Of a stretch of 64,000 bases of DNA, positions 1 through 64,000 are shown one piece after another. Positions within the stretch are counted from its first letter, which is position 1, and each line of letters opens with the position of its first letter. Position numbers and translations under genes: made by a program. This DNA is from Octopus sinensis. Its lineage: Eukaryota. Where the stretch lies: contig NC_043005.1 of assembly GCF_006345805.1 (NCBI RefSeq), forward strand, positions 15,686,001-15,750,000. Direction: 5' to 3'. The notes beneath the pieces were generated by a model. It had not been told where the DNA came from. It saw nothing but the letters and a program-made list of their open reading frames with translations, and did no database searches.

Positions 1-328
1 AGTTTGGCATATTGTTTGTTATTTGAAACGATGTGCTGGTAAGGAAGTATAAAACTGTCATAAAATAAGAATTAAAAAGAAGGAAAAAAATGGAACGTTT
101 GTTATTTCGAATAACACACATTTTCCAAATACATACACAAGTGTATTTACATATATTAACAGATGTATATCTATAAATTTCTGTCGATTCACCGAGAGGC
201 GATAAATTTCAGAACTCAATACGTATTCATTAATGCATTATAACTGAAAGGTTCAAAATTTCAGTACTCCAAGTTACACGTTTCCAATCATACGAGATTT
301 CCATACAAGCATATCTATATAAAACTAT

Positions 329-401
<73 letters not shown>

Positions 402-404
<3 letters not shown>

Positions 405-780
405 GACTATATATTGTTCAAAGAAGAATGCAGTGTACGTTCAAACACAAAAGAGGTACCCGAAAAATAGGATACCTGACTCGCTAGAAAGAGCGGTCAA
501 AACTCCAAGCCACCAATTGTTGTAATTCCGAAAGTGATTGGAAAATAAAAACGTTTACCTTAATCCAATCACTTTCGGAATTACAACAATTGGTGGCTTG
601 GAGTTTTGACCGCTCTTTCTAGCGAGTCAGATATCTTATTCTTTGGGTATCTCTTTTCTGTTTGAACGTACACTGTATTCTTCTTTGAATAATATATAGT
701 CTATCGACTAATTTTTTTTCTTTCTCGCTAGACTACTGGTAACTAAGAATTTTTCGATGAATATTCTTGCTACCCTAAGA
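402..780. mobile_element. (TA)n-flanked fold-back element, putative Penelope-like terminal repeat fragment
   Basis: 141-bp inverted arms 402-542 and 564-704, 21-nt loop, tail to 780, (TA)n on both sides. Homologous to 43955-44257 and to the sequence 3' of the hammerhead at 39006-39078. Confidence 0.75.
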
Positions 781-967
781 TATATATATATATATATATA
801 CGCGCGCACACACACACACACACACTGTAGAGATAACTTTAAGAGTGATTAAACTGCTCAACCAACACAAACAGTAAGACATAAGACTTATAAAGCCTTA
901 AATAATACTTGGTACCATATTATGGTTACACAACGGAATACAGAGCATAGCCATTCTTTTTATTTTG

Positions 968-1049
<82 letters not shown>

Positions 1050-1125
1050 GTCTGTCGCTATATATACATATATTTATATTTATATATATATATATATATA
1101 TATACTTGTGCAGTGTGTACACACA

Positions 1126-1156
<31 letters not shown>

Positions 1157-1157
1157 C
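968..1157. repeat. compound microsatellite (TATC)n/(TA)n/(CA)n
   Basis: direct reading. Confidence 0.95.
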
Positions 1158-1356
1158 AGACAAGGAAAAACCAGTAGCGCCGGCAGAGAGCTCCTTCAAA
1201 TGCTGTCGCTGTATTCGAGACTGTCGCTCCCGTGTCTGCCTCTACAGCCACAGTAGATGCTGCCTCACTATCAGCAGCTGACACAATTTCTTCGGGTGCC
1301 GATCCATGGTCTCTCGAGACCGACGGATGCCTACTACATATTTATATACATCTATC

Positions 1357-1952
1357 CTATTTCTTTACTACCCACAAGGGGCTAAACACAGAGAGGACGA
1401 ACAAGGATAGACAAACGGATTAAGTCGATCATATCGACCCCAGTGCGTAACTGTACTTATTTAATCGACCCCGAAAGGATGAAAAGCAAAGTCGACCTCG
1501 GCGGAATTTGAACTCAGAACGTAACGGCAGACGAAATACCGCTAAGCATTATATACATCTATCCATGTATGTAATACATTCACACATATATACCACAAAA
1601 TGTACATACATACATCTATATTTTATCAATACCTAATCCGACAGAAGCCTATGCTTTAGTGTTGATTGTTTGTCGGAGAAACTGTGTAGTCAGTACCATA
1701 ATAAAGGTTGATAATATATTTATTTCTTTATTGCCCATAGAGGGCTAAACATAGAGGGGACAAATAAGAACAGACAAAGGGATTAAGTCGATTACATCGA
1801 CCCCAGTGCGTAACTGGTAGTTAATTTATCGATCCCGAAAGGATGAAAGACAAAGTCGACCACGGCAGAATTCGAACTCAGAACGTAAAGACAGACGAAA
1901 TACCGCTCAGTATTTCGCCCAGCGTGCTAACGTTTCTGCCAGCCCGCCGCCT
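1357..1952 (-). mobile_element. two copies of tRNA-derived SINE family A (about 1357-1550 and 1720-1952)
   Basis: reverse complement of GAGTTCAAATTCC B-box, GCCTTTCATCCTTTCGGGGTCGAT core (Meta-domain-like) and GCCCCTTGTGGG..AAAGAAATA tail. Confidence 0.9.
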
Positions 1953-2426
1953 TAAAGATTGACGATATGTTGTAAACCCTTGCTGCACTGAGTTTCATTT
2001 GTGTGTGTATATGATCTTCAGGTAAGTCTATATACAATGGCTTGTGGTATTATGGTTAGTTGCATGATCATAACGTCGTGGGTTCAATTCCTGGATCATA
2101 TGGCGTGTTGAGTCCTTGAGCAAAGCACTCAATTTTACGTTGCGCCAGTCTACTGCGGCCTAAATTTAAAAAGAGCTACGCACCCACAGAAGCCTTTTCA
2201 GTAGATTGGAAAAAAATATCAAATTGACCTATTTCATTGCTATTTAACACCACCAGGATGAACTAAACCACTAGTTCTCAAACTGCAGATTACATATTAC
2301 GATACTATCTTAAAAACCGCACTCTGTGTGGACTTTTAGGCAAGCTCCCAGGGAGGGCTAATTGGGCCTGTGACCCAAAACTAAAGAGAGCTAAATAGCA
2401 TGGCTATAATACGTCTCTAATGACTA

Positions 2427-2648
2427 TTGGCAGAATCGTTAGCACGCCGGGCGAAATGCTTAGCAGTATTTCGTCTGTCGTTACGTTCTGAGTTCAAATT
2501 CCGCCGAGGTCGACTTTGCCTTTCATCCTTTCGGGGTCGATAAATAAAGTACCAGTTTCCCACTGGGGTCGATGTAATCGACTTAATCCGTTTGTCTGTC
2601 CTTGTTTGTCCCCTCTATGTTTATCCCCTTGTGGGCAGTAAAGAAATA
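2427..2648 (+). mobile_element. SINE family A
   Basis: A-box-like TGGCAGAATCG, B-box GAGTTCAAATTCC, shared core and tail. Confidence 0.9.
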
Positions 2649-3187
2649 TATATACCCCGCTGGTGTTTGATCAGAGGTTAATGACGGATGAGAATTAATT
2701 CTGTAATGCCATCATTCTATCGTTCCAGTCCCAAGTTGAATTCCGACTGTTGGCCAATTTGTCCCAAAGTTCTTATCTCGACGTAAAATTAACGAAGCGA
2801 ATGTCACTTATCTTCTCCTTGATCTCTGACGTCATTTAACAAACGCCAACTAAGATGGCGTGAATCAGCCAAGCTTTACCTGCTAGAAATAGCAACCCAA
2901 ATGCTTTTAAATCAGATCCCATTGCTGGATGCTCAAGAAACAAATGAAGGGCAGATTTTTCACTCCCGGTATCATTCTGATTCTCAAAACGTATAATATG
3001 TCTATGTAGAAAAAATGTAGACTGAGACACAGGGGTCTCAGACAGAGAGAATGTCGCTTTTATTATGACAGATATGCAAATGAGTGCCTAGACAAATAAA
3101 CTCATTTACATAATATTATGAAAGTGACGGCGTGACAGTCAGTAATATAGTTCCAAAATAAAGTGTGGCAAATGAATAAATAAAATA

Positions 3188-3275
3188 TATGAAGTTACAT
3201 CCATGACTCTTTAGTCATGCTGTGAAGTTACATCTATGAATATTTAGTCGTGCTGTGAAATTACACCCATGTGAG
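3188..3275 (+). repeat. 33-bp minisatellite, about 2.7 units
   Basis: unit GAAGTTACATCCATGACTCTTTAGTCATGCTGT repeated with divergence. Confidence 0.8.
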
Positions 3276-3489
3276 TCTTTTCGCTGACAAATCTAAAACA
3301 AACCAACTGGTAGGTATACATTTGGCAATTAACGTTGGGGAAAGGTTACGTAACATATCGTAAATCACGAGAGTTATTTCTGTATATGGAAAGTAATTAT
3401 TTTTGGTGACATAACTCCTAGAAAGATCATGCAGACTAACAACGAGCAGACTAATGAGATTTCGACTTCGATGCGTCTCATCAACCTCA

Positions 3490-3774
3490 ACGTACTTATT
3501 AATAAAGGGTACTAGTAGCGTAGACTGGACCCGGTTTGCGCACACGCGCAGACGCCGCGAATCGGGGACGTGCGATACAAGTATATATCGTATATATACA
3601 AGTATATATCGTATACAAGTATATATCGTATACAAGTATATATCGTATACAAGTATATATCGTATATATCGTGCATGTGCCAGTCAGCTCGTAGGATCGA
3701 CTGCCTACGTCTGGCTAGCGCGTATGCGCAAACCGGGTCCAGTCTACGCTACTAGTACCTTAATAAAGTACGTT
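3490..3774. mobile_element. MITE/foldback element with internal 17-bp tandem repeat
   Basis: about 40-bp near-perfect IR GTACTAGTAGCGTAGACTGGACCCGGTTTGCGCA (from about 3510, and ending about 3759); central ATACAAGTATATATCGT x5; weaker IR continues outward. Confidence 0.8.
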
Positions 3775-3967
3775 CTTTTAATGAAACAGACAAAATAAAT
3801 CGAAATCGAGACATTTTGGCTATTAGACCGATATATGTGACCCCTAAGGAGTTATATAATTCAAAATCGTTTTAGAAAAAGTTTGAAAATATCATGTTCG
3901 ATAGTGCGTTACGTAATTCTCATACTAAAATTCTTTCATTTCACCAACATATTATATAGCAATATTA

Positions 3968-4278
3968 CCGTGATCACCGTGACCGACCAGGCTATCAGAT
4001 GTTGCTACATATCGCTGGTCACAATGCGCTTCGCATTGTTTTAGCCTTCAAATGACGCCCCCCCCCCGCTGGCTAAACGAGCAGGCCAACAGAAGAAAGA
4101 GTGAGAGAAAGTTGTGGCGAAAGAGTAGAGCAGGGAACGCAACCACCCCCTGCCGGAGCCTCGTGGAGCTTTAGGTGTTTTCTCTCAATAAACATTCACA
4201 ATGCCCAGTCTGGGAATCGAAACCGCGATCCTACAACCGTCAGTCCGCTGCCCTAACCACTGGGCCATTGCGCCTCCA
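3968..4278 (-). mobile_element. tRNA-derived SINE family C
   Basis: reverse complement of GGAGGCGCAATGGCCCAGTGGTTAGGGCAG...GGTTTCGATTCCC head; matches 51663-51973. Confidence 0.88.
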
Positions 4279-4469
4279 CAGATAGTAATATATTAGTTAC
4301 AAAATACATGATGTTTGGACTAAATCTGACGATGTTTTATGTCTTCTTTTTCAGGAAGAGCTTGCTATATTGGTGAATGGTTAATGGTGTTAGAGTTAGG
4401 AGCATAAATTTTAAAGTTGTAATTGAGAAAAAAGTAAGCAGATATGGAAGACTGAAAGTCGTCTGAATA

Positions 4470-4850
4470 TTGGAAAAAATTACCTGTATCGTGATGATTC
4501 TAACTACGTATCAAAATGCCGACATCATGGCTGATGCTCAATCTTCTGTGAACATTACAAAGGTTATAAGACGTGGCACGAACGGCTGCAATGGAGACTA
4601 CGAAGCTGTGGTCTGCAGGAAGGGACACAGTAGACGTTCTGACTGCGTTTGTACACCGGAATTTCGCCCAGCAACTGCATGAACAGGGCCTAAGGCTCAG
4701 TTCAGACGGCTACGTGAAGCTGCTAGAGACTGTGCCGAATCTCTGGTTTGAGAGTGTTGCTGCTGGTAGGCCATATGTCTTGGCGGTGAGATTCGTCTCA
4801 TTGCCATATCTTCGGAAAGTGTCAGAAGTGGTTGTTGAGAGAATTTCTAC
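4470..4850 (+). pseudogene. degenerate Tc1/mariner-superfamily transposase fragment
   Basis: GLRLSSDGYVKLLETVPNLWFESVAAGRPYV resembles the segment before the second catalytic Asp; frameshifted and internally deleted. Confidence 0.6.
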
Positions 4851-5345
4851 AACTCCACCAGCCCCAATTTCATTTACAAATAACACACTCAATTTGTGAT
4901 TTCTAAAAAATGATTTTTCCTCACGTGATGTTTTACCGTTCATTTTAAGATCATCTGTCGATAATGTGTATCTGGTTTACTTTACATAGAAAGTATCTTT
5001 CTTTTTTTTTCAAAATATAAATAGATAAGAGTTCCTAGTTTCTGTGGCCGACTTCTCTTTTCTTTATAAATTTCACATTAGCAGACGTGCGACTCATTTT
5101 GATCTGCAGTAACCATTTCTTGATTATGCTTTTAAATAAATACGTCACTGTTGCAAACAGTGGACTAAACCTTTGTAGTAACATTTGAAGTGTTTTATCT
5201 TCGATATACACTAAATAAATTAATATAAGCTATTGGAGAGGAAGAAGGCTCAATACTAAAAAACAACTGACAATCGTTCATAATTAATTTGAATCTTGGG
5301 AATCGAAATTACAAATCGCTATATGGCTGAATAAAAAGAATTCAT

Positions 5346-5745
5346 GGATCTTTTCGGTTTGAACGGCAGGTTTTTCTAGCGGTGTCATATGAAATTGTCA
5401 CCCATAATTATGACCCTAGTATTGCATTTCAATCTGTTTTAGGGTTAGGGGTGGGGGGAAGGGTATAATTTTTTCTTCAGAAATGTAAATAAACCCAATC
5501 TGTTTCTTAAACGAGGGACATATTCATACGGCACAGAATGTTTTTACCTCAATGGACGTCATTGATTGGTTGAAATTGCAGAAATTGAAGAAAAAACAAC
5601 AAATATCTTACAAACAATAGAATTTTCTCAATAAAACCAAGAGAAAAAGATGTTTTATAAACACATTCTACCAGTATACGAAGTTTAAAATTTTTTAGTT
5701 GCCTAGAAATTATGTTAAAAACTGCCGTTCAAACCGAAAAGATCC
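5346..5745 (+). mobile_element. MITE, 24-bp TIR, 8-bp TSD (Merlin-like)
   Basis: TIR GGATCTTTTCGGTTTGAACGGCAG; TSD GAATTCAT both sides. Confidence 0.92.
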
Positions 5746-6249
5746 GAATTCATCTATCTCTATTAGACTGAAGTACTTTGGCATCTTTTCCATTTCAATG
5801 AATTTTTGGTTTATGAACTCGTGTTTATGAGGTTGAAACAGTTCATCTATATCTTTCGCAAAAATATCGAAGTACAATTGACTAGCGATAGCAAGGATTA
5901 CTTTTGTCTTATTATTTAGAAGAATCTTTCCGTAGACTGATGACAGATTTTTTTTTTCCTGCGACTTTCATAGTTTTCTTTGCATTTGCGTTAATCTGCT
6001 TTTATTATTTTCACTGCATCTAGAAACATCGAACAATTTTCAGGTTTCTTTGCACTGAGCTTTCCTTATCAGTAGCATATATTAATTGATCAAATGTGTG
6101 CCAAAGATAATACACTTTAAATGTTGATGACTCAGTTCATTGTTTGTAGAACTGACGTATTTTGAAAGTATAACCATTAACCTAACATTTGAATGACAAT
6201 ATTGTGGAAACTGGATGACAAAGTGTTTTATTTCTGAACAGTAAGGAGT

Positions 6250-6652
6250 GGCGTAGGAGTGGCTGTGTGGTAAGTAGCTTGCTTACCAACCACACGGTTC
6301 CGGGTTCAGTCCCACTGTGTGGCACCTTGGGCAAGTGTCTTCTACTATAGCCTCGGGCCGACTAAAGCCTTGTGAGTGGATTTGGTAGACGGAAACTGAA
6401 AGAAGCCCGTCGTATATATATATATATGTATGTGTATGTGTTTGTGTGTCTGTGTTTGTCCCCCCCAACATCGCTTGACAACCGATGCTGGTGTGTTTAC
6501 ATCCCCCGATACTTAGCAGTTCGGCAAAAGAGACCGATAGAATAAGTACTAGGCTTACGAAGAATAAGTCCTGGGGTCGATTTGCTCGACTAAAAGGTGG
6601 TGCTCCAGCATGGCCACAGTCAAATGACTGAAACAAGTGAAAGAATGAAAGA
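6250..6652 (+). mobile_element. SINE family B with internal (TA)n/(TG)n tract
   Basis: GGCGTAGGAGTGGCTGTGTGGTAAG head, GGTTCAGTCCC B-box-like, CAAATGACTGAAACAAG tail; many copies in window. Confidence 0.88.
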
Positions 6653-7189
6653 GTAACATAAAAAATGGAATTTTTTTTGTCTTCACAAAATTGTTTTCCT
6701 TCAGTAAAAAGTGATGCAAAAACCTCTCTCAAACAATGCAGTCGTATCCCAAGATGTCTTTTTATTTTCCTTCTATATGATAGAATACTGAAACATAAAA
6801 TGTGTCACACTCAAATCTAACATTATAAAAGAAATGCTAAGCTGTATTTAGATCTAATACATATATAAACATCAAAGTATCTGACCCAAAACATACGTGC
6901 CTTTTCTAAAAGCAGTGTAATGCACATTTGCCTTTATCAAGGGTATCGCTCTGACTATGAACTGACAAAAATCTCCAAGTATACGGGTGGGATATGATGA
7001 ATTATCTGAGTCATCTTCTTTAGTTACGCAGTTTTTGTTGTAAAAAATTTATACAGAGTACTCAAAATCTGCGGTAAAAATATATTTGAAGGTCAACTTA
7101 GGAAATAAATATGATGTAAAAAATAAAATCTCTCCTAACAAGAAAATATTTTGTATGTAAATGATTTACATACAATGTACTACGGTTGA

Positions 7190-7489
7190 TCCAATCAATC
7201 AAACAGTCTAATCGTGAAAGTGGCTGAGCACTCCACAGACACGTGTACCCTTAATGTAGCTCTCGGGAAGATTCAGCGTAATAAGGCTGGCCCTTTGAAA
7301 TACAGGTACAACAGAAACAAGAGTGACAGAAAGAGTACAGCAGGGTTCGTCACCCCAGCCTCTGCCGGAGCCTCGTGGAGCTTTAGGTGTTTTCGCTCAA
7401 TAAACACTCACAACACCCAGTCTGGGAATCGAAACCGCGATCCTATGACCTCGAGTCCGCTGCCATAACCACTGGGCCATTGCGCCTCC
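7190..7489 (-). mobile_element. SINE family C
   Basis: same head as 3968-4278; tail like 37145-37530. Confidence 0.85.
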
Positions 7490-7822
7490 ACACATACAAT
7501 GTATATAGTAAATATTTTAGTTGTAAAGAAGACACATGCAAATACACATACACGCGCGCGCGCACACACACACACACACATTTCTTTTGGAATTGATTTT
7601 GTAGACTCAAATAAAGTTATAAATAATAGCATACAAATACTAATTTGAAAAGCCTTTTTGGATAAATAAAAGTCGAAGGCTGCCTGGGGGCCCACATCCC
7701 CTCTAGTCAGGACAGGCGATCTACCATACTTCCAAAGCAATCGCTCGAATTTGTAAATTTTCGAATGTGGAAGAATTCTTTTAAGGAATTGGTTCTCGAA
7801 GTACGTCTAAAGTAATAAACAA

Positions 7823-8936
7823 TCCTTTCTTCTCTAGGCACACAGTCTGAAATTTTAGGAGAGGGTCTGCGCGATTACATCGAACCCTGTGCTCAGTTGG
7901 TTCTTATTTTATCGACCCCCGAAAGGATGAAAGGCAAAATTGACCTCAGCGAAATTTGAACTCAGGACGTAAAGACAAACGAAATGCCGCTAAGCATTTT
8001 GTCCGGCGTGCTAACGACTCAGCCATTTCCCCGCCTTATATAAAGCAATAAATAATAAAAATCCTTGTGATGTCAACAACAGACAATTCTCACGGTTAAG
8101 AATAAAATTTCTAAAATGTCGAAAGTAATTCGAGGGATTTCTTTGGTCCAGTGGTTGAACGTCTATTATTGTGTCGATACGATTTGTGGGTTCGAATTTC
8201 AAGAACAACCTTCAACTTTTTGCTTTCCAGTAAGATTTTCCAACCCGATATTTATATGCTTATAAAGCGGCGAGCTAGCAGAATCCTTAACATGCCAGAT
8301 AAAATGCTTAGCGGCATTTCATCCGGCTTTACCTTCTGAGTTCAAATGTCGACTTTGCCTTTCATCCTTTTGGGGTCGATAAATTAAGTACTAATAACAC
8401 ACTGGAGTCGATGTAATGCGTATATCTCTCTATGTGTGTGTGTACTTATTTTTTCTATATGAGTATTTATGTGTGTGTGTGTGTGTGTGTGTGCGTCGAC
8501 GTCATAAAAAATTATCATTTTTCGAGTGAATTCTTTTTTATGGGATTGGCTCTCGAAGTACAAATAAAGCATGTGAATATTCTTTTCTACTCTAGGCACA
8601 AGACCCGAAATTTTTGGGGATGGGGGCCAGTCGATTAGATCGACCCCAGTACGCAACTGTTACTTAATTTATCGACCCCGAAACGGTGAAAGGCAAAGTC
8701 GACCTCGGCAGAATAGCATGCAAATATTAATTTCACATTTGGGCATGATTTCAAAGTTTGATAAGCAATTGTGGGGTAGTAAGTCAATTACACCGACCCC
8801 AGTATTTCACTGTACTTAATTTATCGACCTTGAAAGGATGAAGGCAAAGTCGACCTCGGCTGAATTTGAACTCAGAACGTAAAGACGCACGAATTGTCGC
8901 TAAGCATTTCGCCTGGTGTGCTTTCAGCTTGCCGCC

Positions 8937-8987
<51 letters not shown>

Positions 8988-9361
8988 TTTTGCCACAAGG
9001 GCAACCATTTTGGAGGAGGGGATGAGTCGGTTACATCGTCTCCAGTGTCTCACTGGTACTTATTTAATCGACCTCAAAAGGATGAAAGGCAAAGCCGACC
9101 CCGGCGAAATTTGAACTCAGAACATAACGGCAGACGAAATATTTATTTCTTTACTACCCACAAGGGGCTAAACACAGAGAGGACAAACAAGGACAGACAA
9201 ACGGATTAAGTCGATTATATCGACCCCAGTGCGTAACTGGTACTTATTTAATCGACCCCGAAAGTATGAAAAGACAAAGTCGACCTCGGCGGAATTTGAA
9301 CCCAGAACGTAGCGGCAGACGAAATATCGTTAAGCATTTCGCCCGGTGAATAATAATATAA

Positions 9362-9416
<55 letters not shown>

Positions 9417-9962
9417 GTAGTAGTAGTAGTAGTAATAATAATAATAGTGGTTTCTAAATGAGGCACAAAGCCAGCAATTTTGAGGGAAAGAGAAGTATAT
9501 ACATACACATTATACAAATATACGAGTATACATATGTACACAAACATACATGGCGGTGAGCTGGCGGACATGTTAGCACGCTGGGCGAAATGCTTAGCAG
9601 CATTTCGTTAGCCGTTACGTTCTGAGTTCAAATTCCGCCGAGGTCGACTTTGCCTTTCATCCTTTCGGGGTCAATTGAATAAGTACCAGTTACGCACTGG
9701 GGTCGATATAATCGACTTAATCCGTTTGTCTGTCCTTGTTTGTCCTCTCTGTGTTTAGCCCCTTGGGGGTAGTAAAGAAATGGGTATTTCTTCTGTCTTT
9801 GGTCTGAGTTCAAATTCCGCCGAGTTCGACTTTGCCTTTCATCCTTTCGGCGTCGATAAATTAAGTACCGGTTATGCACTGGCGTCAATGTAATTGACTC
9901 AATTCTTTTGTCTGTTCTTGTTTGTCCCCTCTATGTTTAGCCCCTTGTGGGCAATAAAAAAA
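7823..9962. mobile_element. cluster of about 8 SINE family A copies, both strands, including nested dimers
   Basis: repeated core at about 7900, 8350, 8670, 8830, 9070, 9250, 9650, 9830; interspersed (AAT)n. Confidence 0.85.
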
Positions 9963-10128
9963 TAATAACAAACATACATGCATATACTTACGTACATACA
10001 TGTAAGCACTAATTTTGTTTTGGGATTAGGATTAACAGGGAATTGAAAAGAAAACATGTTTTGTGTTCGTTTGTTATAATATAGATATAAAAATATTATA
10101 TCTGTATACATACATACTTACATATATA

Positions 10129-10235
<107 letters not shown>

Positions 10236-10646
10236 TGTGTGTGTGTGTATGAGAGAGAGATTCGAAAACGGACGTTCACTTTCATTTGGCTGTCACATAA
10301 ATCATCTTGTTATGATTCTATAATTATTGACGCGCGGTCATCAACCTTCTTAAATTAAATAAATGAGGTTATGTTTTAAAACTTCTGTTTATTTTTCCTG
10401 TAAGAAATTCTATTCTTCTTTGTACTTGGTAAGCGTTGCTTGCAAAAATTTTATTGGAAGCTGAAACCCCACAGCTCTGTTCGTGTATATGTGTGTCTGT
10501 GTGAGTGTATGTGTAGGTGTAAATATATGTTACGTATGTGTGCGTGTGTCTATATCTGTACGAATACACAAACACACACACACACATGGCTGTGTGGTAA
10601 GCAGTTTGTTTCCCAACTAGGTTCTTTTAGGTTCACTCCCATTGTG

Positions 10647-11054
10647 GGATCTTTTCGGTTTGAACTGCAGTTTTTAACATAATTTCTAGGTAACTAAAAA
10701 TTTTTTAACTTCGTATACCGGTAGAACGTGTTTATAAAACATCTTTTTCTTTTGGCTTTATTGAGAAAATTCTATAGTTTGTAAGATATTTTTTGTTTTT
10801 TTCTTCAATTTCTGCAATTTCAACCAATCAGTGACGTCTATTGAGTTAAAAAGCATTCTGTGCCGTATGAATATGTCCCTCGTTTAAGAAACAGATTGGG
10901 TTTATTTACATTTGTGAAGAAAAAATATACCCTTCCTCCACTCCTAACCCTAAAAGAGATTGAAATGCAATAGATCGATACTAGCGTCATAATTATGGGT
11001 GACAATTTCATATGACACCGCTAGAAAAAACTGCCATTCAAACCCAAAAGATCC
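10647..11054 (-). mobile_element. MITE (same family as 5346), inserted in a SINE B head
   Basis: TIRs; TSD CCATTGTG. Confidence 0.92.
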
Positions 11055-11534
11055 CCATTGTGTGACATCTTTGGCAAGAGACTGGTACTCCGTCGGTTAC
11101 GACGACTACGACGACGACGACGACGACGACCACCACCACCACCACCACCACTGCTAAGTTTCCAGTTGATCCAACCAACGGAACAACTTGCTCGTGAAAT
11201 TAACGTGCAAGTGGCTGAGAACTCCACAGAAACGCGTATCCTTAATGTACTGACACAAAATGTGACAAGGCCGGCGCTTTGAAATACAGGTACTACTCAT
11301 TTTTGTAAGCTGGTTGGACTGGGGAAACGTGAAATAAAGTGTCTTGCTCAAGAACAAAACGCGCCGCCGGGAACGGAACTCACGACCTTGGGATTGCGAG
11401 CCAAATGCTTTAACCATATGCCACGCGTCAGCAGGATGGTGTGGAAACCCGCCTTAATCACCGTGTTGACGCGTTGATTGCCGATGGCCCGACCATACAA
11501 CAGGATGAATTTGGTTGCAGCGACCTGACAATTC

Positions 11535-11920
11535 TTTTATTCTTTTACATGTTTCAGTCATTTGACTGTGGCCATGCTGGAGCATCACCTTTAGTCGAGC
11601 AAATCGACCCCAGGACTTATTCTTTGTAAGCCTGGTACTTATTCTATCGGTATCTTTTGCTGAACAGCTAAGTTACAGGGGCTTAAACACACCAGCATCG
11701 ATTGTCAAGCATATACACATACATACACACACACACACACAGACAGACAGACACACACACACGTACACGACAGACTTCTTTCAGTTTTCCTCTACCGAAT
11801 CCATCACAATGCTTCAGTCGGTCCGAGGCTAGAGTAGAAAACACTTGCCCAAGGTGCCACGCAGTGGGACTGAATCCGGAACCACGTGGTTGGGGCAGCA
11901 AACTTCTTACCCCTTAGTCA
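11535..11920 (-). mobile_element. SINE family B
   Basis: reverse complement match to 6250-6652. Confidence 0.85.
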
Positions 11921-12117
11921 CGTGTGTGCATGCGTGTGTTCTTGAGTGTTTGTGTATGTGCACGCACGCATGCGTGCGTGTGCGTGCGCGTGTGTGTGGT
12001 GTGGCAAAAATTTGAATTTCACACCTTTTACAAGTTCACAAGCGTTTTAACACCAAATGCATGGTGTGCACCTTGCTAAACCATGATGGTAACGGATACT
12101 CCAGCCACAAGCTCACG

Positions 12118-12150
<33 letters not shown>

Positions 12151-12184
12151 GCAAAGCAAAAAAAAACAAAAAGCAACAAAGAAC

Positions 12185-13045
12185 CCAAACAGGCTGCTGC
12201 GGATCCACTATGGATTCTTTCGGGTTCTACCCATTCTCTTGCCATTATAGTGCTGGCTGTCTTCCAGGCCATGTACTCCTTGTTTGTTTGTTCTTTCTCG
12301 AGCCATGCCTAGCTCACAAGGGCCGGTTTCCCGGTTTCCTTGGCGTATAGGTTCCCCACTTGGACGGGACGCCGGTCCGTCACAGGTGAGCAGCAAGATG
12401 CAGGAGGAAAGAGTGAGAGAAAGTTGTGGCGAAAGAGTCAGCAGAAGTTAGCCATTACCTTCTGCCGGAGCCACGTGGAGTTTAGGTGTTTCGCTCATAA
12501 ACACACACGTCGCCCGGTTTGAGGTTCGAACCTGCGATCCCTCGACCGCGAATCCGCTGCTCTAACCACTAGGCCATGTGCCTCTATCATCTACTCATTA
12601 AGGAAATCATAAAGCATGGTCTAGACACTGCAGGCTTCCCTTCCCAGCTCGAACAAGCGGGGCTAGACCGAGGGGACGGTAAAAGGCCTTAAAATCTTCC
12701 CGTTCCGTGGCGGTAGGCACCTCATCTGGGATACCACGTGCTGTGACACCTTACTCAGGGACAACTTGGTGTGTTCAGCTACCATCTCAGGCTCCGCTGT
12801 TCGTCAGGGTGAGAAAAGCGAACTATGAAAGTATCGGTCACTCTCTCACAGGTTTATGGCCAGCTTGTGACAGAGGTGACCACTGGCGTTCTTGGCACTC
12901 CCCTCCCTCGGACCATATCCTTGCGCACCACTATCGGAGCGAAGATGGCTATCAGCAAGATTGGCTGTTCCAGTGCATGTCCCTCACCATCGTTCGGGAC
13001 AACGCCTTTTCCATTTTGTCTGCTGGGACCATGCGCTCCCAGCTT
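12185..13045 (+). pseudogene. CRE-like RLE non-LTR retrotransposon C-terminus, split by a SINE C (about 12278-12583, minus)
   Basis: CCGSTMDSFGFYPFSCHYSAGCLPGH (degenerate zinc knuckle), IIKHGLDTAGFPSQLEQAGLDRGDGKRP, FPFRGGRHLIWDTTCCDT, WLFQCMSLTIVRDNAFSIL. Confidence 0.75.
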
Positions 13046-13135
13046 AGTACACATCGGCGTGTTCTTACACGAGACGTCGTAACATTAGTGCTGGCTCTTA
13101 AAAATCTCTCTCTCCGTCTCACTCAGTCACCCCCC

Positions 13136-13170
<35 letters not shown>

Positions 13171-13225
13171 AATAATGCATATATATATATTATACACACC
13201 ATAAATAGTATATCTGTACAAAATG

Positions 13226-13271
<46 letters not shown>

Positions 13272-13320
13272 TAGTGAATTGAAGAAATGGAGTTGAACGA
13301 AGATTGAACAGAAATCGTTT

Positions 13321-13411
13321 TATTGCATTCTACACGTGTTTCGAAAGGCACAATTTACCAAATTCCGATTGAATAAGGAGACATATTGTGTCTTCTCTCT
13401 TCAGAAAAATA
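13321..13411 (-). ncRNA. type I hammerhead ribozyme (mirror copy)
   Basis: minus strand ttt CTGAAGA gagaag...ctttc GAAA CACGTG TA gaa; stems slightly diverged. Confidence 0.75.
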
Positions 13412-13673
13412 GGAAATCCGTTGGAAAAAACAAAACAGAACAGAGGCGGAGCAAAACAAATCGAACGAGGCTCCTAAGAGCCCATGGCCAAACTGTTTAT
13501 CAATGTATGTTGAAAACGGGTGGTGGGTGCGTTGAAGATTTTAAAATCTTCAACGCACCCACCACCCGTTTTCAACATACATTGATAAACAGTTTGGCCA
13601 TGGGCTCTTAGGAGCCTCGTTCGATTTGTTTTGCTCCGCCTCTGTTCTGTTTTGTTTTTTCCAACGGATTTCC

Positions 13674-13766
13674 TATTTCTTCCTGAAGAGAAAGACACAA
13701 TATGGTCTCCTTATTCAATCGGAATTTGGTAAATTGTGCCTTTCGAAACACGTGTAGAATGCAATA
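13674..13766 (+). ncRNA. type I minimal hammerhead ribozyme
   Basis: TTC/GAA stem I; CTGAAGA 13683-13689; stem II GAAAG/CTTTC extended by CACAAT/ATTGTG; GAAA 13745-13748; palindromic CACGTG; GUA site ending 13756. Confidence 0.85.
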
Positions 13767-13971
13767 AAACGATTTCTGTTCAATCTCGTTCAACTCCATT
13801 TCTTCAATTCACTAATAATATTAAAATTCAATTATCCGCACCAACGCACGGTTGCAACACACCATATGGTTGTACCTCCAACCGTGCTGTCTTCTGCTGT
13901 GATTTTTGCTACCAAGGTATCGGTTAAACTTTTGATTAATCTGCAACAAGATTATTCATCTTTCTATTTCA

Positions 13972-14036
<65 letters not shown>

Positions 14037-14121
14037 CCTAGAGTGCACAATGTTCCTGAAGGTCGGCAATGGTCTTCCTCGGTCACGAGTGGACGGCCAT
14101 CATCATATATATAAATATACA

Positions 14122-14395
14122 TGGGAGACACAATGGCCCAGTGATTACGGCAGCGACTCACTGTCGAAGGATCGCGGCTTCGATTCCTAGACCGGGCGTT
14201 GTGTGTGTTTATTGAGTGAAAACACCTAAAAGCTCCACGAGGCTCCGGCAAGGGGTGGTGGTGACCCCTGTTGTACTCTATCACCACAACTTTCTCTCAC
14301 ACTCTCTTCCTGTTTATTGAGTAACGCTGGGGGGAACACATACGCCAAAGAAACCGGGAAACCGGACCTATGAGCCTGGCTAGGCTTGAAAAGGA
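14122..14395 (+). mobile_element. SINE family C
   Basis: head and AAAGCTCCACGAGGCTCCGG body. Confidence 0.85.
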
Positions 14396-14419
14396 AAGAA
14401 ATATACATGCGTGCGCGCG

Positions 14420-14593
14420 CGTGTGGTAAGAAGTTTGCGTTCTAAATACATGGTTCTGGGTTCACTCCCGCTGCATGGCACCTTGGGCGAGTGTCTTCTA
14501 CGAAAGCCTCGGGCCGACCAAAGCCTCGGGCCGACCAAGCCTCGTGAGTGAATTTGGTTGACGGAAACTGAAAAAGAAACCCGTCGTATATCT

Positions 14594-14625
<32 letters not shown>

Positions 14626-14662
14626 TATATATATATATATAAATATATATATTATATATATA

Positions 14663-14751
<89 letters not shown>

Positions 14752-14756
14752 TATAT

Positions 14757-14787
<31 letters not shown>

Positions 14788-15576
14788 AATATATTATATA
14801 TATATAAATATATATATATTATATATATATATATATATATTATTATTATATATGATATATATATACACGGACAGTTCTCCACTCCAAATTTTTTGACCTC
14901 TCTCTTCACTTTTCTTATTTACTGACCATTTTATTTCTTCAAACCTGTTTTTTTTTTATTTGTTCTTTTTTTTTACTCTTGTCTTCCGGCTTCACCACTC
15001 ATTTCAAATCATATCTTCAGTGAGTTAACTTGGGATTCCTTAATCACAATGTAACCTTCATATAACTAAGGTATCCTTGGCCTGTTGAGTTGGTAGCTGA
15101 GTGTTACATTAGAGGATCAGCTCGCTAGGAAATTTACCCGCTCCATTCCTTTAATCTGGATACATATATACGCGCACGTGCGTGTGTGTCTTTGTTTGCC
15201 TCCTACGATTGTCCCCTCGACAATCGGTGTTGGTGTGTTTATATCACCATAACTTAGTGATAGATTAAGTACCAGGCTGAAAAAAGTACTGGGGTTGATT
15301 CATTCATCTAAAATTTCCTCAAGGCAGTGCTCCAGCATGACCACAGTCTCTTTTACTCTTTCACTTGTTTCAGTCATTTGACTGCGTCCATGCTGGAACA
15401 ACGCCTTTAATCGAGCAAATCGACCGCAAGACTTATTCTTTGGAAGCCTAGTACTTATTTTATCAAATTCTTTTGCCGAACCGCTAAGTTACGGGGGCGT
15501 AAACACATCAGCATCGGTTGTCAAGCGATATTCGGGTGACAACATAGACACACAAACATATACACGCACTTGCATA

Positions 15577-15645
<69 letters not shown>

Positions 15646-16590
15646 ACGGGAAGCTTTATGAAAATAAACAAAAGACGAAGGCAGGTGGAAAACAAACGAA
15701 CAATTGTATTAGTATGGCGCTCAGGAAATATAAATAAAACAAGTCTTTAACGTTTCGAGCCTACGCTCTTCAACAGAAAGATACACAGAGAGAGAAAAAC
15801 ACAGAAAGAAGGAGAGAAAAAAAAAATGCGTGCAGTAGCTAACGAATCAACATGGCGATCTGATTTCGGCCAGAGGTCAAAGATCAAACATGAGACGCGA
15901 GAGCGAAATAAGGGGAGATAATAGGGTTGAGGGACCAGCTAAAAGTGCGTGGGAGGGGTCTGGATGTGTATGTATAGGGTTGGTGTATGTATTAGTATGT
16001 ATAAGGGTGTGTGTGTGTGTGTGTGTGTATGAGAGAGTATTAGTGCGTGGGATTGGTCTGGACGTGCGTATGTATTGGGTTGGTGTATGTATTAGTATGT
16101 ATTAGTATGTATTAGTACGTATTGGTATGTATAGGTGTGTGTGTGTGTGTTGAGAGAGTATAAGTGCGTATGCGGGGTCTGGAGTGTGTATGATAGGGTT
16201 GGTGTAAGTATTAGTATGTACTAGTATTATTAGTACGTATTAGTATGTATTAGTTGGTGTGTGTATTAGTATGGCACATCATATGTGATGTGATTTGTAA
16301 AGTCATGTGGTGTAGTGAGGAGAAGAGGGGGAGGGGAAGAGAGGGGAGGGGAGAAGAGGGGGGAGAAGGGAGGGGAAGAAGGGGGGAGGGGAGGGTGAAG
16401 AGGAGAGGATGGGGAGAAGGAAGGGGAGAGAGGGATGAAGGAGGAAAGAGGGAGAGGGGAGAGAGAAGGGGAGAGAGGGAGTACGTATATACGACGGGTT
16501 TCTTTCAGTTTCCGTCTACCAAACCCACTCACAAGGCTTTGGTCAGCCCGAGGCTACAGTAGAAGACACTTGCCCAAGGTACCACGCAGT
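14420..16590. mobile_element. two SINE B copies tail to tail, each split by expanded (TA)n and nested inserts
   Basis: plus copy about 14420-15345, minus copy about 15350-16590; halves separated by TA tracts and foreign sequence. Confidence 0.75.
15744..15781 (-). ncRNA. variant minimal hammerhead (CUGUUGA core)
   Basis: minus strand tcttt CTGTTGA a GAGC gtag GCTC GAAA CG TT aaaga; host element ends at (TA)n near 15645. Confidence 0.6.
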
Positions 16591-17019
16591 GTGAAACAAA
16601 TAAAAAAATAGAAATTAAAAAGATTTTTATGAAATTATAAATACCATACGCACTCGCTCGCACACACACAAACATACACACACAAACACACACACACACA
16701 AACATACACACACAAACACACACACACTCAACGAGCAGCCAGTTTCGATTCTTTTAATGATGTCGGTTCTTTTTTCTTTTCTAGTAAGTACAGATTTTAA
16801 TTTTTAACTGTGGAGATAAATAAAGTTTAGAAATACCCATCACCAGTTATTGACCTCAAACGTTCATTAACCTGGTCTCTGTAAACTTTCTGTGTCAGGA
16901 TCGACGCGCTTTGCTTTCGGTATTCGTGCTCATAGATATAAATCCTGTTAAGATTGATGTGCACATAACCATCTTATAATCTGTGTGTGCAGCCGCCAGA
17001 AAATGTGGATACCCAATGC

Positions 17020-17443
17020 GGATCTTTTCGGTTTGAACGGCAGTTTTTTCTAGCAGTGTCATATGAAATTGTCACCCATAATCATGACCCTAGTATCGAT
17101 CTATTGCATTTCAATCTATTTTAGGGTTAGGGTTAGGGTTAGGGGTGGGACGAAGGGTATCTTTTTTTCGTCACTAATGTAAATAAACCCAATCTGTTTC
17201 TTAAACGAGGGACATATTCATATGGCACAGAATGTTTTCACCTCAATAGACGGTCATTGATTGGTTGAAATTGCCGAAATGCAAGAAATTAAAGACCAAA
17301 TATCTTACAAACTATAGAATTTTCTGAATAAAGCCAAGAGAAAAAGATGTTTTATGTGACACATTCTACCAGTATACGAAGTTTAAAAGTGTTTAGTTAC
17401 CTAGAAATTATGTTAAAAACTGCCATTCAAACCGAAAAGACCC
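17020..17443 (+). mobile_element. MITE (same family as 5346)
   Basis: TIRs; TSD CCCAATGC; (TTAGGG)4 inside. Confidence 0.92.
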
Positions 17444-17694
17444 CCCAATGCTAACTCAATCAGCTGAGTTAAATTCATAAAATCTAGATGCCGTAATATG
17501 TTCTGTCTAATGCATTGGTATTCAAGAAATCGAGTCTGTACCTGCCAGGCAGTTAGAAATATCTGCTCTAATTTTCGATGCTTTTGCACACCCCAATTCT
17601 ATGGGCCGCTTCCACATAATTCTAGCATGTGTGTAAGGAATTATCCCACGAGGCCACTAACACTAATGAACGACGTGTGCTGCTGTTGCTGTAT

Positions 17695-17734
<40 letters not shown>

Positions 17735-18253
17735 GCTACTGCTGCTGCTACTGTTGTCGCTGTTGCTGCTGTTGCCGTCTGCCCGACTTAATGCGTCTGT
17801 TTTGATCATTTTCTTCAGATGGTAAACATAATTAATTTCCATAGACATCTGGATGTCAAATGGAAGTGAAGAAGGTATGTAGTCACACACACACACAACA
17901 CACACACACACACACACATACATAGAGACATACAGACACACAGACACACAGACACACACACACACACTCACGAGTGTAAATCGTTCATATGAATGTCATA
18001 CGTTGTATCCACACATACATTGGAACATGCACATGCTGACATAGAATCAGTACGTGTGCTCTCGCGTGTGTATATGTATGTGTATATATATGCAAAAACA
18101 CACAGGTGCATAGAATATATACACACGCACACATACCGACTGGCATTAAAAAACATCTGTGAACTGGCACTGAGAAAGACGCGTTTTCTGTGTGAGTGTA
18201 TATTTGTGTGCATACGTATATATATACCCACATACACACAAACACACACACGC

Positions 18254-18289
<36 letters not shown>

Positions 18290-18683
18290 AAACACATATT
18301 CATAATTACATATGTGTAAACATATGTAGACACCCATACCACGCCTCCAAAGACATTTTTCTCATTACGTGCGTTATTTTAATTGATTATAAATTCTTTT
18401 TAACTCTTTAGATTATGTCAACACGAACTTAACTATGTGTGCTGAATGCAGAAATCACTCCTGGGAAATTTTCCAGCACTATCATTTCCAATTGCCTAAT
18501 CAGTAAAGTCATTGTATGTTTTATTAAGTCCAAATCAGGTTACACTTCGCTAACGAGCTCTAATAACACCGAAACATGTCTGACGTTGCCTACCTACCTG
18601 CTTATGATCAGACTCACTCCCCTCCTGAACGTGTCCGGTGAAATGGCAGAATCGTTAGAGCGTCGGATAGAATGTCTGAAAGT

Positions 18684-18728
<45 letters not shown>

Positions 18729-18857
18729 GTGTGTGTGTGTGTGTGTTTGTGTGTGCGTGTGTGATATTTGGGGGGTATTGATGAACAAAGAAAACTGACG
18801 ATATTGATGACGATGATGACAACAATACTGGCGATGATGATAATACTGATGGCGATT

Positions 18858-20890
18858 GTGATGACGAGAACGACAATGAACATGACGATCATGACGATCA
18901 CGATAATAGTAATAAGGATGAAGATGACAATGATGGTGATGATGATGAGGACAAATACGACGGAAACAACTGTAATGACAACAATGGCAGTGGCGGAAGC
19001 GACGACGATGACCGTAATATTGTTCTCTGAGTTCAAATCCATCCAAGGTCAACGTGTGTATCTAACTGAATAAAAATAAACGCTAATTGAAGAAGTAGAA
19101 TACACACAGCTAAATTTTAGACCCACTTGAAATACATAGGCCAAAATAAGTTTAAGATAAAACTTATGATGACAGTTCTATTCCTTCATTAATATATTTT
19201 TAACAAAGCTGTATAAAATTATTTGGATCTTTTCGGTTTGAACGTCAGTTTTTAACATAATTTCTAGGTAACTAAAAAATTTTAAACTTCGTATGTGTTT
19301 ATAAAACATCTTTTTCTCTTGGCTTTATTGAGAAAATTCTATAGTTTGTAAGATATTTGTTTTTTTCTTCAATTTCTGCAATTTCAACCAATCAGTGACG
19401 TCTATTGAGTTAAAAAGCATTATGTGCCGTATGAATATGTCCCTCGTTTAAGAAACAGATTGAGTTTATTTACATTTGTGAAGAAAAAATATACCCTTCC
19501 CCCACCCCTAACCCTAACGCTAAAAGAGATTGAAATGCAATAGATCGATACTAGGGTCATAATTATGGGTGACAATTTCATATGACACCGCTAGAAAAAA
19601 CTGCCGTTCAAACCGAAAAGATCCAATTATTTTACTTTTTACAATATATGTAGAATTTTTTTCTCTTTCGAATTATATAGGCGTTATATATCTTTCTACA
19701 GTCCGAATAATTTTAATGCGCAATTAAATCAAATGATTAGAAATTGTCGGTAAAATAAGTTTAAGACCGTTCCAAGATTGTGCAAATTAATGAACCAAAT
19801 GGGTGGTCATATGGGTGGTCGTACTGCACTGTTTTGTTTAATAATCGAGCATTGTTACACATCAGTTCGCTATGGGAAAGCGTCGTAGTATCAGCCCAGT
19901 TACTAGATCAAACATCATGTTGCTTTATCTGCAAAATGTGTCCTTCATGAACATTAGCAAGCAATTAGGGTTTGAGTTCAAGCATGGAAGTTTTACCAAG
20001 CCACTGGCCAATAGAAAGATCGGCAAAGAATGGGCGCTCCGAGAAAACAGTACAGATGGGTCGACAAATTCATAGGCTCTCTGAATGTAACCGAATGCTA
20101 ACAGTAGTATATATGCAACAAAATATCCCTCAACTAGAAACCCTCAAACTACTGTTACTCGCAGAATCTCAATAAAGAACAATCACGCAATATCAATGTA
20201 AGGTATATTATATACAAAACCACCATATAACAAAAACTCCTAAATAATTTTAACCTTCCGAAAACTAGAATTTCAAAGAAAGACTACTTAGAACCACGAC
20301 AACACAAGATACAAAAGGTTCACAGTCAACAAGTACATCAAATATATACATCTATCATCAGCTGCGTAACGGGTATCATTATAGTTTCGACACCTGGGCA
20401 GTACTACTCAATTCATCAGTGTCAACACCGTTAAAGACATAAACGCTGCCTGAAAGTTAACAAACAAGAAACAGGAGCGAAATATTAGTGCAATTATGTC
20501 CTTTACGTTTACACAAACTTATAGCTACAAATACAAATGTCAAATCTGAAGCATAAATCGTTACATGCTTATAGCTAAGAAGCGTAGAAATTAAAAATAA
20601 ATATATACATGTATGCGCTTATAATGAACTGAAAGGAGGGCTCAATATCAAAAATGTTAATAATAAGTCTTCCATGTAAATTACATTAAAGAAAGTGATG
20701 ACGAGAACGACAATGAACATGACGATCATGACGATCACGATAATAGTAATAAGGATGAAGATGTCAATGATGGTGATGATGATGAGGACAAATACGACGG
20801 AAACAACTGTAATGACAACAATGGCAGTGGCGGAAGCGACGATGATGACCGTAATATTGCTCTCTGAGTTCAAATCCATCCAAGGTCAAC
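18858..20890 (+). repeat. 196-bp direct repeat (18858-19053 and 20695-20890)
   Basis: 3 mismatches by eye; brackets about 1.64 kb. Confidence 0.9.
19225..19624 (-). mobile_element. MITE (same family as 5346)
   Basis: TIRs; TSD AATTATTT. Confidence 0.92.
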
Positions 20891-22521
20891 TTTGCATTTC
20901 ATCTGGGACACTGAAAAAAAGTACCAATCTAGTATTGGACTGGTCAAAGTGTAAGAATATCGAATGCCTTGCGGTATTTGTTCTGGATTTTAGCATTCTG
21001 AGTTCAAATCCCGCTATGACTACATGAATGATAGCCTTAATGTGTCGCTCGGCTTAATAGCTCCACCTGACATCTTGGAGGCCTTTAGCAGAGTTCACTC
21101 TGTCGCGAGCATTCGAATCTGCAGACCTTCAGTTTGCTGCTACCCTCTGTCCTCTCTTCTACCAATTTTGGGGGGCCTTGTAAAGAGTCATGGGTTTTGT
21201 TTTCTCTCCTAACTAAAAGATAGGAGAGAGAGGATCTAAGCTTCGCTGTTGAGAATTTGATAATGGTTTCAAATTTTGACTGTAGGCCAGCAAATGTTAG
21301 GGAAGAGGTAAGTCAGTTACATCGATCCCAGTGTTCAACTGGTACTTATTTTATTAACCCGGATAGGATGAAAGGCAAAGTTGACCACGGTGGAATGTGA
21401 ACTCGGGGCGTCAAGGCAGACGAAATGTTACTAAGCATTTTGTCCGTCGTGCTAACGATTCTATCAGCTCACCATCTTTATTGATAATTTTTATAATACG
21501 ACTGAAACACGCCCAGACTTGTTACTGTCCTGCTAAATATCAGACTCACTCCCCACTACATTCCATAGTCAATCTTAATGAATTAATTTGGTTTGTTGTC
21601 TTTCTCGACCATAATTACTCATTTAGATAATGATTCTTCTCAACATCAAAGGTGTTATTTCAATTAATTATAATTGATTGGCCCATTACATCCATATCTA
21701 CTAGGGCCTACTTTACTATTAAGCTTTCATGCAACAGACGTCCCTATGTGTTTATTTTACTATTTCTCCGTCTCTCTCTCTCTCTCTCTGTCTGTCTGTC
21801 ACCCACCTCTCTCATACATTCACATAAACAATGAGAGAGAAGGAAGTGATCCCAAAGCTCCTTTAGCAACACCATGAACTGGCTAACAACCGAATTGAAT
21901 TGAACTCCTTAGCATACGTCCCGTACCCTTCATCTTCATCCCTCCCTTACATCTCCCACCTTCTCACTACACGCGTCATACACCTCCACCTCTCACTGCA
22001 CTCATTATCCACCTCGATCCCATTAATTGCGATGACTTAAGGATTCCAGGATAGTTGTTCTACTGCTACGTTATTCATTACAGCCAGTCGCACCAGACCA
22101 CACAGGGCAACTGGATTAGGTAGACTCTGGCTGTTAAACTAGACTACCATTATATTGCGTCGCTTTTAGAGCAATATATTTTCTTTCATTTTTGGGTTTT
22201 TTATCTTTCGTTTGTTTCAGTTGTTGGCCTGCAGCTATTTTAGGGTCCAGCTTTCAAAGCTTTAGTCGAACAATTCAACCCGGGACTTATTTTTAGAGTC
22301 TGATACTAATTCTATCGATCCCTTTTTGGCGAATCAGTAGCTTATGGGAGCATGAACAAACCAAACACACACATTATATATATATATATATATTATATTA
22401 AATTAGAGATAAAACCACTATTAGGCAAATCATACAATGAAAAACTTAAGCCAATACATAAGATTAATTAATTTATATTATTTAAATATATAACAAAATT
22501 ATTAAAAAATATAATTAATAT

Positions 22522-22590
22522 AACACTACGATCGTTTCATGGCTGTTAATTTCTTAAATTTTTCGAGTTACAGTCATTCATCAGGTGGTT
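22522..22590 (-). ncRNA. type I minimal hammerhead ribozyme in a ~220-bp (TA)n-flanked element (about 22400-22620)
   Basis: minus strand aaccac CTGATGA atgactgt...acagccat GAAA CGATCG TA gtgtt; predicted cut between 22527 and 22526. Confidence 0.85.
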
Positions 22591-22617
22591 TAAATATTTA
22601 ACTTGGCGAGGTTTAAT

Positions 22618-22670
<53 letters not shown>

Positions 22671-22677
<7 letters not shown>

Positions 22678-22953
22678 CAAAATGGGGCAAGAACGCAAAA
22701 TATCCGGACAACTAGGTGATACAAAAAGGGACAACAAAACATCCAGATAGACGATACAAAAAAAAACAAGGACGGGTAATTCGAAGCTTTCTATCCTCAG
22801 TCAAGAACCAGATCATCTTCGCAATTTCGGCGAGGATAGAAAGCTTCGAATGACCCGTCCTTGTTTTTTTGTATCGTCTATCTTGATGTTTTGTTGTCCC
22901 TTTTTGTATCACATAGTTGTCCGGATGTTTTGCGTTCTTGTCCCATTTTGTAT

Positions 22954-22957
<4 letters not shown>
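22671..22957. mobile_element. (TA)n-flanked fold-back element
   Basis: arms 22671-22798 and 22832-22957, 33-nt loop, same terminus on both sides abutting (TA)n. Confidence 0.85.
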
Positions 22958-22987
<30 letters not shown>

Positions 22988-23035
22988 ATATATATTATAT
23001 ATATATCGGCTTACGTACACTTTGTTCTATATATA

Positions 23036-23070
<35 letters not shown>

Positions 23071-23272
23071 CGAAGGAGTGCTGAAAAATTCTTGGCTTAA
23101 GGGTATCGCGAAAAGGTCTGGTTGAAGGCCCAACCTTCTGTATTCTTTTACAGGGCTTACAAAAACAGAAGGACCGCTGCAATAAGTGTGTGAATCTGAG
23201 AATAAAATCACAATTAACTGATCCTCCTGTATTTTCTTTTACCCAAAGTCATAAATTTTTCAGTACGCCCTC

Positions 23273-23273
<1 letters not shown>
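23071..23273. mobile_element. mariner-type MITE in (TA)n
   Basis: imperfect TIR CGAAGGAGTGCTGAAAAATT / AATTTTTCAGTACGCCCTCG flanked by TA. Confidence 0.7.
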
Positions 23274-23306
<33 letters not shown>

Positions 23307-26300
23307 CAAATTTCCGCATAGTTTCCGTCTGCAAATGCGTTACTGCTCAGCGGGACTGAACTCAAAACCACTTGGTTGGAAAGCGAGCTTCTTAATCACT
23401 GAACCACCAAAAGATACCCAAGAAAGTAGCAAAGTTAATATTAAAACTATGTAAAATAAATATTGTTGAAAAGCAAAAGTGAGAGTAATTAGGCTAATGA
23501 ACTATTGGGCACACGGTTATTTGACCATGGGTTCGATCGTGGGATGGGTCTTGGCAAATGAAAATTAGTACCAGTCCAGTGCTAGAGCCACTGTGTCTCT
23601 TTCCAAATGTCTCATTCTTGATGTTTTACTCGGTGAAGGTGCGTTGAGGACCCAAAGGGTACCTGTATCTGCTTGTGACTTCATAAGTACTTAATTTACG
23701 AAAACACAGTGTTTGCCACCAAATCAAACTCGCTCGCAAGTGGCAGCTATGGTTCAAAAAATATTCTTTTATCTTTTTTTTTTCAGTTATTGGACTATGG
23801 TCATGCTGGAGCACCGCTTCTAAAGGTTTAGTCAAACAAATCAAGCTCCAGTATTTATTTTCTAAGTCTGGCACTTATACCTATATCGGCGCCTTTTGTC
23901 GAATTGCTAAGATACGTGGACATAAATGAACCAGCACAGGTTGTCAAGTGGTGAGAGAGGACAAACACACACACACACATACGTCGGACTTCTGCATAAT
24001 TTCCATGTACCAAATTCATTCAGAAGACACTTGCCCAAGGTACGGCGCAGTGGAACCGAACCCGATACCACGTTATTTCAAAGCGAGCTTTTTAACCGCA
24101 CAGCTATGCCTGCGCCATTAAGAAATTATCCTCTAAGTGCTAAATAGTAGTTCTGAATGACCCTGCACCCATGCACATTCGTACACGTGCGGACATAGAG
24201 ACCGACCCAGACACTTACAATGTGCGCACTCTTATATACACATACACACACACAAACATATACCAACTGATACGAACACACAGTGACTGACATGCATATA
24301 AATACAGAGATCAAGATATACCCCCCCCCCAACATACACATACTCTCTCATTCCTATAAAAAAGCAGTAGATAAACAATTGAGGATTTCGTTAATTAGAT
24401 GACTTGTACTCAACAACCCCCAGCAACTCCCATCCTGTCTATTCTAAGTATCTGTATATCTACATATCTGTTTGGTTCTGTCCCTCTCTCTTATCTCTGT
24501 ACTTTCGTTTGCCTATGTTTTGGCGTCGAGCCAACAAGGGAGTATCTACGTTGTCAATGAATCTCCCAGAAATAGCAGCCAAATCTTTCTCATATTATAC
24601 CACACTATTTTAGAAAGGTGAAAGGACTCAGGAAAGTTTGTTGCCCGAGATACTTCTAAAAAGACTGGAAGTTCATGACGTAGCAAAGTGTCGACAGTTG
24701 GTCATCAGAAATAGCAGGTCACAGTTTAGTTTGGAACTCTAATCATCTAAGTTCAAATCCTACTGGATACGACTTTGCCTTTAGCTCTCCTGTGTCGATA
24801 TAAATAGATTATTGCTATATGCTTATTCTATTACCTCATAAAGCAGTAGTTTCGTGTCAACGACCGATAGCTTCCATTTCCTATTGGATGACGAGTTTGC
24901 AGAATTGTTAAAGCGTTGGATGACGTACTGTGTAATCTCTCCTCCAGCTCTGACTTGAAATATTGTTAAGGTTAACTCTGTTTTTCAGTCTTTTGATGTG
25001 AATAAGTACCAGTCTGGGGCAGTAGAATTGGAGAATTGTCAGGGCGTCGAATGCGATAGCATATGATATTTTTTTTAGCTCTCTACATTATGTGTTCAAA
25101 TCTCGCCGTGGCCCACTTGGGCGGTAGACATAATCCGGTTTAACACCACTACCTGGTACCTTGGATATTGTTAGTGTATACCACTTTAATGAAAGCATTC
25201 AAATTCGCCCTTCTCTAAGCAAGACAAAAAATAATAGTTAAGTACATAACTTTCTACATTTTAGAAATACGTCAGTGAAAGGTGGAAAGGCAGCGACACA
25301 AAGGCGGCGAGCTGGTTGAATCGTTGGCACGATAGGCAAAATGCTTAGCGGTATTTCGTCCGTCTTTACGTTCGGATTTTAGGACTTTCATCTTTTCGTG
25401 GTCGATAAAATAAGTATCAGTTGAGCACTGGGGTCGATGTAATCGACTTATACCTCCCCGCAAATTTCTAGCCTTGTGCCAAAATTTGAAACCAATATTT
25501 TTGCCGCACATAGATATAAAATGGAGGTGAGTGGAACGTCATTCTGACATGCGTAGGTAAGTGGTACTGGAGATGTGTTGTGACTTACGTAGTTAGGTGA
25601 TATTGAAAGAGTGTTGTGATGTTCACAGATTGGCAGTGTGAAATATACCTATCAATTCCTGTGGCTTGTTGCAGGTGGATTTATTTATTTAGCTGCATAT
25701 TGTAGTTTTCATCGATAACAATAAGTAGTTTAAACTGTTTATGGCGTATAGTTTTGTAGCTTCTAAATTCAAAACCTGTTAAAGATAAGCTTCACCTTTT
25801 ACTCATTCAGGACGGATTCCTACCATTCATTTGCCCCTCCCCGGGGAAAATGAATGGGAGGAATTCATCTAAAAGATATCAGAAGTAGTAGAAAACCGCA
25901 CTGATTGCTTCTCGTTGTAGTATTTAAATCAGGTCTTCTGAGTTTAGAGTCTACTTCGGTGTTTTGTTTGCGGAGTCAATTTAACTGTTCCCCGTCTTGG
26001 GAAAAGATAAAATAAGTACCAGTAATATACTGTATTCGGTCCACCATGCTGTACACCATCCTCTTCCTAGTTCGAAATATTTTTTTATAGTAGCAGATGT
26101 TTTAATATTTAAATTAAATATCAATTAAATAAAGAATGTCCACATTAATATTGTTTATAAATTCTCTGAAGCTAAAACTGAAAAATAGAGATACATGATA
26201 TTTTCTAATCTCTTTTAAAAATAAAACCGATTAAATAGCTAATTAGTTGTTACACTAGTCTACAAATTAATGAGAAAAATGTGTTAAATTCTATTTCCAA

Positions 26301-26436
26301 AACTGCTTTTCCATTTTGAGATATGTTTTAAAAAGCTGTTATGTGGAATGAATATAAGATTAGTTTTTGGTTTCGATGGAAAATTTGGAAAACAAAATGC
26401 CGTTAGCAGAAGACTACAAATATTAGGGTACAGTCA

Positions 26437-26696
26437 ATTGAAACGGCTCCTTAAAAAGGAATAACATGATTGATAATATGATTCTACTAATACTATACTT
26501 AAAATATGTGAAGGACGCATTTTCTCATAAGTCCGTAGATAAAGATAATTTGCTTAACGACCTCGATTGAAACGACTCCTTAAAAAGGAATAACATATTT
26601 AATAATCAAATTCTATATACACTATATTTAAAATATGATGTGATGGACGCATTTTATCATAAATCCGTCGATAAAGGTAATTTGCTTAATGACCTC
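26437..26696 (+). repeat. tandem duplication, about 130 bp x2
   Basis: ATTGAAACG.CTCCTTAAAAAGGAATAACAT...GCTTAA.GACCTC twice. Confidence 0.85.
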
Positions 26697-26762
26697 AGGT
26701 CATTAGACCTCCGAAATCTACAAGTTTTTTTTTATTCTCTCTCTGTTTATTTTCTCTTATTC

Positions 26763-26798
26763 CTTTCTGTTGAAGAGCATACGCTCGAAACGTAAAAG
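26763..26798 (+). ncRNA. variant minimal hammerhead (CUGUUGA core)
   Basis: cttt CTGTTGA a GAGC atac GCTC GAAA CG TA aaag. Confidence 0.62.
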
Positions 26799-27059
26799 AC
26801 TCTCTCTGACGGCAAAAAGGGAGAAAAGAATGCCAAAAAGAAACAAGAAGCCCAAATTAAACATAAGGCGTACAGAGAGGAGATCATTCGGACACTCAAG
26901 AATACAAAGACATTCGTATCACGAACGAATTCCAGATGGATCTGCCGAATGACCTGGAGGGAGACCATGCAAACAATGTGCAGATTATGCTGATAGGATA
27001 AGAGCGGAAGGCGGTGAGATGGTCTGATTCAAGCTAGAAAGTGATTTCTCACCCTTGTG

Positions 27060-28230
27060 TGAGTCAGTGGCCCTTATATGTTGTATTTGAATATATGAAT
27101 TCTCAATGGTCTCTTCATCTGTGATTTCATTTTCTTAGTTTTTACATCAAGAGTGCTCACTACTAGCTGACACAAAATCAACTTGTTCATGCCCTTTATC
27201 CTTAAACTTCTCTTTTCAGACTTTGATATTTCTCAGAATTTTTACTCTTTCTTCTCACACTTTTTGTTGTACTCTAGCGTTTTTATATCAGATATTATTC
27301 ATTATCTTTTCATTTTAGTTGACACTAACAATGTGTGGTCTTGATCATACTGAATGTTGAAATCCCACAACACCTTAACATTTTCATTATCTTCCATTCC
27401 ATTAGGTTAAAGTTCTTAATGTTCATACCACCTATCAACTCTGATCAATTATATTCTCTACACAGTTTCGACCGAACTATGCATGCGATATTCTCTTGTC
27501 ACGTTTTGTATTCTCTTTGCGTTTTACAAACATAATATTTTACATAGGTTTATTTTAAATACTTGCTTTTGTGCACCACAGTTCAACACTTCATTTTCAA
27601 TATTTAACAACGATTTTTATATCCACGCCTGTGTCCCTTTCTTATCTTCAGTATTATTCATAATACGAACACTTTCTCTATTCTGTTTCTCTCTAGTTCT
27701 CCACTATCAATGCAGTCTGCATCTATTCAGGCCAGGGTTTTATAAACCAACCAATAGCTATTCTGAGCTTTTAGCTATCACTATCCCAAACTCTTTGCTT
27801 TGCTTCTCATAGTTTTCCTCCCAACGTATCAAATCTTTTCCTCTATTTTTCTTGGCAGGTAAAGCCCATGAAGGAAAACTTTCGGGTATAGTTTCCTATA
27901 AGCTGTCATCACTCCCAGAGTCTTTTGTCTTGCATTTGGAGTTCTTTCTCATTCCATTTGAATTTCTTTGCTTCATATCTTATTACTGATACCGCCCATA
28001 TATTTAGTGCTAATAAAATTTTTCTGCCGTTTAATTTTTGAATTTTAATGCCAGTTTTAATCTTCTATGTTATTCTTTCCCAAATTGTTCCTTCAATTCA
28101 ATCTTCCTCAACTTGTTGACTTCTAGTATTTTTTAGGATTTATATTCATTTTTCTCAACACCCTTCATTACTTCATTACCAGTTCTCGCTATTCCATCTG
28201 CTGATTCTAACTTTACTTTTTATTACTACA
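27060..28230 (-). pseudogene. R4/Dong-clade non-LTR retrotransposon 3' remnant
   Basis: minus-strand peptides NIWAVSVIRYEAKKFKWNEKELQMQDKR, WYEH, EDNENVKVLWDFNIQYD, EKYQSLKREV; many stops and frameshifts. Confidence 0.75.
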
Positions 28231-28933
28231 AGTACATTAAGGCAGCGAGTTGGCAGAAACGTTAACGCGTCGGGCGAAATGTTTAGCGGTATTTCGTCTG
28301 CCGTTACGTTCTGAGTTCAAATTCCGCCGAGGTCGACTTTGCCTTTCATCCTTTCGGGGTCGATAAATCAAATACCAGTTACGCACATGTGCGATGTATT
28401 TGTAATAATCATTTCTACAGTAGGCACAAGACCTGAAATTTGGGGGTGGGGGAATAATCGATTATATCAACCCCAGTGTTTTACTGGTATTTAATTTACG
28501 GACCCTGAAAGTATGAAAGGCAAAGTCAACATCGGCGAAATTTGAACTCACAACGTTGCGACAAGCGAAATACCTATTTCTTTACTACCCACAAGGGACT
28601 AAAGCATTTAAAAACGTCGTTGAGTTCTTAACCGAAGAAAAAAGTGTTCGTAATCAATCCTTCCAGTCCCGTCAACCACACAGTCTGTTTGGTAATAGCT
28701 ACTAAACAGTGAAACATCGCCTGCGCCACCTTGTTAAAGGTGGATGGTGGAGCAATTCTTACGACAGACTAGACTGATAGCCGGATCCGTCCAACATGCA
28801 ACTACATACAGGGGCTGGACAAAATAATGGAAACACCTTAGAATTTCACACAACTTTATTTTAATATGACACTTTAACAAGAGACGAAAGGTAAAACTAA
28901 CTTCAGTGGGATTTGAACCCAGAACGTGAAGAT

Positions 28934-28992
28934 CTGAGAGAAATACTGCAAAGCTTTTTGTTCGACGGTCTAACGATTCTGCCAGCTCGCCG

Positions 28993-29023
<31 letters not shown>

Positions 29024-29042
29024 GCTGCAGCTGCTACTGCTG

Positions 29043-29107
<65 letters not shown>

Positions 29108-29126
29108 GCCACCGCCGCCGCCGCTG

Positions 29127-29166
<40 letters not shown>
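28934..29166. repeat. (ACT)n/(GCT)n microsatellite next to a degenerate SINE
   Basis: direct reading. Confidence 0.85.
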
Positions 29167-29168
<2 letters not shown>

Positions 29169-30416
29169 GTTGTTGTTCTTTTTGTTGTATTGTACGTTGA
29201 AGTAAATGGATGTCTTCAATATATCCATAGATACGCAAAGAAAGCAATTTTTAACCGGATTATCTTATCAAAACAACAAAAAATACTTTTAGTTTCAGTT
29301 TTACCGGGAGAACAAAGGAAGTTTGTCTTTAAGATTTCTAAAACAGTTTACACATTTTTTTTTTACTAGTAGCCACTTGACCACTTGGCCTTAACAAGAA
29401 AAGCTGCTCACAACAGTAATAGTAACAGTAATGTAAAAAGTAAACACGTTCCCAAATTATTTACAAATGGAAAAAAAATCAAACACAGAGCCGGAACTTG
29501 TATAAAGAATAGAACATTGATAAGAGTGAAAAATAAAACAGTGTAAATAGCAATAACAATGCCAACAATGGCATTTCACCATTTACAAAAATTGCGGCTG
29601 ATAAGAGCGATTTGAGACAGTTCCAGAGAGTAGAGAAGGTGTGGGCGAGGTACGTTACTTAAAACCAGCACCTCACTGCTCAGCTAATTAATCCAGGAAA
29701 GAACGTGGCGGAGGGTCTTCCATATTTTCTTGAAAGAGAAGTATGAAAAGTCCTGGTTAGTGTTTGGCAAAATCAACGGTATTATATCAATGGTGGTAGA
29801 GTATATGTAAGTTTGTCTCTAGTTTTTTTTTTATGTCCTCAGATATAACTGGACACAGTGAGAAAAGATAATTTGGGCGTTACACATCTACCCAAAGGTT
29901 AGTACCATACTACATGGATTTCAAGAACACTAGAGATCAAAGCCAAAGATTGCTTAAGACATCGAATATTTGCTTCTTGTCAGCTTTGTGTAACAATACG
30001 GGTTCGTGGTGAGAGCAGAATTAAATTTCAGCAAAACGTAGTTTATTTAAGTATGTATAGACATTAGGGATCTTTTAATGTCAAATGATCATAAAACCAA
30101 AAACCTCATTGAGGGATAGGCTGTGTAAGGTAGAAAGCTCACTAAACAGAAGCAACAAGGAAAAAAAATGAAGCAATTAAAACCAAACTAATAATTATTC
30201 TGGCAGGTTTAACGACGTATTTAACGACCGGACGTTTCAATCAGCAAGCCATTAATATGTTTTTTTCGTGAGGCTGTCATCGACATGCTTTTTTGCAATG
30301 CCAACAGGACAATCGAAAGAGCTTACTATTGCACTGGTATGTCAGTGGGTCAAATTATCACGAAGAACTATTAGAATAGCAATAATAGCTTAGATGCTTA
30401 GCTATTGGTTATTGAG

Positions 30417-30645
30417 GGCGGCGAACTGGCAGAAACGCTAGCACGCCGGGCGAAATGCGTGGCCGTATTTCGTCTGTCGTTACGTTCCGAGTTCAAATTC
30501 CGCCGAGGTCGACTTTGCCTTTCATCCTTTCGGGGTCGATAAATTATGTACCAGTTATGCACTGGGGTCGATGTAATCGACTTAATCCGTTTGTCTGTCC
30601 TTGTTTGTCCCCTCTGTGTTTAGCCCCTTGTTGGTAGTAAAGATA
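30417..30645 (+). mobile_element. SINE family A, full length
   Basis: full consensus; flanking duplicated AATAGCTTAGAT..ATTGGTTATT. Confidence 0.9.
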
Positions 30646-31399
30646 ATAATAGCTTAGATATTGGTTATTACGGAATCAGTAATGCAATGGATGGTTCTGA
30701 AGATAAATTCCTCTATGGAAACAACGAGGACCCCAAAACAATTAGTAATTAATACTTAATGGGCTGTAAAATAATACAGAATTTTCATTTGTTACACGCT
30801 CGAGTAACATATTTACTATTGAAGTGCAGTCGATAAAAGAGTCAATATCTTAATTTTATTTATTTATATCTATTTTTATTGGCTCTTTCCCTCTCACACT
30901 TTCACTCACTGGATATAAGGAGGTCGCGGGCGCACCACTGATCTCCATAGTGTATGGTGGCGGTCAATAGAGTACTGTACTCAGGTACTCTTGACTTGGC
31001 AAGGGTAGTGGGAATGTAAACAATTTCTCTGGACAGTTCCAATTAGCGGTATGTTAAAATTTTTTTAGCGGTGAATAGGTTGTAGCTAATGCATAACTGT
31101 TTTGTCACAAATTAGATAATTTTTTATAAACTACATCTATGATGATACCGTTGATCGCCAAAATTATTTTTACTAAAACATAGCTTACTATATTTATAAA
31201 GGCCAGGTCTTATCACTCGTAACTTATGAGTTAAATGGTAATTTTACAATTATTCCTTTTATGATTAATATTATCATTGTTTTATTTCTCAGAGCGCTCG
31301 ATCTTGTTTGCTCTGATAGATTCTGTGAGAGCGGACAGCAGGCTGCTGTCAGAGGTCTCACAGGGTCTCTTTCCGCACATTATAAGGTTTGATACTTGG

Positions 31400-31670
31400 T
31401 TGTTTATTATCGTGGGAGACATTCAACTTCCAAGTGTCAATCTTAAAACCCTAGCTGTCCCTAGCAGCGCAGTTTTTTGGGGGCTTGTTCTGCTCTCATG
31501 TAAATTCCGATTTCTCTGACATACATCTCGAACTTGGTTGTTAGTGTTCCGAGTGCCCCTATTGCTAGAATGTGGACTGTGAGGACACTCTCCTCACAGT
31601 CCACATTCTAGCAATTTCGTCTTATAGTAGTCTGTACTTTTCAATGTTTTCTAGTTCTTTGTCACTTGGT
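31400..31670 (-). pseudogene. R4/Dong-type endonuclease C-terminus
   Basis: KELENIEKYRLL*DEIARMWTVR...AIGALGTL...KTALLGTARVLRLTL. Confidence 0.75.
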
Positions 31671-31672
31671 TA

Positions 31673-31831
31673 ATATTTATAGGATTGAGGTAACTCCACC
31701 AGAAGATATAGAAGCAAAAAAACCTGTGGAAGACACACGAGATGTCGAAATATCGTTCACTTGATGACAGTTGCACTCTTCTTTTTTTGCTTCTATATCT
31801 TCTGGAGGAGGTTCCTCAATTCTATAAATAT
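31673..31831. mobile_element. small MITE-like element, about 49-bp IR
   Basis: ATATTTATAGGATTGAGG...GAAGCAAAAAA matched by its reverse complement at about 31783-31831. Confidence 0.7.
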
Positions 31832-31845
31832 CATCATCATCACCA

Positions 31846-31910
<65 letters not shown>

Positions 31911-32119
31911 GAGGTGGCATGTTGGCAGAAGTGTTAGCACGCTGGACAAATTGCTTAGCGGCTTTTCGTGTTCATGTTCTGGGTTCAGATTGCGTTGAGG
32001 TTGACTTTGCCTTTCATCCTTTCGGGGTCGATAAAATAAGTCGTGCCTTGGGGTCGATGTAATCAACTAGACCTTCTCGCCGCCCGCCAAATTTGAGGTC
32101 TTGTGCCTAATAATATAAA

Positions 32120-32154
<35 letters not shown>

Positions 32155-32592
32155 GAGTGAGAGAGCAGTGCATGCCATCAAACTGACACTGGGGTAAAAT
32201 ATACGAAGCCCAGTATACCCTTCATGACTACCCATCTGCTAAGGGTACACTAGGCACATGCATCACAACCATATGTGCGCGACATGGTGATCTCATATCA
32301 AGATAAAAGCACATGACCTTGCAGGTGGGGCCCAGTTAGAATTTTCTTCAGGTCGAGTAGCCCATCCTGCTCAAAAGGTCCCTGAATAAGGGTTGCTTTA
32401 GGATGTTGAACGAACCACCCATGTTTTCAGAGGGGAATTATTCAAACCCCAAAGAATCCCTCTCAACACATGGCTATGATGCTCCCCCACTACTTCTGCT
32501 CGTGATCAGAGATGCACATATCGTCAGCCACTAAGGGACATGCTCAACTGGTTAAGGTCAAACAACTGACAAGCGAATCTGTGGTATTGAGC

Positions 32593-32594
<2 letters not shown>
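32155..32594 (-). mobile_element. non-coding repeat inserted in (TAA)n; second copy at 63803-64000
   Basis: (TTA)n on both sides; homologous copy at the window end; strand assumed. Confidence 0.75.
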
Positions 32595-32625
<31 letters not shown>

Positions 32626-33257
32626 TTTTTTTTTTCTTCTCTTGTTTGTACAACTTTGTCTTGTTCTTCCCCACGTGGTTTTTATACATGAATGTAAAAG
32701 AGACGGTGTTGTTAATTCAGAAAGTAATATGAATGTTATTATTTTGTAATTACATGTGTGTGTGTGCATCTGTATGTGTGCGTGTGAGGTGAGGGTAGGG
32801 TGGGCGCTTCAACAAGCTTCTTGAAAGAAAAATGATTGTGAAAATAGACTAATACCGATGTAGTAAGTGTGAATATTGTACAAGTTTCTTCCAGAAATTG
32901 GCAAATTGACAGAACCACTTCTGTTCTCTCTCGCTCTCTTTCTCTCTTTCTCAGTCTCTATCTCTCCGTTTCACTCTCCCTCTCTTCTTGTTTCTGTCTG
33001 TCTCTCTCTCTTTGAGCTGTAAGTACATATTTTATTGTTTCGACAGCATTCAGTATGGTTCCTTTCGATTACTGTTTAGAGAAAGGGCTAGTGGTGAGGA
33101 GGGTGGTGGTGGTCGTCGTAGTGAGAGTGGTGCTGATTCTGGTGTGGAGGTAGTGGTGAGAAAGTGGCAAGGTGGCAGTGGTGGTGGTGTTGGTGTTGGG
33201 ATAAAATGGTTATATAATTGGGTGATAGGGTGTTGGGGTGATATATATATATATATA

Positions 33258-33294
<37 letters not shown>

Positions 33295-33300
33295 ATAATT

Positions 33301-33342
<42 letters not shown>

Positions 33343-33370
33343 TTATATATATATATATAATTTATATTAA

Positions 33371-33402
<32 letters not shown>

Positions 33403-33472
33403 ATGTATATATATATGTATATTATAAAATATATATTATATATATATTATATATATTATATGTAATATATAA

Positions 33473-33514
<42 letters not shown>

Positions 33515-33515
33515 G

Positions 33516-33546
<31 letters not shown>

Positions 33547-33738
33547 CACACACACCCACACACATATATATATATCATAAGAGGCGGTGGACTGACAGAA
33601 ACGATCTGGAGAAAATGCTGTTGTGGTATTTAAATTCAGAGTTAAAATCCTGCCGAGGTCGACTTTGCTTTTCATCAGTTCAGGTTCGATGAAATAAAGT
33701 ATCAATCAACTGGTGGGTTTAATTTAATTTACTGATAC

Positions 33739-33914
33739 CGGAGTGGCTGTGTGGTAAGTAGCTTGCTTACTAACCACAATGTTCCGGGTTCAGTCCTACT
33801 GCGTTGCACCTTGGGCAAGTGTCTTCTACTATAGCCTCGGGCCGACCAAAGCCTTGTGAATAGATTTGGTAGACAGAAACTGAAAGAAGCCCGTCGTATA
33901 TATGTATATTTATG

Positions 33915-33947
<33 letters not shown>

Positions 33948-34172
33948 CTATATGTTTGTGTGTCTGTGTTTGTCCCCCGCCTAACATCGCTTGACAACTG
34001 ATGCTGGTGTGTTAACGTCCCTGTAACTTAACGGTTCGGCAAAGAGACCGATAGAATAAGTACTGGGCTTACAAAGAATAAGTCCTGTGGTCGATTTGCT
34101 CGACCAAAGGCGGTGCTCCAGCATGACCACAGTCAAATGACTGAAACAAGTAAAAGAGTAAAAGAGTAAAGA
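33739..34172 (+). mobile_element. SINE family B
   Basis: near full consensus with (AAAGAGT)n tail. Confidence 0.88.
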
Positions 34173-35163
34173 GTATCTCTTTTAATATAGAGATTTAAAT
34201 TGAAAATCCCAAATGAAACTTCCGAGAGCTGTTTGCGCTTTGAGGGCAAATAGAAGTGTAAAATTCCCCAACGGTTATTCTATTCTCTTGATAAGCAGCG
34301 ATAATTTGTCTTGTTGCTTTTGAATAGTTTACTCATGGAACTATGCCACGCAAATCCCATAGTTAACGTACCGTAAATCCTCGAGTATAATCCGCATTTT
34401 CCCCCAAATTTAAAGGTCAAAATCCCAAGTGCGTACTATATACGAGGTTAAAAATGAAAAATGTTTTCTAAGCAATGTCCGAGTTTCTATTTGCTGTCCA
34501 GCAATGTTTATTCAGACGCATTTTGTGATGTCGGGCACAAAAATACCTTAAGCTAAGCCTCTTAAATGAATCATCCATAACTTGCAGTAAGCAACATTTA
34601 TTAAAATAAAAGTATTAAGAACACAGAATAACAATTAAATGTCCACTCTATTCTTGCTCAGCTTTAGGTCTGTCACAGTTGGTTAACAGATAATAAAAAA
34701 GTGAAATTGGACCAGTGCGTGTATTTATAATCGACCGTTCCGAGGCGCAGGCGTGGCTGTGAGGTAAGAAGCTTGCTTAGTGCCTCATTTTGTTTTTGCT
34801 ATTGAATATTGTGGACAATGTGAGAGGTTTGTTGCCTCATGAATGTATTATAAAAGATCAATGTTCTCGGGTAAACAACGATCGGTGGGCGTCGCTTGTT
34901 GCCCTTATTAATCATCATTTTCATTTTTCATTTCATATAACATTATATCTATGTCCAGCTCGCAGCTTCTTTTCTCTATGTAAGGCCTTTGTGGCCAGTA
35001 TAATGAATAAAGAAGCTTGCTTCCCAGCCAAGTGGCACCTGGGCAAGTAACCTTCTACTATAGCCCGCGGGCTGACCAAAGCCTTGTGAGTGGATTTGGT
35101 AGACTGAAACTGAAAGCAGCTCGTCGAATATATATGTAAGTATATATATATATTATATATATA

Positions 35164-35207
<44 letters not shown>

Positions 35208-35954
35208 ATACTTATATATACTTATTTATATATAATGTGTGTGTGTGTGTCTGTGTCTGTGTTCATTCCCCCATCACCACGTGACAACCGGTGTTGGTGT
35301 GTTTACGTCCCCATCAGCTAGCAGTTCGGCAAAATAGACGGATAGGTAAAGTACCACGCTTAAAAAAAATAAATACTGGGGGGGGGGGATTCATTCGACT
35401 AATAATTCCAGGCGGTGCCCCAGTATGGCCGCAGTCTAATGACTGAAACAGATTTAAAAAAAAAAGACATATACATATATATATATATAAAAACAAAAAG
35501 AAAAACAAACAGTAATTAGTTATCGTCAAATATTATCTTTTCATTTAACACCAAGATAACTTCAATTTTTTTCCAATCAATAAAAACTCCCCACCCACAA
35601 TTTATAGCCTCCTGCATACGTTACAAATCATTAATCATTAATCACTCTCGCCCAAATTTAATCATAATTCAGCTGTCTATGTTCCCAGATATTAAATATG
35701 CTGACGGTCACTGTTTATATAAAGTTTTGTCTAGTCTTAACTTGTGTGTTAACCAGCTGCAGAAACAGGAAGTCTCTTAAACCTGTCGGTTGGCTGCAGA
35801 TGAAGGATGATGGTGGTGGTATATCCAGTGTATTCTAGTAGTGGTTGTGGTGGAAGTGGTGGTAGTGGTGGTTGTAGTTGTGGCAGTGGTGGCAGTGATG
35901 GCGGCGGCGGTGGTGGTGATGGTAGTGGTGGCGGTAGTGACATGATGATGATGA

Positions 35955-36790
35955 CGGCTGCGAGTTGGCAGATACGTTAGTACAACGGGCGAAATACATC
36001 GCGGTATTTCTTCTGCTGTTACGCTCTGAGTTCAAATTCCGCCGAGGTCCACTTTGAATTTCATCCTTTCGGGGTCGATAAAATAAGTACCAGTTACGTA
36101 CTGGGTTCGATGTAATCGACTTAACCCCTTTTTCTGTCCTTGTTTGTCTCCTCTGTGTGTAGCCTCTTGTGGGCAGTAAAGAAATAAGAAACGTTAGCAC
36201 GCCGGGCGAAATGCTTTGCGGTATTTCGTCTGCGGCTACGTTCTGAGTTCAAATTCCGCCGAGGTCGACTTTGCCTTTCATCCTTTCGGGGTCGATTAAA
36301 TAAGTACCAGTTACGCACTGGGGTCGATGTAATCAACTTAATCCGTTTGTCTGTCCTTGTTTGTCCTCTCTGTGTTTAGACCCTTGTGGGTAGTAAAGAA
36401 ATAGGTATTTCGTCTGCCGTTACGTTCTGAGTTCAAATTCCGCCGAGGTCAACTTTGCCTTTCTTCCTTTCGGGGTCGATAAAATAAGTACCAGTTACGC
36501 ACTGGGGTCGATGTAATCGACTTAACCCCTTTGTCTGTCCTTATTTGTCTCCTCTGTGTGTAGCCCCTTGTGGGCAGTAAAGAAATAAGAAACGTTAGCA
36601 CGCCGGGCGAAATGCTTAGCGGTATTTCGTCTGTCTTTGCGTTCTGAGTTCAAATTTCCCCGTGGTCGACTTTGCCTTTCTTCCTTTCCGGATCGATAAA
36701 TTAAGTACCAGTTGCGTACTGGGGTCGATCTAATCGACTGGCCCCCACCTCCAAAATTTCGGGCCTTGGGCCTAAAGTAGAAAAGAATAT
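35955..36790 (+). mobile_element. head-to-tail tetramer of SINE family A
   Basis: four cores; junctions AAAGAAATA|AGAAACGTTAGC (twice) and AAAGAAATA|GGTATTTCG. Confidence 0.9.
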
Positions 36791-37144
36791 ATTCTGGTGG
36801 TAGTTGTGGTGGCAGTGGTGGTGGTGGTGGTGGCGGTAGTCACAATGTTGGTGATGACAATGATGACGACGTTACACGATGTCGATGATGTTGATGATGA
36901 TGGTAATAATGGTGATGATGGTGTGGATGACAACAGCGAGAAAAGTGATAACGGTTTCAAATTTTGGCTCTGGACAAGCAGTTTTGAGGGGATTACATCA
37001 CGCCCAGAATATGACTGGTACTCGGACTGTTCCATTTAAGAGTTAAGCGCCTTACCCATGAACATATAAATAACCCGCCACCGACAAACAGCAGTTATTT
37101 ATAGTTACATGAACCGCTTCATATGAACGCTAAATACTATATAG

Positions 37145-37530
37145 TGGAGGCGCAATGGCCCAGTGGTTAGGGCAGCGGACTCGCGATTGTAGGATCGCGG
37201 TTTCCATTCCCAGACCGGGCGTTGTGAGTGTTTATTGAGCGAAAACACCTAAAGCTCCACGACGCTCCGGCAGGGGATGGTGGTGATCCCTGCTGTACTC
37301 TTTCACCACAACTTTCTCTCACTCTTACTTCCTGTTTCTGTTGTACCTGTATTTCAAAGGGCCGGCCTTGTCACTCTCTGTGTCACGCTGAATATCCCCG
37401 AGAACTACGTTACGGGTACACGTGTCTGTGGAGTGCTCAGCCACTTACACGTTAATTTCACGAGCAGGCTGTTCCGTTGATTCGGATCAACCGGAGCCCT
37501 CATCGTCGTAACCGACGGAGTGCTTCCATC
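37145..37530 (+). mobile_element. SINE family C, full length
   Basis: near identical to 61369-61752; flanking duplicated AAATACTATATA. Confidence 0.9.
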
Positions 37531-37694
37531 CATTCCAAATACTATATACACCATGGGCATATATAGCAGTAAACTTTACTATCCCATAATATTTCATTAC
37601 ATTTAAGTAGACTTGTTCATTTGTGAGCAGAATGTCGTGACCATAAATATGGCGTGAATTCTACTATGAACAGGGTATCTTTGCACGTATGTGC

Positions 37695-38082
37695 TCTTTT
37701 ACTCTTTATACTTGTTTCAGTCATTTGACTGTGGCCATGCTGGAGCACCGCATGTAGTCGAGCAAATCGACCCCAGGACGTATTCTTTGTAAGCCCAGTA
37801 TTTATTCTATCGGTCTCTTTTGCCGAACCGCTATGTTACGGGGATGTAAACACACCAGCATCGGTTGTCAAGCGATGTTGGGGGGACAAACACAGACACA
37901 CAAACATATACATACACATACACACACATATATATATATACATATATATGACGGTCTTCTTTCAGTTTCCGTCTACCAAATCCACTCACAAGGCTTTGGT
38001 CGGCCCGAAGCTATACTAGAAGACACTTGCCCGAGTTGCCACGTGGCTGGTAAGCAAGCTACTTACCACACAGCCACTCCTA
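37695..38082 (-). mobile_element. SINE family B
   Basis: reverse complement match. Confidence 0.88.
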
Positions 38083-38900
38083 CGTATATATGTGTTGTAT
38101 TTGGAGTCAATGCATGTGCAGATTAGTGTTTCGTTTTATGTATATCTACTTACAGCTGTTGTTCAGCCTCAGATCAGCCGTAATTGAATGCTCAAAGGCA
38201 TTCCAGTGATTACCGAGTTGTCCTTTTCTACATCTAGGATTATATTATATAAATATACCCTTTACTTTACAAAATGGTAGCGTATAGATTTAAGGAAATT
38301 TGGCTATTGTTTCGAGTAAATCAAGTGATTGCATTGAAGCTTTGCAATTGGTTTGGGTCCCTTCGGTTGTTTAGCCACTGGCTAGTCACCACTGAGTAAA
38401 ACAAAGATCAAATACGTTCAAGCCACGATCCAAAACAAGCTGTGTTGTTTAGATCTAGGTCAAGTTGTGTTGTTAAAATCTACGATCAAGGACATTCTAT
38501 CTCGTTGTCTAATGTCGTTCTTTTTTTCCGACAGAAGCTAAGTCATATAGAATTCACTTCTATGTCTACGGCACAGAAACGGATTCTTCCATTAGATGGT
38601 AGGTACCTAATTTCAGCTACGTAGACTGGTCCATTTGCGACGAAGTGTCTTGTCTGTGGGAATATCACTGCACTTACGTCCAGATAAGAACTACTGAAGC
38701 ATTGGTTACCAAGAAGACACACAATCTACTACACTGACAATAAATTGGGTTTTTTCTTTCTTCAACAAAATATTGTTATCCTCCTTCCGAAATTTAATTC
38801 TAAGTTTCACATTTCCCTTCTTTCTTTTTTCGATCCTTTCCTTTTTTACTTGCTATATTTTCCTTATCGATCATTTATCATTTTGTATTAATTAAATAGC

Positions 38901-38962
<62 letters not shown>

Positions 38963-39005
38963 CCCCCTCCCTCCCCCTCTATATATATATGTTAATTGTT
39001 AAGGC

Positions 39006-39078
39006 ACGGTTGCTGATGAAGATTCGCCTAGCAAATTATTTAATTTACTAAAATAATCCGAAACCTAGGTATGACCGT
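39006..39078 (+). ncRNA. type I minimal hammerhead in a (TA)n-flanked element (about 38991-39222)
   Basis: ACGGTTG/TGACCGT stem I; CTGATGA 39013-39019; stem II (A)GATT/AATC(C) with A-C at the first pair; GAAA 39060-39063; palindromic CCTAGG; GUA ending 39071. Confidence 0.78.
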
Positions 39079-39796
39079 AAATAATAACAAGGTAAAAGTT
39101 TTTATTTTTCATTCCCTTCGAAAATTGCTCTTAAAATGTGGTTTTGGTCGTTTTGACTGCTTCTTCTAGCGTTTAAAAATTACCTATTAAAGGTAGTTTT
39201 CTCTTGTGCTAAGTGTACACTATTATATATATATATATATAATATACATATGTGTGCATGCATACAATTTTCAGGTTTTATCTTTTAAATTTCCCTCTAA
39301 TGAAGAAATGAAGAAAAAGACGGTTTCTAGAGAAGAAATGATATTCTTTCAACAGAATTTAAACACGATTAACAGAATAGTTGTGCAAGTAATGTATGTG
39401 CATAAATGTAAGGTTTGTATGTAAGGTACGTATGTACAAGAATACGTAAGCTATGTATATAATGTATGTATGCATGCACAAACGTATTCATACACACACA
39501 TGCAAATACATATATATGCATGTGAGCACATAGATGAATAATGGATCTTATTGCATCTCTGTATATGCTTATATATACGTACGTAATTATGTATCTATAT
39601 ATATGTATATATATGGTTATAGATACTTAAAGATATATTATACAACCAAATGCATTGTTAATAGAAAAATAGACACAAATATTCTCAAGGACGTCTTAGT
39701 CAGAAAACATCCTGTTTCAATAAAAACGACAAACCAAGCAACTCATCTTCAAGTACTGTTTGAAGCTATAAGAACACTGAATGTCTACTTATACAT

Positions 39797-40187
39797 AACA
39801 ATATCAAAGAAGCTTGAGAGGCGGTTGGATGGAACCTACACTCGCCTCCTTATGAGAGCTCAAAATCTCTCGTGGAGGCGCCATCCAACTAAAATGCAAA
39901 TATATGGGAAATTACCACCTGTGTCATCTCTTGTGAAGGGTAGGAGAGTCCAGTTTGCTGGACATTCTTGTAGAGCTGAAAAAGAAGTAATTTCTACTCT
40001 TCTCCTCTGGAAGCCATCTACTCGCAACACCAGAGGGCGCACACTCTCCTGCCCTGATGTAATCTCCAGGGATACAGGCATCCAGCAACAGGACCTCAGT
40101 AATGCTATGATGGACCGTGAAGTCTGGCGCAACATGGTAAATTCCATTGTCTCGACCACGGTCGAACAATGATGAATGATGATGATC
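39797..40187 (+). pseudogene. RTE-clade LINE 3' end (5'-truncated)
   Basis: RRLDGTYTRLLMRAQNLSWRRHPT..RRVQFAGHSCR..AMMDREVWR, stop, then (TGA)n tail; ORF start upstream is unrelated. Confidence 0.85.
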
Positions 40188-40711
40188 ATACTAAAAACAA
40201 AAACATAACACGAAAAAAGACAAACCAACAATGTGATAATCGACGTTAATAGACAATTACGCACAAATTATCCAATGGGAACTATGGTTACTCATTTCTA
40301 TGGAAGTTACATAATATTGGGAGTTGCAGTTATTTATTTATTTATTTTATTTCGCTTTTCTCTTTTACACTTCACTTGTTTCAATCATTGGCATGCAGCC
40401 ATGCTGGAGCACCGCCTTGAAGAGATTAGTCGAACAAATGAAACCCTAGTGCTTCATTTTTTAGAGTCTGATACTTATACTTTCGGTCTCTTTCGCCGAT
40501 GCCTCTAAGTTACAGGAAGGTAAACAAACCGACATCGGTTGTCAAGCAGTGGTGTGGTACAGACACAAACACTAAGGTAGTAGACGCTCAAAAAGGCGGC
40601 GAGTTGACAGAAACGTTAGCACGCCGGGCGAAATGCTTAGCGGTATTTCGTCTGTCTTTACGTTCTGAGTTCAAATTCAAGTACTAATCCAGGGATATAT
40701 ATTTCCCTGGA

Positions 40712-40801
40712 TTCTTTGCTGACGAGACAGGCCAGTGGCAAATAGATTTAATTTAATTTAATTAAATCGGTTTGCCTAGATGTATGTCGAAACTATGCAT
40801 A
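40712..40801 (+). ncRNA. 3'-truncated hammerhead with long stem II
   Basis: CTGACGA 40719-40725, GACA/TGTC, inner 17-bp stem, GAAA 40789-40792, palindromic TATGCATA, then lost into (TA)n. Confidence 0.65.
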
Positions 40802-41485
40802 TAAATATATATATATATATATATAATATATATATATATATGTATGTATGTATGTGTGTGGCTATATGTTTGTGTGTCTGTGTTTGTCCCCCTAACATCA
40901 CTTGACAACCGATGCTGGTGTGTTTATGTCCCCGTAACCTAGCGGTTCGGCAAAAGAGAATGCTAGAATAAGTACTAGGCTTACAAAGAATAAGTCCTGG
41001 GGGTCGATATGCTCGACTAAAGGGCGGTACTCCAGCATGGCCACAGTCAAATGACTGAAACAAGTAAAAGAGTAAATATAAAAAAAAAAATCAAAATCAA
41101 GTTTTAGTCGTTATTACTCCTGGCAAAAACGAAACAAAATACTGTAAAAATAATTATCGTTTATTCACATCTTTTGTTTTTAACTGTCATGTGACATCTT
41201 CAATGGAGAACACGTCACTGTTTCATAAGTTTAACACATGAATGTTGACCAGTCATTTTGTACGTTAACAGATCACAGTCTGAGCCACGGTCTTTAAAAA
41301 CAAACGATGTTTATAACAACCGCCAGAAAAGACATAATTCCCGACACATAATTCTCATGTGAAACCAGTCAAGTGCATTCTTATATTTTTAAATCTAATT
41401 AAATTCTAATTAATTCTTATATATTCTATCTGCATTTTCAACTTCATTTCTTCGATACTTACACTTGTTTGTTTCAATAACAATT

Positions 41486-41542
<57 letters not shown>

Positions 41543-41784
41543 GTGTGTGTGTGTGTGTTTTTGCCGGTGCTCCAGCATGGCCACAGTCACATGTCTGAAA
41601 CAAGTAAAAGAGTAAACAGTAATCAGAAAGCATTGCTCAGCGCATGCACGGAATTTCTGAGTCTTTTAAATCATTATCAACAATCTTTATAATCTAGACG
41701 GATAATTAACTTATCTCCTTGAATCTACATCTTATGGATAAATCCGTAACAGTTTATGTACTTACCAATACTTTTATATAAATA

Positions 41785-42179
41785 CTAGCAGTATCACCCG
41801 GCGTTGCTCGGGTTTGTAAGGGAAATAACTATATAATCATTTTTAGAGAGTTATAGCCAAAACATAGCAAAACAATGCATTAAAAATGGAAAAAAATGAT
41901 GGTAAATTTTTTAAAAAATCGTTGACTCATCGTAGACATTTTTAGAGAGTTACTTCCCTTATATAATAGCGAAAAAATGCATTAAAATGGAAAAAAATGA
42001 TGGTAAATTATTTTTAAAATCGTAAACTCACCGTAGACGCGCGCTAATACCCAGAAGGGCTCGATATGAATCACGACTATAAGACACCCGGTTTTGGTTA
42101 AACTGCACCGCAAATTGTGGGAGTAGTTAGGAATCTAAATTGTAGGAAACAGACACAACTTCACTTTTATATATAAAGA
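41785..42179 (-). mobile_element. non-autonomous Helitron
   Basis: minus strand A|TC start, subterminal hairpin ACCCG...CGGGT, CTAG|T end; internal duplication of about 100 bp. Confidence 0.85.
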
Positions 42180-42394
42180 TATGACTAGCTTGTGTATCCT
42201 AGATGAATAAAGCTTTGAATCTGACATTACTCTATGTTATTTCAAAAATGTAGTTGCAACTGTTTCTTTTATTTAGTTTGTTGGATCACCTGTATTAGGA
42301 TGCCAAACGATACATAGTCTTGTCCTATAACAGGTATTAGAATTAGGCTCCCCCACACACATTCACACATACACACACTTTGTATATGTATATG

Positions 42395-42822
42395 GGATCT
42401 TTACGGTTTGAACGGCAGTTTTTAACATAATTTCTAGGTGACTAAAAAATTTTAAACTTCGTATACTGGTAGAATGTGTTTATAAAACATCTTTTTCTCT
42501 TGGCGTTATTGAGAAAATTCTATAGTTTGTAAGATATTTGTTGTTTTTTTTCTTCAATGTCTGCAATTTCAACCAATCAGTGACGTCCATTGAGGTAAAA
42601 AACATTCTGTGTCGTATGAATATGTCCCTCGTTTAAGAAACAGATTGGGCTTATTTACATTTCTGAAGAAAAAAAGATACCCCCCACCCCTAAACCTAAC
42701 CCTAACTAATCCTAACCCTAAAACAGATTGAAATGCAATAGATCGATACAAAGGTCATAATTATGGGTGACAATTTCATATGACACCGCCAGAAAAAACT
42801 GCCCTTCAAACCGAAAAGATTC
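42395..42822 (-). mobile_element. MITE (same family as 5346)
   Basis: TIRs; TSD TGTATATG; degenerate (CCCTAA)n. Confidence 0.92.
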
Positions 42823-42914
42823 TGTATATGTAATATTCATTGTTTATTTACTATAGTTTAGTATTTTATTTGTCTATTTATTCCTCGAAATATTAATCTC
42901 TATATTTTAGACAG

Positions 42915-43213
42915 CGGAGGCACATGGCCTAGTGGTTATAGCAGTGGACTCGCGGTCGAGGGATCGCGGGTTCGAATCTCAGACCGGCCGACGTGTGTGG
43001 TTATGAGCGAAACACCTAAGCTCCACGCAGCTCCGGCAGAAGGTAATGGCGAACTTCTGCTGACTCTTTCTCCACAACTTTCGCTCACTCTTTCCTCCTG
43101 CATCTAGCAGATCCTGCGACGGACCGGCGTCCCGTCCAGGTGGGGAACCTACACGCAAAGGAAACCGGGAAACCGGCCCTTGTGAGCCATGCGTGGCTCG
43201 GGAAGGAACAAAC
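42915..43213 (+). mobile_element. SINE family C variant
   Basis: matches 12278-12583; TSD ATATTTTAGACAG. Confidence 0.88.
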
Positions 43214-43537
43214 ATATTTTAGACAGAAATTTTGGCTTTTTGTATTATTCATTATTCTATATAATTTTCATCTTGGCTTTTTGGTGGGTCTCAACAGTGT
43301 ACATAATTATTAGCAGTAGTTTAAGAAACCAATGATCAGATATCAGTTACATTGTTCGCATCTATCTATCATATTTTTCAAAAATGTGCTGTTAGCGACT
43401 TCGAAATTTCGACCTGATGGATAATTTTGGACTGGCCGACGAAGGTTAGCTGTCCGAAATTTCTGCAAAAAGTATTGAGTAATCCTTCAGTTGAGCGAAT
43501 GTAAAATTGATCTTATAATCCGACATAAAAATCACTA

Positions 43538-43577
<40 letters not shown>

Positions 43578-43675
43578 CACATATATAGTTGTTATTACTC
43601 CTGACAAAAATAAGACAAAATACTGTAAAAATAATCATTTATTCACATCTTTTGTTTTTAACTGTCATGTGACAT

Positions 43676-43756
<81 letters not shown>

Positions 43757-43954
43757 CCCCAGAGTAAGCACATAAATGTGAGACAAGGTGGGAAAAATAG
43801 TACTGGAATACCGGGGTTAGAGTAATATGCAAAAACATCACAAAATATCACAAAGAAACTGCTACTCAGAGTATTTTTGATATTTTTGAAATGTTTTTGC
43901 CGCTTTAATAATTAAGTATATATATATATATATATAGTTATATATATATATAAT

Positions 43955-44257
43955 ATCAATCTAAGGGTAGCAAAAAATTCAATAGAAATTTTTTCGCCAC
44001 CAGAGTCTAGTGAGAAAGAAAAAATAGCAACAGACTATATAATGTACATTCAACAATAATATTAAGGAATGGCCTTAATAGGCCATTCAACTCACAAAAA
44101 CGAGCAGCTAAACTCAAACCGCTAAATAGTAGTAATTCAGAATCAAAGGAAAATTAAAAACATTTACCCTAATCAACTAATTTTCCTTTGATTTCTGAAT
44201 TACTTCTATTTAGCGGTTTGAGTTTAGCGGCTCGTTTTAGTGAGTTGAATGGCCTAT
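43955..44257. mobile_element. fold-back element, same family as 402-780
   Basis: terminus TCTAAGGGTAGCAA next to (TA)n; arms 44078-44156 and 44178-44257; 21-nt loop. Confidence 0.78.
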
Positions 44258-44299
44258 AATAATAATAATAATAATAAACGAATTCTTTGAACACCAGAA

Positions 44300-44522
44300 T
44301 TCAACTGCAGAGACACATCTAGAAATTAATAATCCAAACACAACGCTAGGGCCAGATGATCTCCCAGCCATATTGTTAAAAACGTGCAAACGTTGGCTCG
44401 CCTCGCAAAACCATTTAAGATGTTATTTCGAAAATCGCTAGAGACCAGCAAATTCCCAGAACTCTTGGAAGTCGTAATAACAAAGCCTATGCATAAAGGA
44501 GGTAGCAAGGTTGAAGCTACAC
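44300..44522 (+). pseudogene. CR1/Jockey-group RT fragment
   Basis: GPD..PAILLK, then LAKPFKMLFRKSLETSKFP, then ITKPMHKGGSK, across frameshifts. Confidence 0.65.
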
Positions 44523-44691
44523 ACCTTCCTTCCAAGCACTGCTGTAAACAGCGGAGGTGAGCTAGAAAGTTAAAACTTAGTGCGTATGCACAGCAGAGTT
44601 CAAAGTCATTCTTTGCCAAGCGGCTTCACTTTGCGTGCTTTAGCTTCGTTACTATGGCAACAGTCCGAATACTTATTGACCAGACCTCGTA

Positions 44692-44725
<34 letters not shown>

Positions 44726-44806
44726 ATCTCTCTATATATCTATCTATATATATATAGCAATTTCTTTTCCTCTGTCTTCCCTTCTCGGGATCTTTCCTTC
44801 TCCTAT

Positions 44807-44841
44807 GTTTCAGACGAAGAGCTCCCCTCGAAACGTTTAAC
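44807..44841 (+). ncRNA. degenerate variant hammerhead in a (TA)n-flanked element (about 44756-44950)
   Basis: gttt CAGACGA a GAG ctccc CTC GAAA CG TT taac. Confidence 0.45.
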
Positions 44842-44950
44842 CCTCCTTCTTCCCTTCTTTCCTGACGTCCAATAATACTTTTAGTGTTCCACGTCCTCGC
44901 GTTGGCTGTGTTTTTGTTTTTTTTTTGTGTTTTCTTGTTTGGATTAACTT

Positions 44951-45022
<72 letters not shown>

Positions 45023-45259
45023 ATATATATATAATTATTGTTTGAATATATTTCTGATTTTATAAAAATTAATTGTCCAATGCAGAGATCATATCTGAAT
45101 GTTTTAGATGTATAAATAAATTTAAAGGTGAAATATTGAAAGCGTATATTATTAATTATCTTCCGTGGTATTTCAAACCGCATAGTAACATGTTAACGGT
45201 ATGATTTTTAAATGAAGAATTTTAATGATCTATTTACATATGAGACAGCTCCTGCACAA

Positions 45260-45687
45260 TATTTGTGATCCAGCCTCATTCCAGAACCTCAAATAGGTTG
45301 CTTTACATTATCCCTAGTCTTGCTTTGGTGGATGCTTTTACGTTCTATCTGAAAAGAAATGTGGGGCTGGAGAGAAGGTGTCTGTCAGAGTGTATGTACA
45401 AAAAAAGATGGATGCGTGTTGCATGGATGCTGGGCGTGAAAGGCCCTGTGTGAACACGCTATAAAGACTTCCAAAAGGTGTCGGTTAAAAAGACAAGGCT
45501 CGTGGGGTCGGAGCATACTTGTTTTTTTTAAACCCATATTGACCTTTATTGTTTGTTTTGTATTTGGTGTTTCATCCGTTTTATAATCATTTTTATATAA
45601 AGTTTTAATCTCATTCAATGTACATGACCTCTATATCATGTTGTGTTGTCCCCCTCTATGTTGGCCCTTTTTGGGCAATAAAGAAGC
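45260..45687 (+). pseudogene. Tx1-like LINE 3' end (ORF2 C-terminus and 3' UTR)
   Basis: FYLKRNVGLERRCLSECMYKKRWMRVAWM; UTR ends TTGTCCCCCTCTATGTTGGCCCTTTTTGGGCAATAAAGAA. Confidence 0.65.
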
Positions 45688-45780
45688 ATCAAATAAGTTG
45701 CTTAGTATGTCTATGCAATATATCATGAAACTTGCCATAGAAGATGCCCTTTGTGGGAAGCAGCGCGTTCACATTGTCCA

Positions 45781-46828
45781 ATGAAGAAAAAAGTTTTGCG
45801 ACAGCTGTCAACTGACATAAAAGCATATTTAAAATATAAAGATATGATAACGGAACAGAATGGAATAGTAAAAGTGGAAATACCAGAAGAAGAATTAACG
45901 GAGGAAAAAAGAAAATCATTAATTTTAAGACATTTTGCTTAAAAGCACGTAAAATTGATAAAATATGTGAACAAAAAATTGAAAAATGTCTAAAACCCAT
46001 CTGGCAGGACATTATATATCTAGCCAGAGGGAAGACGTTTGGAACCATCGTGGTGATGTTCAAGAATGCAGAAACGGCAAAGAGACACTCAATAAAATCT
46101 TTAGAGTCGGAAGTCACTATGTTAATCCCAATTTACATGGGAATGAGAACGTCAAAAGTGAGAATACCTAGAATTCCGCCCGGCGTAAACCCTATATGCT
46201 TGATGGCGGCAGTTCTGGCAAACAGGGAAGATAGTATTAACCACCTGCAGACTACCGTCACAGAAAATACTTATTGGACAGGTCTGACGCTTAACATCAT
46301 ATTGCAGGCTGACCAAAAGATTTTAGAACAGCTCCCAGAAATCGTAGAAGTAGGAGAGGAAGTTCTAAATATTTTTGTTGAGGGGCGTAAGCTCCAATGT
46401 TTCCAGTGTGGCCAACTGGGTCACATTAAAAAATATTGTAAAGAAGGTGTAGAAGAATCAGACGGCGAGGAAGAAGAAAGAGAAAGAGAAACAGAAGAAA
46501 AACTAAACAATAAAAGGAAAATGGAAGGATCGAACCAGCAAAAGCAGAGCGAGCCGAGACAAAAAAAAAAGAAGAAAAAAAACAGCCAAGAGAGACAGAC
46601 CGAGGAAGGCGGAGGGGTAACGAACAGAGAAATAGCTGCACTGTACAGTAAAAACGAAGATTTAATGCGGGAAATAAAAACCAAAAAATCAGCAACGAAC
46701 TCGAGAAAATGTGTGAGGTCTTTCGGGAGTACTTCGCCCAGCTGTTCGTGGGTGACGGCGGACCTCGAGGACTGTCTTGCCGGGCTGCCGTGCCTCTCGG
46801 GGTCGCATGCAAAGAAAGTAAGGATGCA
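45781..46828 (+). pseudogene. Tx1-like ORF1 (gag-like zinc knuckle) with a short ORF2-like fragment
   Basis: VEGRKLQCFQCGQLGHIKKYC (CX2CX4HX4C); one frameshift near 45935; the end of ORF 46050-46883 reads into a SINE. Confidence 0.75.
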
Positions 46829-47181
46829 TGTTAGCATGCCGGGCGAAATGCTTTGCGGTATTTCGTCTGCCATTACGCTCTGAGTTCAAATTCCGCCAAG
46901 GTCGATTAATAAGTACCAGTTACGCACAGGGGTCGATATAATCGACTTAATCCGTGTGTCTGTCCTTGTTTGTCCTGTCTGTGTTCAGCCCCATGTGGGT
47001 AGTAAAGAAATGGGTATTTCGTCTGCCATTACGTTCTGAGTTCAAATTCCGCCGAGGTCGACTTTGCCTTTCATCCTTTCGGAGCCGATAAATTAAGTAC
47101 CAGTTGCGTACTGGGGTCGATGTAATCGACCGTGCCCTTCCCCCAAAATTACGGGTCTTGTGCCTAGTGTAGAAAAGAATA
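46829..47181 (+). mobile_element. SINE family A dimer
   Basis: junction AAAGAAATG|GGTATTTCG. Confidence 0.88.
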
Positions 47182-47353
47182 TTAGCAAAGAAAGTGAAGA
47201 GGCAGAGGAGCTGAAGTGAGAACGAACCTGAAAACACAGCGTAGCAAAGCTAACTACTTAACCACGCTGTTATGCCTACATTTTGAAAAGGAAAGAAATA
47301 TTTATGTCAGGGAATAAAGGAATAACGCTCATGACGTTTTATAGAGCCTCCAG

Positions 47354-47372
47354 CTTTCTTTCTTTCTTTCCT

Positions 47373-47405
<33 letters not shown>

Positions 47406-47543
47406 TTTCTTTCTTTCTTTCTTCCTTTCTTCCTTCCTTCCTTCCTTCTTTCTTCCTTCCTTTCTTCCTTCCTTCCTTCCTTCCTTCTTTTCTTTTTCTT
47501 CCTTCCTTCCTTTCTTTTCTTTCTTTCTTTTTTCTTTCTTTCG

Positions 47544-47574
<31 letters not shown>

Positions 47575-47915
47575 TTTCGTTCTTCCTTCCTTCCTTCCTT
47601 CCTTCCTTCCTTTCTTCTTCCTTTCTTTCTTTCTTTCGTTCTTCCTTCCTTCCTTCCTTCCTTTCTTTTTTTTCTTCCTTTCTTTCTTTCTTTCTTCCTT
47701 CCTTTCGTTCTTCCTTCCTTCCTTCCTTCCTTTCTTCCTTCCTTTCTTTCTTTCTTTCGTTCTTCCGTCCTTCCTTCCTTCCTTCCTTCCTTTCTTTTTT
47801 TCTTCCTTTCTTTCTTTCTTTCGTTCTTCCTTCCTTCCTTCCTTCGTTTCTTTCTTCCTTCCTTCCTTTCTTCTTTCTATATCTCTCTCTTTCTCTCTTT
47901 CTCTCCCCACCCTCT
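47354..47915. repeat. (TTTC/TTCC)n polypyrimidine tract
   Basis: direct reading. Confidence 0.95.
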
Positions 47916-48489
47916 CTCTGTCTTACTACATTTGGTTCTTTCTTTTACCCTTAATTCTTTCCTCTTTCCTCTTTCTGTCTATGTTTCTTTCTCTCTTTCA
48001 TTAATTTAATTTAATTAAATTTAATTCTTTTTTTGTTAGTAATAACCACAGACACATATTTATAGGACAAGGTTATCGCCTACAGAAGAAACATCGTTAC
48101 TCCATTATATTATCATAATTACAACGACGAATACTTACCGTATGACTCAGCAGAGAGGATAAGAGAAAGCAATTTCACCTATACAGATTTAAGACAAAAT
48201 GCTGTAAGGTATTTTAAGTCTGGCGCTGAAAAGGCCTTTGTTAATTCGCTGCCCTCCTTTTTTAAACGGTGATGACAATTAATAGTATTGTTACAAGGCC
48301 ATATATTCTAAGGAGACGGTATAGATGGTTCAGTATGTTTAAAACGTTAAGAAGTTCGGTTCGCATTCAGGAGATCTCAGGCTCGATCCTACTGCGTATC
48401 TTTGGCAAGTTTTTTTTTACGATAATCGAGGGTTGGCCCAAGCCTTACGAGTGTAATTAGACAGTAGGTAGGTGAAGCTGTGTGGAAGT

Positions 48490-48692
48490 TCACAACTTTC
48501 GAATTAGGATGTTATAAACTTGGTGGTACCCCATTCACGTGGTTTTGTGGTTAGAGTGTTGCAGACGTGGTCGCATGACTGTGTTTCGATCACAGCTTTC
48601 GAATTAGGATGTCATAAACTTGATGGTATCCCATTCACGTGGTTTTGTGGTCAGTATGATGCAGACGCGGTCGCAAGACTGTGTTTCGATCC
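48490..48692 (+). repeat. tandem duplication, about 100 bp x2, including a SINE-like head
   Basis: TCACA.CTTTCGAATTAGGATG...GACTGTGTTTCGATC twice. Confidence 0.85.
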
Positions 48693-48899
48693 CCAGACTG
48701 TGTGACGCGTTGTGTTCTTGAGCAAAACATCTCATTTCTCGTTGCTCTACTATTATTTCAACACTAGACATATGGCACATGTGCAGCTGTAAACAGAATG
48801 AGCTTATGTGCAGTTTATAAGTTCACTCCCTTGCTCTCCATAAAGAAAATTTGATGTCTATAAAACAAAACTATTTACGAAAGTTGTTCATCAAAAAAT

Positions 48900-50125
48900 T
48901 GGGGAACCCTCATCTGTCGTCACGGCAGGAGAGTCCACTCCACGCTACGCTTTTGATGTAATATTTTTTGCCCTCTATGGTTTGGGTATTACATGTCAAG
49001 TACCAATTTGCTACCTTCTTGGTGAACTCGTCCATTTTCATATTACTGTTCCGATAGGTTGAAATTACAAATATCCTTGGGGAGAGATCTGCATCAACTC
49101 CTATTTCATGCTTCACCTAAAGTTCATTAGCCACCCTAGTAGTGATGGTTTCGCGCTCGCAAACTAGTGCAAGCTAGTTACTGGCCTCTTCCCTCCACTG
49201 ATGTCGCTTCAGTGTCACAATACGTGTTTTATATAACCTCAATACAGACTATAGGTACCATACTTTAAGGTGGCAAGCTTACAGAAACGTTAGCATGCCG
49301 GGCGAAATGCTTAGCGGTATTTCGTCTGCCGTTACGTTCTGAGTTCAAATTCCGCCGAGGTCGACTTTGCCTTTCATCCTTTCGGGGTCGATTAAATAAG
49401 TACTAGTTACGCACTGGGTCGATATAATCGACTTAATCCGTGTGTCTGTCCTCTCTGTGTTTAGCCCCTTGGGAGTAGTAAAGAAATAGGTACCATACTT
49501 GCGTGGTAAGTGTAGCCTGTCTACATCTCCATTGATGTTGAAGTCTCCAGTAACACGGAGCAGCTTTCAAGTTCGTATGTCTTTCTTGCTTGAGCTCTTG
49601 CTGTTACCAGTTTAGAAGGCCAAATGTAGGTCTGAAGACTGGTACTACAAATGTGTTGCGGACGATATACTAGTTGTAAGCTGAGAGTTCAGAAGGCTGT
49701 ATGTTTAACTCCCTTGAGGTATTCATTTCTTGTCCAATGTGTTTATAGTTATCACAAGAGAGTAAAGGTTATATTTTTAGACATTTCACGTTTAGTGTCT
49801 TGCAAGAGGAGGAGACAGGTCACCCAGGTTTTTATCATTGGGACTCACAAAATTTCATTCCGAAGGAATTGTATTTTGAGATCCAGTTGCTTTCCGATGT
49901 GGTTAATACTTGGTCTAAACAGCTTCAAGTTATCAACAGAGAAAATCTGAGAAATGTTACTGGATCAGTTCCTAAAACTGCTGTTTCGTGATCAGATATG
50001 ATGGGAGGAGGATGTTAAGGAAAGAACAACGAGCTGTACTGACAAACTGTTGCCTTGACAGACGCCTTTTTGACAGTGTAGGGTGTCAGATTTGATATGC
50101 CCATTGTCACATTTAAGAAGTAGAG
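48900..50125 (-). pseudogene. R4/Dong-type RT remnant interrupted by a SINE A (about 49268-49488)
   Basis: KGVCQGNSLS (QGDSLS-like) and FSVDNLKLF (FMDDLKL-like); SINE TSD ATAGGTACCATACTT; left boundary uncertain. Confidence 0.6.
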
Positions 50126-50186
50126 AAATGTTCACACACACACACACACACACACATGGATGCACACGCATGCATGTTTGTGTGTG

Positions 50187-50265
<79 letters not shown>

Positions 50266-50464
50266 ATATATATATATATATATATACATGCATGATGAAA
50301 AACGTGTATGTATATCCGATATATTTTTGAAGTGTCTGAAACAAACCTACACTGCAATTTACATAAATATATGCTTTTTTCTTATTTTTCTATGAAATGT
50401 CTGTAAGCTTCGAAGTATGTGTGCTGCTGTGTGTTTGGGCGCAATTATGTGCATTTGTGTATAT

Positions 50465-51078
50465 TCACATACATACATACATACATACATACATACATAC
50501 ATACATACATACATACATACATACATACATACATAATACATACATACGTACATTCATACATACATACATACATACATACATACATAAATAATACATACTT
50601 ACATACATACATACATACAAACAAACATACATTCATACATCCATATATACATACATACTTACATACATACATTCATACATACATACATACAAACATACAT
50701 ACATACATACATACATACATACATACATACATTCATACATACATACATACATACGTACATACATACATTACAAAACATACATACATACATACAAACATAC
50801 ATACATTCATACATACATATATACATACATACTTACATACATACATTCATACATACATACATTCATACATACATACATACATACATTCATTCATACATAC
50901 ATACATACATACATACATACAAACATACATACATACATACATACATACATACATGCATACATACATACATACATTCATTCATAAATACCTACATACAATA
51001 CATACATACATACATACATACATACATACACACATACATACATACATACATACATACATACATAACATACATACATAC
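50465..51078. repeat. (CATA)n microsatellite, about 600 bp
   Basis: direct reading. Confidence 0.95.
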
Positions 51079-51201
51079 AATTCAAAACATAGAATGTATA
51101 CATACTGTTCAGTCAAAGTTATAATACAACATTCATTCAATGTAAAGAAGTGAGCACAATAAATACATACATACGTACGTACAAATGTATACATATACAG
51201 T

Positions 51202-51246
<45 letters not shown>

Positions 51247-51662
51247 TCACAGATTTAAAACACTCACACATATGTGGACACATACATACTCTCACAGTGT
51301 TATATAAATTTGGTGACATGGCATATTCGCCATTGCCATGAAACCTGAATAAAGTATTGTTCCTATAAGATGTGCCAGATTTAATAACATAACAGACAGA
51401 TGACAGCAAAAGGTTAACTTAGTTTCAGAAATATATTTATTTACTCAATTCTGTGTACATTGTATTCATGTTGTGTTCTGTTTCAAGAAAACGTATTTTC
51501 TGAACAATAACGTCATTTGTCATGTTTCTAACTGGTCAATTACGGATTGACTACGGTTACCATGGCGAATGTGACCCTGAGTAACGAAGAATTATTGTCA
51601 TACCACGACGTATATCCATCCATTTATCCATCTATTCATGTATACACATACGTATATCAATA

Positions 51663-51973
51663 TCACCGTGATCACCGTGACCGACCAGGCTATCAGATGT
51701 TGTTATATATCGCTGGTCACAATGCGTTTCGCATTGTTTTAGCCTTCAAATGACGCCACCCCGCTGGCTAAGCGAGCAGGCCATCAGAAGAAAGAATGAG
51801 AGAAAGTTGTGGTGAAAGAGTGCAGCAGGGATCGCCACCCCCAACTGCCGGAGCCTCGTGGAGCTTTAGGCGTTTTTAGCTCAATAAACACTTACAACGC
51901 CCGGTCTGGGAATCGAAACCGCGATCCTACGACCGCGAGTCCGCTGCCCTAACCACTGGGCCATTGCGCCTCC
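51663..51973 (-). mobile_element. SINE family C
   Basis: matches 3968-4278. Confidence 0.9.
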
Positions 51974-52944
51974 ATATCAATATACAATCACACATACACT
52001 TCTATACACATATATACACACGCACAATACAAACACACATATATAAAGAAAAGTCTTTTGACTGAGCATTTCGCGGTAACACACACACACGTTGCGCGCG
52101 CACGTACATATACACAGACATATGGCAGATTCCGCGTATTTTCAATCTCCTAGATTCCACTCATAACGCATTGTTCTTGTTTGAAGGACAAAAGAGTGTG
52201 ACTTAATCTGCACAAACCATGTCCACTATAATCATATTTATCATGCAGGTTATTGAGAAAATCAAAACACCAACATCAACATCAACACACTTTCTTTCTC
52301 AGTCGAGAGGCGATAGGGAAGTGGGAGACAGAGACTGGTAGGGGACGCTACTGGAAGTCTTCAGCTTTGGACCTGCACACAGACGGCAATAGGTTCATAG
52401 TAGTATACCTATTTCTTTATTACCCACAAGGGGCTAAACATAGAGGGGACGAACAAAGACAGACATAAGTATTAAGTCGATTACATCGACCCCAGTGCGT
52501 AACTAGTACTTAATTTATCGACCCCGAAAGGATGAAAGGTAAAGTCGACCTCGGCGGAATTTGAACTCACAACGTAACGGCAGACAAAGTACCGCTAAGT
52601 ATTTCGCCCGGAGTGCTAACGGTTCTGCCAGCTCTTCGCTGCACCACAGTCCTCTATCACTGTACAGCGGTGTCTTACTAAACCCTCATTCGTCGATCCA
52701 CGGCAGCGTCAAAACAACAGCATATGTATGCATGTCATTATTCAGTTTTATTTCAAGATTTCTTGCCAATAGAGAAAGAGAAAGAGTCGGTTTGTAGCTT
52801 AGATCCAAGGTTCCTTCATTGGAATTTCAACAACATAAACAGGATATTTTTTCATGTATGTATGTATATGTGCAATATTTGAAGTCAGTGCATGTCAGAT
52901 TTGTATGTTTTGTATTATGTATGTATTTTCATTATATATATATA

Positions 52945-53010
<66 letters not shown>

Positions 53011-53156
53011 TATATATATGGGGAAGCAAAACATGCGAACATGTTTATATTATTTTTAATTCACTATTTTGTGTACGGGCTAATTATAAAATAAGGCGAT
53101 CATTGAATACATAATGCAAATTACATAATCAACTCATACTGTCAAAACGTCAGATG

Positions 53157-53204
<48 letters not shown>

Positions 53205-53230
53205 ATGTATATTATATGTATATATATATG

Positions 53231-53414
53231 GATTGACGATAGATCGGTAGCCACAACACATTTTCTCTCCTTGTTTCTTTCTGTGTTCTTTCTGTGAAAG
53301 AGCATGGGCTCGAATCGTTGACTTTTTCAATTCCTGAGCATTATACTAATACATCTGTTTGTTTTCTACACCACCTGTCTTCGGTTTTGTTTTTTCGTGA
53401 ATTCTCCCCCTGTT
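53231..53414 (+). mobile_element. (TA)n-flanked element homologous to 15646-15830, with decayed hammerhead
   Basis: cttt CTGTGA a a GAGC atgg GCTC GAAT CGTT; shared TTCCTGAGC..ATACTAATACA..CCACCTG 3' region. Confidence 0.7.
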
Positions 53415-53428
53415 ATATATATATATTA

Positions 53429-53471
<43 letters not shown>

Positions 53472-53487
53472 TAGATAGAGAGATAGA

Positions 53488-53561
<74 letters not shown>

Positions 53562-55301
53562 ACCTGCTATACGTAATATTATTATGTTGAAAAGGTGATA
53601 GCATTCATTTTTGTGGAAATGACGCTCAGCAGTCGTGTTGCAGTTGAATTATTTTGAGTATGAATTCCTTTAAGTACCTACATATGGACAAGAACTCGGC
53701 TTTTTTTATTTAAAATATTTTGTGGCGGGATTTGCTATACTTTTTTGCGAAATATGAATGCACCTGAATAGAGAATTTTAGTTTCAACTTTTCTTTAGCT
53801 TATAAAAATGTTAATTCTACTATGCTTTAGTTTACAGTTGTTTTGAGGCACGGGGGTAAAGTCTCTAGATCTAAAAGTTTGCGGGTTATTTGTGTGTGTG
53901 TGTCTAATTTTAAATGTATTTCAATTTAATATGTATAGTTTCTCTTGTATGCACTGTATGCTTCTGCAGCTATAGCTTTTGTTCTGTACATAAGCACCTC
54001 TGTGTGACGTTTATCATCAAGTGGGTAGGACGTGGTTTCGATATAATCGCATTCCTGTTCCTGGATGGGTTGTTTCTATCTGTATGTGTTTGGTTTTAGC
54101 TGGATGTTTGGAGATTTTAGATAAGATACTACCTTAGCAAATGTAACCTATCTAAACCTTGTTCTGATATTCATGAGTTACAAGGGAAATATTTTCTTAT
54201 GAGTGACAGGAAATTACCAGCTGCGTTGGATAATACGCCCATACTATAGGGGCCGGCATAAACCTGATGATGCTTCATTTCCTAGCTCTACTATTTTTAT
54301 AAAACAAAAACATCGTGGGCATTGCTTGTTCTCCCTCTCGCTAACTTATGAAAATCATACACATCTTTATCCACTTCTCATAGTTTATTTTGTTAAAGAA
54401 TATTTATCACGAAGACTGCTTCTTCTGTCATGTTTCTTTCAACACCTCTCATAATAATTAGTGTACGTACAGCAATGATACATTCCTTTCACGTCTGGTT
54501 TCTCACAGTTTATACTGGGTCCTTATGATGTTGTTTATCGTTCTGTTATGATTATTTTCACAGTAGCTTATGATTAGAATTATAAACAACATCGTCATCT
54601 TTATTAGCAACAATATCAACAGCCACAGAACAGAACAGAAATATTAAATGTATGCACGTTCTTAGACACAGTCTGCTCATTTTGAATGGATCTCTTACGC
54701 GTCGCGTTGATAACATTCTTTGCATAAAGATACGTTGTTTTGTGCTTTCTTTCGTGAAGGAATGTTCAATGGTATTGCCTTCACAAATTCCAACTTACGT
54801 CTATTTACGACCCTTTATAAGATTGTAAATTTTTGTTCTTTGTATCAACAATTACTCTTTATGGACAAGAAAAGAACAACTAAGCAGTTATTCGAACTGA
54901 TACAAATAATAGGGAATTCTTCCTGAAATCACATTCTTCAGTCGTACGAGTGTGTCTCAACACGGTCTTTTGAGAGGCTGCTAAGACAATCGAATCTCTC
55001 TCAAATTACGTTCACCTAAAAAACGAAAAGAAGAAAAAAAGCTACTCTAGGATAGGAGTATAAAAACTACGTTTCATTACCAAGCTATGCTGAGCCAGTG
55101 TAGCAGTGTAAGCTCATCTCAAGCTCAAATTCACAGCCTCCATATCAGACCGTAGTTCGTGGGCAGAAAATGCTGAGGTCTTCGTCTTGAAATGGACTGG
55201 ACGTGAGCAATCCAATCCAATCCATACCGTTTCAAAGCCTGCTTTTCTTCCATTTGGCAAGGTTTTCCCTAGGAAACTTCTGTTCGCAATATTCATAATA
55301 A

Positions 55302-55530
55302 AGGCGGTGAGCTGGCAGAAACGTTAGCACGCCGGGCGAAATGCGTAGCCGTATTTCGTCTGCCGTTACGTCCTGAGTTCAAATTCCGCCGAGGTCGACT
55401 TTGCCTTTCATCCTTTCTGGGTCGATAAATAAAGTACCAGTTTCGCACTGGGGTCTATGTAATCGACTTAATCCCTTTGTCTGTCCTTGTTTGTCCCCTC
55501 TATGTTTAGCCCCTTGTGGGTAGTAAATAA
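55302..55530 (+). mobile_element. SINE family A, full length
   Basis: full consensus. Confidence 0.9.
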
Positions 55531-55701
55531 TTAAATATTCATGGATAACCGTGGCACTAGCCAAGAGGTGAAAACAGAAAATGTGAACCCAAAGTTTGCA
55601 ACAGACAACTCTACTAAAGATACCCAAGTGTTAGGTGGAGGAGTTAAAATAGTCGGGATGTCACATACAAACATACACACACACGTACACACACACACAC
55701 A

Positions 55702-55779
<78 letters not shown>

Positions 55780-56489
55780 ACAAACGCACATACACACAAG
55801 TCTATGTAATGTTAATTTCGTCTACACAGTATTTTCACATTAGTCATATTAGCGTTTGGAATTAGCAATCCATTATGCGTTTATCTTTCCATTATCTCTC
55901 AGTCTCTTTCACTCCTCTCCTCGTACGAATCCTTCTCTCACCCGTTACATCTCTTTTATCTGTTTCTCTCCTTTTTTCTTTCTCCTCCATTTCGTTCTGT
56001 CATTTCTTCATACTTTTTCTCTTTTAATTCTACCACCCCCACCTTGAAATTGCTTCTCTCATCTTCAATACTTTCTCTGTTACATCTTTGTGTTGTATGT
56101 GTGTTGTTGGTGTTGCTTAACCCCAGGTTAGCCCTGATCAAGCAGGCTTATGATCTCAAGCGCTTCAGCTGAGCCGTCTCATCATTTAGTATACAATGAT
56201 GCTAGAGTTCAAAGGATCCTTGATTTTTTTTAAGAGAACAGGGACGTGACTGAGAAAAATTTGGTTACGAGTTTTAGCAGGTCGAGCGATTGAATAAAAG
56301 CTCTATTGCTGGCACCTTTAGTATGCGTACCTTTAATCAAAGGTGTATGAGTAGGTGTGTGGATGTATATGCATAAAGTGTTTGGTTCGAGAGCGTTTGT
56401 ATGTGTTTGGTGAGTAAGGTGAGTAAATAAGTGTGTGTTAGTGAATAAATGTGTGAGTATGTGAATGAGAGAATGAGTGTGTGTGTGTG

Positions 56490-56526
<37 letters not shown>

Positions 56527-57137
56527 CGCGTGTGTGTGCGTGTGCGAGTGTATGAAAGCATAATTGAGTGAGTGAGCAAATAAATGTGAAAGTAAGGGTG
56601 TGAGTCAATCAGTGAGTGAGAGAATGTCTGAGTGTTGGTGTAGGTGAGTGAAGTGGCAAATGGCGGAGTGTGCTTGGTTGGCTATGGGCTGTGAAATAAT
56701 CTTATGAAATTAGTTGAATCGTTTATAATTAGATAAAAAGATCTATTAAAGACTATTTGTGCAAATAGGTGCAAGAAATTATGTTTATTCAGCCGTGATA
56801 CCTATTATTTAGCATCGGTAGTTTTAAAATGTGCAATCGGTCACGCGTGACTAATCTTCTTACCTTCCTGAAGGAGAGTCCATTCGAAACAGCTTCCAGC
56901 AACAACAATTATAACAAGAACAACAACACGAAAGAAAATCAACAGAAGAGAGATGAAACAAACAAGAAAAAGAACGTACACCCGGCAAAATCTTCACAAC
57001 ATGAACAACAGCAAGAACAATAACAGTCGGCTAACAATCTGCCTCAAAATCTAACTAAAATCACACCTCACTCTCTTAAGCTTTCAAAGTTACATAAAAT
57101 AGTGTAATTATAGACATACTGTTCCCGAAACAAAAAA

Positions 57138-57533
57138 TCTTTATATATAAAAGTGAGGTTGTGTGCTGTCTGTCTCCTACGATTTAGATTCCTAACTACT
57201 CCCACATTTTGCGGTGCAGATTAACCAAAACCGGGTATCTTATAGTCGTGATTCATATCGAGCCCTTCTGGGTATTAGCGCGCGTCTACGATGAGTCTAC
57301 GATTTAAAAAAAAATTACCATCAATTTTTCCCATTTTTAATGCATTTTTGGCATATATAAGGGAAGTAACTCTCTAAAAATTTATTATTAAATCTCAGAA
57401 CGTAAAAAGCTACAGTAACACCCCCACCTTTGTGGTTAGCCATATTGAGATGGCTATTATACTTTACATCTCTAAAAATGCTTATATAGTTATTTTCCTT
57501 ACAAACCCGAGCAACGCCGGGCGATACTGCTAG
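57138..57533 (+). mobile_element. non-autonomous Helitron (same family as 41785)
   Basis: A|TC...CCCGAGCAACGCCGGG hairpin...CTAG|T. Confidence 0.85.
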
Positions 57534-57954
57534 TATTAAATAAAAATTATTATTGTGGCTAAAACATATGTTCCTTGTAGCGTTCAAATTTCTGATTGAA
57601 ACCCTGTTGTGGATTAAACGTTGCCAGCCCAGACCATTAACAGTTTTCATGGGTCCCGGATTTTAGTTGAGATAGTCGATACCTTTCACTTGCAATAACA
57701 TTTTTCTTCAATCTTTTCTTAATAGTGGAAGCAATGAATGAAATCCTATGCACTCGCTCTCCTACAAAAAGTATGTCAGCGTCTACCTGTTAATTTTTTT
57801 ATGATGTGTATTGTTTGCGGTTAAATTTTGGCATTGTATCAATACATAAGTATGGCTTCCGTAATTAATGTTCTCTTTTTATTGGGGTATTTTATAGACT
57901 ATGCAAGTATGTTTCTCTCGTGCATTCTTACCTAGTTTTGTTTTGTGATATTTG

Positions 57955-58379
57955 CAGAGCCAGATTAATAACCATCGAGGCCCTAAGCACTTAAAAGAGT
58001 TTAGTGCCCCCATAAAAGATTATGTAATTCAAAATATAAACAATAACAAATCATAAAATAATTTTTTATTTTTCAAAATGAAACAAAACGGTATGAAGGA
58101 AAAAATGCTTATTTTTGTATAGTTCCACTTAATTTATATTTGAAAAGTTTCCTCCACCTTTTTTGAATTGCAAAGTCTTTGATCAGATCCTCAAAATTAA
58201 CCTTGAGTAACACATCTGCATCTATACTTGGTAGAAATAAAGGCATCTTGAATATTATTTTAGCAAGTTTAAAGTGATTTATTTTGTGCCGTGAACCATT
58301 TACCATTTCTGTGGTTCCCCATCCTTCCCTTGATGCCCTAAACACGTGCTTATTTAGCTTAATGGTTAATCCAGCGCTG
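57955..58379 (-). mobile_element. hAT deletion derivative
   Basis: TIR CAGAGCCAGATTA / TAATCCAGCGCTG; degenerate 8-bp TSD GATATTTG/GGTGTTTG; SIDADVLLKVNFEDLIKDFA resembles the hAT C-terminal dimerisation region. Confidence 0.7.
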
Positions 58380-58852
58380 GGTGTTTGGTATAATGTTTTG
58401 CAATAGTTCCATGTTGTAAGTGTGTAAGGAGCCTGAGAAGTAGTATATTATACTAGTATGTCCTGTGTTACAATTAGAGTCTTGAAGTTTACAACTTTCA
58501 GCTTTACAGTCCAATTTCTAGTTTTCATTAGTCATTCATAGTTTGTTCTTTTGCTAACATGCTTGTGATTATTAATAAGGAGGTTTCGTTTCTGTTACTA
58601 GTTTAACTTGATGGAATTTGTGTTCTCTGCTACCAGAGCTTTCATTATGTGTTCATCTTCTCGATATTAGAATGATGTAGAATCAATAAGCATCATCCTA
58701 TGGATTTGTTATTATTACACCATGAATAAAGGGGCGAGCTGCCAGAATCGTTAGAACAAGGGTTCTCAACTATTTTTTTTTATCTGTGGACCCCTTTGAT
58801 TACTATTTTATTCAGGTGGACCCCTGTAGTCATTCGATACTCTTTTATTCTT

Positions 58853-58919
58853 TTAAGCAACGTCGAGCCTAGTTAGTACTTAGATGGGTGACCGCTTGGG
58901 AAACCTAGGTGCTGTAAGC
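58853..58919 (+). pseudogene. 5S rRNA 3'-half fragment
   Basis: TTAAGCAACGTCGAGCCTAGTTAGTACTTAGATGGGTGACCGCTTGGGAAACCTAGGTGCTGTAAGC matches the 3' portion of metazoan 5S. Confidence 0.85.
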
Positions 58920-58932
58920 GTCACACATTATA

Positions 58933-59137
58933 GCCGCAGGAGTGGCTGTGTGGTAAGTAGCCTGCTTACCAACCACAAGGTTCCGAGTTCAGTCCCACTG
59001 CGTGACACCTTGGGCAAGTGTCTTCTACTATAGCCTCAGGCCGACCAAAGCCTTGTGAGTGGATTTGGTAGACGGAAACTGAAAGAAGCTCGTCGTATAT
59101 ATATATATATATATATACATACACACACACACACACA

Positions 59138-59179
<42 letters not shown>

Positions 59180-59392
59180 GTATATATGTGTGTGTGTTTG
59201 TGAGTCTGTGTTTGTCCCCCCAACATCGCTTGACAACTGATGCTGGTGTGTTTACGTCCCTGTAACTTAGCGGTTCGGCAAAAGAGACCGCTAGAATAAG
59301 TATTAGGCTTACAAAGAATAAGTCCTGGGGTCGATTTGCTCGACTAAAGGCGGTGCTCCAGCATGGCCGCAGTCAAATGACTGAAACAAGTA
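58933..59392 (+). mobile_element. SINE family B
   Basis: near full consensus. Confidence 0.88.
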
Positions 59393-59419
59393 AAAAAAAA
59401 CAAACAATGAGTTGTCACT

Positions 59420-59850
59420 TTCGATATATATTTTTCAATGTTTGTCCATGAGACTGAAAGAATCTGGTTTCCAAACCAAAACCCTCACCATGGAACTGGA
59501 TGCAAGAGGGTTTGGGCGAAAATCTATCTATGGTCTCATGAGTCGGCTCTCAATTTCTGGGAGAAAAAGAAGCAGAACTTTTGAAGCAATGCCTGAAGCA
59601 ACTGAGAAGAATTCCAACTGGATCTGGTCTAGGAGGAATGGAAATGCATCTCAGAAAAAGATTTACTCTATAGTCAACTGATGACTTCGATTGAACTGAT
59701 TGTAACACTCGCGATACCTTGGCCAGGAGGATTGGAATACAGATAGCAGTTTTGGCAAAGTGCGGCCCATCCGAGCCTCCTTAGAGTGCAATGAGTTAAG
59801 GACCGAAATCCTTGCATGAGGGGCGTTTTCTCTCTAAAGACCTGTTGTTT
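59420..59850 (+). pseudogene. HERO-like RLE LINE C-terminus and 3' UTR
   Basis: MELDARGFGRKSIYGLMSRLSISG...EATEKNSNWIWSRR resembles the EVGxRGF...AExxSxWxW motif. Confidence 0.65.
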
Positions 59851-60166
59851 AGCTATCTCTAGGGTTTCTTAGTACCTCATTATTTTTGCCATGTTTTTCT
59901 TTCATATAGCAGAATTCTGGACGATTTGATGGTCAAGTTTTCGCATAATGAGAATGGAAGGGCTGTACTTTGTTATTTGTTAATTTTTAGCAAGCGTTCG
60001 GTACCTGTAATGAGTAGTCTATTATTAGGGGTATTGGGAGAGGTAGACTACTGTAAACTTGATACTTTACTGGATGGAGTATCATAACAACAACAACAAT
60101 TACAATAACAATAATTGTAGAGAACGTTTTGTGTTTGTTTTCAATTTTTTTTGAAAAAATTTCCAT

Positions 60167-60575
60167 AGGCGTAGGAGTTGCTGTGTGGTAAGTTGCTTGC
60201 TTACGAGCCACATGGTTCCAGGTTCAGTCCCACTGCGTGGCACCTTGGGCAAGTGCCTTCTCCTATAGCTTCGGGCCGACCAAAGCCTTGTGAGTGGATT
60301 TGGTAGGCGGAAACTGAAAGAAGCCCGACGTATATATGTATATATATATATATGCGTGTGTATATGTTTGCGTGTCTGTGTTTGTCCCCCCAACATCGCT
60401 TGACAACCAGTGCTGATGTGTTTACGTTCCCGTAACTTAGTGGTTCGGTAAAAGGAGCCCGATAGAATAAGTACTAGGTTTACAAAGAATATGTCCTGGG
60501 GTCGATTTGCTCGACTAAAGGCGGTGTTCCAGCATGGCCACAGTCAAATGACTGAAACAAGTAAAAGAATAAAAG
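60167..60575 (+). mobile_element. SINE family B
   Basis: near full consensus. Confidence 0.88.
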
Positions 60576-61368
60576 AAAAGAAAGAATTTTTCGAACCATA
60601 TTTCTTTTTTTTTTTAGTCAGAAAAGGAGAACAACACACATAACTCCTTTCAGGAACCCCGTGACTGATGGTAGGAAGGGAAGAAGTTGTCCCCAATCCA
60701 AAGACCTGACTTGAATGCTTACAATATAGTGAAATCTGCTAAAGGGACCCAAAGGCCAAGTGACGGTGTTAAATCAGGCGTCAGGTTACATCGACTGCAT
60801 AAAGGTACACAGATACCACAAAACACTCAAGTCTTTTATGTGTGTATACGACAATCGCATTTATTAACTATCCTGACATCGCAAGATCTTTATTAAGCGT
60901 GAAGTGTGAAGAACTGATCTTTTGTGTCACGACACAACGTCACTAACTAACCGTAAATTACTTAACCTCTTTTTATTCTTTTTAGATAATGGTTGGAAAT
61001 GTCTGAAGAAAGGAAAAAAAATAAAAGTATAATTTCAATTGAAAGAAACATAAAGGATACCTTAGGCGAGACGAGACCTAAATAGATTTGAGACACATAC
61101 ATAGACACACGTGTTGATGTGTGTGTATGTGTGTGTGCGTGTGTGTGTGTGTGTTTCTGTGTGTACATGCACATACAGAAACACACACATACACACACCT
61201 ACACACAAGCACTCATATATACACTTATATGAATACAAAAATCGAAACACACATAGACAAGCACTGATGCGCGCACACACACACACATAACACACACACA
61301 CATGTATATACGTATATATGTGTGCATACATGTACATATGTGTGCATACATGTATATATGTGTGTGTG

Positions 61369-61752
61369 TGGAGGCGCAATGGCCCAGTGGTTAGGGCAGC
61401 GGACTCGCGGTCGTAGGATCGCGGTTTCGATTCCCAGACCGGGCGTTGTGAGTGTTTATTGAGCAAAAACACCTAAAGCTCCACGAGGCTCCGGCAGGGG
61501 ATGGTGGTGATCCCTGCTGTACTCTTTCACCACAACTTTCTCTCACTCTTACTTCCTGTTTCTGTTGTACCTGTATTTCAAAGGGCCGGCCTTGTCACTC
61601 TCTGTGTCATGCTGAATATCCCCGAGAACTACGTTAAGGGTACACGTGTCTGTGGAGTGCTCAGCCACTTACACGTTAATTTCACGAACAGGCTGTTCCG
61701 TTGATTCGGATCAACCGGAACCCTCGTCGTCGTAACCGACGGAGTGCTTCCA
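61369..61752 (+). mobile_element. SINE family C inserted in (TG)n
   Basis: near identical to 37145-37530. Confidence 0.9.
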
Positions 61753-61974
61753 TCCTATGTGTGTGTGTGTGTGTGTAGTTTTTACAACAAAAAGGTTAAC
61801 AGTAACTTCGAACTTTCTGTTACGTAGCCTTTACTGAGCTGTCCGATGAAGGTTAAATAATTGAAGCTTCGAAGTAACTTTTTCTTTGTAAAAATAAAAT
61901 AAACGATGTTATTTTCCCGAAAGTTATACAGTAATTCTTCAATTGGAAATATCTATCTATCCATCTATCTATCC

Positions 61975-62066
<92 letters not shown>

Positions 62067-62120
62067 ATCAATCTATCTATCTATCTGTCTGTCTGTCTAG
62101 CTATTTACCTATTTATTTAT

Positions 62121-62196
<76 letters not shown>

Positions 62197-63069
62197 ACAC
62201 ACGTACACACACACACACTTATAGAGAGAAAGAATTAGAGCGAGAGAGAGAAGGGTGTAAGATAAGAAAGAAGAGCGGGAAAGACAGGGGAGAGAGAGAA
62301 AAGAAAGGTATAAAAACGTGATATGTTACTTTCGTAACGCAAAGGATGCATAGACGTTGTGCTGGGAGTGACAAAGAAACAAAGAGCTAAAGGTAAAGGA
62401 AAAAGAATGTTGCATGTTAAGCAACTAAAAATGGCGGAAATAATTAAGTGTTAGAGTGTGTGTGCGCGCGCGCGCGTGCGTTGCTATTTATTTAGAGAAA
62501 TCGAGAAGAAAACTTGAGAACAAACGTTGACCTGTTCATTGGCAAAAGAAATATGTGGGGGAAGTTCAAAGTGGGGAGGACAGATAATAGGGTGTTTAAG
62601 AAGATATATGGGACAATATTCTGTCAAATAATCATCAGTTGAGGAGACAGTGAAGTGGCCCCGTTCTACGTCATTGCTGCTGCTGCTGTTGTTGTTGTTG
62701 TTGTTGTTGTTGAGTTTTAGGTTAACGCTAATTGAACTGAAGTATAATCAAAAGTAATTCAGCCGTGACCATCCTGTCGTTTTTTGGTGGGGGCACATCT
62801 AGGATTACTTTATTCTTTAATTTATTTTTAGTCATTGGACTGCGACCATGTTGGAGCACCACCTTGAACAAACCGACCCCTTTATTTATTTATTTATTTA
62901 TTTAAAAAAAACTGATGCTTCTTTTATCAGCAATGGTACAAATACCGTGTGCCCCATTTAGGTTGTCAAGCGGTTGTAGGGGACAAACACAAATCCAAAG
63001 ACACATGCATATAATAGATATATAAACATATATAAACATGTATATATATATATATATATTATATATATA

Positions 63070-63180
<111 letters not shown>

Positions 63181-63619
63181 ATATTACGACGGGTTTCTTT
63201 CAGTTTCTGTCTACCAAATCCGCTCACAAAGCTTTAATGGGCCCGAGGCTCTTGTAGAAGACACATGCCCAAGGTGCCACGCGGTAGGACTGAACTCGGA
63301 ACTATGTGGTTGAGAAGCAAGCTCCTTACCACAGAGCCACACTATATTTTTATCACGTTTTACAGTCTTTTACATCTCTTTCTCCCTATCCTTTATGCAA
63401 ATTCCACAGAAATTGTTTTCTGTCCTTGTGATGTCCCCCTCCTCTATTTCCCCTGTTGATAATAAAATTGCTATTATTATTATTATTATTTATTATTAAT
63501 TATTATTATTATTATTATTATTTATTTATTACTATTACATTACTATTACTATTATTATTATTATTATTTTATTATTATATATTATTGTTATTGTTATTAT
63601 TATTATATTATTATTATTA

Positions 63620-63659
<40 letters not shown>

Positions 63660-63753
63660 ATTATTATTATTGGGTCGATAAATTAGGTACCAGATCTAAC
63701 CGACTAGCCCCCTCAACCCAAATTTCAGGCCTTATGCCTATAATAAAAAGGAT

Positions 63754-63800
<47 letters not shown>

Positions 63801-64000
63801 TTGAGTGAGAGAGCAATGCATGGGATCAAAGTGACACTGGGGTAAAATATACGAAGCCCAGTATACCCATCATGACTACCCATTTGGTAAGGGTAAACCA
63901 GACACATGCACCACGACCTTATGTGCGCGACATGGTGATCTCATATCAAGCTAAACAGCGCATTACCTTGCAGGTGGGGCCCAGTTAGAAATTTCTTCAG

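Follow-up and report, generated by a model that had tools for sequence, protein, structure and literature searches.

A head-to-head palindrome in Octopus sinensis that is likely built from the pseudo-LTR of a Penelope-like element

The insertions of Penelope-like elements (PLEs) have been described as 5'-truncated, accompanied by an adjacent inverted copy, provided with a tail at either end and targeted to microsatellites (PMC8557442), and solo pseudo-LTRs (pLTRs) as well as junction palindromes have been described for the same group (PMC3846280). In Drosophila Penelope, the start site lies 46 bp upstream of a retained 75-bp intron (PMC2377424), and start site and intron are arranged likewise in a Chlamys element (PMC8557442). 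In vitro, a PLE protein, which is a predicted dimer, cut and extended both strands of the target, working from two internal RNA sites that match the tail (PMC11167929). The origin of the inverted ends of PLEs and the role of PLE hammerheads are both stated to be open in these reports (PMC8557442, PMC11167929).

In the present study, we analysed a window of 64,000 nucleotides of the Octopus sinensis genome, which is 37.7% GC and, with its many microsatellites and dispersed repeats, looks like animal genomic DNA. The palindrome close to its start, P1, is made of two 5'-truncated copies of one multi-copy repeat end, which are joined at their heads within a (TA)n tract (Table 1). Based on its anatomy, this repeat is likely the pLTR of a PLE. 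The head-to-head layout is already known for PLEs, and the P1 family is another case of it. The window also contains two relatives of P1, a second palindrome at 44 kb (P44) and a single non-palindromic copy downstream of a hammerhead-like motif at 39 kb (H39), as well as two palindromes that were used for comparison (P13 and P22).

Table 1. Coordinates of the elements compared in this study (positions in the window)
Feature	Position	Strand	Description
P1 stem	402-542 pairs with 564-704		loop 543-563 (21 nt); from self-search of the window
P1 long arm	403-563	-	element-end copy, tail-less, runs into (TA)n at about 402
P1 loop	543-563	-	21 nt, the long arm's extra 5' part; contains the shared block (561 to 548)
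P1 short arm	564-704	+	5'-truncated by 21 nt beyond the long arm
P1 tail	705-780	+	about 76 nt, on short arm only, terminates in (TA)n
P1 inner identical stretch	476-542 and 564-630		67 bp, both arms, two near-private letters
P1 predicted intron	484-558	-	75 nt; donor AAG/GTAAAC, branch-like TTGAC, pyrimidine tract, TAG acceptor
P13	13263-13977		palindrome 13263-13823, zero loop; hammerhead-like motif in each arm, facing outward; tail about 150 nt, right arm; unrelated family
P22	22674-22954		palindrome in (TA)n; 33-nt loop (22799-22831); unrelated
H39 hammerhead-like motif	39006-39078	+	minimal type I; core 39013-39071; predicted cut after 39071
H39	39072-39222	+	single non-palindromic relative downstream of predicted cut; (TA)n end, tail-less
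H39 native inverted repeat	39079-39107	+	imperfect, 9/10 pairs; 9-nt loop is the block start; begins 7 nt after cut
H39 predicted intron	39092-39169	+	78-nt GT-AG span
P44 palindrome	44078-44257		from self-search of the window
P44 long arm	43959-44177	-	loop 44157-44177 (21 nt); tail about 73 nt (43959-44031), adjoins (TA)n
P44 short arm	44178-44257	+	tail-less, early end in (AAT)n

Several features of PLE insertions are seen at these loci. An inverted 5'-truncated copy stands head to head with its partner in P1, in P44 and in one joint from public contigs (run X2), and the tail is found on one end only. The tails of P1 and P44 are alike beyond chance. The flanks consist of microsatellites; in the window, (TA)n adjoins both ends of P1, the 3' end of H39 and the tail end of P44, and (AAT)n adjoins the short arm of P44. 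These features resemble those described for endonuclease-bearing (EN+) PLEs of the Penelope/Poseidon, Neptune and Hydra clades, in which 5'-truncated copies likewise stand head to head, one end carries a tail and insertion is into (TA)n (PMC8557442, PMC3846280). Such PLEs also have minimal hammerheads, and here a hammerhead-like motif is seen in the relative H39. Similarly, the inverted pLTR of rotifer Pen2a is 37 bp shorter with a 15-bp overlap, and a short junction offset is likewise found here (PMC8557442, PMC3846280). In contrast, the tails described for EN+ PLEs measure 30-40 bp against 73-76 nt here, and here no coding part is attached (PMC8557442, PMC3846280). No Pfam match to a PLE-type RT or GIY-YIG domain was found in the nine scanned of 71 window ORFs of at least 100 aa, the copies themselves being too short to encode one, so that it is the anatomy that connects these copies with a coding element. 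Six short motifs of these elements were compared with the Naiad, Chlamys and Hydra sequences that supplement PMC8557442; they gave no identification, the few matches lying in unrelated contexts. Non-LTR retrozymes likewise derive from PLEs, lack a coding part and contain type I hammerheads, but they are described as head-to-tail arrays with one hammerhead per unit, whereas the copies here are single or head to head (10.64898/2026.07.22.740005); this class was rejected because the self-search of the window gave no direct tandem copies. A MITE or foldback DNA transposon was rejected as well, given the 73-76 nt extension on one arm and the existence of a relative in single orientation, H39.

The relationship among the three elements had been proposed in the original prediction from a block common to all of them. 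This block, AAGGTAAAnGTTTT, is exact in P1 (from 561, minus strand) and in H39 (from 39089, plus strand), whereas P44 has AGGGTAAATGTTTT at 44170 on the minus strand, with one mismatch to the predicted motif. The other measurements of that prediction hold: the two loops each measure 21 nt and extend past the upstream edge of the block, by 2 nt in P1 and by 7 nt in P44, microhomology at the junction leaving 1-3 nt of uncertainty; the block in H39 starts 17 nt after the GUA cut; GTTTTGACnGCT, TTCTAGCG and GTACACT are found in both P1 arms and in H39; and P1 and P44 have a terminus in common, ending in GCTACCCT(A/T)AGAT. A significant alignment among the three elements had likewise been expected. 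Local alignment scores were 31 for P1/H39, 33 for P1/P44, 21 for H39/P44 and 35 for the two tails, none of which was reached in 1000 dinucleotide shuffles, and the best score against P1 among 1560 other tiles of the window was 15. Identity to H39 is 71% over 83 nt for P1 and 62% over 136 nt for P44. Along the P1/H39 alignment, identity amounts to 20/22 on the donor side of the intron predicted below, 17/20 on its acceptor side, 15/36 between them and 22/55 after, a distribution to which alignment bias could contribute. The left arm of P1 and H39 terminate close to a common proximal site, and the right arm of P1 and the left arm of P44 at a common distal one. The tail is carried by the short arm in P1 and by the long arm in P44.

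The two arms of P1 differ by eight substitutions, seven of them transitions, and three are departures of the left arm from the family letter. All eight fall in the outer 74 of the 141 bp, the inner 67 bp being identical (P = 0.005). A-to-I editing was dropped as the source of these mismatches, since the changes sit on both arms. Letters 495 and 498 are common to both P1 arms and absent from at least 99% of the family depth in runs X1-X3. Together, the identity of the inner stretch and its near-private letters point to a later conversion and not to a single template, and we conclude that the inner stem was probably converted arm to arm at the DNA level after insertion. Therefore, the present P1 junction may differ from the original one.

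The blocks shared by these elements are predicted to be the splice signals of a short retained intron. The branch-like motif TTGAC of P1 reads TTAAC in the majority of the P1 family, and the predicted acceptor is altered in the long arm of P44 and present in its short arm. If the blocks are conserved for splicing, their closeness to the turn needs no ribozyme. The pLTR intron of Drosophila virilis Penelope is comparable in that a short GT-AG span lies in the terminal repeat and is kept in genomic copies, as are the 75 nt of P1 and the 78 nt of H39 (PMC2377424, PMC4209133). The Drosophila intron differs in that its end adjoins the hammerhead on the 5' side, whereas the predicted intron here would start 20 nt downstream of the cut (PMC2377424, PMC4209133). 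No spliced contig was found among the loose ends listed, where the aligned stretch extended no more than some 8 nt beyond the donor in the upstream direction. Contig pieces that start at 484, the predicted acceptor, were rejected as a sign of splicing, as DNA runs show the same. Just upstream of the donor, loose ends of the P1 family contain TACAG, 10 nt and the donor GT, which could represent an acceptor and a micro-exon. Additionally, a second acceptor-like stretch (CTAAT or CTAT, a T-rich tract and CTAG) is present in the tails of P1 (705-731) and P44 (43985-44031, minus strand), and the roughly 45 nt beyond it could begin a coding exon.

The hammerhead-like motif upstream of H39 has a stem I of 7 pairs (two of them G-U), CUGAUGA, a stem II with an imperfect closing pair and CGAAAC-CUAG-GUA. 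In stem II, GAUU pairs with AAUC and one extra C is left over, and for this reason a strict hammerhead scan missed the motif. Three instances of a hammerhead pattern whose loop III is palindromic are present in the window, one at 39013 and one in each arm of P13; 100 shuffles gave none. These motifs match the minimal type I hammerheads of metazoan PLEs in CUGANGA, the bulged base before stem II, CGAAAC, the palindromic loop III (CUAG, ACGU) and the UA cut (PMC4209133). Unlike those described there, the H39 motif, a predicted ribozyme, has a long stem II with an imperfect closing pair and has no Rfam match (PMC4209133). No Rfam hammerhead was found at gathering level in the window, nor at E 10 in 38950-39260 and 13250-14000. 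A decayed hammerhead-like motif (a GAGC/GCTC stem, with GAAT for GAAA) was observed at 53290-53325, in another short element with a (TA)n end at about 53412.

Neither P1 nor P44 contains a hammerhead. Furthermore, CGAAAC-N4-GTA at the 39-kb spacing is absent from the 30 nt upstream of the block in P1-family contigs (8 from run X1 and 5 from run X2, among the loose ends listed), whose consensus upstream of 559 agrees between the two runs at 25/30 positions by eye, with an internal agreement of 0.64 and 0.75. The cut positions given for P1 and P44 are projected from H39, and that of P1, with no matching hammerhead in the visible upstream 30 nt, is putative. In the loose-end consensus, a possible half of a hammerhead (GAA-N7-UA, 10 nt before the block) was rejected, as it has no C before GAAA and no palindromic loop, at an agreement of 0.64-0.75. 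The native inverted repeat of H39 is weak, being equalled in 100 of 2000 shuffles with a fold z-score of 0.3. In the P1 family, GGAAAG upstream faces TTTTCC downstream of the block (by eye, in loose ends), and the centre of this repeat lies about 1.5 nt off the observed P1 centre, an inexact fit. At the junctions themselves, GGA pairs with TCC in P1 and GGAAAATT with AATTTTCC in P44.

P13 and P22 show no relation to P1 and H39, since 652-886 of 1000 shuffles score as well. The two hammerhead-like motifs of P13, with predicted cuts after 13756 on the plus and 13331 on the minus strand, match the opposite-strand pairs 100-700 bp apart described for PLE hammerheads (PMC4209133). The turn of P13 had been placed about 140 nt upstream of its hammerhead; we find it at 13542/13543, 140 nt before the core and 214 nt before the predicted cut. 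The arms are 96.8% identical around the centre TTTTAAAA, and several of their differences are small indels. Rfam miRNA matches on P13 were rejected, as all were below gathering level and any long hairpin would give them. The P13 tail (13824-13977) holds GCACGGTTGC, found elsewhere only at 39004, where it is the 5' strand of H39 stem I; in the P13 tail it closes its own 9-bp hairpin. The same tail holds TTTTTGCTACC, found elsewhere only at the tail end of P44, with TTGCTACC as the P1 counterpart. The P13, H39 and P44 sequences may represent a common tail motif, though the families are otherwise unalignable. The turn of P22 at 22800 is spanned, on the minus strand, by CTGAGGA ... CGAAT, which resembles a hammerhead core; should this be the relic of a hammerhead, the turn would lie upstream of its cut.

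Other features of the window were also recorded. A match to 5S rRNA at 58798-58920 (41.8 bits, good in the 3' half only) is probably a 5S-derived repeat or pseudogene. The 347-aa open frame at 45840-46883, with a zinc knuckle just under the Pfam cut-off, presumably resembles an ORF1-type protein of retroelements. Inverted repeats of about 60 nt surround a tandem array of 18-nt units at 3489-3774, similar to a MITE or a satellite-bearing element, and a near-perfect 55-nt hairpin with a 3-nt loop (31561-31615) adjoins a looser inverted repeat (31673-31831).

Copies of the P1 family outside the window were collected from public contigs of 4 of 21 runs, aligned to 399-566 with at least 80% likeness, which gave 247, 246, 128 and 14 records (635 together). 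The family is dispersed and highly repeated, with a summed depth of up to 72,000 against 30-76 for the X1 contigs listed, a ratio that is not a copy number. The start of the tail was seen as loose ends in all four runs. The fall in depth toward 566 was left unused as a signal, being equally steep at the other edge. Opposite-strand joints occurred in two of the 635 records, both in run X2 and in one contig each. The joint 460 to 544 is head-to-head according to its listed piece, with heads 34 and 118 nt downstream of the projected cut (offset 84), and the opposite-strand joint 452 to 512 has heads at 66 and 126 nt (offset 60). For P1 and P44 the corresponding distances are 15/36 nt and 10/31 nt, so that, over the four family junctions, 5 of 8 heads are at most 36 nt away from the projected cut, the other three being found 66-126 nt downstream. 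Arm offsets in the window are 0, 21, 21 and 33. These contig joints show that turns are not confined to one spot; a hot spot stays compatible with them. The joint of P1 itself is absent from the contigs of the four runs, which indicates that hairpins with short loops are under-counted and thus leaves a clustering of turns unrefuted. Scans for element motifs gave no loci in metagenome contigs, none in viral contigs and one in genome contigs; this single match (22 nt, in a bacterial MAG) was rejected as chance, being isolated and with no further similarity.

Several routes to the turn were considered. We tentatively favour, at somewhat less than an even chance, a reading in which both ends of the target break primed RT and the two cDNAs were joined through a short inverted repeat of the element itself. 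An endonuclease would cut both strands of AT-rich DNA, and each end would prime RT either at a proximal site near TATATAGTCT or, some 75 nt beyond it, at a distal one, the latter yielding the tail. Both cDNAs would stop within the 5' part of the repeat, and their 3' ends would pair via a few complementary bases flanking the block, which would set the turn and the loop size with no ribozyme cut needed; the inner 67 bp of P1 would likely have been homogenised later at the DNA level. Such priming, with the joining that follows, needs no additional step to account for the orientation, the variable offsets and the presence of the tail on one arm or the other. The tail on the short arm of P1 and the long arm of P44 would be the direct outcome of two independent primings, and a fixed inverted repeat would lead to recurrent turn points and similar loop sizes. 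Tails on either side of PLE insertions have been reported (PMC8557442), and Anolis carolinensis Poseidon in vitro is alike in its two internal RT start sites that delimit the tail, its AT-rich targets and its extension of both strands; inverted junctions are not addressed in the parts of that report drawn on here, and the two-ended joining is our own proposal (PMC11167929). Counted against it are the lack of a linked RT or GIY-YIG among the ORFs scanned, the weak H39 repeat, the inexact P1-family centre, the zero-loop centre of P13, for which a hairpin is the simpler explanation, and the polarity of P1, for which a later one-sided central deletion could also account. PLE junction palindromes have instead been interpreted in the literature as products of self-priming (PMC3846280), in which one nucleic acid, either first-strand cDNA or, as proposed for rotifer PLEs, antisense RNA, would snap back at a short inverted repeat and be copied into a hairpin; resolution of the ends by the endonuclease, which is a published guess for the tail (PMC8557442), would leave it on one arm. 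We regard this as possible though rather unlikely here. The short loops made of element sequence only, the loopless P13 and the rare letters 495 and 498 in both P1 arms are in its favour, yet those private letters sit in the mismatch-free inner 67 bp, with eight mismatches in the outer 74 bp, which argues for conversion. A fold-back strand cannot contain sequence absent from its template, and therefore simple cDNA fold-back cannot yield the tail of the P1 short arm; likewise, target priming on a sense RNA offers no way for the short arm to acquire a tail, yet that of P1 has one.

The original prediction took hammerhead-cleaved RNA as the template, with RT run-off near the cut setting the turn by fold-back or template switch, and this could be combined with either joining mechanism. 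The starts of the long arms of P1 and P44 at 15 and 10 nt past the projected cut, the 5 of 8 heads within 36 nt, the native inverted repeat that starts close after the cut of H39 and the under-counting of short-loop hairpins all agree with it. Nevertheless we consider it unlikely, as the cut is a projection with no matching hammerhead in the 30 upstream nt of the P1 family, three heads lie 66-126 nt downstream and the turn of P13 precedes its cut by 214 nt. As H39 retains a whole hammerhead, its template was either uncut RNA or RNA with a rejoined end. Minimal hammerheads of this kind cleave poorly (PMC4209133), and, as reported for Anolis, hammerhead mutants inserted normally in vitro and no RNA-seq reads end at the cut (PMC11167929). 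In its fold-back form, the proposal also conflicts with the tail on the shorter arm of P1. What stands of it is the retroelement origin, the head-to-head copies and the two turns at most 5 nt apart in one region; a turn set by the cut and cDNA fold-back are unsupported so far, given these observations and the offsets of 84 and 60, and the link between hammerhead cutting and the position of the turn is weak. Alternatively, the RNA may begin in the pLTR shortly upstream of the intron donor and RT may have run off at its capped 5' end, an explanation that is again combinable with the joining models. The turns 5-10 nt before the donor-like GT of the 75-nt GT-AG span and the start sites of Drosophila Penelope (PMC2377424) and Chlamys (PMC8557442) speak for it, while the region upstream of the donor in H39 is taken up by the hammerhead, and we find this start-site explanation improbable. 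Central deletions stabilise long palindromes, and the polarity of P1 could stem from a later one-sided central deletion. A different or perfect palindrome remodelled in this way after insertion, with arm-to-arm copying, would have loops that are not RT footprints, and could also accompany a joining model. It agrees with the identical inner 67 bp and private letters of P1 against 8 differences in the outer 74 bp. We hold such remodelling for quite doubtful, because mismatches in P44 and P22 are spread along the arms and random deletions are unlikely to yield two 21-nt loops over the same block. An assembly or library artefact (a fold-back chimera), or else a MITE or foldback DNA transposon, is very improbable: the P1 joint is missing from the contigs of the four runs and the element as a whole forms a long inverted repeat, but the arms carry eight substitutions, seven of them transitions and three of them left-arm changes away from the family letter, the ends are asymmetric, H39 occurs singly and P44, at 62% identity, is built in the same way.

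In the literature searched, which was largely that available without subscription, we found no study that plots PLE inversion points against the hammerhead cut. The high-copy, short head-to-head pairs described here form a natural data set for this purpose, in which tail side, arm offset and junction microhomology discriminate between priming at both target ends and self-priming, and head position across the pairs bears on the role of ribozyme cleavage. It is conceivable, though a distinctly long shot, that many such pairs, in the thousands, record an in vivo intermediate of PLE integration, in which RT would run off at the 5' end made by the hammerhead, both target ends would be primed and a native hairpin around the splice donor would fix the 21-nt loop. 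If true, this would provide genomic evidence for cleaved RNA as the template of PLEs, as opposed to the dispensability of the ribozyme in vitro.
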